The notes below the pieces were generated by a model. That model made no database searches. It saw nothing but the letters and a program-made list of their open reading frames with translations, and was not told the DNA's origin. A DNA stretch of 60,314 bases, counting the filler, from Porpidia crustulata (lineage: Eukaryota): assembly GCA_964255105.1 (NCBI GenBank). It is 10 parts of 10 records of this genome, joined end to end, with 100 filler letters (N's around TTAATTAATTAA, not from the genome) between each part and the next. Parts side by side here need not be neighbours in the genome. Positions count along the whole stretch, not along the records: positions 36,317 to 42,252 come from CAXUWE010001670.1; 9 more parts are not named here. The stretch is one strand, 5' to 3'. Below, piece after piece: positions 1 to 60,314 of the stretch. The position numbers and the translations under genes were made by a program. Every line of letters starts with the position of its first letter. The stretch's first letter is position 1.

Positions 1-1185
1 GTTGGGGGGGCGCTGGGTTGTGGGTTTTGGGGGGGCTGGAGTGGGTTTTTTGGAGCGTGGGGCGATTGAGGGGGTTTTGGTGGTTGTGTTGGTTGGGAGG
101 ATTTTTTTATTTCTGATGGGGATGGTGGCAGTGGGTTTTGCTGGTCGGGATAGTACTGCCGCGGCGGTCTTGGATGTCAAGGTTGATGGGCCTTTTGCGG
201 ATGGTAGGTTTTGGGATGCGGGTCTGGGTTCGGGTTTTGGTTCCAGCAGAGCCATTGTCTTTTGATACTTTTCCTCTGCCGCTTTCCTGTCTTCAATGGC
301 CGCAATACATTCCGTGGTCTGGCACTCTGGTTCGTGAAAGCAAGGAATCGGAACACTTTCGACGTCTCGCAATAATCTTGCATCATATTTCTTGTGCTCG
401 AGTTCCTGTGACTCCAAACGCTCTTTTTCTTCTCGCTCAACCCGGCTTAGGCCGTCAATCTCGGATGGTCTGTGGAGATAATACTCCCAACAGCCGCGTG
501 TTAAGCCACCGTTTGCGAATACGGAAAGATCGAGTTCGTGAATATCATCGGGATAATCGGGAAGGTCTGTTTTGTATCAGTGACAGTGTACTCTTCCATT
601 ACGAGGGGTAAAGCACTTTTGGCTCTTGGTGGCATGTATTCAATCTCTGGCTCTCCCAGTTCATCCTTGTCACCCAGAACCTCCACTTTGATTAACTCGG
701 CAGGAACAGCTTTTGGCTTTGGCTTTCTAGCTGATAGCGTATTTTGATTCCGCTTGTCGAGCTTGTTGTCACCACCTGGTGAAGCAGGCGTTTGAAATAC
801 TTTGGCTTTGGCATTGGTGGTTTTAAAGCCTAGGGGCGCGCGATTCCGAGGGCCTGGCAAACTCGTCAGTGCTGATACGTGAAAATGGAAAAATCGAAAC
901 CTTACCCACAGGTGTGACAAACGCATTTTTGTCTGCTAATACCATTTTCTTTCCCCCAGCCGTCATATTGCCATTACTTTTGCCATTGGTCCTCTGCCCA
1001 AACTTACCACCCCCAATGCCCCCAATATCATTCTCATCATTCAACGGTAGCTTGAGTGGGGTTTTGGGATATTTGTTTCCCGGCGTCTTCGGTGCCAATT
1101 GTCTGATGCCTTGATTCAGAGGCTTGGCCGCTGCTGCTTGTTGGTGTCCATGGACAAGATTCTCTTGACCCAGCGCCACAGGCAT
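1..1185 (-). CDS. Securin-like separase inhibitor (3' end cut off by contig end)
   Basis: Spliced model: ATG at 1185, introns 905-854 and 616-567, frame open to position 1. The protein has a D-box (RAPLGFKTTN), several (K/Q)TP CDK-type sites and EPEIEYMPPRAK|NLPDYPDD, which resembles the EVEYAPP separase-binding motif of filamentous-fungal securin. Confidence 0.72.
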
Positions 1186-1309
1186 TCTTGCAACTTTACA
1201 ACCAGGGTCGAAATACTGCCAGACTATTCCACACTCTATGCGATAATCGTAAATGTAGGCGTTGCTAGACTCTCCTGTCATCTATGGAGAATGGAAGAAA
1301 GTTCTACAT

Positions 1310-1351
1310 TGTTTACTCGCGTTGTCGTATCAACCGCCGCGAAAGTAAACA
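1310..1351. promoter_or_regulatory. Paired forkhead (GTAAACA) and CGCG-core (MCB/SCB-like) sites between the divergent securin-like and tropomyosin genes
   Basis: TGTTTAC at 1310-1316 with CGCG at 1318-1321; CGCGAAA at 1338-1344 with GTAAACA at 1345-1351. Confidence 0.5.
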
Positions 1352-1534
1352 CCTGCTTAGGTAAGACGACACCTCGAATCTGATGCTTCTTCACTAAGAA
1401 CTTGCGGACAAAGCCATCCAACGTAAGCTGTTTCATAACAAATACAGCACTCCCTCACATCAAATCAGTCATACATCTCTCTACAAGCACAACAGAGAAT
1501 CCATACAAGTCTCCCCATCAACACACCAGCCATC

Positions 1535-2251
1535 ATGTCTCTAGACGGAATCAAAGCGGTATGTTTTCCTCCACCAGGCAGCACTTGTTTGACCTACAAT
1601 TTCTCCGCTTCTTGAAAAAGCCAATCTCTTTATGTTTGGGGTCAAATAATATTCAATATATGAAGCTGACATTTTCTTTAGAAAATGCAGGCTCTCCGCG
1701 TCCAGCAAGAGGAAGCCCAAGCCAGTGTTGAAGAGTTCCAAGCAAAGGTCAAGGTTCTTGAACAAGACAGCCTCGCAAAAGAACAGGAAATCACATCTCT
1801 ATCGCATAAGAATCAGTTACTGGAGGCCACGGTAGAGAAACTAGAGACTGGTATCAAAGAAGCCAAGGAGGCTGCGGAGCAGAGCGGCCAGCATGGCGCA
1901 CAAAATGAAGCTTTGCAAAGAAGATTGCAGTTATTAGAGGATGAAGCTGAACAATCAGATAAGAATATCCGAGAAACCAATGAGAAGTAAGCTAGCTATC
2001 TTAGCATCCTAGAGAAAATAGCATAGCTGCTATCGGTCGAACAGACGAGCAAGAAGAGAACACATACTGACAAGCATGTTTACTGCAGATTACGCCAAAC
2101 AGACGTCAAGGCTGGTCATTACGAACGCAAAGTTCAAGCTCTAGAAAATGACCGCGACCAATGGGAGGCAAAGTATGAGGAGATGGCCACGAAATATAAG
2201 ACCGTGAGAAAGGAGCTGGAAGACTTCCAGCAAGAGATTGGCAACATGTAG
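1535..2251 (+). CDS. TPM1: Tropomyosin (Cdc8/Tpm1 family)
   Basis: Exons 1535-1558, 1682-1986 and 2089-2251. Coiled coil with KEQEITSLSHKNQLLE, RRLQLLEDEAE and LRQTDVKAGHYERKVQALE. Confidence 0.93.
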
Positions 2252-2504
2252 CTTTTTATGGAAAGATACATAGCTGTTGTTCTCAGGGCATGATTATGGC
2301 TTGTTTGGGATGAGGAGATGGGTTTTGATCAGGCTTGCCGGCGTATAGTCTACATTGGGTTTGGTGGAAGATTCGAGCACCTTTGCAATTGCCATCAGCG
2401 TGTATCTCGTAAGGTGTATTCAGATTCATATCATAATCAGCTTGGTCGGGAGTATTCAAGACGGTTAATTTGAGTTTGGTGAAACCACATCAACTATGAA
2501 GTCT

Positions 2505-3252
2505 TCATTCCCGCCTTGATTTAGCTTGAGCCTTGCTCTTCGATCTTTCCTTATGCCTGGTAATCTTCCTGTCTGCTTTATTTTCGTACTTGAACTTTTT
2601 CTTCTTCTTGTTGGGTCCGTTGGGCCGTTCTTTAGTCCAAACCCGCTTTTTGTTGTCCGTCTTTGCCTTCTCGTTGTTCACATCTATATGGGACCTTGCT
2701 CTACCTCCTCTCCGCGCCTCGCTACCGTCACCGCTTTCCTCATCCTCCTCAGTTATCCGATGAACACCGCCTTTTGACACCTCCACAGCTTCCACAGTAA
2801 CTGTAGTGAAACGATCCTCGTCAATGTATTCCGCTTCATGATCAATCTCTGGAGCTTCGATAGCCTTCCCCAAAGGCTCTCCCTCCACCAATGCATCTTC
2901 TCCATCGACTTCTGTGGTCTCACCATCGCCATCTGGGAGCATCGAATTTACCGCCTCCACATGTTTTTCCAGATCTGCTTTCCGACCATCTCGTATCTAC
3001 CACTGTGAGTTTGAATTACGTATTGATGTACAACAGACGTACAATCTTGCGAGCTGTGATTCTCTCTTCCCTCTCTTTCTTGGCAGCTTCCGCTTTGGCT
3101 AGTTTTATTCGTTGCAGCTTGCGCTTGTGGAAACCGGTGAGATAATCTTCTCGCGCGTTGAAATCAAAAGTGATTTCTTCCACTGCTGATGTCGCCTTTC
3201 TCTTTTTCTTAGGAGGGACAGCGAAACTCGTTCCTTTTCGTTTACCAATCAT
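2505..3252 (-). CDS. RRP17: rRNA-processing protein Rrp17/Nop25 (NOL12 family)
   Basis: EEITFDFNAREDYLTGFHKRKLQR signature; one intron near 2995-3042; basic C-terminus KKKFKYENKADRK. Confidence 0.88.
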
Positions 3253-3441
3253 ATTGACTCTAGATAATTCACGAAAATACGTTGTGTTGGTGAGGACCTC
3301 GAAGGCGGAAATTTGAAAGCAAGAGTTCGCGAGGACGAGACCCGCATCGGCTACGCTTGCCCCAACCCAATTGCTTCTTGGCCGCCTTGTAGTTTGACCT
3401 CATCATCTCATCAATTCCTTCATCAAAGTCTCGCCAACGCC

Positions 3442-4563
3442 ATGTTCTCCGCAAGGCTGGGGGCTATTGCCTTGATTGTGTGTGTAGTCAATGCTTTTAA
3501 AGATACCTCCCCTTTGTTTTTCTTTTCCACCTCTAAGTACACCTCCAAAAGCCTCCGGGTATAGATGACTGCCGCTAATAGAACACAGACTCGATGTATC
3601 ATCTCCCCAAATCGTACCTGCTTCCACGATAAGTAAGACGATATCAACGCAACTCGAGAGCTGCCCGTCAGACAATTATGTTATAATCACACAATCCAGT
3701 GTCAATGCGGCAGATTACGACAACCAGCTCTCTACGCCGCATTTGAAGCGCATGACTTCTGGCCGGAATGAAGAGATACACACAAGCCTCACCGTTGCGG
3801 ATGTGCTGGGAGAAGTTGATTCCTCTGAAATGGTCAGAGTGGTTCAAGAAAAGTGTGGGGCTGTGCTTCTAAATATCGATGCGTCGAGTAAGCCTTTCCC
3901 ACAACAAGGCTCCAGTGAGGAGTGACACAGCAGATGCTAACGGGGATATTTTCCAGCCGGCATTTTCAATATCGTTGACGATATGAAGCCTCGAGTAATC
4001 AGCCTAGACTTCCCCAGCCTACCAGCTGGAGGTGATCGAGCTGCAAGGCTCGCTGAAAATGGTCTGTAATAGCGCATCTACTACAACCTACTCACTGACA
4101 AGATCCACAGACGCCTTTCTATACTCATTCCTCGACATGCTCCCATCATCCAACTATTCTGTCATATACACCACATCCGCCATTACCTCCCAGGAGCACC
4201 GCTTACAAGATCAAACCGTGCTTTACGAAATGGACCCTACCTTCGCTTCACCCACTCATATGGAGTTGAAGCGTGAGTTTTCAGTGCATAAGCGAAATAC
4301 TTCTAATGGCAACGTCACCTTGGTAGACGGACCTTTATTTGAGAGATATCAGTTCTTCACGCCAGGTAAAATTCAAAACATTGTGCTCAGAAGCGTTATG
4401 ATACAATCACTAAACATCATCAGGTCTCTTCATGGGCATCCTTATCACACTTCCGCTTCTCATGATTCTCTACGTTGCTGTCTCAGGAGTTTCTAGTCTA
4501 CAGGTATCGTACGCTGCCTTCGATAAAGAGATGGGACCGGCAGTACAGAAGAAGCAATCATGA
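3442..4563 (+). CDS. ER type-I membrane protein, Voa1/Big1 (V-ATPase Ac45/S1-like) family
   Basis: Signal peptide followed by FKDTSPLFFFST; multi-exon; C-terminal PLFERYQFFTPG|LFMG, a TM helix, SLQVSYAAFDKEMGP and a dilysine KKQS end. Confidence 0.75.
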
Positions 4564-5535
4564 CCATATAAAGTACATGTACATTATTGAATCAGGTGAT
4601 AGGATTGCGGAGTCAAGGGCAGCGAATCTGTAACGGCTTTTCAAGACTCTAGCTCATTTCTATCAAAACTGGGTTACCTATTGGCGCTGGCGTTGAGTAT
4701 TCTGACCGCCGTGATCGATTGTCGCCCACTTATCTATTGGCATATTGATCTAAGGAAGCTGACGTTTCTGGATTCCTTATGGAGTAGACCTACATGGAAG
4801 GTGCAGATTCCCTGCAAGAAGCGCGTCTCTCTGTTTTGCTCAATATTTTCTTGTCACGCCTTCCATTTTTCCTTCTCCATTTCTCACGCTATGTGATGAT
4901 CAAGTTGCGTCAGTTCTTATCAAGCTTTTCATTTCTCTGACCTCTTTAACGGACTTGGATAACATTATTCATTCGTCTAGCGCTCTCTGAAAACCATATC
5001 GAAGAGATCGTTCAGTCAGGCTTCCTCCAAAAGATAATTGACCAACTCATTGATTTCAATCAGCTATTAGGAAGCATTGATAATCTTACACTGGGACCCT
5101 TGTTATAGTCGAATCACTCTGTCAGACCAAAGAGACTGGCAAACCCAGGGATCGCAAAAACCAGTAGACTCACTCACCGGGTAATTAAAAAGCAATGCTA
5201 CAATTACACTTTACTATCCCTCTCATAGGCCATAGCATGAGTCAGTTTGTCCAGTGTCTGCTGACTGCCCCTTGAATTTCCTTCTATGAAGGTTGAAGGT
5301 TGTGAGTAATGCTCTCCGTTTATACTACTTAAGCCGGACTGGATTCTTTTGATCCTTCTCATTCTCTCTCCTTCAACTATCAAAGACTACCTTGAAAGTT
5401 GCCAACTTGATTTATCGTCGATTTCATCAAGAGCAGTACCAAAACCACAGCATCTTCCACTGACAGTATCGGTAATCATTGCAACCCGATTGCAGCTGGT
5501 TGGATCATCAATCCGGCCATCCACACCCAAAAACA

Positions 5536-5962
5536 ATGTATCAAGGACATGGCGGAGGACGTGATAGGTATGCCGCGGGGTATGGTGGAGGCAATGATAG
5601 GAGACATGCTGGAGGACATGATAGAGATTACGGCCAAGAACATGGTAGAGGGAACGAAGTCGTTCGTTTCGACGGGGAACGACGCCTCAACATGAAAGGT
5701 CACGGGAACCACGGCCGTCTCGAGGAATCACCGCCCGAATACGTCAATGAAGCGAGAGACGCAATGGATGCGGCGAAACGCGCGAAGAAAACCGCTGACG
5801 AGAAAGCTCTTATAGTAAGTACAACTTTTCCAGTCATCACGCAAGCAGTTTGAATCGACCGCTTTCCATCTTCCCCCCCCACCCTTTTTTCTCATGTAAT
5901 GACCACCGACCTCTCTCGCCCCTTGGCAACGGCCAAGATGACGTACGAAGCGGCCTTGATCG
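5536..5962 (+). CDS. Hypothetical protein, 5' part, with Gly/Arg/Asp repeats
   Basis: ATG in AACA-ATG context, ~93 open codons with GGxDR repeats, a GTAAGT donor at ~5815, then the contig ends. Confidence 0.4.
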
Positions 5963-6062
5963 NNNNNNNNNNNNNNNNNNNNNNNNNNNNNNNNNNNNNN
6001 NNNNNNTTAATTAATTAANNNNNNNNNNNNNNNNNNNNNNNNNNNNNNNNNNNNNNNNNNNN
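5963..6062. other. Artificial contig spacer N44-TTAATTAATTAA-N44
   Basis: Identical 100-nt all-frame-stop linker that occurs nine times in the window. Confidence 0.98.
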
Positions 6063-7570
6063 CCCTCATGCTGCCCGCCCCCGACCCCACCCACTACATC
6101 TTCCTCCTCATCCTCCTCGTCGTCCTCGTCCTGGAACTCGCGGTGCGCGCCGGCGGGCACCCACAGCCCGCTCTCGCGGTCCTTCATGCTGGCGTCCTGG
6201 CCGCTGAGGTCGACGCCTTCGCCGGCGGTGCGGGATTTCTGGTGGCGGCGCTGCGACAAGGTGCGGGCGCGGGTGCTGAGTTTCGGGGTGACGGCGGCGT
6301 TGGCGGTGACCCAGTTCGTGAGGGCGTCTTCGCAGTCTTGGATGATGCTGTGGGTTGGGGGGAGGGGTGTTAGTGATAGGGCTTAAGATGGTGGACTGGT
6401 TTTTGGGGGATTGGGGAGGGGGTGATTTACGCTTTGCTGGCTTCGTATCCATCGTACGCATTACGAGTCTCGCCGGGAGTGACGGGGGTGTCGTCGACGA
6501 GCTCCAGGAGGTGCTTCCCATAGCCGGCAATGATGGCGACTTTTTCACTGTGCTCGCGGAGAGCGTCGAATTGGTAGGTGAACGCTGCCTTTAGCTTTTC
6601 ACGGGTGATGTTGGAAAGCTGGGCCTCTGCGACAAGGGATTCGGCTTCAGCGCGGACGAGTTCTTGCTCAAGCACCACGATACGGGGGCTGTTGGGTTCC
6701 TTGTACTTGAGCTGCGCGATTTGATCGGTGATTTTCTGCTTGCGATCTCGGCTGGGCTGAACTGATGCTTCGATATTTCGGATGCTCTTGATCGTTACGC
6801 GGTATTGGTCGTAACGGTCCACTAGCTGATCCTCAAGCTCGCCGACCTCGTAGATTAAGACACCGAGCTTGTCGGTGACGTCTGAAACATCGTCGTCACA
6901 TGCTTCTCCCCAAATTGATAATTGTTGCTTTGTGAAGATCAGTTTTGGTATTCCATACTGTACAGTAGGACCGAGTACTTACAGCAACTTCCATCCTCTC
7001 TCTACCAACGAGCTCCATGCTTCGCATGACGTTCTTCTCCATCTTCACCAATTGCGAGAGCTTCTTCGCGAGGTCTGGGCCAAAGGCGCCCGCGGTCGAT
7101 TTACGGAATGCATGACCTGCGCCGCCTCAAAAAAGATTGAGATTAGCTAGTGATATCTGATCAACTGCGCCACATGATGAGGATTCCTGATACTGAATCT
7201 CAAGAAGGATTTGACACGTGGCGTTTGGCAAGATGCATGAGGTGAGTAGAAACTGGTTTGAAAAGCCAACATCAATGGAAGATGGAGAACGTGTGGGAGT
7301 AAAAACCCTTAAAGCCTCTCCAGAAGCTTGAGGGCACGCTTTCGAGCAGTGTGCATAAGAGGTGTAAGGCGAGCGCGAGCAAGTTGCAGGAAAGCAGTAA
7401 AGCGCATCTTGTCCTATCATCACTCTGCAGGCAGGATGTTATAACTCACCAATGCCACCGCTCTTGCCGAAGAAACGGCCTGATTTCGTCGAGGACGCAG
7501 GAGGTGGTGGGTTTTGGATCTGCGAAGCTGTAGGAGCGCGCGACTGGCGCATAGAATACGTTCGATGCAT
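6063..7570 (-). CDS. PIL1: Eisosome BAR-domain protein Pil1/Lsp1 (3' truncated)
   Basis: MHRTYSMRQSRAPTASQIQNPPPP start; DDDVSDVTDKLGVLIYE; LEQELVRAEAESLVAEAQLSNITREK; DDTPVTPGETR. First intron 7449-7117. Confidence 0.93.
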
Positions 7571-8434
7571 GATGAGGCTGTGAACCGCACAACTTTGCTA
7601 GGTGGTAATCAAATGGGTATATCTATCAAGAAAAATGTTTGTGAGTAAAGACCTCTGTAAATCTCGTGCAAAGCGGTTGAGTATATATCTCCTCAAAAGC
7701 TGTGAGGAAAACGAGTTCAGCTTGCAAGATGACGTAGCCTTGGCCTTCGCCGTTCAAGCCCTAACTGTGCCGTGGAGGAAGGATCACCCGTTGTTCACGA
7801 CAGTGTGATATATAAAAAGGCTGGAGGACATGACGATAGCACTCACCTCTCCAAGTTCAGATGTGTAGAGAGTTGCGTTTTTGTTCACTGTCAATAAAGA
7901 AGATATTGTACGAGACAGAAAGATGAAGCTGTTTAGATCTTCAAAGCCTGGGCTGCGGTCCGCCATACTTTATGCCTACCCTACCCTGCCCTACCCTACC
8001 GGAGGCGTTGCCAGGGAGATCCCAAGCCACTACGTCATGCGTAACCCTAAAATAGGGTTATCAGCCATGTCGGCCAGTCATTGAGGCGCTCTCAGAGGGA
8101 TCAGCGCTCCCAAGTTTGACAGATTGCATGTCAAGCATAACTACTCGTACGTTTCAGCCAAAGAGTTTCAGCCATCAAGTAGTACTCAATCAGCTGTCGA
8201 TCATTGAATTGCATGCGATATGTGCGTCGCCGAAGTTGCAGGCTAGCGCTATTGATATTGTCGTATTTGTATCAACTCATACTCAGAGGTAGTGTTGCGA
8301 AATTCATGAAGCAAGGACAATGTTTCCCCCGAGAACCTATCCAATCGCCTCTTCAGTAGAGACAAATCCGGTATAGGTATACACATCCTGAGCGCCACGC
8401 TAACTGATACTGTTATACATAAGAAAATCTACAT

Positions 8435-10818
8435 TCACGAATCTGCCGGCGGACCATCCGGCTTCACGGGCGTCGGAGCTATCCTCCTTCTCTTTGACAT
8501 TCCTGCCTTGTCTTCCATTTCCGACTCGCTCGTGTCACGCTTGCCAAGGACGCTGCCGCTGACCGAGCTCGTAGTACTAATGACTCCTGACATAGGTGTC
8601 TGTGGCGGTGTCGTCCATGGAAGGTTCGAAAACGAAGTGCTCACAGCCGCAACGCTGGGAATGTTTCCTACAGTAGGGGTAGGGTTACTATTCACCATTC
8701 CCGCAGCCGTCTGTATTTGACTCGACTGCGTCACTACCGATGACGTTGAATTAGACCTGGTCGGACTTAGAGGCTGTGCAATGGGCGCCGGAGAAAGAGG
8801 TGGTGCAATGACAGGAGTTGCTAGCCTCTCCAATGGGGGAGCAGAAGCCGCAGTGGGTGTAGGGACGGGGGTTGGCTGAGCAGATGACGCTGTGGAAATG
8901 ACTGGAGAAGGATGAGTTGCGGTCGGTACAGGACCAGAATAAATTTGTCCAAGCTCTCCAGGGCTAAATGCAAGGTTGGAACAGAAGCCGTCTGAAGAAC
9001 TCATTAACAGAGTGAGTCCATCGTTTGACCTGGCGTATGTTAATCATCGTAGATGAGAGAAGAGCAAACCGTTGTCAACATACCATGTGACATCGGTGAA
9101 AGTTGCAAAGTGCAAATTGCTGACGACGACCAAAGGGGTTTGTTGCTGCGTATCGTAGACTAGGACCGTGTCCTGGGTTGCAACAGCGTAGACTACTCGA
9201 TAAGGTAACGTGAAGGCCGGTAATGGCCCTGGTGCAGATACAGCAAGCTCACCGTCGCTCGGTCTTGGAGAGGAAGTAGGCCTCGGTAGCTCGTTGGGTG
9301 ACGGCATTGTAGGGTTCGCTGGTGGTGGCGGCTCCATCCCAGAGTGTGTTGCTGGCGCCTTGGAAGGTACAACTGGGTCTGGCAATGGCGCAATTGCATC
9401 GTCGGATGATGCAGTGTCCATGGTAATCTGGGTTGTGGTTTTCGTAGTAGTGCGATGAGTATATAAGATAGGAGAGCACCTGACTGCTATGGACGGCTTT
9501 TTATGACCTGGGAGATGTGCTATTGGTGGTTTGTTGAGTCCAGCGCGAGTGTAAATGTATACGGTATTGATTACGTCTTCGATCGATTTGGCTCCCTCTA
9601 CTGGGTGTGACGTCTTGTACTGCCCTGCAGGAGTGAACAGTAGGCTACCATCCGGTGCAAAGGTCAGTCGTCGAAAGAACGAAGTATACGTTTCGTTGGC
9701 ATAGAGGTTCACATTCTTGATACCCATCGTCATTGACCCGGCAAAAGGGTTGGGGGAATTTTCCATTGGTCGTACGGCTGGTAGCGGCATCGATGGAGCC
9801 GGCGACGCAGACCGCCTTATAGATGGGGAAGAGCCGAAAGAAGATCTTCGGCTATGTGAGATAGCAGGAGGGTTCATAGGAAGTGCGAGTGATGTCGGAG
9901 TCCCAGGCATTGAAGGTGCAGGGGACGCAGGGGCAACGAGAGCATCGGCAGCAATGTGAGCTCTGGAACCGTGGTCTGGAGGTGCTGGACTACTTGATGA
10001 AATCCTCCTTGCAGGGAGATCCATCTTCGTGACCTTATTGTACTGGTTGAGGGTGAATTGGCCATCTTTCGTTTTCAAATTGTAAATATGAACCGATCGA
10101 TCAGAGGACTGAGTGGCCACATATTCGTTTAGAGGATCCCAAGCGACACCTTGAACGTAGTGATTGTGCTCTGCTATCTGTCTTACCATTTGACCTGCGA
10201 TATTTAATCACTGACTGAGATACATTCAAAATTCAATTGCTTCCTCACCTGTCTGGGCGTTGTAAATTCGGGCCACATTATCCATACTGCCAGTGATGAA
10301 GAAGACTCCATCCGGCGACCACGCTAGGTCGTATATCTCTGATCCAGATGAGCGACACATATGTTTAATTCGCCAGGTTTCCTTGTCCCCAAGTCCATCC
10401 TCTCCAAAGGCAGGGGTGTGGACTTGGGTCTCCGAAGGTACCCAGAGAAGTGTATTGCCATCGTCACCAGCGCTGGCCAGCATCTCACCTAAGTAGAATT
10501 AGTATATATATGTAATTTATCACATGGAAAGGATTTACCTCGGGGAGCAAACCGAACGACATTGACTGCTTGGGTATGCTAGATATCATGTTTAGCCCCC
10601 TCAGTGGATATTGTGCGGAATAATTGCCAAATCACCTTGACGAGAGTTGTAAGGTATGTCACCGTTCTTTCTTCTCCATCTCGTTCTAGCCTCCACAACC
10701 TGACATTGTTGTCTCCACCACCGGTAGCTAATCGACCCTTGCCGTGAGGCTCGAAGTGTGCCGAATAGATGGGGGTATTGTCATTGTGCCACGAAACGAG
10801 AAGCGGAGAGGCCTTCAT
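8435..10818 (-). CDS. CAC2: Chromatin assembly factor 1 subunit B (WD40)
   Basis: RLATGGGDNNVRLW, HTQAVNVVRF, EHNHYVQGVAWDPLNEYVATQSSDRSV, SFFRRLTFAPDGSLLFTPAG, and a C-terminal Asf1-binding B-domain-like KRRRIAPTPV; multiple introns. Confidence 0.92.
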
Positions 10819-12023
10819 GGCGCTGATTTGTGGAAGAAAAATACGAGTATCTTGCCAATGAACGCTGTGATAGCCAGGTTTATCAGTGAGTTGGAAGATA
10901 TTTCAGAGAACGTCCCCTCGTCAACGGCCCGCTTCTGGACCTGGTGGGATGATGTGTGGGAATTGGGTTTGAAGCGCCAACCATGAATCAAGGCTCAACG
11001 CCGTCAGATATCAGGAATTTGAGAGCTTGACCGATTAACATGCAGTGTTCCAAATTGACGTTGATGAATTGCACAGGAGAAGGTGATTGTGGTGCATGTA
11101 AAGTAAGCTTCCTGGCTCTTGGCCGTCTTCTGCCCGCATCCTGCGCGAGTTGGCCCTCTAGCGTGATCTCTAAAGCACTGAGTCGGCCAATGAGCATCCA
11201 TAGCAGAAGATGTGGTGAAGGGTATCAAACGACAATCCTGCCCACCAACAGCGCTCAGCAAGTGAGTGTCGGTCAATGGTTTGACCTGTGCGTGAGGTGC
11301 ATCAGGTGAATCAGCCGTTGCATTCATCATCTTCAGCCCGCGACTACCCATTTACCTGAAGCGTGATTACTCGTATACTGGCTGACCTACCTATTGCGAG
11401 AATGCTCGAAAGTCACTTGGACTATCTATAAGAATCTGGGATACACATGCTGATATGCTATTGAGTCATTTTTGACGCATTTGACGGTGGCGAATGACCG
11501 CTCGCTCAATTTCCCTCAGAAGGATACTTGCAGTACACTGGTTTGAATATATGCATTTCGGTTTACCGGGGGGTGGTTCTGGCCGCGGTTTCACCCATCT
11601 CACACGCGAGAAAATGTGACACATTACAATGGGAAAAGTACACAAGCCATTGCACAGCTTGTGATGTAAGACCAGCTAGAGCAATCGACCCGTGCAACTC
11701 TTTCCGACCTCATCCCGTGTGGATCTGAGTTTCGAACACCTCGTTGCTGACGTGACATACGTCGATCTGATATTTCTGGAACTGAAATAAAGGATTCGTT
11801 CATCCCGACTTTAGATATAAGGAAGACTTTTATCAGTTTTACGGTCGTGAATAGTATGGATTGCACTGATATCTCCAGCAAGAGGGGACGGTCAATCAAT
11901 GAAGTGCAATGTCGATGTGAAAACAACGCTGACACAATTGCCCGCAGGTCTGCTAACGTCTTTCATTTACGAGGTCTTTGGATGTTCAAAGCCCTCCGAT
12001 GTTTGGATCGATCATATCTACTT

Positions 12024-12123
12024 NNNNNNNNNNNNNNNNNNNNNNNNNNNNNNNNNNNNNNNNNNNNTTAATTAATTAANNNNNNNNNNNNNNNNNNNNN
12101 NNNNNNNNNNNNNNNNNNNNNNN
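12024..12123. other. Artificial contig spacer
   Basis: N44-TTAATTAATTAA-N44. Confidence 0.98.
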
Positions 12124-12390
12124 GACTGGGGGCGCGTCGTTGAAGTAGGGTGTGGCGGTGGCGTAGTAGATGGTGGCGAGGAGAGTGGAGAGAGTGGTAT
12201 AGACTGCTAGATTTACTGCCGAGAATGCTGTCCTACTGCTGGCGGCGTTCGGAGGTGGTTGGGTCGTGTAAGCATGGCTACGGAGGCGATTGATTGGTTT
12301 TGAACGAAAGAGGCGGTAAGTAGGTGAGGTGAGACAAGTTTTTTGGCATTGGGAGGCGCGAAAGATGTATGAAGGGACTCGGCGAGACAT
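12124..12390 (-). CDS. N-terminus of a probable mitochondrial protein (truncated)
   Basis: MSRRVPSYIFRASQCQK...RLFRSKPINRLRSHAY is an Arg/Ser-rich, acid-free presequence, followed by a hydrophobic stretch that runs into the spacer. Confidence 0.55.
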
Positions 12391-12718
12391 AACTATTGAC
12401 TTAAGGAGTTGCAATGGGAGCTTGGGGGCATGAAGTGAGGTGGATTCACTCGTCCCAACTAGGCTAGTGCGAATTGTGCAGCAACACTTCCAAATAATGC
12501 TAGATGCTCGTCTGTATGGGAAACCCAAGTCACTCATATAGTTCACCATTTTCCCCGACGCATACACGCCATCAAAATGCTTGGGAGTATTCTCGCGAGT
12601 CACTTTCACGAGGACCACGAAATGTCCATATTGAATAGTCAAAGTCTTGAAGATTGCTTTAAGTACATGCCATAATATTATCCGTCAAAGCCCAAATACG
12701 CATCTTGGCCAACGAAAT

Positions 12719-13140
12719 CTAGACAGCGCCAGCCGCTTTCAGCAAGGCAGGGAGCTCATTCTTCTTCGATTGTAAATCAGAGTTGGCACCAATATGCTTC
12801 TGCTGGATGAAGATATTGGGAACAGATCGCTGATGTGTCATCTCTTCAAGAGCATTCTGAATATCGGCTCCGTCATCTGGACACGACGCATCAGCAGGCT
12901 TTCAAAGGAAGATGTAGAAGGCATGAACATACCGACTTCATCCAGCTCTATAACGTAAAACTTTGCGTTCAATTCGCTCAAAGTCTGCTTGGTAGCTTTG
13001 CAATACGGACAGTACGACTTGCTGAAGACGGCTAGAATTATGTCCGTTAGCCACAACATGAGAAACGCATGAAACAAGGTGCTCATACCAACGGCATTCT
13101 CATCGATGATCTTTTGAGCCTTGGTCTTTGCGGCGGACAT
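12719..13140 (-). CDS. GRX1: Dithiol glutaredoxin (CPYC)
   Basis: MSAAKTKAQKIIDENAV|AVFSKSYCPYC...|DDGADIQNAL...RSVPNIFI..HIGANSDL; two introns (first 13088-13032); TAG at 12721-12719. Confidence 0.93.
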
Positions 13141-13366
13141 GACTGCGGGGTTCACGCTCGAGGCGAAGAATCGACGTAGGAACGAAATGATGGGCAATCG
13201 CTATGCTGAGCGTATGTTTGAGATGGACAAGAACTCTGTTGAGCTTGATTCGAATTTAATATATGTATGACGGAACTGTGGTGATAGGGTAAACAAAGGT
13301 ATAGTTGTTGATATTCGCCATCCGTTCTCCGTAGATTATTCATAATGCGAATTGCGGGCGGCGAAA

Positions 13367-13374
13367 TGACGTAA
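13367..13374. promoter_or_regulatory. ATF/CRE-type bZIP site upstream of glutaredoxin
   Basis: TGACGTAA about 230 bp upstream of the glutaredoxin ATG; motif match only. Confidence 0.35.
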
Positions 13375-13879
13375 TCGTCCGTTTACTTCGGCCTCGGCCT
13401 TCCGTGATGCCTCATCTTTGTCTTCAACCGTAACAATATGAACTGCTCTTTGGCAAGGGCTCACTACCTTACTATTCTCGCGGAGGTATGCCGCTCACAC
13501 CACTCACATTGTTCTCCATGTTGAAGGCGCCAAACCCTCCCACGTACTTCTGAGTTGATCACTAATTTTCAGCAACAGAGTATCTATTTCACTACTCTAA
13601 CAGGCTCGCTTACGGCAAAGTCTTCCCACCGCCCCTTCGATTTGCATTGACCATGGGATATCAGGACAAGAACGCCTTGCAGATATGCAAGTTATCATAT
13701 AAATGAGTCATCGATGTAGGCTGCACCTTCCTCAACATATATACTCGGAATGTGTACACACTATAGACTCTCCTATTGTTGGTCAAGTCGGAATCAAACA
13801 TGCTTCTTATGCTTTGAGCCACGGATCAGCGGATTCGACTTGAAAGCTAAAACTTACAGAAATATTAGCAATCGACAAG

Positions 13880-15166
13880 ATGCCTCAAACACTTCGGAAG
13901 ACACGGTTTGTTTGTATTTCAGACACCCACAATGCCAATCCGGCAAACGGTGCTTTCAAGCTTCCGAAAGGCGATGTTCTCATTCATGCAGGTGATCTGA
14001 CTACCCAAGGATCTCTCTCGGAACTCCGCAAGACTTTGGATTGGATTGAGAAAGCAGATTTTGAAGTCAAGATTGTAATTGCGGGTAGCTAGGGCTTGCG
14101 TCGATTGATGCACAACTGACAGCTGATCGGGGTAGGCAATCACGATATCACCCTAGATCCTGCTTTCTACGCGGAGTATGGCCTTTATTTCCATAACCAG
14201 ATTCCCCAAGATCCTCAAGCCTGCATGGATGCAGTCAAAGATTGCAGATCCATTACCTTTCTGAATCATGAATCTGCCGAAATACGACTCGTCAAAGAAG
14301 GAGGACCTCGCACCAAATTCAAGGTTTTCGGATCTCCGTATTCGCCGGCTAGAGGCCGTTGGGCGTTTGGATACTCCTCTGAACAAGCTTCTAGCATATG
14401 GGAGAAGATCCCGCTAGATGCTGAAGTTGTTATTACTCATACACCTCCAAAGTATCATTGCGACGAATCGAGGGATCGTGGAGCAGCCGGCTGCGAGATC
14501 CTGCGCCAGAATTTATGGCGGATTCGGCCATGTCTAGCAATTTGTGGACATGTGCATGAAGGTAGAGGAGTTGAAAGAGTTTTGTGGGATCTTGAATCGT
14601 CGAATATCAAGTTTAAGGAAAGCAAGGTACAATACTGGATAGACCCAGGACAGGACAACAAGAAACAATGCCTTGTCGATTTGACTAGTAAAAGAGCAGA
14701 TCCTCTCGATAATACGGGCTCGTTTGTCACTGCGACTCCGTTGGCTAACACCGCAGTCTTATCAGAGAAGTCTGGTACAAAGTCTAATCCTCGTTGGAAG
14801 AAACACCGTCACCCTCTCCCTTCGTTAGAATCAAAGCCTGAACTTTATCAATCTATCTCGAACAAGGGCCATTCCCTACCTACCCGAGAAACCTTTGCTG
14901 CTATGAATGCCAATCTACCTACCGATGCGTCTTTGACTTTGACGTTAAGGATACAGGACAGATCATCGGCCTTGCATGGACAAGGTGGTATTCCACCATC
15001 GGGGCGCTGTGATTTGGAAGCTCTGTCAGGGAGGATGGCGAGGAGAGAAACATGCGTCATCAACGCCGCCATGATGGCATCGAGTTGGCCACATTCGACG
15101 AGTAACATCAAGAAATACAACAAGCCAATTGTCGTTGACATCGATTTGCCCACATGGGAGACTTAG
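13880..15166 (+). CDS. Calcineurin-like metallophosphoesterase (MPPED-type)
   Basis: Motifs ISDTH, HAGDLT, AG|NHD (across an intron at ~14086-14136), THTPP and CGHVHEG. Confidence 0.88.
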
Positions 15167-17127
15167 TCCGAACGTAAGCATTGGTATAGGAACCACGTTG
15201 ACGATAGGGATTGTCCTCGGTTATGATCATCGTGTCCGAATGACTTGGCGTATTCAAGCCTTTTGCATTGGCTAGCAGAGAAAAAAGGTTATGCACGATG
15301 CGATAATTCTTGATGACACCGATGAGGTAGCTAAGTATTAGGCGGCTGACGGATACTTGCGCGCAGATAGATGGTGCTGCTACTTGATACACCACGCATA
15401 GCCATGTTACTAGAGTGTTTATAGTCATTTGGTCTGCACTGCATTGGGGGTTCAAAAACGCATAGCCAGAGCAAGGCTCGCAACCGCATGTGAGGCATAA
15501 TTTCATCAGCCCCATTATTTGCAGAGGACTGTGGGATGTACAAATTAATAAATGATAAGACTAATCTGCCGAGCTTGAGTACGCACCTTGGCCATCAACA
15601 TCGACATTGAACAAGAGCGAGTCAGCATCAGCATCACACTGTACTAACCCCGCGAATGCTTTCCTGAGTTAGTAGTATACTAGACTCTGCATAGGCTCAC
15701 AGGCCCTGACGATTGTGATAAGATGCAGCATGCAGCCAGCTGCACAAGTATGGTTAACTGTACCCCGCCGTCATGCTTTAAAACATCCGAAGACGCCCTC
15801 CTTGATTGGCCTGATACCAACACTACTCTGTAACCGCCGAAACATCAAGCCCAAGGCTTAATGTTTACCCCGAGGTTATTGGCAGGACTCAGGAAACAAA
15901 CAGCATGCCGACGTATCCCGCATGCGTATTGTCCCTGCACTAAACCGCCAGATTCCGCGTGGATTGTATGATTTGGTCTCCAATTCGCTGTTTGTCCCCG
16001 CCATATGGATGTCCATCTGCCACATGTTGTCCGGCCCGCTCCTAGAGCTGAAATCCACCGGTTTCTGGACTCTGAAGACTTAGGGGTCAGGATGATCAAT
16101 AGTAGACACTGTGATCAAGGCTCTGAGCGACGGCCTCGGGCGTGTTCCAATGCAAAGACTTCCCATGGAAGCATTGAATATGCTATCACGTCGTCTTGAG
16201 AAGAAGCCTCGGGGAGTTGATGCCGTCGGTTTAGTAGATCGTTCAACAATTGCATGTGTAGACAAGACATCCCTAGTACAAGTCCGAGACCAAGGTAAAG
16301 TCGCCAGAAGATAAACCCTGTCAGCTGCTGCTGCTGCTGCCACTTCACTGCCTGATATCCTCCCTGCTGTGCCAAGCCTGGCTCTTATTTTACTCACTCA
16401 TTCATCCTAGAAAGGCTTTCGTAGCAAGCATTGGGCTTCCAACGTGACCAAGCCCCCTTCTCCCTTCATCCTTTGACACTTGTAACACCTATCTTAACGT
16501 TTCTGACACATGACTCTTCGTTTGAGCCATTGCAATCCTTCTATTTCGAAGTCATCCAATAGTTGTGCAGTCGCTCTGATATATTGAAAGACTCAGACGT
16601 GAGACGGCTGTAGAGCCCCGCACAGGCAGTCGGTCGCACAGTGAAAGAACTAAGCAGTTCCTCACCGCCTCACAAACCATACGACAGCAACAACAAACCG
16701 ATCAACCGAAGTATTGCAAAACATACTCATCCTCCTATCTTTTACATAGAAACGTCGACTTTCTTTTGCTGTCTACGAGAGTCCATTACCAGCTTTGTCA
16801 GCTTTATTGCCACTCAAGACTCTGACGTTGGCCGTGGCGTCGGCCACACTTGTACCCGTTGCGGTCGTAAAAAACTGCCACAACCAGAGGTTAACTTCAT
16901 CACTTTCAACTGTCATCGTGTTCAGAATACACTTACACAGTATTTCACGAAGAACACATTCATAGATATTGATACCCCCCAACTCTCACATTCCCGACTT
17001 CCACCCAGCCACGCGTACGGATTCAGGCCTAGAGGGCCTACTTATGACAGGTCTTGCACCTTCATTTCGCGGGTCAATGCTTCAACCTCCTTGAGAGCTT
17101 CCGACTCGTTACCCAGCTTCCTGCATA

Positions 17128-18082
17128 ATGGATGATCCTTTACCACCAAATCCTTATAAGGTTTTGAATGTTCCCAAGGATGCATCGCTCGCTACCATTC
17201 GGAGCGCCCACCGAAAGCTCGTTCTTACCTGTCATCCCGATAAGGTTCAAGATGAATCGTTGAAGCAGCAAAAGTCGGAGCAGTTTCAAGAAGTGCAACG
17301 TGCGTATGAAATTCTCAGTAACGACACGAGTCGGCAGAGATACGATGATAGGGCAAAGGTTGTAGAATTGAGGGCGGAGATGGCGGCAGAGCGTGGATCC
17401 CCTCGGATGCCACCAGATTCAGGACGTTGGAGTGGTCATTCGCCCACCACTGAGATACGAGGAGGCCGGGTGTATGAAGAGAGGGTCCCTCGAAGGTCTT
17501 ATGACGATGAGCATTTCAGCTCGAAATACCACGAGCCGCGTGTGTCTAAGAGGTATGAGGATGATTCGTACTTTCCAGCAACTTCGAGAAGGTCAACAGG
17601 CCGTTTGCCGGACGAGAAAAGGAGAGGCCGGGAGGTAGAGGAAGAAAGGGAGCAACGGGATCGCGTGGCGGCGGACAAGATCAGGAGGGATAAGGAAGCA
17701 CAGAAGACGGCCAGAAAGGTGGGACAGTCAGAGCGAACTAGAGAACGGGAAAGAGAGAGGAGGAGAGAATCCGACTCTAAAAGGAGGGACAGATTTGCGT
17801 ACGCAGAATCCGAGTCAGAATCCGAGTCTGAACTTGAACCCGAATTTGAATATCGATCTGCCAGGCGCGAGGCAACACCCAAACGGAGACAGGAGGAACT
17901 ACCACGTAGGACTAGCAAGCGAGAACCAACAGTTGAAGATGATTACATACCGAGGGAGTATCACCGTGAGCGCGCGGCAGAAGACTATATCAATAAAGCC
18001 AGCGGTAGAGTTCCATTAGAACGTCGTCCAACTGGGTTTGATAGAACTCCGTCGTCGTTCAGTTCCCGTCCACCACCACCGC
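17128..18082 (+). CDS. DnaJ (J-domain) protein with charged disordered tail (3' truncated)
   Basis: NPYKVLNV...AHRKLVLTCHPDK...FQEVQRAYEILS..RQRYD, with the HPD motif. Confidence 0.88.
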
Positions 18083-18182
18083 NNNNNNNNNNNNNNNNNN
18101 NNNNNNNNNNNNNNNNNNNNNNNNNNTTAATTAATTAANNNNNNNNNNNNNNNNNNNNNNNNNNNNNNNNNNNNNNNNNNNN
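18083..18182. other. Artificial contig spacer
   Basis: N44-TTAATTAATTAA-N44. Confidence 0.98.
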
Positions 18183-19245
18183 GTTCGATATCCTGCGTCT
18201 TATCCAACTGAGGGACGATCCCCCTCCATGTCCCGCGGCTCACACCCAGTCCACACTGGCAATCCCAGTCTCAGTCCCAGCAAAAAGACGCCTTGATGTG
18301 TGTGCAAAAAGATCCGACGACGTATCAAACTGTGCTATTGCGCCCCGCGCCCTGCCGAGCCTTGCCTGTGCACCTTCTTGCGCAACAATCGAGCTTTCCC
18401 TTAAAGCACCATGGGACATTGCGCATGTGATTGTCCCAAATATCTTGAATAGGTAAAGGTTCGGGACTCTAGTCGTGCTTCAAGAGGCAAAGTGAGGCAG
18501 CATTTGATGCCCTAAGCAGTGTCGGAAGCGGATCGCAATACAGTAATCAGGCTGGACGGAGGTGGACTTGGTTGTGAAAGAAGAAGGCGACTCGTAAGCT
18601 TTCGATATAGATTAGTTGCGAGGCTCGTATCACACCGGATGGTTAATTACCTAGACAAGGCCCCTCGATTATCTGGCCTCTTTTGACTAGAATCCCCCCC
18701 CTGGTGGTGCTAGTCAGTCGAATAATAACCACTGGCGAACAGCCCCGCTATGTCTCTCATCCACACACTTCACACTTGATGTTTCATCATATCACGACAT
18801 CTTACCATTCCAGGTCTTCTTCTGTCATTGTCGCTGTGATCGGTCTTGACTGTATTAACATGTTCTAGCGGTCGTTCTGTATCATCCATTTCCACTTTCT
18901 ACCGATCTTATCGGCCAGTCGCACGGTTCCTGAGTCCCCCGCTATCTCAGCGTATCAGCATTAGACCTACTCAAGTACGGCTGAATAGGATTTCTACCAG
19001 GTAACCTTTTCGGAGACCACGTCGCAAGTACCTATTTTGCGACCTCATAGGATACTTATATTTCGACGATTTCTGGCATACTCGATGGAAGCCCTACATC
19101 TGGCCGTCACCCTATTAAACTGATGCATGACGAACTTGATCCTGGACCGATCCCAAGGCTGCGTACTGTCCCTTGACGGCTTGCGAGCCCTGTTCAAGAT
19201 ATTTATTTACCCCAACTACCTGCAAGTTTATTTAGCGGAATCATC

Positions 19246-21521
19246 ATGGCGACCACCTTCCATTCCGTCAATGTGGGTCTGGGGCTGAATGACTTCTCCA
19301 GCGAGGTGACCACTCCCACAACGCCTCGAGCACTTCCCGTCACATCAGAGCGAACCCACATCGTTTCATCAACAGCAGGGTCCGCACTCACGACACCCAC
19401 GAGGCTCAGCTTCGCTGGCGTCGAAGGTCAGAGACCTTTGCCGAAGTCGCCTTTTAGCAGCCCGTTCGCACCGTCTCAGCTGCAAAATGCAAGCAAAATG
19501 CAACGCGAGGAATTGAACCGTGGAAGTTCAGATCGCTCGATACAAACAGCAGGGTCTCAGGACGTAGACATGGACGATTCGGACGACGGCGAAGGAGAAG
19601 AAGGTTCTGATGGCGAAAGCATAGACGGAGAGACTGGGAGGCCAAAGAAAAAGAAGAAAGGCCAAAGATTCTTCTGTACCGACTTTCCCCCATGCAGCTT
19701 AAGTTTTACCAGGAGCGAGCACCTTGCAAGACATATACGGTAGGTTTTGACAGCCGCAACTGCTCAACGGTTGCTGATGATCCCAGGAAACACACTGGGG
19801 AAAGACCCTTTCAGTGCCATTGCTCGCGCAGATTTTCCCGGCTTGACAATCTACGACAGCACGCACAGACGGTACATGTCAATGAAGAAATACCCGGGGA
19901 TTCTCTGGCTGCTACTGGCACTCGCTTCCAACGGCAAATTCGGACGGACCGTGTACGGCCAGGAAGCGGTAGATCGCGGGCTTCGACGGCAAGTAGCCAG
20001 GGGAGTCATGGTAGAGGTCATAGCCGGAATTTATCGACCTCAAGCATCGGTTCAACGACATCTACCATAAGTAGGGACGATGGTCGAAGAAGGCCGCCAC
20101 CTCTTATGATGGCAGGTGACCCGAACTCTCGCGCTCGATTGAGCTTGGACATTCTGAGAGCCCGTCCATCCACCCCTCCTACTCAGTACACGCATTTGAG
20201 AGAAAATTCGGGAGAAATCAGCACGCCCACGTCAACAACCTTTTCCAATGGACCCAATAGTCCAGGTTACGGCTCATCGATAGGCTCTCCCGTCTCCGCC
20301 GCATCGCGTTCAATGAGCCTCTGGAGCGGCAATCCAACTCATGGCCGCAGGCTCTCTGTTCCGTCGGGGATCAATCCGTTCCAGTCACCCCACGGCAGCA
20401 CTTATCCGCCTTCGTATCTCAGCCCGCTAGCTCCTTCAAATTCATCAAATATGTCGAGCAACAGCAGTGTGTACGGTAGCCCGACAAGCTCAACTTACTC
20501 CATCTCTCGCCGTGACTCGGCGCTTGCAGCTGAAGCTGAGTGGAGGAGGCGAACATGGCACCCAAGTACACATTCAAACTACTCCCGGCCTGCGACTAGT
20601 GGACTTAGCTACTTTCAAAGCGCTGATGCGCCTCAGCCGGCATTTGCACCCCAGGCCACGCAAGCAGCCAATCAATCACAGCGACTACCAGGTATTGAGA
20701 CATTTGACCAGATCTCGCATCGCCCTGTGACACCCGCGCGAGGGTCAAGTCCGATGCAGGTTGATTCTCCGAGCAGACCCCCTATCTACCCGGGGCCTTC
20801 AGTGCAGAATACTTCAGGGCCGAACGATAGGAGAGGCCATGCTTCATGGGATATGTCACTTCACCGAAACCTAACAAGGCTCGATATAGCCGCTTACGGC
20901 ACATCGCCGAATAAGGACGCTGGTATATGGGGTCAGCAGACGCTAGCAGACATACGGGATGCTGCATCTAAACCTTCGCCTCCACATGCGGACCAAGGTC
21001 GCCGCGCATTTCCAGTCATCCATCAGGAATCCCAAAAGCGACCCGTGGAGACAACGTACCTGCTGCCTACGACGCCGAACAGGAGCAAACGACACGGGTG
21101 GTACGCCGGACCCCCGCTAGCCTCCCAGCAGGCCCAACCCCAAATCCAACCGCGAAGATCCCCCGAAGATTCTAGCAGTAGCGATGGGGTACCTACCCCG
21201 TCGTTCTCCGCCCTCGAGTATCATCCTTCGATTGTACATAGTAATGGTTATATCGAATCTAACTACGCTCCCGCAGCAGCTGCCGCATCCCAACAGGTGA
21301 GTCTCGCCTGATACCCTCGATTTAGCATCATGCTGATGGCTTCGAATTAGAATTATACCCATCACGGTCAAGCTCCTTCAGGGTACCCAGTGGGGTCTGA
21401 GGTTGGCGTTATGGCAGCTTCTCAGCATGATACGCCAAAGCACAACGACATGAGTGGGCTGGAAGTGCTTGTCGCCGTAGCCACCAGTGGCGAAAAGGCT
21501 CCTACGGCTCCGACCCACTAA
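19246..21521 (+). CDS. nsdC: C2H2 zinc-finger transcription factor, NsdC/Usv1 family
   Basis: [60 protein letters not shown] (intron 19740-19786); RRRTWHP; last exon ending LEVLVAVAT...TAA at 21521. Confidence 0.82.
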
Positions 21522-22756
21522 CCCATCAAGTTCTCTTCGAGATATATATTTGAACGCCTTCCGAGGATGCGGGTTTTACATTGAAGCGGAAACATTCTCG
21601 GTATGGCAGCAGGACGGAATTTACGATATAACGAGATCGACACTACAAGTACCTTCATGGCTGCGTTTGAGATACCCATGAGAGGAATGCAGCAGAGGCG
21701 TTGCAGCGATGGGAGTTGTAGCGGGAGTCTTTGAATTTGTCTGAATGGCTTTGCAGACAGGAACCTGACGTTCGTTTGCTCTTCTTGTGGATATTATGTT
21801 TTTGGCCTTTTACGATCGCTATGGGGGCAGGGTTGATTTCAGGCGCTGCTTCCGCGGATACCACTGAGTGATTTTTGCGGAGACCGATTGTTGGAGTTTG
21901 TATTATGGTGTGTAGATGGCTATAGCTATTGCACTTGTTTTACGACTTTTGGCAAACTGTATCTTCTGGCTACCGACCAACTACTTCCACGGATCTCACA
22001 GGTACGGTCTGCTGCATTGTGCGATCGCGGAATTTGTCGAGACTCTGGCTACGGCGCCGAATTAGGAAATGGGGTTGAAGGGTGCAGATTGATTTGATAC
22101 GGCTTTTCGTGTACATAGTACCATGCACACAATGGCCGAAGAGAGTATTTCCCATGGGTCTTGAACGTGCTCATACGGGGGTTTATTCTAGCGAGGAATC
22201 CGCTCCTTTCCGTGCCGCTCGTCCAATCGTGAGTCGAGATTTGATAAAAACGTCATTTGGGGAAGCTGTATCACCACATTAATCTCGAATGCATACCTTA
22301 CCTTGCCTGATCTTACCATAGATGCGATTGAGCAGTAGATCGTATTGCGCTATCCTGAATAGAAATACTAACACTCTGGCTTAGCGGGTGCTACTCACTC
22401 ATGCATACATTTACTTCGTCACAACCTTTCTAATCTAACTGCCTCTTCTTTAATTGTTGCGACACTTCCCTATTTCGTACCTTTCGATCTCCGAAATTAC
22501 TGAATTTGGAAGTGAGAGTAGACGGTGGAAATTACTTATTCTCTGTTATTGGCATTGAATTCTGCATTGCGCATCCGTTCATACTGCTCTCTCTCATCCA
22601 CTAAGATCCCTTATCTCTCCACGTTTCCTAATACTGCCGACTTGAGGTAACATCTCTCAAGACATTTCAATCCCGCGATTTGTATTTCTGATTACTACGC
22701 TGGTCCTACGCTGGTCCCTTGCTTACATTCTGAGGCTTCAGTCAACAATAATTCCC

Positions 22757-24128
22757 ATGCCGAATTTACTACTCGCGGACGACATGGCTTCGTTGGTTCC
22801 CGATGTCGAGAAGCCGAGTAATTCCTACATTCATCAGCCGCCACAAGTACATTTTGAACACTCTACAAAGAAGCGTCCAAGGTCCATCACATTTGCAACT
22901 TCGCCATCGGTGACTCATGCTGCTTCCATAGCGGGTCAGCCGCCCACGCCTCCCCTCACACCAATAAGCTCCCAACCCAGGAGAGCTTCCACAAGTGCGG
23001 AAACTTCACCTTTGGGTATCATGAGCTTGGATCGTTCAGTCGGTTTGATATCCCACTCGATGGGGGACACACGCTTGGAAGGCGAAAGAAAAGAGCCCTC
23101 GTGGGAAGAAACCATACCACTACCACCAACGAAGAATTATGTGCTTTTGGGCTCTGCCTCCTCCGGCTATGAAGAGTACGGACGCGGCGTCTGGAGTGTC
23201 GTTCACCGTGCCGTTACAGTATCGAGTCCAGAAGTCTCATCACCGGCGCTCCTGACGCCCCCGGCGTCTCCCACCAGCAACTCCAGCCCAGCCACGAATG
23301 ACCAAAGCATTTTAGCAATCAAAGCTCCTTCTCGCCGCGATGCCTACAAAGTTCTCGATTCCGAAGCTTGTATCCTCACATACATACACGCCTCTCCTCT
23401 CGCCAAGAAACATCTTGTCCCATTTTACGGCTACGACGCATCGGTCCACCGCATTCTTATGGGCCCAGTACCACTAAGTCTAGAGTCTCATGCAAAAGCT
23501 GCAGCCAAATTTGCGCGAGAAAATCTTTCGACAAAAATAATGTTTGATCCCGTCGTCGGTACCTCCCAATGGGCCCAATTAGCCACCCACCTAATCGCTG
23601 GCCTCGAATTCCTACACTCGAGATCCTGCATCCATGGCGATATCAAACCCGCCAACATCCTACTCCAGGCTTCCTCTGACCCTAATAGCTCAATCGCCTA
23701 CACCCCTCTTTACACCGACTTCTCTTCCTCGTCAATAGTCTTCTCGACCGCTCCCACCGAGCAAGTATCAGCCCTCACGCCAGACTACGCTTCCCCAGAA
23801 TTACTTCTCTCGCTACAAAAAGGCGCCGCCGTCGCGACACCCGCTTCGGACGTCTACGCCCTCGCGGTAACCTTACTGACGGCCGCCATGGGAGAGAGTC
23901 CCTACGCGGGAGCGAGGATGGAAGTGCAAAAGTTGAGCATGTGCCGTGAAGGCAGGCCGCTCGATTTCGCACGAAACGGGAGCCAGGGATCGCGGATCTT
24001 GAAGGATGGAGAGGTTAGTAGGGTGCTTGCTGGGGCCGTGAAGGGCGTGGATGCGAGATGGGGCGTGGGGAGATGGAAGGAGGAGGCTGGGAAGGTGTTG
24101 GAGGAGTGGGTGATGCCTGCGGATATAA
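22757..24128 (+). CDS. Ser/Thr protein kinase (no stop before contig end)
   Basis: YGRGVWSVV loop, LAIK, HGDIKPANILL, DFS in place of DFG, YASPE, SDVYALA. Confidence 0.85.
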
Positions 24129-24228
24129 NNNNNNNNNNNNNNNNNNNNNNNNNNNNNNNNNNNNNNNNNNNNTTAATTAATTAANNNNNNNNNNNNNNNN
24201 NNNNNNNNNNNNNNNNNNNNNNNNNNNN
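24129..24228. other. Artificial contig spacer
   Basis: N44-TTAATTAATTAA-N44. Confidence 0.98.
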
Positions 24229-25351
24229 CTTCTCAGGCGCATGAGGGCCGTACCACAAAGTGCACATCGTTTTGTTCCGGCATCAAAACATCGGGAATCT
24301 GCGTAGCAGAGCTCTGGGCAAGCAGCAACCCATGTGCCGTCTATGCATTCTGCATGCAATCGCTGATCATTGCCCCAGCAACAAGCCTAACGAGTCCGAG
24401 ATGTTCATCTCTCTGCAAAATAACCAATCAAATCACACTGTAAGCGATACGTCGCATTGCCATTTATGCCTATCCATCTGACGTGTCTGGATACGAACAA
24501 GGCTCTCGGCTATCGGAAAATGCAGGGTTAATCAAAGGCTCTTTTTCTGTGACATTTGTGGTGTGCACTGCACACCTGGCCGGTGTGGTCGCTCGTGAGT
24601 TGTGCAGATATGCACGTACAATGTCACCCACCAATTCGGTGGATGCAAGCTGACTCATCACACCTGATATGCGAGTTGGTCGACCTGATTCGGAATGTAG
24701 GTAATCTGTTACTGCCTTGTTTTGGCTAATGCGTCTCTCAACCAAGTCTCGGATAAAATTTGCATTCCGTCGACTCGAGTCTGAACCGACGGAGCCTGCT
24801 ACTTGCTGGGCAAATGCGATCATGAAGGATCTCTCCTGAATCTGATAGGTTTTTTTGGAAGGCCTATACGAAGCCTCGAACGATTAATCTGCCAACTGCC
24901 TGCATCACCATTTGCTCCCAGGCTTTGCTAGTCGGGATGCGTTGCAATGCCGGACAAAGTTCAGCTCGTGCTCAGGCATGCACGCAAAGACCTTGATAGT
25001 GCGTCACTTCTAGGAAGATTCATGATATTCGGGCAGGTTTGGCGTCCCTTCGGGAGGTGGGTCTGTACCATACATCGGCAATATCTTCCAGCCTTTGTTC
25101 CCGCCCCAGGTCCAGCCCCTTGTAGGACGTTGCCGTCCGATGCATCTACGAGAGACTGGACGCCGTTTGAAAGATAGAGGGCGAAGGTAAGAACGCGGGA
25201 AGCTGCGTTGTATATATTTAAATCATTCGCCGTCCAATACACCTTTCAACATTGCTTCGCTAGAAGACGAAGGAACGAAAGTGATGAAAGTTGTCTCTCC
25301 AGCTTCTCGGTCAGCAATAGTTCGGACACAGTAACTCATTATCTCCCAATC

Positions 25352-26717
25352 ATGGAGCCTTCTAAAGAGATATCGGTGTCCGTTACCCCGAGAGAAGACC
25401 CGAGCGAGGGCTCGATGTCTAGTGTGCAAAACAGCGAGCATCAGCACCCTCATAGATCTCGCTACCAAAAGGTGTACAACAGCTTTGGCTTCTCCAATGC
25501 ATACAATTTTCCACTGTGTAAGCTATCTCTTCCCCTCTACTGAAGGAGCAGAAGGGTGGGATCATGCTATGACGTTCGCTCTGATCCAATATATCTTTTC
25601 ATCACAGCAAAAGAGCTAAGATCAAAATTTAATAGACATTTTTTGCGTCGGAGCTCTGTTCGCTTTTTCTTTATCGCGGCTGGAAACCTTCGATTATGAT
25701 CATACCTTTAAAAATAAGGTTGCTCGACCTGGTCTCTGGTGGGCCTTAAAGCAGCACCGGGCTTCCAATATCGGTATGATCATGCATCTTGTTGGGGCCA
25801 TACCCGCAGGTATCCTGGTCACCTTTCAATTTACACCGATCATACGACACAAGTTCCTGCTTTTCCATCGCATCAACGGCTATATCATTATGCTTCTACT
25901 TCTAGTCTCGAACGCTGGATGTGCTATACTCCTCCGCCGACCAATGGGTACCGACGTTCCTTGGCAAACCGTAATTACAATGCTAATCATCTTCACAACC
26001 TTCTCCGCCGCGATGGCAATATGGAACATCAAGAGACTTCAGATTGACCAGCATCGTGCCTGGATGTTGCGTTGTATGTTTGTTTTAGCTACCGCAATCA
26101 CCGGCCGGATCACCGGCCTCGCTGCTGCTTATTTCATCACAAGGATAGGAGGCTGGTACGCCGTCTATCCGTGCACCATGATCGACTTCACAAACCGCCA
26201 ATACGGCAGAAATGGCATCTTGGAATCCAAGTATCCATCATGCCTAGCATCGAATGGAACGCTGGATGGGAATGTGGTCGTGCGAGCGCAGTTGAATCCA
26301 ACTGCTCCGGAAGAGACTGGTGCTGTCTATGCTATGCTATCTGGGCCTGCTGTAAGTTCACCTGCCACCCGCCGCGATCCCTCTACATAAGTCTGAATAA
26401 TCATCTACAAACTATTCCGTATAGATGCGATTATAGTTTCATGAATCCTGGTCGCGTTCTTCTTACGAGACATCCTGTGCTGACCTGCAACCTTTGTACC
26501 GTAGGTCTGGCTCGCTCTTATTTTTCACGTCGTTGGACTGGAGATATATTTGCACCTCACCCCGCGCGAAGCTAAGCGACTACGCCAAGTCAGCTACGAA
26601 AGACAGGTAGCTGCCGGATATCGCAATCCAGGCTATTCAGGCAGTAGCGTCGAGAGGTGGGGAGATGCTGATAAGTGGCAGCCAGAACATAGGATGGCTG
26701 AATCTATGAAGGCCTAG
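25352..26717 (+). CDS. DUF2306-type multi-pass membrane protein
   Basis: Three exons; GFSNAYNFPL, HLVGAIPAGILVTFQFTPIIR..FHRINGY, IKRLQIDQHRAWMLR, EIYLHLTPREAKRLRQVSYERQ. Confidence 0.78.
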
Positions 26718-27106
26718 ATTTAATGCAGCGGCATCCATACTATTGCCCTGCTGTTGGACCAGTAGCGTGTTGACTTATGGATCTCCTTGCCAGTGGAAGG
26801 ATTCTGTTCTTGCAATGATGTGCTGCACTTATATTTAGAGGACTGGATAAGTGTCTTTAGAAAAATTCACGTATAGCTTTCTAATAACATGGCAACTGTC
26901 GCTTGACGTGCTTCTTTGACAGTCATATTTCGCATACGCCCTAGTCTTCTAGCTGTACCATCAGCCACTGCTATGAATATTCGAAAACGTCTAACACAAT
27001 TTCGACCATAAGATTTAATGTATGCTTTCTATTCATATCTAAGCCTAGTAATCGATCGTTATATCAGCCATTATTCAATCATTGACGAGCGTCGCCACCG
27101 TGAAAG

Positions 27107-27309
27107 TGTTAGGGGCCCCCTAACTACCTAGCTATGGGGGTAAATCAACTAAGAAATAAATACTAAGGAAGAAAGGAAATCCGGATGCAGAGCGGTATTT
27201 GGGGTGATGGGAAATTAGCAATGCTAGAGCGTCGCTAGGCCTCATTAGGCTCGGCACCACCTTGATCCGGTGGGCTGCTGGGGATGTTGGGGAAGGTCTG
27301 ATCGTAACA
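27107..27309. mobile_element. Solo LTR (203 bp) of an LTR retrotransposon
   Basis: Ends TGTTA...TAACA, flanked by a perfect 5-bp duplication GAAAG (27102-27106 and 27310-27314). Its first 53 nt recur at 30120. Confidence 0.85.
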
Positions 27310-27401
27310 GAAAGTGGCAGCCAGGTTTATTCTACGATATAAACCTCGTCGATGCTCTTTTAGGATTATTCTTTTTCAATCTCCTCTCTCTTTTTGGAAA
27401 T

Positions 27402-27576
27402 TTCTATTTGAAGTAATTCTATTTGAAGTAATTCTATTTGAAGTAATTCTATTTGAAGTAATTCTATTTGANNNNNNNNNNNNNNNNNNNNNNNNNNNNN
27501 NNNNNNNNNNNNNNNNNNNNNNNNNNNNNNNNNNNNNNNNNNNNNNNNNNNNNNNNNNNNNNNNNNNNNNNAGTAA
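27402..27576. repeat. 15-bp minisatellite (TTCTATTTGAAGTAA)n spanning a 100-N scaffold gap
   Basis: Four perfect units, and a fifth split by the gap at 27472-27571. Confidence 0.9.
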
Positions 27577-27939
27577 CAAGTTCACGTCAATTTTCGATCG
27601 AGCCGATGTCTTTTTCCAATTTCTATCGAGGCTACGGGCTAAAGCTATTAAAAGTTCGACTAATTGTTGATACTTTCGCAAGATTTCAAAACATGGTCAG
27701 CTGCATTTTGCACTACAAGCGGGACTGTGGAATCTTCGGAATAGCCTGGACGAGGGATTGTAGAATAGCCAGTGCGCTCAGGCATGCAAAGTTAAGCTGC
27801 GGCGCTTGGTGACGTGAGGTGGCTGTACTTTTCCCTTTTCTTCCTCACTGTAAATCGGTTGCTAGTGAGGCTTGCGTGTTTGCGTTCTTCAGACTCACTT
27901 AGACTTTTGAACGCTGCGTGCTACATTAGAGGAAAGTTT

Positions 27940-28900
27940 TCAAGTTGAGTTAGAGAAAAGGCTAGTGATTATACCTCCCCGTATTCCGCAGAGAATGAAA
28001 CTGAATGGCTTGTATTCTGATTTTAGCAGCGTCAAAAACAGCGTCATCAAAGCCGCAGAACCGAAGGCCTGCGCAATACGGGTGTAAAATACGCTGGGAG
28101 CACATCGATAATGCATAAAGCTTTGTTTGAGTAGGGCTGGCAGGGCGACGCGGAGCGGCGTCACCCCACGGCCCAAGTTTCCAAGTTCTACTCGTGTACT
28201 AAGGTATCTCAAACCGCCGTCATAAAGGAGAAGTTCCTGAGACTGTTATTCTTGTCTTCCAGTGAATGAGGCATGCTGAAGGTCGATAGTAACAAGGTCG
28301 ATTTGCAAAACCCGCCGGATTTTACAGCTTTGGGGCAGTTGTATGTTGCCTTTCTCGAGCGTAAACGGATTTACCGCCACGAGCTAGCAAAGGAATGTAG
28401 CCGAAGTGGTTAAGGAAATCAGAACGGGGTTGATGTATGGTGGATGTAATTGTTTCGATCGGGCGTGGCAAGGCTCTGAAGAACGTCAATAAGGGACCCT
28501 CCAATAAGTGCGTCCTTTGAATCTTTTGGGTATTAGGCATCCATGCCGGAAGCCTGGGACTTGCGGCGAAGTGCAGTGTCTCTGACAGTCAATTTTGGAG
28601 TTTGGTCGTCGTCGTCTTGTTCAACAAAAGAAGTGACGGAGCGAATGGCTGACGAATTTAAAGTGGCGGCTACAAGTGACAGAACTTCTCCAATCTTAAA
28701 AGCGAGTGCCAATATGGTTGCGAAGTCGATGAGTTATTATGTTCAATAGAGTTCTACGGCTGCCCAGCTTATACTCGACAGTGAAAATTGTGAGAATAAT
28801 GTTTTTTCCCAACCTTGACGGAGTCATAATAATGTTCAGAACGGCCTGCCTAAAACGAGGTATTCATTGATTCAAGTAATGACAATTTGCTCTGTCAATG
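27940..28900 (-). pseudogene. Degenerate ABCG-family transporter remnant
   Basis: Collinear remnants in shifting frames with stops: LNIIMTPSRLGK (decayed Walker A), IRSVTSFVEQDDD..LTVRD, STIHQPRSD..FG..LLARGGKSVY, NPAGFA/DLVTIDLQ, LLKQSF...TRIAQ. Confidence 0.75.
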
Positions 28901-30119
28901 TCAAGTTCAAGCCCTTGAGTCGTAGATTTCCATAGAACTTGTACGATGTTTGCTAAGTTCTCTTTCTGACCCGAATGGGCCATTCCAATATTGTCGAACC
29001 TAGGAGACCAGAGAAGGGTCTACCCGATGAGAATGCATAGATTTGCTTAGTATTTTTTCAATCATCAGGGATGCAGAGTTTTCTTCGGGCATCCCTACTG
29101 CTTACTCGCCTTAGAAATCACTGGGGCTTCATTGTTCAATAAGTTCTTGTCTTCCTCCTGATCTCCGTTGCTCTTCTCTCGGCCGTCTTTGCCGACGCTT
29201 TGTCGTATCGCTTTTTCATGATGTCCTGGCCTTCATCTATAGAGCGATTCACTGTCATACCAGGCGTCAAGCGCTTACGAGCATGCATTAAGAGAGAGCA
29301 TGCTGATCCATGAATTATCAAGCACGGTATCCATTCACTTCAAATTTGCTTTCTCTTTTATCATGATCTCAAATCCTCTTCACTTCTGGTAGCTTTCCTC
29401 TCTTGGATTTCTTTTCCTGCTTCGATCTGTAATCTCTGCCTTTTCCAATCTTTTTATTGCTTGTTCCTATCTCTTCATTCCTCTTTCACCTGGATCATGC
29501 TCTCAAGTCAGGATCATTGAGCAGAGCTATCTTGCTTTTTCTGAATGACTTTCTGCAGAATTCGATGGCATGCGATTCGCGATGAAGCTCCGCCTGCATC
29601 CTTTAAACGAGCGTCTTCTACCTATCTTATAGGTTGGCCCAAGTTCAGATGCATCTGAATGAGGTCTACACCATCGGAAGTAATCCACACGTGTCAGACC
29701 TACGAGCCCAATGAGATTGCGAAACTTGCTTGATAATATACAAGTCAATTATCTGACTAGAATAGTAAGAGGTTGCGGGTTTCATCTCGCCCCTGAGATA
29801 GATTCCTTCTCCAGTAGACAAACAATGCCACCACCATATACTATTATTACTTATTGCATATTGTTGTATATCTATTTAATCCCCTGGAATATCTAGTCCA
29901 ATAGTTATATGCTTGAATCACGCTTTATAGCTGTATTTACATTTTAATATGATTATTAAAGCTTGCGGAATCTTCTAAGAGTTTAGAGAAGTATTTCAAT
30001 TCAATTATTAATTATTTAGAGTCTGGATGAGTGCACACCCCTTTTTGATAAATTGACACCACCCAAATCAGGCTAGCGCCCAAGGTCGCGCTATAGGAAT
30101 TCTCCGCAATTGCTCTGTA

Positions 30120-30172
30120 TGTTAGGGGCCTCCTAACTACCTAGCTATGGGGGTAAATCAACGAAGAAATAA
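30120..30172. mobile_element. Second copy of the same LTR family, cut off by contig end
   Basis: 53 nt matching 27107-27159 with 2 mismatches, same orientation. Confidence 0.8.
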
Positions 30173-30272
30173 NNNNNNNNNNNNNNNNNNNNNNNNNNNN
30201 NNNNNNNNNNNNNNNNTTAATTAATTAANNNNNNNNNNNNNNNNNNNNNNNNNNNNNNNNNNNNNNNNNNNN
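30173..30272. other. Artificial contig spacer
   Basis: N44-TTAATTAATTAA-N44. Confidence 0.98.
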
Positions 30273-31287
30273 GATCAGTAGTGTAAGGGTTGGTGTTTGA
30301 GTCCGAGGTTGGGCAGAGGTTGCGAGGGAATGGGAATTTTTGGCGTCAGGCTCGTGACGAGCGTAGGGTTGTGTCACTGAGTGAGTTTGGGGGAATAGGT
30401 TACTCGACTGTACCCTATAGACGTGATCACGACACAATTTCTGTCCCTTTCACTTCTAGCTTCGAAGGTGAGCAACGGCTGCTCTTAGGTGAAGCCGAGG
30501 TGAGCGGCCCCTGAGCCGTGCCTGAGTCGAGGTGAGCTCCGCGGGGGCAGGCAGGGCAGGGACGCAGCACGCTGGAGCCTGAATGAGTCCCGGCTTCAAT
30601 TGCCTTTTCTTTGGCGGCACGCTGCTGCCGATGTACGCTCCTTGATTTCTGCCTAGATCCACTTCAAGGCGATCAAACGGCTTGTTTCAGCGGAAATTGT
30701 CAGGGGGCTCTCTTGATCACCGCCTCGAAGTCCTCGTCCCGTCCTGCAGCTCCTATCACGATTCCGTTTCAGAGCATGCTGGAGCATCCTTTTCCCTTTT
30801 AACTCCGACGTTCCCAGAGCCTCCTGGAGAAACCTAGCTTGCGGCGAGAACCCCGACGGAGAAGCGTAGTTTGTGAGGTGTGCAGGTGAAATACTTCATG
30901 CGGTAAAGCGTATCGCATCCGGCTGGTCTTTGTCTCGTCGTACTTCGCTTTTTGCGGTCCATGTTATGTAAGACGAGTACAGATTGAAAACAAAGAAGTA
31001 TTGAAGCCATAATCGTTATTGAGAGATAGAACGTCTAGTGTATCGAGTGTTATACATGTAGGGCTATGGAGGGTAAAGTACCACCATGGACAAACCAAAC
31101 CCAGAACTCCCATGGGTTGGGGTAGGGATCTGACCCACACCGTTGCGCAGCGTATTGGAGGTTGAATACACAAGTACGCTCTTCCAAAATGATAAGAAAT
31201 GGAAAGGCATGTTCTAAGCGCTGACTTTAATGGGTAGTCTTGACTGAATGACCGCTGAAACAACTCCGGAAACATTTAATCATACAA

Positions 31288-33458
31288 CTATGCTCTTTCG
31301 AAATGACGAGACGTTGCTTCTAAACGGGAAGATGCCCTCTTCGAATGATATGACGTCCTCGGACAACAATAGTAACGTAAGACGTCCTCAATCATCGCTG
31401 CTTCGGCAACGGTAATGGCTCGTGAAGCCTGAGCACTGTCCAACATGGGAGTCGGTGGTAATGAGTGATTTAGATTCGGTGCGCGTTGAGACCACGATAC
31501 TACGCTTGCAGCCCGAGATCTCTGATGCGATATTGCATCCTCGATACGTCTCGCTCTGCTTCCCTTTCCGAGCTCAGCTAAGGGTATGAAGGCAAAATTA
31601 CTCGTGGTCTTGGTGAGTCTCGCATTTGCGGACCTAGTAGCTCTTTCGGAAGCCATCAGTTCACTTACCCATGGGTTTTCTGGTGAGGGAAGTTCCTGGA
31701 GGCGAGAATCAAGACTTCGTAGCGTTATTCTATCTCGTAGCTCCGCTTTTCCGGTGTCTGGTAACTCCCCTAAGGAATTTCTTTCCTGCAGTTCAGCTGT
31801 TGCATCATCGGAAACCCCTCTTTGATCTTCTATTGATATACGTGCAGATGTGGGTTCGAAGATAGCTTCATCATGGTTACCGCCACAGGTCGATCGCCTC
31901 CTCCTAAAGATATAGGTGACTAGGAGACTGCCGAGTATGAGGAACATAACGATCCCCACGACGATTCCGGATATGCTTCTGGCGCCTAAAGTACTTGATG
32001 TAGGGCTGGGTGTCGAAGAAGAATTCGTGAGGTTTGTGTTTGCTGAAGGGATTGCAACAATGTTCTTTCGAATACCGGGAGCAAATTTGCTTTGATAGAC
32101 AGAGAATGTTGAGTTTTCGTAATTCGTGACAAGATATCTAAAGAGACGATGTCAATTTTGTTACAAGACGGTTGAACTCTACGATTAAGCTTACGCCTCC
32201 TGTAAAAAGGTCCGCCCTAGAGTATATTGAGTCGCGTTCTTCGCTGGTTGTATTGGGAAATATCGAGTAGTACTATTCACTCGAGGGAAAGTCGCTACAA
32301 GATCGAAACTGACATAGGGTAGCACAACGTCGACTGTTGCTCCTCCGTTTGCAACATCTCCGCCTGTGATATCTTCGATGGTGAATGTAAATTTCGGATT
32401 TCTTGCCAATAGAATCTCATGAATTGTATCATTTATCGTGTACATATTGATCGATGAATCCCAGTATAAGTCGAAAGTCTCCTCGAATAATCGACATGCT
32501 TCGGAAGGAAGATTGATATACGGCCAAGTGGAATCAATAAATGTCGCTATCGAGGATGGGAGTAGAGTTGTCTTCGAGCCTGTAACGTCAGTTGAACTAA
32601 TGGATTGAAGGCCGACAACAAGATCACGAGAGATGTCGCCTTGCAAGTGAAATAAAACGTTATTAGGGACAAATCTTGATGCATCATAGCCTCCTAAAGT
32701 CAAGCTTCCATAAACACCTTCGGGATCTATAGAATCAGCAAATTTCATATTGTAACTACAAAGTCAAAGAATTTTATTTTACTGATACTAGAAAGAGATC
32801 TGACCTAACTCTGAGGAGATACTAGATGATTTTATAAGATGTCTTACTCACGATAATTTGCACCGGCAGTATAACCCCAGGACTGGCTTGGGATAACATT
32901 ATGCGAAGCCAAACTTGTCAGAGGGCTCGAGTAACTGTCATCATATCCAGTGATATTTGTAGGCTGTTGACCTAAGCCAAAAGTGCCGATGTAATAATCA
33001 TTTGTTTCTAGACCAGCCACAATTTGCTTGCTCAACAGAGGGCCTCCAGTGTTATTGCTAAAGCCCAAAGCGACCGTATCGAGGCCATAAGTAGCAGTAG
33101 TACCATCGTAGCCGAAGTTGGCCTCAAGTGCCAAAGAATGAATGCCTTTGGGCTCCCAAGTCAGAGATTTATTGATATTCAAAGTTCCAGCACGAGCCCG
33201 AGCACAATCCTCAATGACACCTGGACCAGGTGCGCAGCCTTCGGTCGTGACAGCCCAGATGGCCTGCCCAGCTGTGGAAGGAAGAACACGAAGTGATTGA
33301 GCTGGGTTTCCAACACGAAGGGCAAACGAGGACCACGAGCCATCATCACCGTCCCTACAAAGCCATTAGCACTTATAGTCCTAAAGCGAGGTTGGAAAGT
33401 AAGTAGAAAAGCTGACGTACCAATATTCTGATGGATCCCAGGAGACTGGGGCTGCCAT
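31288..33458 (-). CDS. Pepsin-fold (A1) aspartic-peptidase-like single-pass membrane protein, probably non-catalytic; N-terminus uncertain
   Basis: Four exons: PSEYW|DGDDGSWSSFALRVGNPAQSLRVLPST, SWGYTAGA, GSLTLGGYDASRF, FIDST, YTLGRTFLQEA|YL, then a TM helix and RRRR. Confidence 0.8.
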
Positions 33459-34690
33459 GCCGATGTCTTAAGCGCAGACGCGCTTGGCGGTCCGAACCTC
33501 TGAAACCCCCTCGAGGAAAAAGTAGGATATTGAAGAAGAATCACACCCAGTGATTCGGCGGCCCTCGATCATCTTTATACCCAGCTTCTTCATCTCAAGC
33601 GTCGTCTGGACCTTGTTGTCGAGTGCGAATACCTCTCTATGAACTTATTCTATCCGTCTACAGGCTCATGTCTTCAAGCGCTCGAAGACATACCCGCTTG
33701 TACGACCTTATGCTACATCTTTGCTAGGGACAAGTTTCTTCTCGCACCAATCTCCAATTTCGCCACTTGAGGGTATTGGAACACGTCGCATAATGGAACT
33801 AGATTTGTCAACCACGACAAAGGTTCACTGATACCACAAGGCCTCGGACTCATCTGGCTGAACACACTGGGCCGCCCACTGGGCCGCCAAAAAGCAAAGA
33901 CGTTGCCTTGAATCTTCAATGAATATGATATTCTATGCGCTGTGTACTGATACATTAGGTAATTTGGTTATAGGAACCATGATCCTAATTTTGCGCTGAT
34001 GTAGGATGCGCATCTAAGGTCCTGAAGACGAAGGACGCGTATTTTGTGCCAAGGATGGAGTCACTATGTGGTCTTGTACAAAGCTCAAGGCTGTGCCCGT
34101 TCTCAAGCCATGCCTAATTTCTGTGATCCAAAGCGTCTTTAGAGCGTTGCAAATTTCACATAACACACATATCTTCAAAAATTAGAAGAGCTTGATCTTA
34201 ATGAGCATCTACTAAATCTCGTATTTCTGTTCTAAACTTTCAAAGGTCAATTTTTTCAGAAGAGAATTCATAGGTGGGTGCAACTGGGGGGAAGTCGGCT
34301 TGAAATCTATTCCAAATGATTGATTCGAGTATCGTTCGCTTCTGCCCTTCGGCAGATGTACATGTTCTTTTGTGTACGCATATATGTAGCCAGCACTTCC
34401 ATGTCGTCTCGAACTTGTGCTTTCACAATCATACATTCACCTGCATTGTTTTCAGGCAGAACTCCCGGTTCATCTAGGATCTTTTCGCATCGCCGGAGGC
34501 CACTTGCGGCAATTCTCTGCATCTAGGGACAAGTGTTATAGATAGAAATGTCTCTAAGGGCATTTCACAATCTGAAAATCACATATATTGGTCGCCGTTT
34601 TGATTCCAATGTCCTAGACTTCTCACATCTCAAACCACAGCCATCATCATATTCTCAGATCATAAGAACGCTGATCACAGTTTCGTAATC

Positions 34691-35769
34691 ATGTCTTTCG
34701 TGCGTTGTTCCCTTACTTTGATAGTCTGCTTTATTGCATTACTATATTCGTCTGTCAGAGGTACGTCTGTTCTTATGCTTAGTACAGGTATCTGTGCAAT
34801 ACTTATTGGTTGCAGCTGTACCAACAGACAATCTCCAACCTTATGCGTGGCGCTCCGAGTCAGTCGCTCCTCTCTCCTTCCTGGGCTACACAAAAACGGC
34901 AGGCACAATCAATCGTATACCTGAGCCATCACATATGTCGGCCATTCCAATGCATGACAGAGCAATATCTCTACCAGAACCCATACCAATCACCGGATCG
35001 GCTCTCGCAACCACCACTCATGCCAGCGATGATTATACCATCTACATCGGGACCTCAGTCAATGTCTACTACTTTCCAGATGCGACTGCAGCCACAAATA
35101 CATTGTGTTACACGGGTATATCACAGCAACCATCCGCTCTTCCCTCTGGATTTTCTACATTGTACCTCTCTCATCTTCAGCCCGCATTTACATGTGCATA
35201 CTGACAAGCTTTGTAGCGCACCTCCAAACGTATATCTCATGATCACAGCAATCAGTGCGGGAAATGAGCATCGCCGAGTTGGCAGTGTGCATAGCTCCGT
35301 TGTGTTAACTCTAGCACCCGGTGAGCTATCGACCATCGAGGGGCACGATGAGGCGACGAGAGCATACAATTTTGCAGACCTGCCATGTCCACCGTCGGAC
35401 GTAGCATCTCGAAACTCGCTTTTTTACAACCCAAAAATCAATCCAACGCAACCGTATCGGCCCAGAATCTCCATTCCCTCTGCAGCCTGGAAGTTAGATC
35501 CTGCCTGGAGCACATGTACACATACAGCCCCATACGAAGGTTTCGATCCACCAACGATCCTGAGTCCTGCTACTAGCATCTCGGGTCCAAAGGTTGCTTT
35601 TCCCCCAGGGTATTTTCGAAGGGGGGCGACAGGTCCGCTCCAGTCCCCAACATACGCTAACATACCCGGCGCATACCTTGTGCCTCCGACTGCTTTACCG
35701 ACTACTGTTACAACGAACAGTCCTAGCCCTATGGGATATTACGAGCCGGCCAGGACCTTTGAATTTTGA
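34691..35769 (+). CDS. Secreted fungal protein of unknown function
   Basis: Signal peptide MSFVRCSLTLIVCFIALLYSSVRA; two GT-AG introns (~34761-34815, ~35162-35216) keep frame; motifs LAPGELST, YNFADLPCPP, LDPAWSTC, GFDPP. Confidence 0.65.
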
Positions 35770-35839
35770 TAAGATGAGGAACCAGAGACTGAAGGCACAC
35801 ATCACGGTACTCCCGTGACTATCAAGCGCACCAAGCCTA

Positions 35840-35980
35840 CCCGGCTATACTCATTCTCACCAACGGATCACACCCCTCGACGGATCATCCAGCATAGGTT
35901 TAGGGTTATATTTACTACCTTTGGTTAGGATGATCCGTTGAGGAGTGTGATCCGTCAAGGGGTGAACGCGAGTAGGGCTG
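35840..35980. mobile_element. MITE-like inverted-repeat element
   Basis: Arms 35863-35890 and 35928-35955 are reverse complements (26/28). Weaker outer arms end at TA dinucleotides (35838-35839, 35981-35982). Confidence 0.6.
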
Positions 35981-36216
35981 TATTACCCACCATAGATTAC
36001 TTCACAGCCCCTTTAAATTAAAATTCATACTTTTTGCTCACCAGTGCTCTAGCCATGACATTGATTCATAACAAATATTGGTGTTTGACCCCCCATGCGA
36101 TAATCTACTTCTTCGAATTTAATCATAAGATATGCAGTGACTGCGTTCCTCGTCGCTGTCGCTGATTCTCGCTCTTTATAATAGGGACCCACTAACCGTA
36201 CACCCCCTGTGCTTAC

Positions 36217-36316
36217 NNNNNNNNNNNNNNNNNNNNNNNNNNNNNNNNNNNNNNNNNNNNTTAATTAATTAANNNNNNNNNNNNNNNNNNNNNNNNNNNN
36301 NNNNNNNNNNNNNNNN
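36217..36316. other. Artificial contig spacer
   Basis: N44-TTAATTAATTAA-N44. Confidence 0.98.
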
Positions 36317-39300
36317 CTTCCCCCCCGCCTTACCGCCCACCACGTTCGAGATCTCGCTTCCCCAGGCGTTCGCGGAGGCGCCTTTTTGCGTTGCTTCCTG
36401 GCTGTTTGTTAGCGGTGTTTCGGGTGTTATGGGCGAGGTTAAAGGAGAAGAAGAGGGGAGGCTACTTCGGAAACATAACAGCCGTGCACGACTTTACCGT
36501 CGTGGGCCGCCCCCGCGGACACGGTGACCGACTTTTGCATTGTATTAGCCTTTTNNNNNNNNNNCCGTCGTGCGCGTCCGCGGCGAACAGGTAGACGGAC
36601 TTGTCCTTGCTCTTCGCCTTGACGTGATTAAGCGCCTCGCCAATGGCCTTGGCGTTTGCGGAAATGGGCAATTTGGCCACGTACGTCTTGGCGTCCTTGT
36701 TTTCCGGATCCGCAAAAAAGGCCACGACCGCGTCGACGGCTTTCTTCGCCTCGGCTTTCTGCTGGGCTTTTTGCTCGTCGAGCTGGCGCTTGGCGATGGC
36801 GGCGAAGCGGTCGCGGAGCTTGGATTTGGCGAGGGCGGAGACGGCGAGCTGGTTGAGGTCGGACTGGGTGAATTTGATGTGCTGTTCTTTTGGGGGGCCG
36901 GGGGCCATGTTTTCGAGGGCGGAGAGGCGGGCGCTGAAGTCGGTGGCGAGGCGCTGGACGGCATGGGCGTCTTCGCCGGTGACAGCGATAATGCGGCGGA
37001 TGCCTTTGGCGATGCCGCTCTCTTCAATGATGACGAGGTCTTTAATGTCGCCGGTTTTTTGAACGTGGGTGCCGCCGCAGAATTCGACGCTTACTTCTCT
37101 CCAGCGGGGGTCTTTGGTGTTTTTGAGTAGGTCTTCGACGTCGATGCCGACCGAAACGACGCGGACGGGGTCGGGGTAGGTCTCCCCGAAGACGGCGCGG
37201 ACGCCTTCGATCTCGCGGGCGGTGGATAGGGGGACGTCTTTTGAGTAGACGCCGCAATTCTTACGGATGTATTTCGTGGAGATGTCTTCGATTTTCTCGA
37301 GATCAGTATCTGAAACTCCAGATTTGTGAGAGAAGTCGAAGCGAAGTTTCTCCGGAGCGACGAGGGAGCCTCTCTGATTGATGTTGTCGCCAAGGACCTC
37401 TCGGAGGGCAAAATTAAGGATATGAGTGCCTGTGTGGTTATTTCTTATGGGCCATCGGCGGAGCTCGTCGTACTCGCAGATGACTTGATCTCCTGCTGAA
37501 AAGGAACCATATTTCATGAATCCAGTGTGTAAGACATAGCCAGCATATACCTGAACGTTTTGGACCTCAAGTTCAGCAATTCCGTCGATAATGATTTTTC
37601 CTGTGTCGTTTTCTTGCCCACCCTGCTCCGCGTAGAAATTCGTTCGATCCACGATCAAACCTAGCTGCTCACCTTCCGGTATATCCTGTGTCGATTGAAA
37701 GAACTTCTTGCCGTGGTAAACGGTTTGTAATCGAGAATTGATGTTTCCTCTGCCAAACTTGGGGCTATCATCTGTTTTTGTAACGTCGCTCATCTTAGAT
37801 AGACTGCTAATATCATGGACATCCAACTTTACAAGATCTAATGCCGTCTTCTTCTCTCCTCTACTGGCTTCTTTCGCCTTTAGCCTGGCCTCCTCGAATT
37901 CTGCATCGTCGATATCTAACCCTCTCTCTTCTGCCATAAGCCGAGTAAGATCTACGGGAAAACCAAAGGTATCGTACAACCGCCACACGTCAGCGCCATG
38001 GAGCCTTTTCGAATCTTTTGACTTGGCCTGCTGTGCGTAATTCTCGAATTGCTTCTCGCCACGGTCAAGAGTCTTGGCGAAGGATTCTTCCTCCTCATTC
38101 AATATCTCGATAACATCGGATTCTTTCTTCTTGATCTCAGGAAACATGTCGCCCATTTGCTTGACCAGGGTCGGAACTATCCTCGAGAAGAATGTTCCGA
38201 TGTCAGAGTTGAAGTATTTCCTTGCATATCGAGCTCCTCTTCTCAGTACTCGCCTCACCACGTAACCCCGTCCCTCGTTGTTGGGTGCGGCGCCGTCCGA
38301 GATAGCAAACACAAGTGTCCGTACGTGGTCAGCAACCACTCGATAGGCCGTATCAATACCGTCTGAATCCTCTTCTCTAAATTTACCCCTATACTCTCGC
38401 GCCCCGGTGACTTCCTGTATAGTCTTGAACAGCGGTGTGAAAACATCTGTGTCATAATTCGACATTTTATTCTGAAGTATAGAGACTAATCGTTCATATC
38501 CCAAGCCGGTATCAACGTGTTTGTTGGGTAACGGCCGGAGAGATTTGTCCGGTTCTCGATTATACTGAATAAATACATTATTCCATATCTCGAGAACGTT
38601 TGGATCATCTTGATTGACTAGTTGTGCAGCATTTCTACCTCCTATCCGATCGTAATGTATTTCACTGCATGGCCCACAGGGTCCTTGTTCGCCCATTTCC
38701 CAGAAATTGTCTTTCATGTCTCCAGTAAGTATGTGATCATCAGCAACACCGACCGATTTCCAAAAGTCCCTTGCTTCCAAATCTGCTTCAAGACCTCCAG
38801 CCTTGTTGCCTTCAAAATAAGTCACATAAAGACGGTCAGGCTCGAGCCCGTAAATTTTCGTTAGTAGCTCCCAAGAGTAATGGATGGCTTCTTTCTTGAA
38901 ATAATCTCCAAAACTCCAGTTCCCCAGCATTTCGAAGAAGGTCTATATAATAGGATGAGTCCTGATCTTTAGTAAAATCTCTCTAGTCAACACTTACATG
39001 ATGATAGCTGTCCTTGCCCACATCGTCAAGGTCCTTGATGAATAAGTGACTGATTGTCTATAAAATGGTAAGAGCTTACATTATGCTTACCCCCCGCGCG
39101 GATGCACTACTCGAGTCAATATATTATCTCCATCTAAGATGAAAAGCTAACCTTTTGGGAGTTCACGGCTCGCTTGAGCTGCGCAAAATCCGACGAAGGG
39201 TCGACGGTACCTAGGAAAATAGACTTATACTGATTCATTCCGGCATTGGCAAAGAGTAAAGTCGGATCTGAGTGGGGTACGACAGAAGATGAGGGCACTG

Positions 39301-39576
39301 TCCAGCTATTAGCACCAATATCAAAGTTTATACCACCTAAATCGGTTCACCAAAAGTGTGCCCATTCTTTTTGAAAAAATCTAGGAACGTGTCTCGCACC
39401 CGCACAGCATCCCAATATCATTCTGTTTTACTGGGAGCCATCCTGGATTCTGTAATTTTGCGTCGCCCAATTTGGGTAATATTTGGTTGAGATAGTTTGG
39501 TCCCGGCATAGAATGATCTCGAAGAGTTGTGACTTAGACAGGCTCCGCAACTTTTTAGCACATTCACTCCTCGCAT
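36317..39576 (-). CDS. ALA1: Alanine--tRNA ligase (cytosolic ATG 39441, putative mitochondrial ATG 39576); in-frame TGA at 39420-39418; 3' truncated
   Basis: [71 protein letters not shown], editing motifs NHTGTH and [19 protein letters not shown]-Ala VGGKAGGK. Confidence 0.96.
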
Positions 39577-39705
39577 CAAGCGGGCATTGGCTGGCGATGA
39601 AGATCTCACAGGGTAACCGTGAATCAGGTTGAATAAGGGAGGGTTTGGCAGATTTCTTCAAGATTATCTACCGGATTGACGGGGGGATTGGTTGTCTCTG
39701 TCTGA

Positions 39706-40377
39706 ATGGATTGTGCCGTTGGAGGTTCAGCTCACGCCGGGACGAAACGCCATGCCGACGATGATTTGGCCCACGAGCAACGACTTTCCAAAAGATTTAA
39801 TCTACTCAATCTGGGTGTGTGAGTCATCTACAGCATTTACCTCAAGTCTGGCTGACTCATTGCTATAGAGAACAACAGCAAGCTATATGTTCCAGTCAAG
39901 CAACCTGCGCCGCAGCCTCTTTCACATGCCAATGTCGATGATGGTTCGATGCAATTGGATAACACGAAAGAGAAGGTCTACATCTATAATCTAGATCGGG
40001 AGCTGGCAGATATCGAAAGTGAAGAAGAGAAGCTCGTCTTCCTACCTGATATAGAGAAGAAGCTTGGGAAGATACCCAAGTCGCTGCTCACCGGACATAC
40101 CCAACCTGCGGCCAACACTCAAATGGTGCTTTACAACGTCCCATCATCTCTCACGGTTGCCCCGGACCAAGATAACGTTCGGAAGGTTATCATTGAGACT
40201 AGAGCCAGGGCAAGGGAAAAGCAGATAGAGGACGCTGGAGCGTTACAAGCAACCAATCATGATCTATCAAACCCGATGAATCGAGATCAGGTCGGCCAAT
40301 ACGGTAATATATCGAATGGGACGGGATATACGGAGGACTATGATAGTGATTACGAGAATGCTATGGACATAGGGTAG
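39706..40377 (+). CDS. Conserved-looking fungal hypothetical protein
   Basis: Two exons: KRHADDDLAHEQRLSKRFNLLNL| then MQLDNTKEKVYIYNLDRELADIE..LVFLPDIEKKL..MVLYNVPSSLTV..DNVRKVIIETRARAREK. Confidence 0.7.
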
Positions 40378-40581
40378 AATCGTTTTGCGCAAGAATCCCG
40401 AAAAGTGCGCCATGCTTTGATGATGTGTTTGTACAGCCACGACTCGTCCGGAACTCCAAATCTTTCCAACATTCCTTTCCCATCTATATTTCCAACGCCT
40501 TATGATTTCTCCGACCAAAGGCTTGTGGAATTGAGATCCGCGAAACTTGTGGGTTCGCCGGTCTGGATGTTCAATCCTTTG

Positions 40582-41335
40582 TCAAGTGGATCGCTTGAAC
40601 GGATTGAGCTTGCTCATCAAATTCTTCTTCGGGGGAGCAGAAGGTTCGATGTTAGGATTGTGTGGGCCAACATTCAAAAACTCTTCACCATGGTGAGGAG
40701 CTCTCGACTGCTGCTGAAAATGCGAAGACTCGCCGGATGGTGGGGGCCCTGGAGGAGGGGCAACCCATTCCTGAGCTGGATTTGTTTTTGATGCTCCTTG
40801 GGGTGGCTCGTAGTTAGGAGGGTTTACATATCCAGTGTTGTAAGCTGTCTCGTTAGCCCCTGGCTATAGATTCGTACTTGGATTCATTTACCTGGAGGTG
40901 GAGGAGGGTACGGGTTCATTTGGTATCCGTCATTATAGCCGCTTTGGTGTTGGTAGAAACTGAAAGATTGATCCCGCGTTGGGAACCTAGCACGCTGAGA
41001 CCGTGGTAGAAGCCACTGCGTCTCATTAGCAAGATCATCGATTGTATCCGTGGTGATCTCACCCTATGATAAGCCAGGGGAGGTAGACCTCTCTTCATCC
41101 TTCTCTGAGCATGCCAGTAGCCTCCAACAAATAGAACAAGAAAGAAGACGAATATAGCTCCGACGATGGACCATTTGATAGCTGCAGCTGTCTATCTGAT
41201 TCTTAGTAGCTAGATATCTCGTAGGAACATCTGAGAATTTACCGGAGAGTACCACCACCAGCCATCGTTACAATTGCTGCTCACGCAGCCATCGCCATCG
41301 CCATAGCTTTGCCTCTTCGCTAGGATAGGCCCCAT
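40582..41335 (-). CDS. RCR-family (Congo-red resistance / Rsp5 adaptor-like) single-pass membrane protein
   Basis: Four small exons largely missed by the ORF track: WWWYSP|TAAAIKWSIVGAIFVFFLVLFVGGYWHAQRRMKRGLPPLAYHR|W...PPPPP|AY...PPNY (PY motifs), TGA at 40584-40582. Confidence 0.7.
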
Positions 41336-42252
41336 TGTTGGATGTCAGTACTGACAGTGGAGGATCTTGTTATGTTAGTAGACTCGTTGTGTTGCTGCGA
41401 TGTAAGTGGGTTGGGGAGTGTGATCCTCTGTTGTTCAATTATGAGAAAGATATTTCAAGTCGGATCAGTGAAGGTTGGTATATAGGGTAGCAGGAGCTAG
41501 GAGTAGGGTTTCAGAACAAGCGCTCACACAGATCGCGTCACAACAATGCGAAGCGCAAAATATCCCTCGGGCCCAATGCAAAGATTGTTGTTGAGTCTTG
41601 GTGGGCTTCGAGGCGATACTGCACCTCCTGAGGACTGATCAACCTGATGGAGACTCTTGTGCCAAGAAACGGGTACAACTTTCCCTAGCGTGCCGCTTCA
41701 CAAATTTATATTTAGAGAAAACTCCCTCATCCACTCGCCCTCAGATGTTTTCAACTTTCATGGTCAGGTGTGTAATAGTCTATAATGCAAATTTAAAGAA
41801 TCTGGTGCCATGTCTACAGTATGTGAGTCGTAACTTGCTTAGTGGTCATCTTGCCTGACCAACAGACCACCCACTGCCTGAAGAACGACGCGAACACCCT
41901 GCTATGGGCACCTTTTTTGTTTCGGTTTCTATCGCTTTTCTTTATCGAGAAAACCTGGTCATTCTGGTTACCGTTTGTTCATTCTATCACTGTCGTTGCA
42001 TTTCCTTGTTCTCGGAGAGAATTTGGAAAGCTACAATGCAAGAGATACTCGAAAGTTACTGCTTTAAGCGCCATAGTCCGGCACCAAACGGTTTCTCGGC
42101 TATCATTCTATCCTAATAGCGATGCTCTTCAATTCTGGTCCAGATAAAGCCGTCACTCGATCTTCAGCTCCAGAACCATCCCGGAACCGATCTCCTCCCA
42201 GTTCACTCTCCCCTAGAGACCGTCGACCTCCAAAGCATATACCCCCCAATCC

Positions 42253-42352
42253 NNNNNNNNNNNNNNNNNNNNNNNNNNNNNNNNNNNNNNNNNNNNTTAA
42301 TTAATTAANNNNNNNNNNNNNNNNNNNNNNNNNNNNNNNNNNNNNNNNNNNN
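42253..42352. other. Artificial contig spacer
   Basis: N44-TTAATTAATTAA-N44. Confidence 0.98.
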
Positions 42353-42354
42353 GT

Positions 42355-42666
<312 letters not shown>

Positions 42667-43888
42667 AGGTCAAGAAAATACTTTTCATTGTCCTTTTCAT
42701 CATGATTGGGGATGACATACGATGGATGGACATTGCAGGACGGAAAAAGCTACACGTCGGATAACTCAAACCGGTATGCCTCCAATCTATCCTCAACCAT
42801 GTACCAAGTTGTCGATACTAAGAGGAAATCTAAGAAGAATTTCACCTCTTTAACTTCTTCGTACCAAGCGGATATTTCCTTGGGAAGGCCTGGTCGAAGG
42901 TCTTAGCCCTGACGCGGTGAAGTTCGGGAACCTTTGAGTTTTTCATCTCCCAGCAGCTTGAACGGCGCTTCATTTTCGCTTTTCTTTTCTTCAAAGGTTG
43001 CATCGATGTTTTGTTACCTCGCGTGATTTTGGTTTGGGGATGCATGGATTCCGGGCCTTGGACTTGCGCCCCGACTTAGACTTCTGATATCTTCTTTTCC
43101 TCCGAGCTTTTCTCTTCACGGCTAGCGTTGGCGGCGATCGAGTCGCTGCTATCAGCGATATTGCAACTTGATCAGATGAAGTGGAAAGCGATGGCTTTTT
43201 TCAGAATCAATATGATCTTCGTTAAGGAATTCCTGTTATTGGTTTTATTCTGTCATCTTGTGGACTGGTCTTCCTTCGTACACCAGCGACACAGCATGAA
43301 TAAGAGTCTTGATCCAGCAGTGAGATCATTGGAGAAGTCGAAATGCACGCCAGCAGAGGACCGCTTGACTTAGTATGTAGCACTCATTTCCTCCGTTTCC
43401 AAAAGAGGCGCTGGAGTTCGCAAAAGTGGGATGGGCAAGGATGTGCTTAGATACAATTGCAACGCCATCTGCCAGAACGTTGGCTTCTCTCATTGAGTGT
43501 GTTACCAATATCTCGCAGCCTCAAATACTGTTGATTAATCAATTTGAACATCCGACATCCAAGGAACAACCAACCAGGACCTTTACAATCGTGTCCCGTG
43601 AATCAATGAGCAACGTCGATCTTATGCCATCTCTTTCGCCGTGGCCACGGAAATGCCACAGTCTATACGTGAGAGAGAATTTGTCTGTGATCGAGGATTT
43701 TACTAACTTCGTGAAGCGATGCAGGTAGTTATCTAGTTAGGAATAATAGAAACTCGACTTTGGTGTCGGAACTTTTGGCCAGGAGGATCAGCCTTATCGC
43801 ACTAAGCCATGTATGGTCAGGGCGTTGATTCAATTCTAGACATCAACCCACACCTTTCTCTTAAGCCTTAAAAACAAGTTAGCGGGCC

Positions 43889-45984
43889 ATGGATACCGAC
43901 ACAGACAAAAGCAGAAAGAGGCGGAAGGCCAATGCAGGTCTCGCACTAGATAATGAGCTAGATCTTGATGAAGCTGGCGGTTTGGGCAGCGCAGCGCAAT
44001 TCGACTCTTTGAGGAGGTCTATAAGTCCTCCTGCAATGAGAAAACATCGACCTGCTCAAATTCCAAAAGAGACTCAGCAGGATCATTCTGTCAATACATA
44101 TCCTACTTCCTCATCATCTTATCCGAAGAGCTCTGTAACACCTCCTTCGTGCAAACTTATTCCTTCACCTGTACAGCTTAGTACAGTTAGCGAATTACCT
44201 TCCTCTAGTAATCTTGATACTGTGAGCTTTAAGGATCTCTTGGGTGATCCTCTCATCAAAGAATGCTGGCTTTTCAATTACCTCTTCGATGTCGATTTTA
44301 TTATGTGAGCAATGGTCCGGTTGTATCTTCATCTTCAACCAAAGTCTCTGAGCCTCTAGCAGGGCTCAACTGGACGAAGATACTCGAAATCTTGTGCAGG
44401 TCAGAGTTATTCATGGCTCTTGGAAGAAGGAAGATTCGAATAAAATACGCATTGATGTAAGTGTCCACTTACATATCAAAATTTCAACCCATAGAAATGG
44501 CAATACTGCGCTTTCTATTTGTCTCTGTTTAGATGCTTCATAGCTTCCAGCTCTGGGGTGTGAGCCAATCGCAATGGCTAGCCACTGAGATGTTCTTGTA
44601 CGACTATTTAGAATAGTCTAAGTGCACTATCTGATAATCCAGCATAGGAAGCTATAAAACGACACTCCAATGTCCAGGCCATCACAGCTTACATGCCAGA
44701 GGCTTACGGCACGCATCATTCAAAGATGATCATTTTGTTCCGCCACGACGATCAAGCTCAGTACGTTTGACTACTCAGCTTCACGACCTGATCCTGTGTC
44801 TTCCATGATCTGATCTCCAATGTAGAGTTATTATTGTGACCGCCAATTTTATAGCCCAGGATTGGCGGATGTGCCAAGCTGTGTGGCGATCCCCCTTACT
44901 TCCAATAGAGGTAAATGCCAATCCCATGTCATATCTTCCAGCTCTAGGTACTGGTACCAGATTTAAACACGACCTACTCGCATATCTTCGACACTATGGA
45001 TCAAGAAAAACCGCAACTTTGGTGAAAGAACTTCAAATGTATGATTTTAGCAGCGTCAAAGCGGCACTAATCACAAGTGTACCAAGTAAAACTAATCTGC
45101 ACGCCTCTGATCCACAAGTCGAAAGTCTTTTGGGCTGGCCAGGCCTGAAGAGAATCCTTGAGGTTATTCCTTCTACTTCGAATAAGCCTCACATCGTCGT
45201 ACAGATATCATCTGTAGCCAGCGTCGGAGAGAAATGGCTGGCTGAGACGTTTTTCGAGACTCTATCTACGTCGAACGATAAAATAATGAAGCCGACTTTC
45301 TCGGTCATATTTCCCACTGCTGGCGAGATACGAAGGTCTCTTGAAGGCTATTCTGCGGGCGGCTCTATTCATATGAAGTTTCAGTCCGCAGCACAGTTAA
45401 AACAGTTGACTTACCTAAGGCCATTCCTCTGTCACTGGGCAGGTGACGGTAGCCGCCAAGAAATTTTTACAGCATCCCTACTGGCACCGATTCGTGAAGC
45501 AGGTAGAAAACGAGCAGCACCACACATCAAGACATATATACGCTTCGCCGATGAATCAAAGACGAAGATCGACTGGGCCATGATGACCTCAGCTAATTTA
45601 TCTACGCAAGCGTGGGGTGCAGCGAAGAACTCGTCTGGAGACGTAAGGATATGTAGCTATGAAATTGGAATTGTTGTTTGGCCGGCTCTATGGAATGATG
45701 AAGATGCACAGACCGCAGAGATGGTCCCAGTGTTCAAGAAGGACACACCGGAGTCGGATGAGAGACTACTGGCATTACTTAAAGAGCAAGCAACAGAATC
45801 AAGTCTTGAAAAGGTGCACACAGATGACGTGGGGCCCGGGGTAGAAAAGAGAACAAAAGTAGGTTGGCGGATGCCATATGATCTTCCGCTGGTACCGTAC
45901 GGAAAAGATGAGATGCCTTGGTGTGCTACAGCACCGTGTGAAGAACCGGATTGGATGGGAAGGAGCTGGCCCGGTTTCACGTGA
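43889..45984 (+). CDS. TDP1: Tyrosyl-DNA phosphodiesterase 1
   Basis: Both HxK...N motifs: YGTHHSKMIILFRHDD|..TAN and APHIKTYIRF...TSANLSTQAWG; SYEIG; MPYDLPLVPY; three introns. Confidence 0.93.
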
Positions 45985-46171
45985 AAACGATCAACAGATA
46001 CAAAAGACAATAGATGTAGATAAATCGCGAAAGCTTTGCCAAGAATTTGCATAGCCTATTATTTGAGCTCCTCTGCTAATAGAATACAACTACCCCGAAT
46101 TGAAAGTCTCTCCACCCCACTTGTCATCTTAATTGCCTTCAGTCCACTTTCACGCTTCATCCAGTCGTGAC

Positions 46172-46606
46172 TCATTTGGCGCTAGCATCAAAGCCAAGCT
46201 TTTCCTTGAGCTCGCCAACCAGCTTCACGTACTTCTTCTGAGCATCCTCTGGGGTCGTCTTATCCTTCTCAACCACTTCCTTCCACGCATTGTACTTTGC
46301 CTTGCCCTGTATCTTCTATCAGCGAAATTGAAAGTATGGGGTACGAGTAGAGTCGGTGCTTACCTTGAGGTCGAAGGCTCCCGGTTTATCGGCTTTATCG
46401 AAGGTTGGGTCTTGGGTGCCTTGCTTGAAAAACGCGTACAGCTATCCAGTGATCTGATCAGCGCTATCCAGCGAACCGCGTACCGGAGTAGGAAAAATAC
46501 GAAGGGGCGGGGAGCCTACCTGAAGGAGCTCGTCATTGGACGGTTTTGCTTTTAGATTGCGGCTGTCCTTGATGGCTTGCTCGAAGGCGGCAGTTTTGGT
46601 AACCAT
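46172..46606 (-). CDS. ACB1: Acyl-CoA-binding protein
   Basis: Three exons: AFEQAIKDSRNLKAKPSNDELLQ|LYAFFKQGT..KPGAFDLK|GKAKYNAW..EDAQKKYVKLV. Confidence 0.92.
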
Positions 46607-47553
46607 GTTTGCAATGTTCGACTTTGTTTTGACTCCGATACACTTGCAAGAATAGACTTTTCTTCTGATGGAGGGTTACAGTGATTGTTTGGTTGTGGTT
46701 GAGCTTAGTGGTGGGGCGGAGTGTCTGGCGGGGCCGCGGGGTACGACCGACTGATGCTCGCTAAGCTAGGATGATGGAAGAGGCTTATTCTAAAAACAGC
46801 CACACCCGTGACCTTAAAATCCTGTGGAACCTCAACACATCTGGTTTTAATCTCAACTTCCTCGTACCTACATCGTGTGTGCGTGTCAATAACGACTATT
46901 CATGTTGTCACACTATGAACTCACAAGTACAAGAAGCAACCATCCAGGTTGAACATCACAATTACGAAGACCTTGAACAGCCAGTCCTCTCACCCATATC
47001 GCCGATCCCTTCCTCGCTTGCTCAATTACTCCGCCTGGTCACTCCTCGAGTATGCAGGTACCAACGACTATACCGCTCACAAGACTCGATTCATTTCGAT
47101 GGGATACGAGATACTACGCGGAACCCAGCCTGTCCTAACACCAAGATGGCAGCAATTGCGATGCTGACTACCAACATCAAGTCATCTTTTCTTCCTAACT
47201 CACGCGTTGCTGCAATAGTGGCATCTCGTGGGCATATGCAGCCACAGTTACATCCGGTGTGCATATATCTCACTCACGTATACAGTGGTTCGTATTGTTG
47301 TTGCTTGGCGTGATACAACGGTATCCCTGGTATTTTCAATCCCTTGCGTATGACGATCAAGGGAAGAAATGGTACTTATGTTTTTTCTCGAGCGCTCCAA
47401 ATTCCCTATATAACAGACGTATATTCTCTTTCCAAGCCTCAAGTCTCCTGATATCGTTTCTTCCTTACCAATCTTCTCTACCAAAAGTACCTTATCCAAA
47501 ATCCCTCACACGCCCAATAACCCAAACCATATTTCCATCCAATTCAGTCCACA

Positions 47554-48092
47554 ATGCATTTCACATCATCCCACATCCTCCCCATCCTCTCCACCTCCAT
47601 CCTCGCCTCCCCCCTCCTCCGCGCCCGCTCAAGCTGGACCATCCAATCCTTCACCCGCACCTGCGACGATGCCACAAACAACTGCGCCTACTCCTTCGGC
47701 ATCAGCGTCGACGACGGCAGCGCCCCCACCACCTGCGCCTACGACGTCGTCGGCTCTTCCGACACGAAAGCCGAATACCAAAGCTACAATAACGTGACGT
47801 GCGGTGCCTACTTCATCGGAAGCACATGGAGCGGCCAATTTGGCCCTGGACAGGGGTTTTCGACTTTAAGTGTTGTTACCGAAGGGTGAGTTTATTACCG
47901 AATTCCTGCAATCTTGTGTTGCGTATCAAAAAGCCTCGTCGAGTAAATCTCTAACACGACAACAGACAAATCGTCTACCCGGCGTACAGAGATGTCGAGC
48001 TAGCCAACGGTGTCGCGTATTCGCCAGACAAGAGCTACGTCCCCGCAGCACTCCCCGCGGCCAAGTACGTTGCACCGAAATCGGTGAATTAG
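47554..48092 (+). CDS. Small secreted 4-Cys protein resembling Trichoderma Tsp1
   Basis: Signal peptide; WTIQSFTRTC..C.YSFGI..TC.Y..VTCGAY..WSGQFGPGQGFSTL|..IVYPAY.D..SPDKSY; one intron. Confidence 0.75.
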
Positions 48093-48283
48093 AAGTCGAT
48101 CTTGCAGGGTGGAAAAGACGCCGAAGAGAAGGACGGTTGAATGGGTATTGCTGGGTCGACTTGGATAGACAGTAGCAAAAAGAATGTCGTTCGAATTTTT
48201 CGATTTCAAACACATCAAAAACGGAAGAGTATCTATAACCATCGTACAAATTATTTGATATCACCCCTCCCCCCTCCCTTTCC

Positions 48284-48383
48284 NNNNNNNNNNNNNNNNN
48301 NNNNNNNNNNNNNNNNNNNNNNNNNNNTTAATTAATTAANNNNNNNNNNNNNNNNNNNNNNNNNNNNNNNNNNNNNNNNNNNN
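48284..48383. other. Artificial contig spacer
   Basis: N44-TTAATTAATTAA-N44. Confidence 0.98.
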
Positions 48384-51300
48384 CTACTAATATGTTCGTG
48401 ATTGAATTGATGCGGGAAAGACTGGCAAATCAATCCAATGCTGTTTAGGGCCTCGGCCCTCAATGAAATTGGCTGATTTGCGCTTGCGAATGGGCTGACG
48501 GAATCGACAATCAGTCCAGCGACTGAGCTCCCTACCCACCAAGAAAGGGGCTCCTTGAATCCGGCTTTACAATCCTCGAAGTCACAGTGTTTTCCAAAGT
48601 AGCCGGCAATTCGAATGTACTTCTTGAGCCGATTGAGATTTTCCTTTTGGCCTTGATCGGCAAAGTCCATATTCTTTAGCAAATTTAGATTTTTAATCAC
48701 CGATGCAGTGAGTTTGACCAGCTTCTCCGGGTCCTTGAGGGTGTCATTGATGGTCCATAGACACACAGCTACCTCATTGAGCTCTGCTCTTCCAAGCTTG
48801 GAAACGCTACGAAGTAAAACATTTTGAATCTCCCGTAGGAGGCCATGCTGCACAGAAGGCATCACAGGCAATACACAACGGAAGATGATGACAACACATT
48901 TGAAAAGATTAAGGTCGTCCGAGTTCGAAAGATTCGCGATGTATGGTTGAAGGTATTGAAGTTGATCCGAAGTGAACAGTCTCGCATCAGCCTTTGCAAA
49001 TACGGTCAAAGTTTGTAGGACATGTCGTTGGTCAAGACGTTCAGCCTGCTCTTCAGTATCGGCCATTGTCTCGAAGGCCGTTGCAACCAAGCGCTTGCAT
49101 ACTTTGAAGTTGGCAGCGGCACCCTTTGAATCATTTGAAAGAACCTTGCGTAACATGGGCACTAGGACAGTGGCCACGCTTTCATTCCGTTGGACAATTT
49201 TGACAAGAAGGTTGACCTGGTCTTTCAATGCTACCTTATCCTGAACAGCCAAGTCTGTCGAGTCTAGCAATTTCCAGAACGGCGATAACCACACATCTTC
49301 AAAGATTTGGCGTGCTAGGTCCGAGACACCTTTGTCCGGATCAGTGGCCCGTTGTAACAGACTATCTCCTATGATTATCTTGATTTCCTTCCTAGAATTG
49401 CGAAGATAAATGTCTTTCAGTAACCTCATAGATCGCTTCCGCACGCCAATTGTAGGATCGTTTGCCAGAATTAAGATGGTCTTACAGAATTCATGTTCCA
49501 GAGCCGGTCTTAGGACAATGCATTTTCCAATAAGCATTAAAGCTGAATCTCGGACCATTGATGATGAATCAGCTGCGCATTTCATGATGAGTACCTTTAC
49601 GTTTCGCGCACGGTCAAGCAGCGAGGGATCTTTTTCTAACATCTGCGTCACACTTTTTAGACTCCTGGTCCGTACCGTGATTTGGTCACTGCTGATGGAG
49701 TCAAGAAGGATCTTGAGAATGCGGTCAAATTGTCGACAAAAATCCATGTTGAGTACGGTCAATGCATACGCCAAACGGCACTGGCTATTCGACGTCTCCT
49801 CGGATTGTTCTGTAGCTATCCAGTCACTTATGGAAAGCATTCTTCGCAAACGCTGCAATAGCTTCTTGTTGGCAGGATTCATGGTCAAATTACCACTTGA
49901 GACAGCCTTTGCCCATTGTGTCAAGTAAAATCCCTGAGCGCTTTTCGTATGTAAATCGGTCAAGTCCGTAGGTTGAAGATGCTCCATGACAGCGCGATAT
50001 GGCCCGTCCCATCCTAGTAGCTCGTCGTTCTCTAGTGCCCCCTCCATGTAATCATCCAGTATTTGTCTAAGGTATCCGCTGAAGACTGACCCGTGGTTCT
50101 CAAGGCTCCCTGCCCCATGTCGAGTAGTCGCAACAAGTTCGGAGATTGCTGAGCCCATCAGACCGAGAAGTTCTAGCGCCATTGTTTTTGCTGGTGCTGG
50201 CGATTTGGGTTTCTCTGCAATGTCAATAGTAAAGACAAACAAAGCGCGCAGCAAAAGCTCAGCGGCCGGCCATTCTGGTAAGCCCAAGACAGCGATGAGG
50301 TCCTCGGAGAATATGTCTAGTAAATGCCGATGAGGCTGATCACCTGTTTTTGAGGCTGTCATTGCACGATGGACAAAAAACCTGACCACATACTGTGCAG
50401 TTTTCGAGGCACTGTCATTCAATACATTAGCGTCATCAGCTAGTCGCGTCATAAGTTTCTTGAAAGGCGTTTCTGTCGAGCTTTCGGATTCATGGTCGGA
50501 TGAGCTTCCATCCGATGCCATATCAACAGCTTCGTGGTCTTCATCCTCGGAGCCTTTTCGATCTCCGTTGATGTAATGTAGTGGCCTTGCTCTATTCTTT
50601 TGTATCTTTGCCGTCGAATGAGTCCCACTCGTTTGGACAAGTCTCATGATCAAAGCAGAGACGAGCTGGATACTAGTACCGTCCGTGAGTTTGAACTGGC
50701 GAGCATGTTGTCGAGTGATAGGTAGTTTTTGCAAAGAGGTTAGAATCTCGTCGAAAATAAAAATGCGTTGCTGCGGGTATCGAGAGAATATCTGGGCGAT
50801 TATATCCATTGCGGTACGACGCAAGCTTTCGAATTTTTGGATACCTAAAACAGACTCTTTCTCGCTGTGCGCGTTCTCCACGAACAGTATTCGAGCAGCC
50901 AAGAATTCCATTGTAGTAACAATAACCTCCGCCATATCAACTTGGACCAAAAGCTCCAACAAGAGTCCCATAACCTTACTCGTATCATACAATAGCTGTG
51001 AAATGATCTTTTTATACGAAGAAGCAGATTGAAATATCCCTGAACTCGCATCCGTACTTCGAGCTTCTACGACTGGAATAACGCATGCACTCAATGCCTT
51101 TTCAACCACGCGTATCACGCTCTGTAGTAGCTCCTCGGCATAGAGCTCTTTTTCTTCACGGCCGCCTGCCATTATCCTAATTATTGTTCGAGCAGATCGA
51201 AGTCCGGAGTCAACGGCGTGGATTCTATGCACCCACTTTTCGAAGTCTTCATCGCTCCATCCAGAATCGATCTGAACAACCGAGTTTTCCGCTGAGCCTA

Positions 51301-52665
51301 GGGCGGCCTCACACAATCCCTGCAGCCGATGCAAATGATCCACCGGAATATCTTTGAAACTACCTGCTGAAATTGATTTATGCAAGGCAGACTCCAATTT
51401 GACGTGTACAGCTGGCACTAGTGTACGCCGTTCGTGTTCTTCATAGTATACAAGGACGAAGTATTCACTTAAATTCGAAGTATTAGCCGCTAAACCATCG
51501 GCTTGGTCCTGATCATCGGCTTCAAAGATATCCTGGATGATATCTTGCACGCGCTGCAACGCCTCACCAGATATCGCTCGCTGATCTTTGGTCTGTTCTG
51601 CATTGCCAGCGGATTCGAGCCCAGAAGCCCTCTTCCTTTTTCGTTGTACTCCGTTCCCAGGTCCACTAGCAGGACGTTTGTCAACATAGCCAGTATGCCG
51701 GTTCTCCGAGGACAGTGGTGTGATAAGAACGACTGGAACTAGTCTTGATCGTTCCACTGAAGAAACTGCTTCGTATTCTGACACCCTACTGGCTTGCGAA
51801 TCTGCAATTTCATTGTGGACAGTCCTCTGAGGCGTCTGAGGAGTATTCGGGAGGTTTTGCAGTGCAATCGATGAGCCGCCCTGCGATTGGATGTGTACTT
51901 GCTGTTCAGTCCGGTCTGTTTTTCTGTCTTTCTTGGAAGGTATACTCTCGGGGCTGGTTGGAGTAGGATCTACCAAATGCCTGTCAGTCATTGACCTGAG
52001 ACCTGATCTAAGTACTTACATCGACGAGCAAGCTCTGTGTTATTAAGTAACATATTTGCAAAGGGACTTAGAGCTTGCAGATTAACCTCAAAGCCAATGT
52101 TCGATTCTGAAGGGACAGTAGGGTGATTAGAATTAAAGCCCGGGAGTGCTTTGAATTTACTGCATTCAAAGCTCAGCGTGGGTCTTAGGTCGCGGTGGTA
52201 GACCTTACAAATCAGTGATGCTATCTTGGTCTAGATATGGCTTTATTTGCTTCAAGGCATGCTGGGCAAGGCCGGGTTGCCCACGAATAAGCTCCTTGTC
52301 TAATAATTGAAGAGGCTGGCGTGCCGCGAGCTGCTCAGGGAGCGTTGAAAACATAGAGTGCGAACTAGGAATGCTTGCATTGAGGGAAGGTATGATGTCT
52401 TGTCTCGTCAGCTAGACTGGGCCCCAACTTAGTGAAAGTACTAACCTGAATTGAATGGAATTATAGAAGATAAAGGAGAGAATTGCAGAGCTTCCTCAAC
52501 AGTTAGAAGTCTAGTACGACTAATACCGGCAGCCTGTTGTGTACTGTTGGTAGGTAAGGGATGGCGGTAGTGTGGGGTCTTTCGTTGAGGCATGCCTCGA
52601 TTATCGGTCATTGGTACTAATGGAGGAGCTGGTACATCTCCAGTGTGATAATCAGATGGCGCCAT
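48384..52665 (-). CDS. SCC2: Cohesin loader Scc2/Mis4/NIPBL (3' truncated)
   Basis: LTVEEALQFSPLSSIIPF N-terminus; IQLVSALIMRLVQ, EDLIAVLGLPEWPAAELLL, VRTRSLKSV, DSSSMVRDSA, DPTIGVRKRSMRLLKDIY HEAT motifs in an exon of about 1190 codons. Confidence 0.93.
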
Positions 52666-52996
52666 GGCCCCTGAAAGCACTCCTGAAGCTGCGTAGCTAC
52701 AGCTTCCATCCGATGGTATGCCAGAGAGGCTCCGTAGTCGATTCGAAGTCAGCAAATCTTTGATCCAGTGAAACGAGCGAGATGCTGTAAGGCTACCCGG
52801 CAGCGGGTGGCCCCGCCCTAAACGATACCTAGTGTGCTAGTCTCTCAAGCCCTAGGTACGATTAGATCTCTCGTTAGCTTCTAGTCTCCGACTTGTGCAC
52901 GCCCAATCAACAGCAGTTGCGACAACTCAAAACTCTCGGACTTTTGTTCGAGTGGAACCCTGGTGCATCGTTGAAAGAAAGCATAGAGAACCACTT

Positions 52997-53515
52997 ATGG
53001 CTGCCATCGGCTCGCTGGTCTTCTGTACGGACTGCGGTAATCTTCTGGATGGATCCTCTGGAGATAAGGAAGCCATCCTGAGTTGTGATGTTTGTGGCGC
53101 AGAAAACAAAGGTGTGCACAGAGACAACCAAGGACGACTCGATGTATTCTTACTAATCTCAAGGACCGCGACCTTACAGATACCTCGTCCACCATAATCA
53201 CGACGAGATCAAAACCTTCGGCGTTCCCCTCAGCACTACGGTCCAAGCGATCTGCTGTGCAGAATCTGACAGAAGAAGATATTCAAACGATTGCAACTAT
53301 ACGCCAAACGTGCTCTGAATGCGGCAGGGAAGAGATGAGGTATTATACATTGCAGTTGAGGAGCGCAGACGAAGGCAGTACTGTGTTCTACAGCTGCGAA
53401 TGTGGGCACAAGTATGTATAACATCTGCAGAATTCCCAGCGCAAAACCGGCGATTATGTTCATTCTTTCTCCAGCGACTAACTTTCATTGATCAAGATTT
53501 AGTACAAACAACTAG
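52997..53515 (+). CDS. RPA12: RNA polymerase I subunit A12
   Basis: FCTDCGNLL..CDVCG zinc ribbon and TFIIS-like CSECG..YYTLQLRSADEGSTVFYSC..C; three exons ending FSTNN*. Confidence 0.93.
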
Positions 53516-53668
53516 TAGAGGATTTATGACGCAATGTCAGAGATCTCTCATTGGCCATCATAAACCAAAGTCTTAGTGAAGTGGATTCAAAGATGTCACG
53601 GCCTGACCGGTGAAGACCGCTAGTATGAGCAAAACAGTGAGCGACGGGTTTGGTCCCATCATGAATGT

Positions 53669-54200
53669 CTAGGCTTTTATCTTTGCGAGCGGCGAAAAGT
53701 GGTCGTCCGGTATTATCGCATACTCTCGCTCTCCATTCTTCTCAAACTCGGCCATGTCTAATGCCACGACCACGCTATCCCTCACGACTTGCTCTGGATC
53801 ATCTAGGAAGCCTCTCAAGATATCCTCAATCCCGTCCTCATCTCCTAGACTGCCTAGGGCCTCCGCAGCCTCATGCCGCACCATGCTTTCCTCTTTTGAA
53901 TCGCTCAGCGTAGCTACGAGACTGGGTATGGAGGCTGGATGTGAGAGTTGGCCGAAGACGAACGCGATTTCATGTCGGAAAAGCGCCGAAGGATCTCCAA
54001 GACCCGAAGCCAAGGCATGGATAGCAGGAACTGCCGTCGGGAGATCTGGCGGCGACGAGAGATCCCTGAGCGCGAACATGGCTCGGTACCGCTCGAAAAG
54101 AGGAAACCTAGTATCAAGTAATTTTCTCTGTAGCTCCGATATCGACGGTTCGTGTGCTGTCTGCGCGAGCGGAGGAGCGGGATCTATAGACGCAAAATCA
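53669..54200 (-). CDS. LIA1: Deoxyhypusine hydroxylase, last exon (5' part missing)
   Basis: DFASIDPAPP, LFERYRAMFALRD, SALFRHEIAFVFGQL, MVRHEAAEALGS. Confidence 0.93.
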
Positions 54201-54299
54201 CTATTCCCGGTATTCATTAGCCAACTCACTCAAATCCATAAACCGTATCTCCCAGACCAGACCAACGAACCTGTCCCTCAACCTCTCCCCCTTCCTCCC

Positions 54300-54399
54300 N
54301 NNNNNNNNNNNNNNNNNNNNNNNNNNNNNNNNNNNNNNNNNNNTTAATTAATTAANNNNNNNNNNNNNNNNNNNNNNNNNNNNNNNNNNNNNNNNNNNN
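54300..54399. other. Artificial contig spacer
   Basis: N44-TTAATTAATTAA-N44. Confidence 0.98.
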
Positions 54400-56940
54400 G
54401 GAACGAATCTATTCGTTCGGGAGGCTATTCTATTAAAAATATCATACAGGCAACGATTTGACAATATCGTCTCACATCATTAACAATAAGCTTCGATCCT
54501 GACGCGCATGGCACCATAATAGATAAACACTATAAGGTAATTCAGCGGAGACGCAGCACATGATGGTATGATAAACATGTACCCACAGCGATAAGTCTCA
54601 ACGGCAAATGCATCTGTATACATATATACGTGCGGGAGAGCTGTTGCAGCGCAGAGCCTCTTTAGTTTTAGTTTAGAGAAAGTTAATTGGGGAGCTGTGA
54701 TGGTTTTGGCTTATATGGTTTTAAAGGAGAGAGGGAGAGAGATTAAAGATAGATTTGGAGATATGAGCGGCCTGTAAGTCAACTTTATGGATGTTAAAAG
54801 TGACGAGGTTTGGTAAGAATTCGATCCGACTGGTAAGAAAACACAGGGATGAATGTGTGTGATTCATAGTATAAACTAGTCAGAAACATCCATCCGCAAT
54901 CTCGTTTCCGGATTTCTTCTCATCCCGTCGTCAAGAACCCTATTCCTGTGGCCGTAAAAACCGATTGACAGCCCACAGCTTCTTGTGTATCCTCGCACGA
55001 GGTATTTACTTTTTCTCCCGCTCTTCTCAGTAGCTTTCCTGCCTGGTGTCCCATATACTTTCGCCTTCACGCCTTTTAGTCCGTGTTCGCCTCCAGTGAA
55101 TAGTGTGTTGTTTAGAGGATGTAAATCCGTGCAGGCAGTATCGGTTCGATGTCTTTTACCAGCCACGGCTTATTTGAGATGAGGATGGGGGTTCTTTATC
55201 GGGGCCGTCACGTCAGTATGCTGATTTCTGGCCACGGATGTGGGGAAGGCGAGTCCCTGGCTGGGCACGTTGACGATGGCCGTTGCAGGAGGCATGAAAT
55301 TGCATTAAAGGTCTGCCTATGGAGGAGATCTCGCGTATGCTAAAATGAGCGTCAGTGACTTGGGCTGCGGTGGCCTCAGAGGCAGGCACGGCAGGTACTA
55401 GTGGACGGTTGCAGACCAGGCGAGAGCGTCGTCGCTTGGCTGTCACTTAGCCTGCTCCATCATTGATGGTCTGCCACAGCTGGATGAAGACGATATTCTA
55501 CTCGATAGCTTACATCTGAGCAGGCGGAACATTCGTCTCAGCACCATGCTCAATCTTCCACGGCCTCAAGCCCAGATCTTTCACAGGACTCTTCAAGATT
55601 CGATCACCTCTGATGGCATACGATTCTCAAATGCCAAAGCTGCGCAGAAGTACCCCCTGATGGTTGATGACCAGAGTCACTAGACGTGATGGCGCCGTCC
55701 ACGCCAGATCGCATGGAGCATCACTACGCAGAATCAATGGTAATAGAAGTTGAAGCATTAGACTCCGGGAGTCGCTAAACCCTCCGCTCGCTTAATCCAG
55801 TATCAAGCACCAGGGCTAAGCTGGACTGTAACGACACTTGGGTACCAAGTATTGATGCATATCTCCAACTTGGACATTTGTATATCTCTTTGGTCGAAAC
55901 ACCTTTTACCTTACCAAGTCATTGACTCTAATACTTTCTGTCAAAATTGATCCTCCGTCACTCGAAGAGTTGAAGAGATAAACTACAGTAGAGGAGTATT
56001 CCATTGTTGGAAACAACTTCCAGATCATAACCAGGTACATACAACGACTGTAGGAATGGGAAGAATAATGACTAATTCGATCGTAGGTGGGTAGAAGTAG
56101 GATGGATTTTAGTCAAGCATCTGTCAATTTGGGAGGGACAGGATCATTATCCTTTGATTGTGTGTGTGAGCACTACTTTCCTTGAATATCTAGCACCTTT
56201 CTTTGACTGGGATTCCGTGCTGCTCTACACATGTTTCATCGCTATCTCGCAAACTTTGAACCTTTTGAACTTCCAGCCTTCCAAGCTCTTTGCCATCGTT
56301 CGAAAATCCAGCCTTGAGTTCTCTGACATGTCGTTGGTATGTCATTGTTCAATGATCTTTATACCTGGGTTCTTGCTAAGCCTCTATGTGCTGCGACGGA
56401 GTCTCCAATAAGGTCGTCACTACCTCTAGTGCAGAGATTCGTCTTGAGAAAGAAGCCACTCCCTTGAAGGTCAGAAAGACTGTTGTGACCGAAAATCCAA
56501 TGCCGCAAGCGAGCTATTAAAGCTGACAGCGGTATTTACTTCTGACGCCGTCAGCACTACTCTTTCTAGGTCTGTTTCGACTACCATCGGTCGCTTCCTC
56601 AAGCATCAGCAAGTACTTAGATCTTCCGGTAATCCTACTATATGGATCTCATTCGTGGACGAAATTGTAAGCCTGCGAATATCTTCAAAGCTCCAAAGCT
56701 ATACATGATACGAGAGGGTTGATGGATCTCATGAATTTCAGATGGCACTTGCTAGCAGCGATTCAAGCTTGGTCGCGTTAATGGGTAGAAGACTCAGTAT
56801 TATCGAATTCGACAATCGTAAGATAAAGCCAACGTACAATGGTATACCGCTTATTACTTTCACGGCTGTTTATAACTCGTCAGGGCTCGAATGGGATCGT
56901 CTAGGTTTCTAATTTCTTGTATTATCTAAGTGGCTTACAT

Positions 56941-57927
56941 TCACAGCTCTGTGTGCAGTGGAATCATGACCAAATACATGATCGCTGCTGTTACTGCTGG
57001 TGGCAACGTGGCCATAAATTTAATCTTTCGTGTTTCAAAAGGAAGTGGACTTATATCCGCGCTTGCACAGTTTGTGCACTGAACGGTGCCATTTTGAAGA
57101 GGAAAAAAGCTATTGTTCAGCTCATTAGGGGGAGTACTCTTCGAATCTCTGCATATAGGGAAACTCACTTCGCTGGAGTCCCATAATCTGCTGCTTTTAA
57201 ACCATCCGCCTCGATTGAAAGGTCTGCAGCCAAAACGCTTGTATGGTTGTCCGATCCTGTCAGCACAGCCGCTACACCCCAATTTCCACCCGCCAAAGTT
57301 GCTCTCTGTCCAGGATTTAGGTTCATCTGCGATATAATAGAGCCAGCTTTAGCACTACCTTGGGCCTGGTAGACCTGCGCTAAGGATGCAAAGTATTCGT
57401 AGTCTACACAGTAGGCCCTTGTCACTAGATCCAAAGAATTTGGATTATTTGGACGTTCCAGTTGAACGCATAGCTGAGTTGGAAGACATTCCCGATTGAG
57501 GAGTTGCGCCCGCATTCCAGGGTTCGAAACACAGAATACGGCATAAGATTGAGGGGAAATTTCGTATCGGCAACGAGACGAGGTTGCCTCGAATCCATCG
57601 GGACATGTAGCTGCTGGGGTTACTAGCCCGCGCTTTGCTACTGGGTCTCCGGAGGCAGGTAGGCTGGATATATCAAGTATGGCAACCCGGGGTGTGATGC
57701 TGAGGCCCGAAGAGTCAAGAAAGGTGGTGTCTAGCAGTGGTGCTGGCCTAATAGAAGAACAACAAGTTCAGGTTGATGACTTGTGGCCTGGAAACCATGA
57801 CTTACGGAGCGTTATCAGAAGCCACCTCCCCGTCTCTGGGCTCTAACGGCCATCTAGAGCTTCGGGATTCCGTCAAACCGATGGCATAAACTGCGAAGAC
57901 CGCAATCGAAACATAGGACCGGCCCAT
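56941..57927 (-). CDS. Secreted Cys-containing protein of unknown function (289 aa)
   Basis: Exons 57927-57806, 57747-57169 and 57109-56941 splice in frame via GTAAGT..TAG and GTGAGT..TAG introns; signal peptide MGRSYVSIAVFAVYAIGLTES; dibasic AKR site before the Cys-containing domain. Confidence 0.7.
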
Positions 57928-60314
57928 TTTGAGGTACAAGGAGAATGGTAGGTAGACTTGCTGTTTAAGTCGTGATTGGTACGTAGAAGGTCCTATGAGG
58001 TAAAAAATGCAGCAAATGAGATCCAGCTGCAGACAAAATCCTCAAGGGCATATTCTCATCGTTCCGTGCTCTTAAATATATACCAGCACCATGGACTCTG
58101 AGGACCATGGTTTGGTACCTTGTTGTCCCGCGAAAAGACCAATCTCCCTAAAACTTGTTGGTGATACGTCAACTACTTATTAGTCAAACGGGCTTGGCTA
58201 AGAGCTATCAGCAGGTGGAAAGCGCGGCGTGGAGCACGAGCCATGCTAGGAGGCGCGCCCAATGGATTCGGCTTGTTCTTGATGCAGCCTGGGATTTGGC
58301 AGGCGGGCACATTGATAGCCTTTCTCCGCACGTCCCCATCCACGATGCTATCAAATCAAGTCAAAGAAGGGTTCAAGCTCTTGCTCTATCTGAGCTCGGT
58401 CGCAATCATGGTTGAGCTCTCCAATCAACCTCGCAGGACTCCACAATGCCGTGAAAGCTATTTGATAGACCTTACGAACGCTGAATAATCTCTAACAGCT
58501 CCATGAACTGGTGCTCAGCCTGGCAGGTAGTATTTCACCGGTGAGTTCGGAGATATATGCGACCTGCGGATAAATCCTCCAAGCGCAGTCACCGCACTGA
58601 TTCTGAATCAGTTGATAAGAAGTGGCCTAGCGGCTATCGCGTAAAATTCTTAGACGTTTGAGAGACTGAATTAGATTCTTCAATTGCGGCTCGGCAGCTC
58701 ATATAAGTTTCTACTTGAAGTGTGGGGAAATGGCAGGCTGTGCAGAATTTCACGACGTCTCATTGGCAGGCTTTGGTTTTGTGTTATGGTAAGGGTGAAC
58801 CTGGATGGCTTAGCTTTTGCTTTCCACTCTATTTCTTCTACTGTAATCAGCTTCCTTTTCTTTGCCTTCAAGTTCTTTGAAAATAGATCAAGCCTTGTTC
58901 TTCTCACCAACTGACTGAGCTATAGATCACTAGAAGCATAAAGGTATCCCTATTTCTTGGAGGTACCGCCCAAGAAATGCATCCGGGTAAGACAGAGTGA
59001 AATTTATCGAGCCGTAAGGAACAATAGCAGGATTTGAATGCTTCTTACGTAGCTCGTCGCCTTCATGTTTCACGATCGATTGCATTGGAGATGCCTGAAA
59101 CGGAATGTGTCTACTACGAATATTTAACAAAAGCCATTCAAGAGTACTCCATAATCGACTCGCAATTTGGACAGTTTCGTCAGCACGTACTAATCCGAGT
59201 CGCAACCATATTCATAGCCCTAGCCATAAGGACCGACGATATCCCTAGATATTGACCCTGAAAACTAGTGAACAAGCACCAATCTTTAAAGAGTCGTTTT
59301 CTAAAACAAATCGCAATATACCACACAAGATCCTACGCGAAAGCCCCAAATCCTTGAGTCACTAATGCGTCAGCACCGTCGATATCACCCAAAGTCGATC
59401 CAGTATTGTCCTTGGCAGTCAGAGAGCCAGCCATAAGCTCTACACGTATGAAACAAATTACGATAGAGCGACGAATTTTCTATCTCGTTTGAGTCATCTC
59501 AGATCTCTTTCTGCCATGGCGAGCAACAAAAGTGCGAGAGAAACTCGTTCAAGGGACGGAATTGCGCAATTTTTGAACCCGTCGACAACGTCGCTCACTG
59601 GAAAGGCATGTCGTTGCTGAATCGGACAGCTGCTTGGTCATAGTCATATGAAGATGGAATGTATATTTGGTTCAGGGCATGATATGATCCGCTTCGATTA
59701 TCAGAGGCTCTTGTCAAAAGACAGCTTCATTGGAAATCACGATGCAAACCCAAATTCAATTTCCACAAATCGTGCAATGCCAGTATACGAATTCACCATT
59801 GTCCTTCCATTCTCGTACTCTCTTCATCGAATCAAAACTTCAATAATCCATTTTTCGTCCCCTTCATCAATATCTATACCTCTAACGCGAATCATACTAA
59901 ACCCCATCAAAGCAGCCCCCCCCCCTTAATCTCAAACTATGAGCTTGCACATCCTTAAGAGATCTTCGCAAACCCAGTAGTTGATTATAAGAGAAATAGC
60001 CAAGAGAGAATAGCGTAGAAATTGGCAAGGGAGATGCTGAATATAGCAGACGATGGATGTTGAGTACGTACTTCGTACCACAAACTGGTCCAGAATAATT
60101 TACCGCCATTAAGGACCGCATACGAGCGCTGTCTTTTTCATAGAAATACTCCAATACAACAAAATCCTCCCTGTGGAGCAATTAGAACCCCCAAACTCAT
60201 CCCCAACGCTACCACCAACAAAACCATAACCATCACTGGAATATCATAAAGTAACAGTCGAGTCAAGGCACTGATCCACACCATATACGCCATCAAACAT
60301 CAGTAGAGTAGGGG

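Follow-up and report, generated by a model that had tools for sequence, protein, structure and literature searches.

The deposited draft of this lichen fungus contains an alanyl-tRNA synthetase (AlaRS) gene in which a TGA stands in frame behind both of the possible start codons. Is this codon read through, avoided or corrected by the fungus, or is it absent from the gene that the fungus actually uses? Were the stop real and bypassed, we would have before us the first case of a housekeeping aminoacyl-tRNA synthetase relying wholly on stop-codon recoding, an arrangement which would throttle all alanine charging, and one would have to accept that, in one lineage at the level of a species, codon 8 of such a gene is recoded constitutively. 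We analyzed the locus within a window of 60,314 nucleotides (the whole stretch of DNA under study), against related loci and proteins, and against public sequence data. The deposited sequence does contain the TGA, but the gene that is at work in the fungus most likely does not.

Structure of the AlaRS gene

Read on the minus strand from 39441, the sequence is ATG GCT CCC AGT AAA ACA GAA TGA TAT TGG GAT GCT GTG CGG GTG CGA GAC ACG TTC CTA GAT TTT TTC. The codon before the TGA is GAA and the codon after it TAT, which gives the tetranucleotide UGA-U. The other start, ATG 39576, is in frame with ATG 39441 (Table 1). Since neither start is downstream of the stop, a true and uncorrected stop would abolish both forms of the enzyme and would be a null. 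Exon 1 has AG dinucleotides with their G at 39431, 39423, 39393, 39381 and 39367, and a scan of TGATATTGG revealed none between TGA and TGG.

The rebuilt spliced model, on the minus strand, comprises 937 codons with exactly one stop, and all four of its introns are of the GT..AG type. From residue 10 onwards it matches P0012, the alanine--tRNA ligase of Lobaria immixta (the name given by its source), with 84% identity over 881 residues and no gap openings. The best protein matches come from lichen-forming fungi (Lecanoromycetes) and show 78-90% identity; the Pfam domains PF01411, PF26023, PF07973 and PF02272 are recorded on these matches and not on the window's own protein. The gene is a member of the AlaRS family by full-length collinear similarity, the DHHA1 end being cut away by the contig end, while its reading frame is interrupted twice, by the TGA behind both ATGs and by a frame break at a join of ten N's (N10).

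Several of these points had been read from the sequence in an earlier note, and they agree with the minus-strand reading, the frame check and the spliced model: the location of the TGA at 39420-39418, as codon 8 of an otherwise intact AlaRS; the two in-frame starts (39576 and 39441) ahead of it; the lack of an AG between it and the Trp codon; the position of the next in-frame Met past the stop, inside ANAGMNQ; and the integrity of the downstream exons and splice sites up to the gap at 36555, where the model has four clean introns and no other stop.

In its layout the gene is a usual fungal AlaRS of the ALA1 type with dual starts. Like the dual-targeted enzymes of this type it has two in-frame starts, 45 codons apart, and a presequence-like extension. 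We know of no described ALA1 with an in-frame stop behind both starts. In Saccharomyces cerevisiae the mitochondrial form starts at ACG codons (PMC2909995), as against AUG for both starts in the present gene. As a rule, a single AlaRS gene provides the cytosolic and the mitochondrial forms in yeasts (PMC3245939).

A DUF6649-family ORF (39856-40377, plus strand; Pfam E value 8.5e-38) points away from AlaRS at a distance of about 280 nt from ATG 39576. DNA similarity to the two closest related loci, L001 and L002 (see below), continues to 40379, so that the divergent AlaRS/DUF6649 pair is conserved.

Table 1. Features of the AlaRS locus and of the record in which it lies. Positions are those of the window; L001, L002 and L003 are related loci from metagenome contigs.
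Feature	Position	Strand	Remarks
Upstream in-frame ATG, opens a 45-codon presequence-like extension (presumably mitochondrial form)	39574-39576	-	aligns with ATG of L001-L003
ATG of the short form (presumably cytosolic)	39439-39441	-	aligns with ATG-GCT of L001, L002 and L003
In-frame TGA	39418-39420	-	codon 8 from ATG 39441, codon 53 from ATG 39576
Exon 1, spanning the two start codons, the TGA codon and the W-x-A-x-x-VR-x-x-F-x-x-F helix	39351-39576	-	
Intron 1, 53 nt, GTGAAC...CAG, GCTAAT branch-like site	39298-39350	-	
Exon 2, ends ...NSQK	39152-39297	-	
Intron 2, 45 nt, GTTAGC...TAG	39107-39151	-	
Exon 3, CIRAGGKHN	39080-39106	-	
Intron 3, 46 nt, GTAAGC...AAG	39034-39079	-	
Exon 4	38998-39033	-	
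Intron 4, 55 nt, GTAAGT...TAG	38943-38997	-	
Exon 5 as far as the N10 gap, 792 codons, no stop	36565-38942	-	dN/dS 0.033 against L001
Scaffold artefact: N10 (36555-36564) and 59 letters (36496-36554)	36496-36564	-	no counterpart in L001 or L002
Remaining gene on the contig: end of exon 5 (36495-36466), intron (36465-36398), first 27 codons of the last exon (36397-36317)	36317-36495	-	
Linker, 44 N + TTAATTAATTAA + 44 N, nine identical copies	5963-6062, 12024-12123, 18083-18182, 24129-24228, 30173-30272, 36217-36316, 42253-42352, 48284-48383, 54300-54399		

Quality of the record and public data over the codon

The window is not one contiguous locus. At least 10 contigs have been chained via nine 100-nt linkers, the spacings of which shrink steadily (6061, 6059, 6046, 6044, 6044, 6036, 6031 and 6016 nt), the parts being arranged by decreasing length. 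Since the contigs are unlinked and arranged by length, gene order across the linkers carries no meaning. The premise of a single contiguous window, on which the earlier note had relied, therefore fails: RRP17, CAC2, TDP1 and ACB1 are located on contigs other than that of AlaRS. The AlaRS contig (36317-42252) terminates within the gene, about 33 codons short of the AlaRS stop seen in L001, and the linker at 36217-36316 marks its edge.

Apart from the linkers, two gaps occur in the window, one of 100 N and one of 10 N. The former, at 27472-27571 within a different contig, is a plain gap which does not carry the TTAATTAATTAA motif. C- or G-rich runs are found at many contig ends, for example at 36317, 42252, 42353, 48283 and 54299 (CTTCCCCCCCGCC, TATACCCCCC, GTGGGGGCGGGG, CCCCCCTCCC and CTCCCCCTTCC), which suggests that such tracts are points where the assembly breaks.

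The 10-N gap is the one inside AlaRS. The 59-letter insert at this join ends in a repeat of CACGACGG, which is also present just before the gap, and L001 and L002 are continuous there. The join represents two overlapping contig ends left unmerged, and the AlaRS frame is broken at this point. The gene has, besides the TGA, at least one clear assembly artefact. In practice it should be borne in mind that this record is a chain of unlinked contigs of about 6 kb with join artefacts, in which neither a lone gene defect nor an apparent gene order across linkers is to be taken for biology unless reads bear it out.

The search of public runs yielded one set with this DNA, under the same organism label (X1), which contains a fraction of 0.84 of the sampled words, and no RNA run; X1 was compared in the form of contigs. 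One of its contigs (2436 nt) matches 38900-39306 with no differences; another (2195 nt) matches 39409-39900, TGA included, with one differing letter, and is at least 99% alike. Mean word depths of these contigs are 8.5 and 8.9. As the listed differences seem to keep a distance of over about 30 letters to the ends of matched pieces, the differing letter would lie near 39409-39439 or 39870-39900. If it falls outside the codon, X1 has the same TGA; X1 is, however, maybe the sample behind the window, so that its agreement is not independent support. X1 has no contig over 39307-39408, a hole which proves nothing. Two further run sets, X2 and X3, derive from other organisms and matched exons 2-4 only, exon 1 not being reached.

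One additional X1 contig, of 214 nt and with a depth of 2.9, is AlaRS-like and matches 39230-39268, in the conserved exon 2, with 5 differences in 39 letters. It appears to come from a second AlaRS-bearing genome, or a paralogue, in the X1 sample.

Comparison with related loci

A scan of metagenome contigs yielded 80 related AlaRS loci, and the W..VR..F..FF motif was found by pattern in 48 of them; the other 32 of the 80 were unscorable, being either too distant or without the 5' part. In every one of the 48 scorable loci the frame is open from the in-frame Met to the Trp, and none has a stop there. The tails which precede the Trp in these loci are 2-21 residues long.

Most of the 48 scorable fungal loci have a first in-frame Met 50-150 codons before the Trp and a second one 2-21 before it. 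To judge by these sequences, the arrangement of two AUGs for two forms, the longer one carrying a presequence, is common among these fungi.

The most similar loci, L001 and L002 (92% amino acid identity in exon 5), align with the window codon for codon, and both ATGs match. Against GAA TGA TAT TGG in the window they have GGA GAG CAG TGG, with GAG (Glu) in the TGA column; in the three codons preceding the Trp, 7 of the 9 letters differ between the window and these loci. The exon-1 ORF has two matches only in the protein collection, P0121 and P0122, the first of which (from a contig of an 87% relative) reads MASAKSGEQW. An alignment of exon 1 from close relatives had been proposed in the earlier note, and it shows that the stop is not conserved, all 48 scorable loci being open and the closest two reading GAG. 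The same note had guessed at a change of CGA to TGA. As a specific change this is not supported, for the aligned codon in L001 and L002 is GAG and the letters before the Trp differ as described; the N-terminal tail evolves so fast that no ancestral codon can be named at the TGA.

No match closer than 92% at the amino acid level was found in the protein or metagenome collections, and the species itself is therefore absent from those collections. An exact 42-base query from just downstream of the stop had no match in the genome contig collection. Exon 5 shows a dN/dS of 0.033-0.039 against L001, L002 and L003, and a dS of approximately 1.8-1.9 to L001 and L002, a distance at which the comparison cannot date a young mutation.

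Explanations for the TGA

The TGA probably reflects an error in the consensus, or else a private variant. The stop itself, its absence from the scorable relatives, the intact remainder of the gene and the draft state of the assembly are shown by the comparisons above; that the letter is a wrong one, or one that does not represent the gene, we infer. What would have happened is either a base-call or consensus error, or the fixation into the consensus of a minority or private variant, on a short contig of a fragmented lichen-fungus draft. The living fungus would possess a sense codon at this position, in the poorly conserved N-terminal tail of AlaRS, and the gene would work as it presumably does in the relatives, with one nuclear gene and two in-frame AUGs giving rise to a presequence-bearing and a short form.

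AlaRS is essential, and a stop behind both of its starts fits an error. It also counts for an error that the gene otherwise looks functional, with one stop in 937 codons, clean introns, a gapless match to the Lobaria enzyme and a low dN/dS. Since the window is made up of short draft contigs, and a scaffold artefact occurs in the very same gene, an error becomes more plausible. As to base rates, a 60-kb draft would hold tens of thousands of coding bases, and one wrong letter would have a few per cent chance of creating a stop. The case resembles other assembly-specific premature stops in draft and metagenome assemblies: a single stop in an intact, constrained and essential gene, absent from the scorable relatives, on a short contig of a fragmented assembly with other artefacts in the same gene. 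It differs from them in that the artefacts demonstrated here are join faults and not wrong single letters, and this counts against an error, as do the 936 other codons, which are free of substitution-type damage, and the variability of the tail, on account of which the relatives cannot tell which codon belongs there. The stop is best classed as a premature one specific to this assembly rather than as a genuine feature. The earlier note had considered a consensus error or a nonsense allele to be the simplest option, and the present evidence points the same way.

One might alternatively regard the TGA as a real nonsense allele, that is, a fresh null, with the enzyme being supplied by other nuclei or genotypes of the thallus or by a second AlaRS copy, and no special decoding being called for. 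We consider this unlikely. With the nearest relative at a dS of about 1.8, a young real mutation is compatible with the data and would leave no other trace, and the X1 contig that spans this position shows an identity of 99% or more, its one difference being of unlisted place. The 214-nt contig of X1 is in keeping with other AlaRS-bearing genomes in the sample. A haploid fungus, however, cannot survive a null of an essential single-copy gene; the window, which is 60 kb only, contains one copy of AlaRS and no second; and the remainder of the gene shows no decay.

A real recoding of the TGA is improbable, and the same can be said of readthrough, editing and alternative processing taken together. 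We know of no precedent for recoding in a housekeeping synthetase. That the UGA is real and fixed behind both starts of the only AlaRS gene, so that all AlaRS would be made through sense decoding (near-cognate readthrough or mRNA correction), we regard as very improbable. Readthrough by a near-cognate tRNA (Trp, Cys or Arg), which in a very slow-growing fungus would deliver enough full-length AlaRS from both starts, is quite improbable. The tail around the site is variable and would accept any residue, and a GAA codon precedes the UGA; in yeast, two adenines directly 5' of a stop are reported to favor readthrough. UGA is, moreover, described as the leakiest of the three stops (PMC4748822). The order given for yeast in that paper is UGA-C > UGA-A > UGA-G > UGA-U, however, and the context here, UGA-U, is the least leaky of the UGA tetranucleotides. 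The fold of 39445-39320 (126 nt, -30.4 kcal/mol) is not significant (z -1.14; 27 of the 200 shuffled sequences fold equally well), and no Rfam family was matched on the AlaRS contig at E values of up to 1. Basal readthrough amounts to about a per cent or less, for which an enzyme both abundant and essential would pay a high price.

Eukaryotic cases of programmed UGA readthrough have in common with the present one an in-frame UGA and an open, conserved frame behind it. The known cases, however, are C-terminal extensions with a leaky UGA-C and a conserved stop, whereas here the stop is at codon 8, the context is UGA-U, and a stop is seen in none of the 48 scorable relatives (32 of the 80 being unscorable). 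The context and the absence of the stop from these relatives weaken the option of readthrough that had been raised in the earlier note, to which the local fold lends no significant support.

Its conclusion that UGA is not globally reassigned, on the other hand, holds: TGA closes the ORFs of TDP1 and of the Nop25/RRP17 family, which are located on other contigs, and in TDP1 it does so 26 codons past a Pfam match which reaches the final profile position (445/445). The AlaRS of L001 likewise terminates in TGA. No tRNA gene was found in the 60-kb window. As regards selenocysteine, the Rfam search, in which nothing matched, covers the AlaRS contig, which ends before the 3' UTR where a SECIS element would lie; to our knowledge, Dikarya lack the selenocysteine machinery.

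It is highly improbable that the stop is avoided via another start or splice. Three routes were considered: ATG 39421 combined with splicing from a GTGCGA donor at 39399 into exon 2, the removal of 39 nt, and a near-cognate GTG or ACG start within the helix. The first of these is in frame and gives MILGCCA-VPSSS..., and the second (GT 39431 to AG 39393) removes a multiple of three. All three, however, delete or truncate the W..VR..F..FF helix, which is kept in 48 of the 48 scorable relatives. The 39-nt segment is also shorter than the introns of this gene (45-55 nt) and has no branch-like site, and in the absence of splicing the ORF that opens at ATG 39421 is closed after 24 codons. The proposal that the out-of-frame ATG might rescue the gene was right in that the product is in frame and loses the conserved helix, but as a rescue it is weakened by the retention of the helix in the relatives.

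We also rejected the idea that an exon from further upstream is joined to the gene behind the stop, there being no AG between TGA and TGG, and the DUF6649 gene occupying the opposite strand within about 300 nt of ATG 39576.

Scarcely credible, finally, is the correction of a real UGA to UGG (Trp) in the mRNA through A-to-I editing, in that the edited A would follow a G, and a housekeeping synthetase would require near-complete editing at all stages. The restoration of premature stops by editing is known in filamentous ascomycetes (PMC11156358; PMC10776026, PMC11169179), and the minimum-energy fold places the TGA in an 11-nt hairpin loop, a setting which fungal editing prefers. The 126-nt fold is nevertheless no better than that of shuffles, with the z value given above. 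Fungal A-to-I editing is strongly biased towards U at -1 (PMC11156358), so that UAG, and not UGA, is the stop which is corrected. According to the same review, genome-wide editing is linked with the sexual stage, its mean level being 14.8%, and was not found in Aspergillus nidulans or Botrytis cinerea (Eurotiomycetes and Leotiomycetes); Lecanoromycetes are nowhere mentioned there.

Restorative editing in Fusarium and Neurospora (e.g., PUK1, TAGTAG to TGGTGG) is alike in involving a premature stop in an intact fungal gene and a predicted hairpin loop. There the stop is UAG with U at -1, and editing is sexual-stage-specific and mostly affects genes needed only then (PMC11156358); in the present case the stop is UGA, the base at -1 is G, the gene is a housekeeping one, and the class is one for which that review describes no such editing. 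The option of editing in the earlier note is weakened by the G in place of U at -1, by the link to the sexual stage and by the two classes in which editing was not found. In the hairpin predicted at 39403-39439 (minus strand), the region of the start codon is paired with that of the Trp codon, and the TGA sits in the loop.
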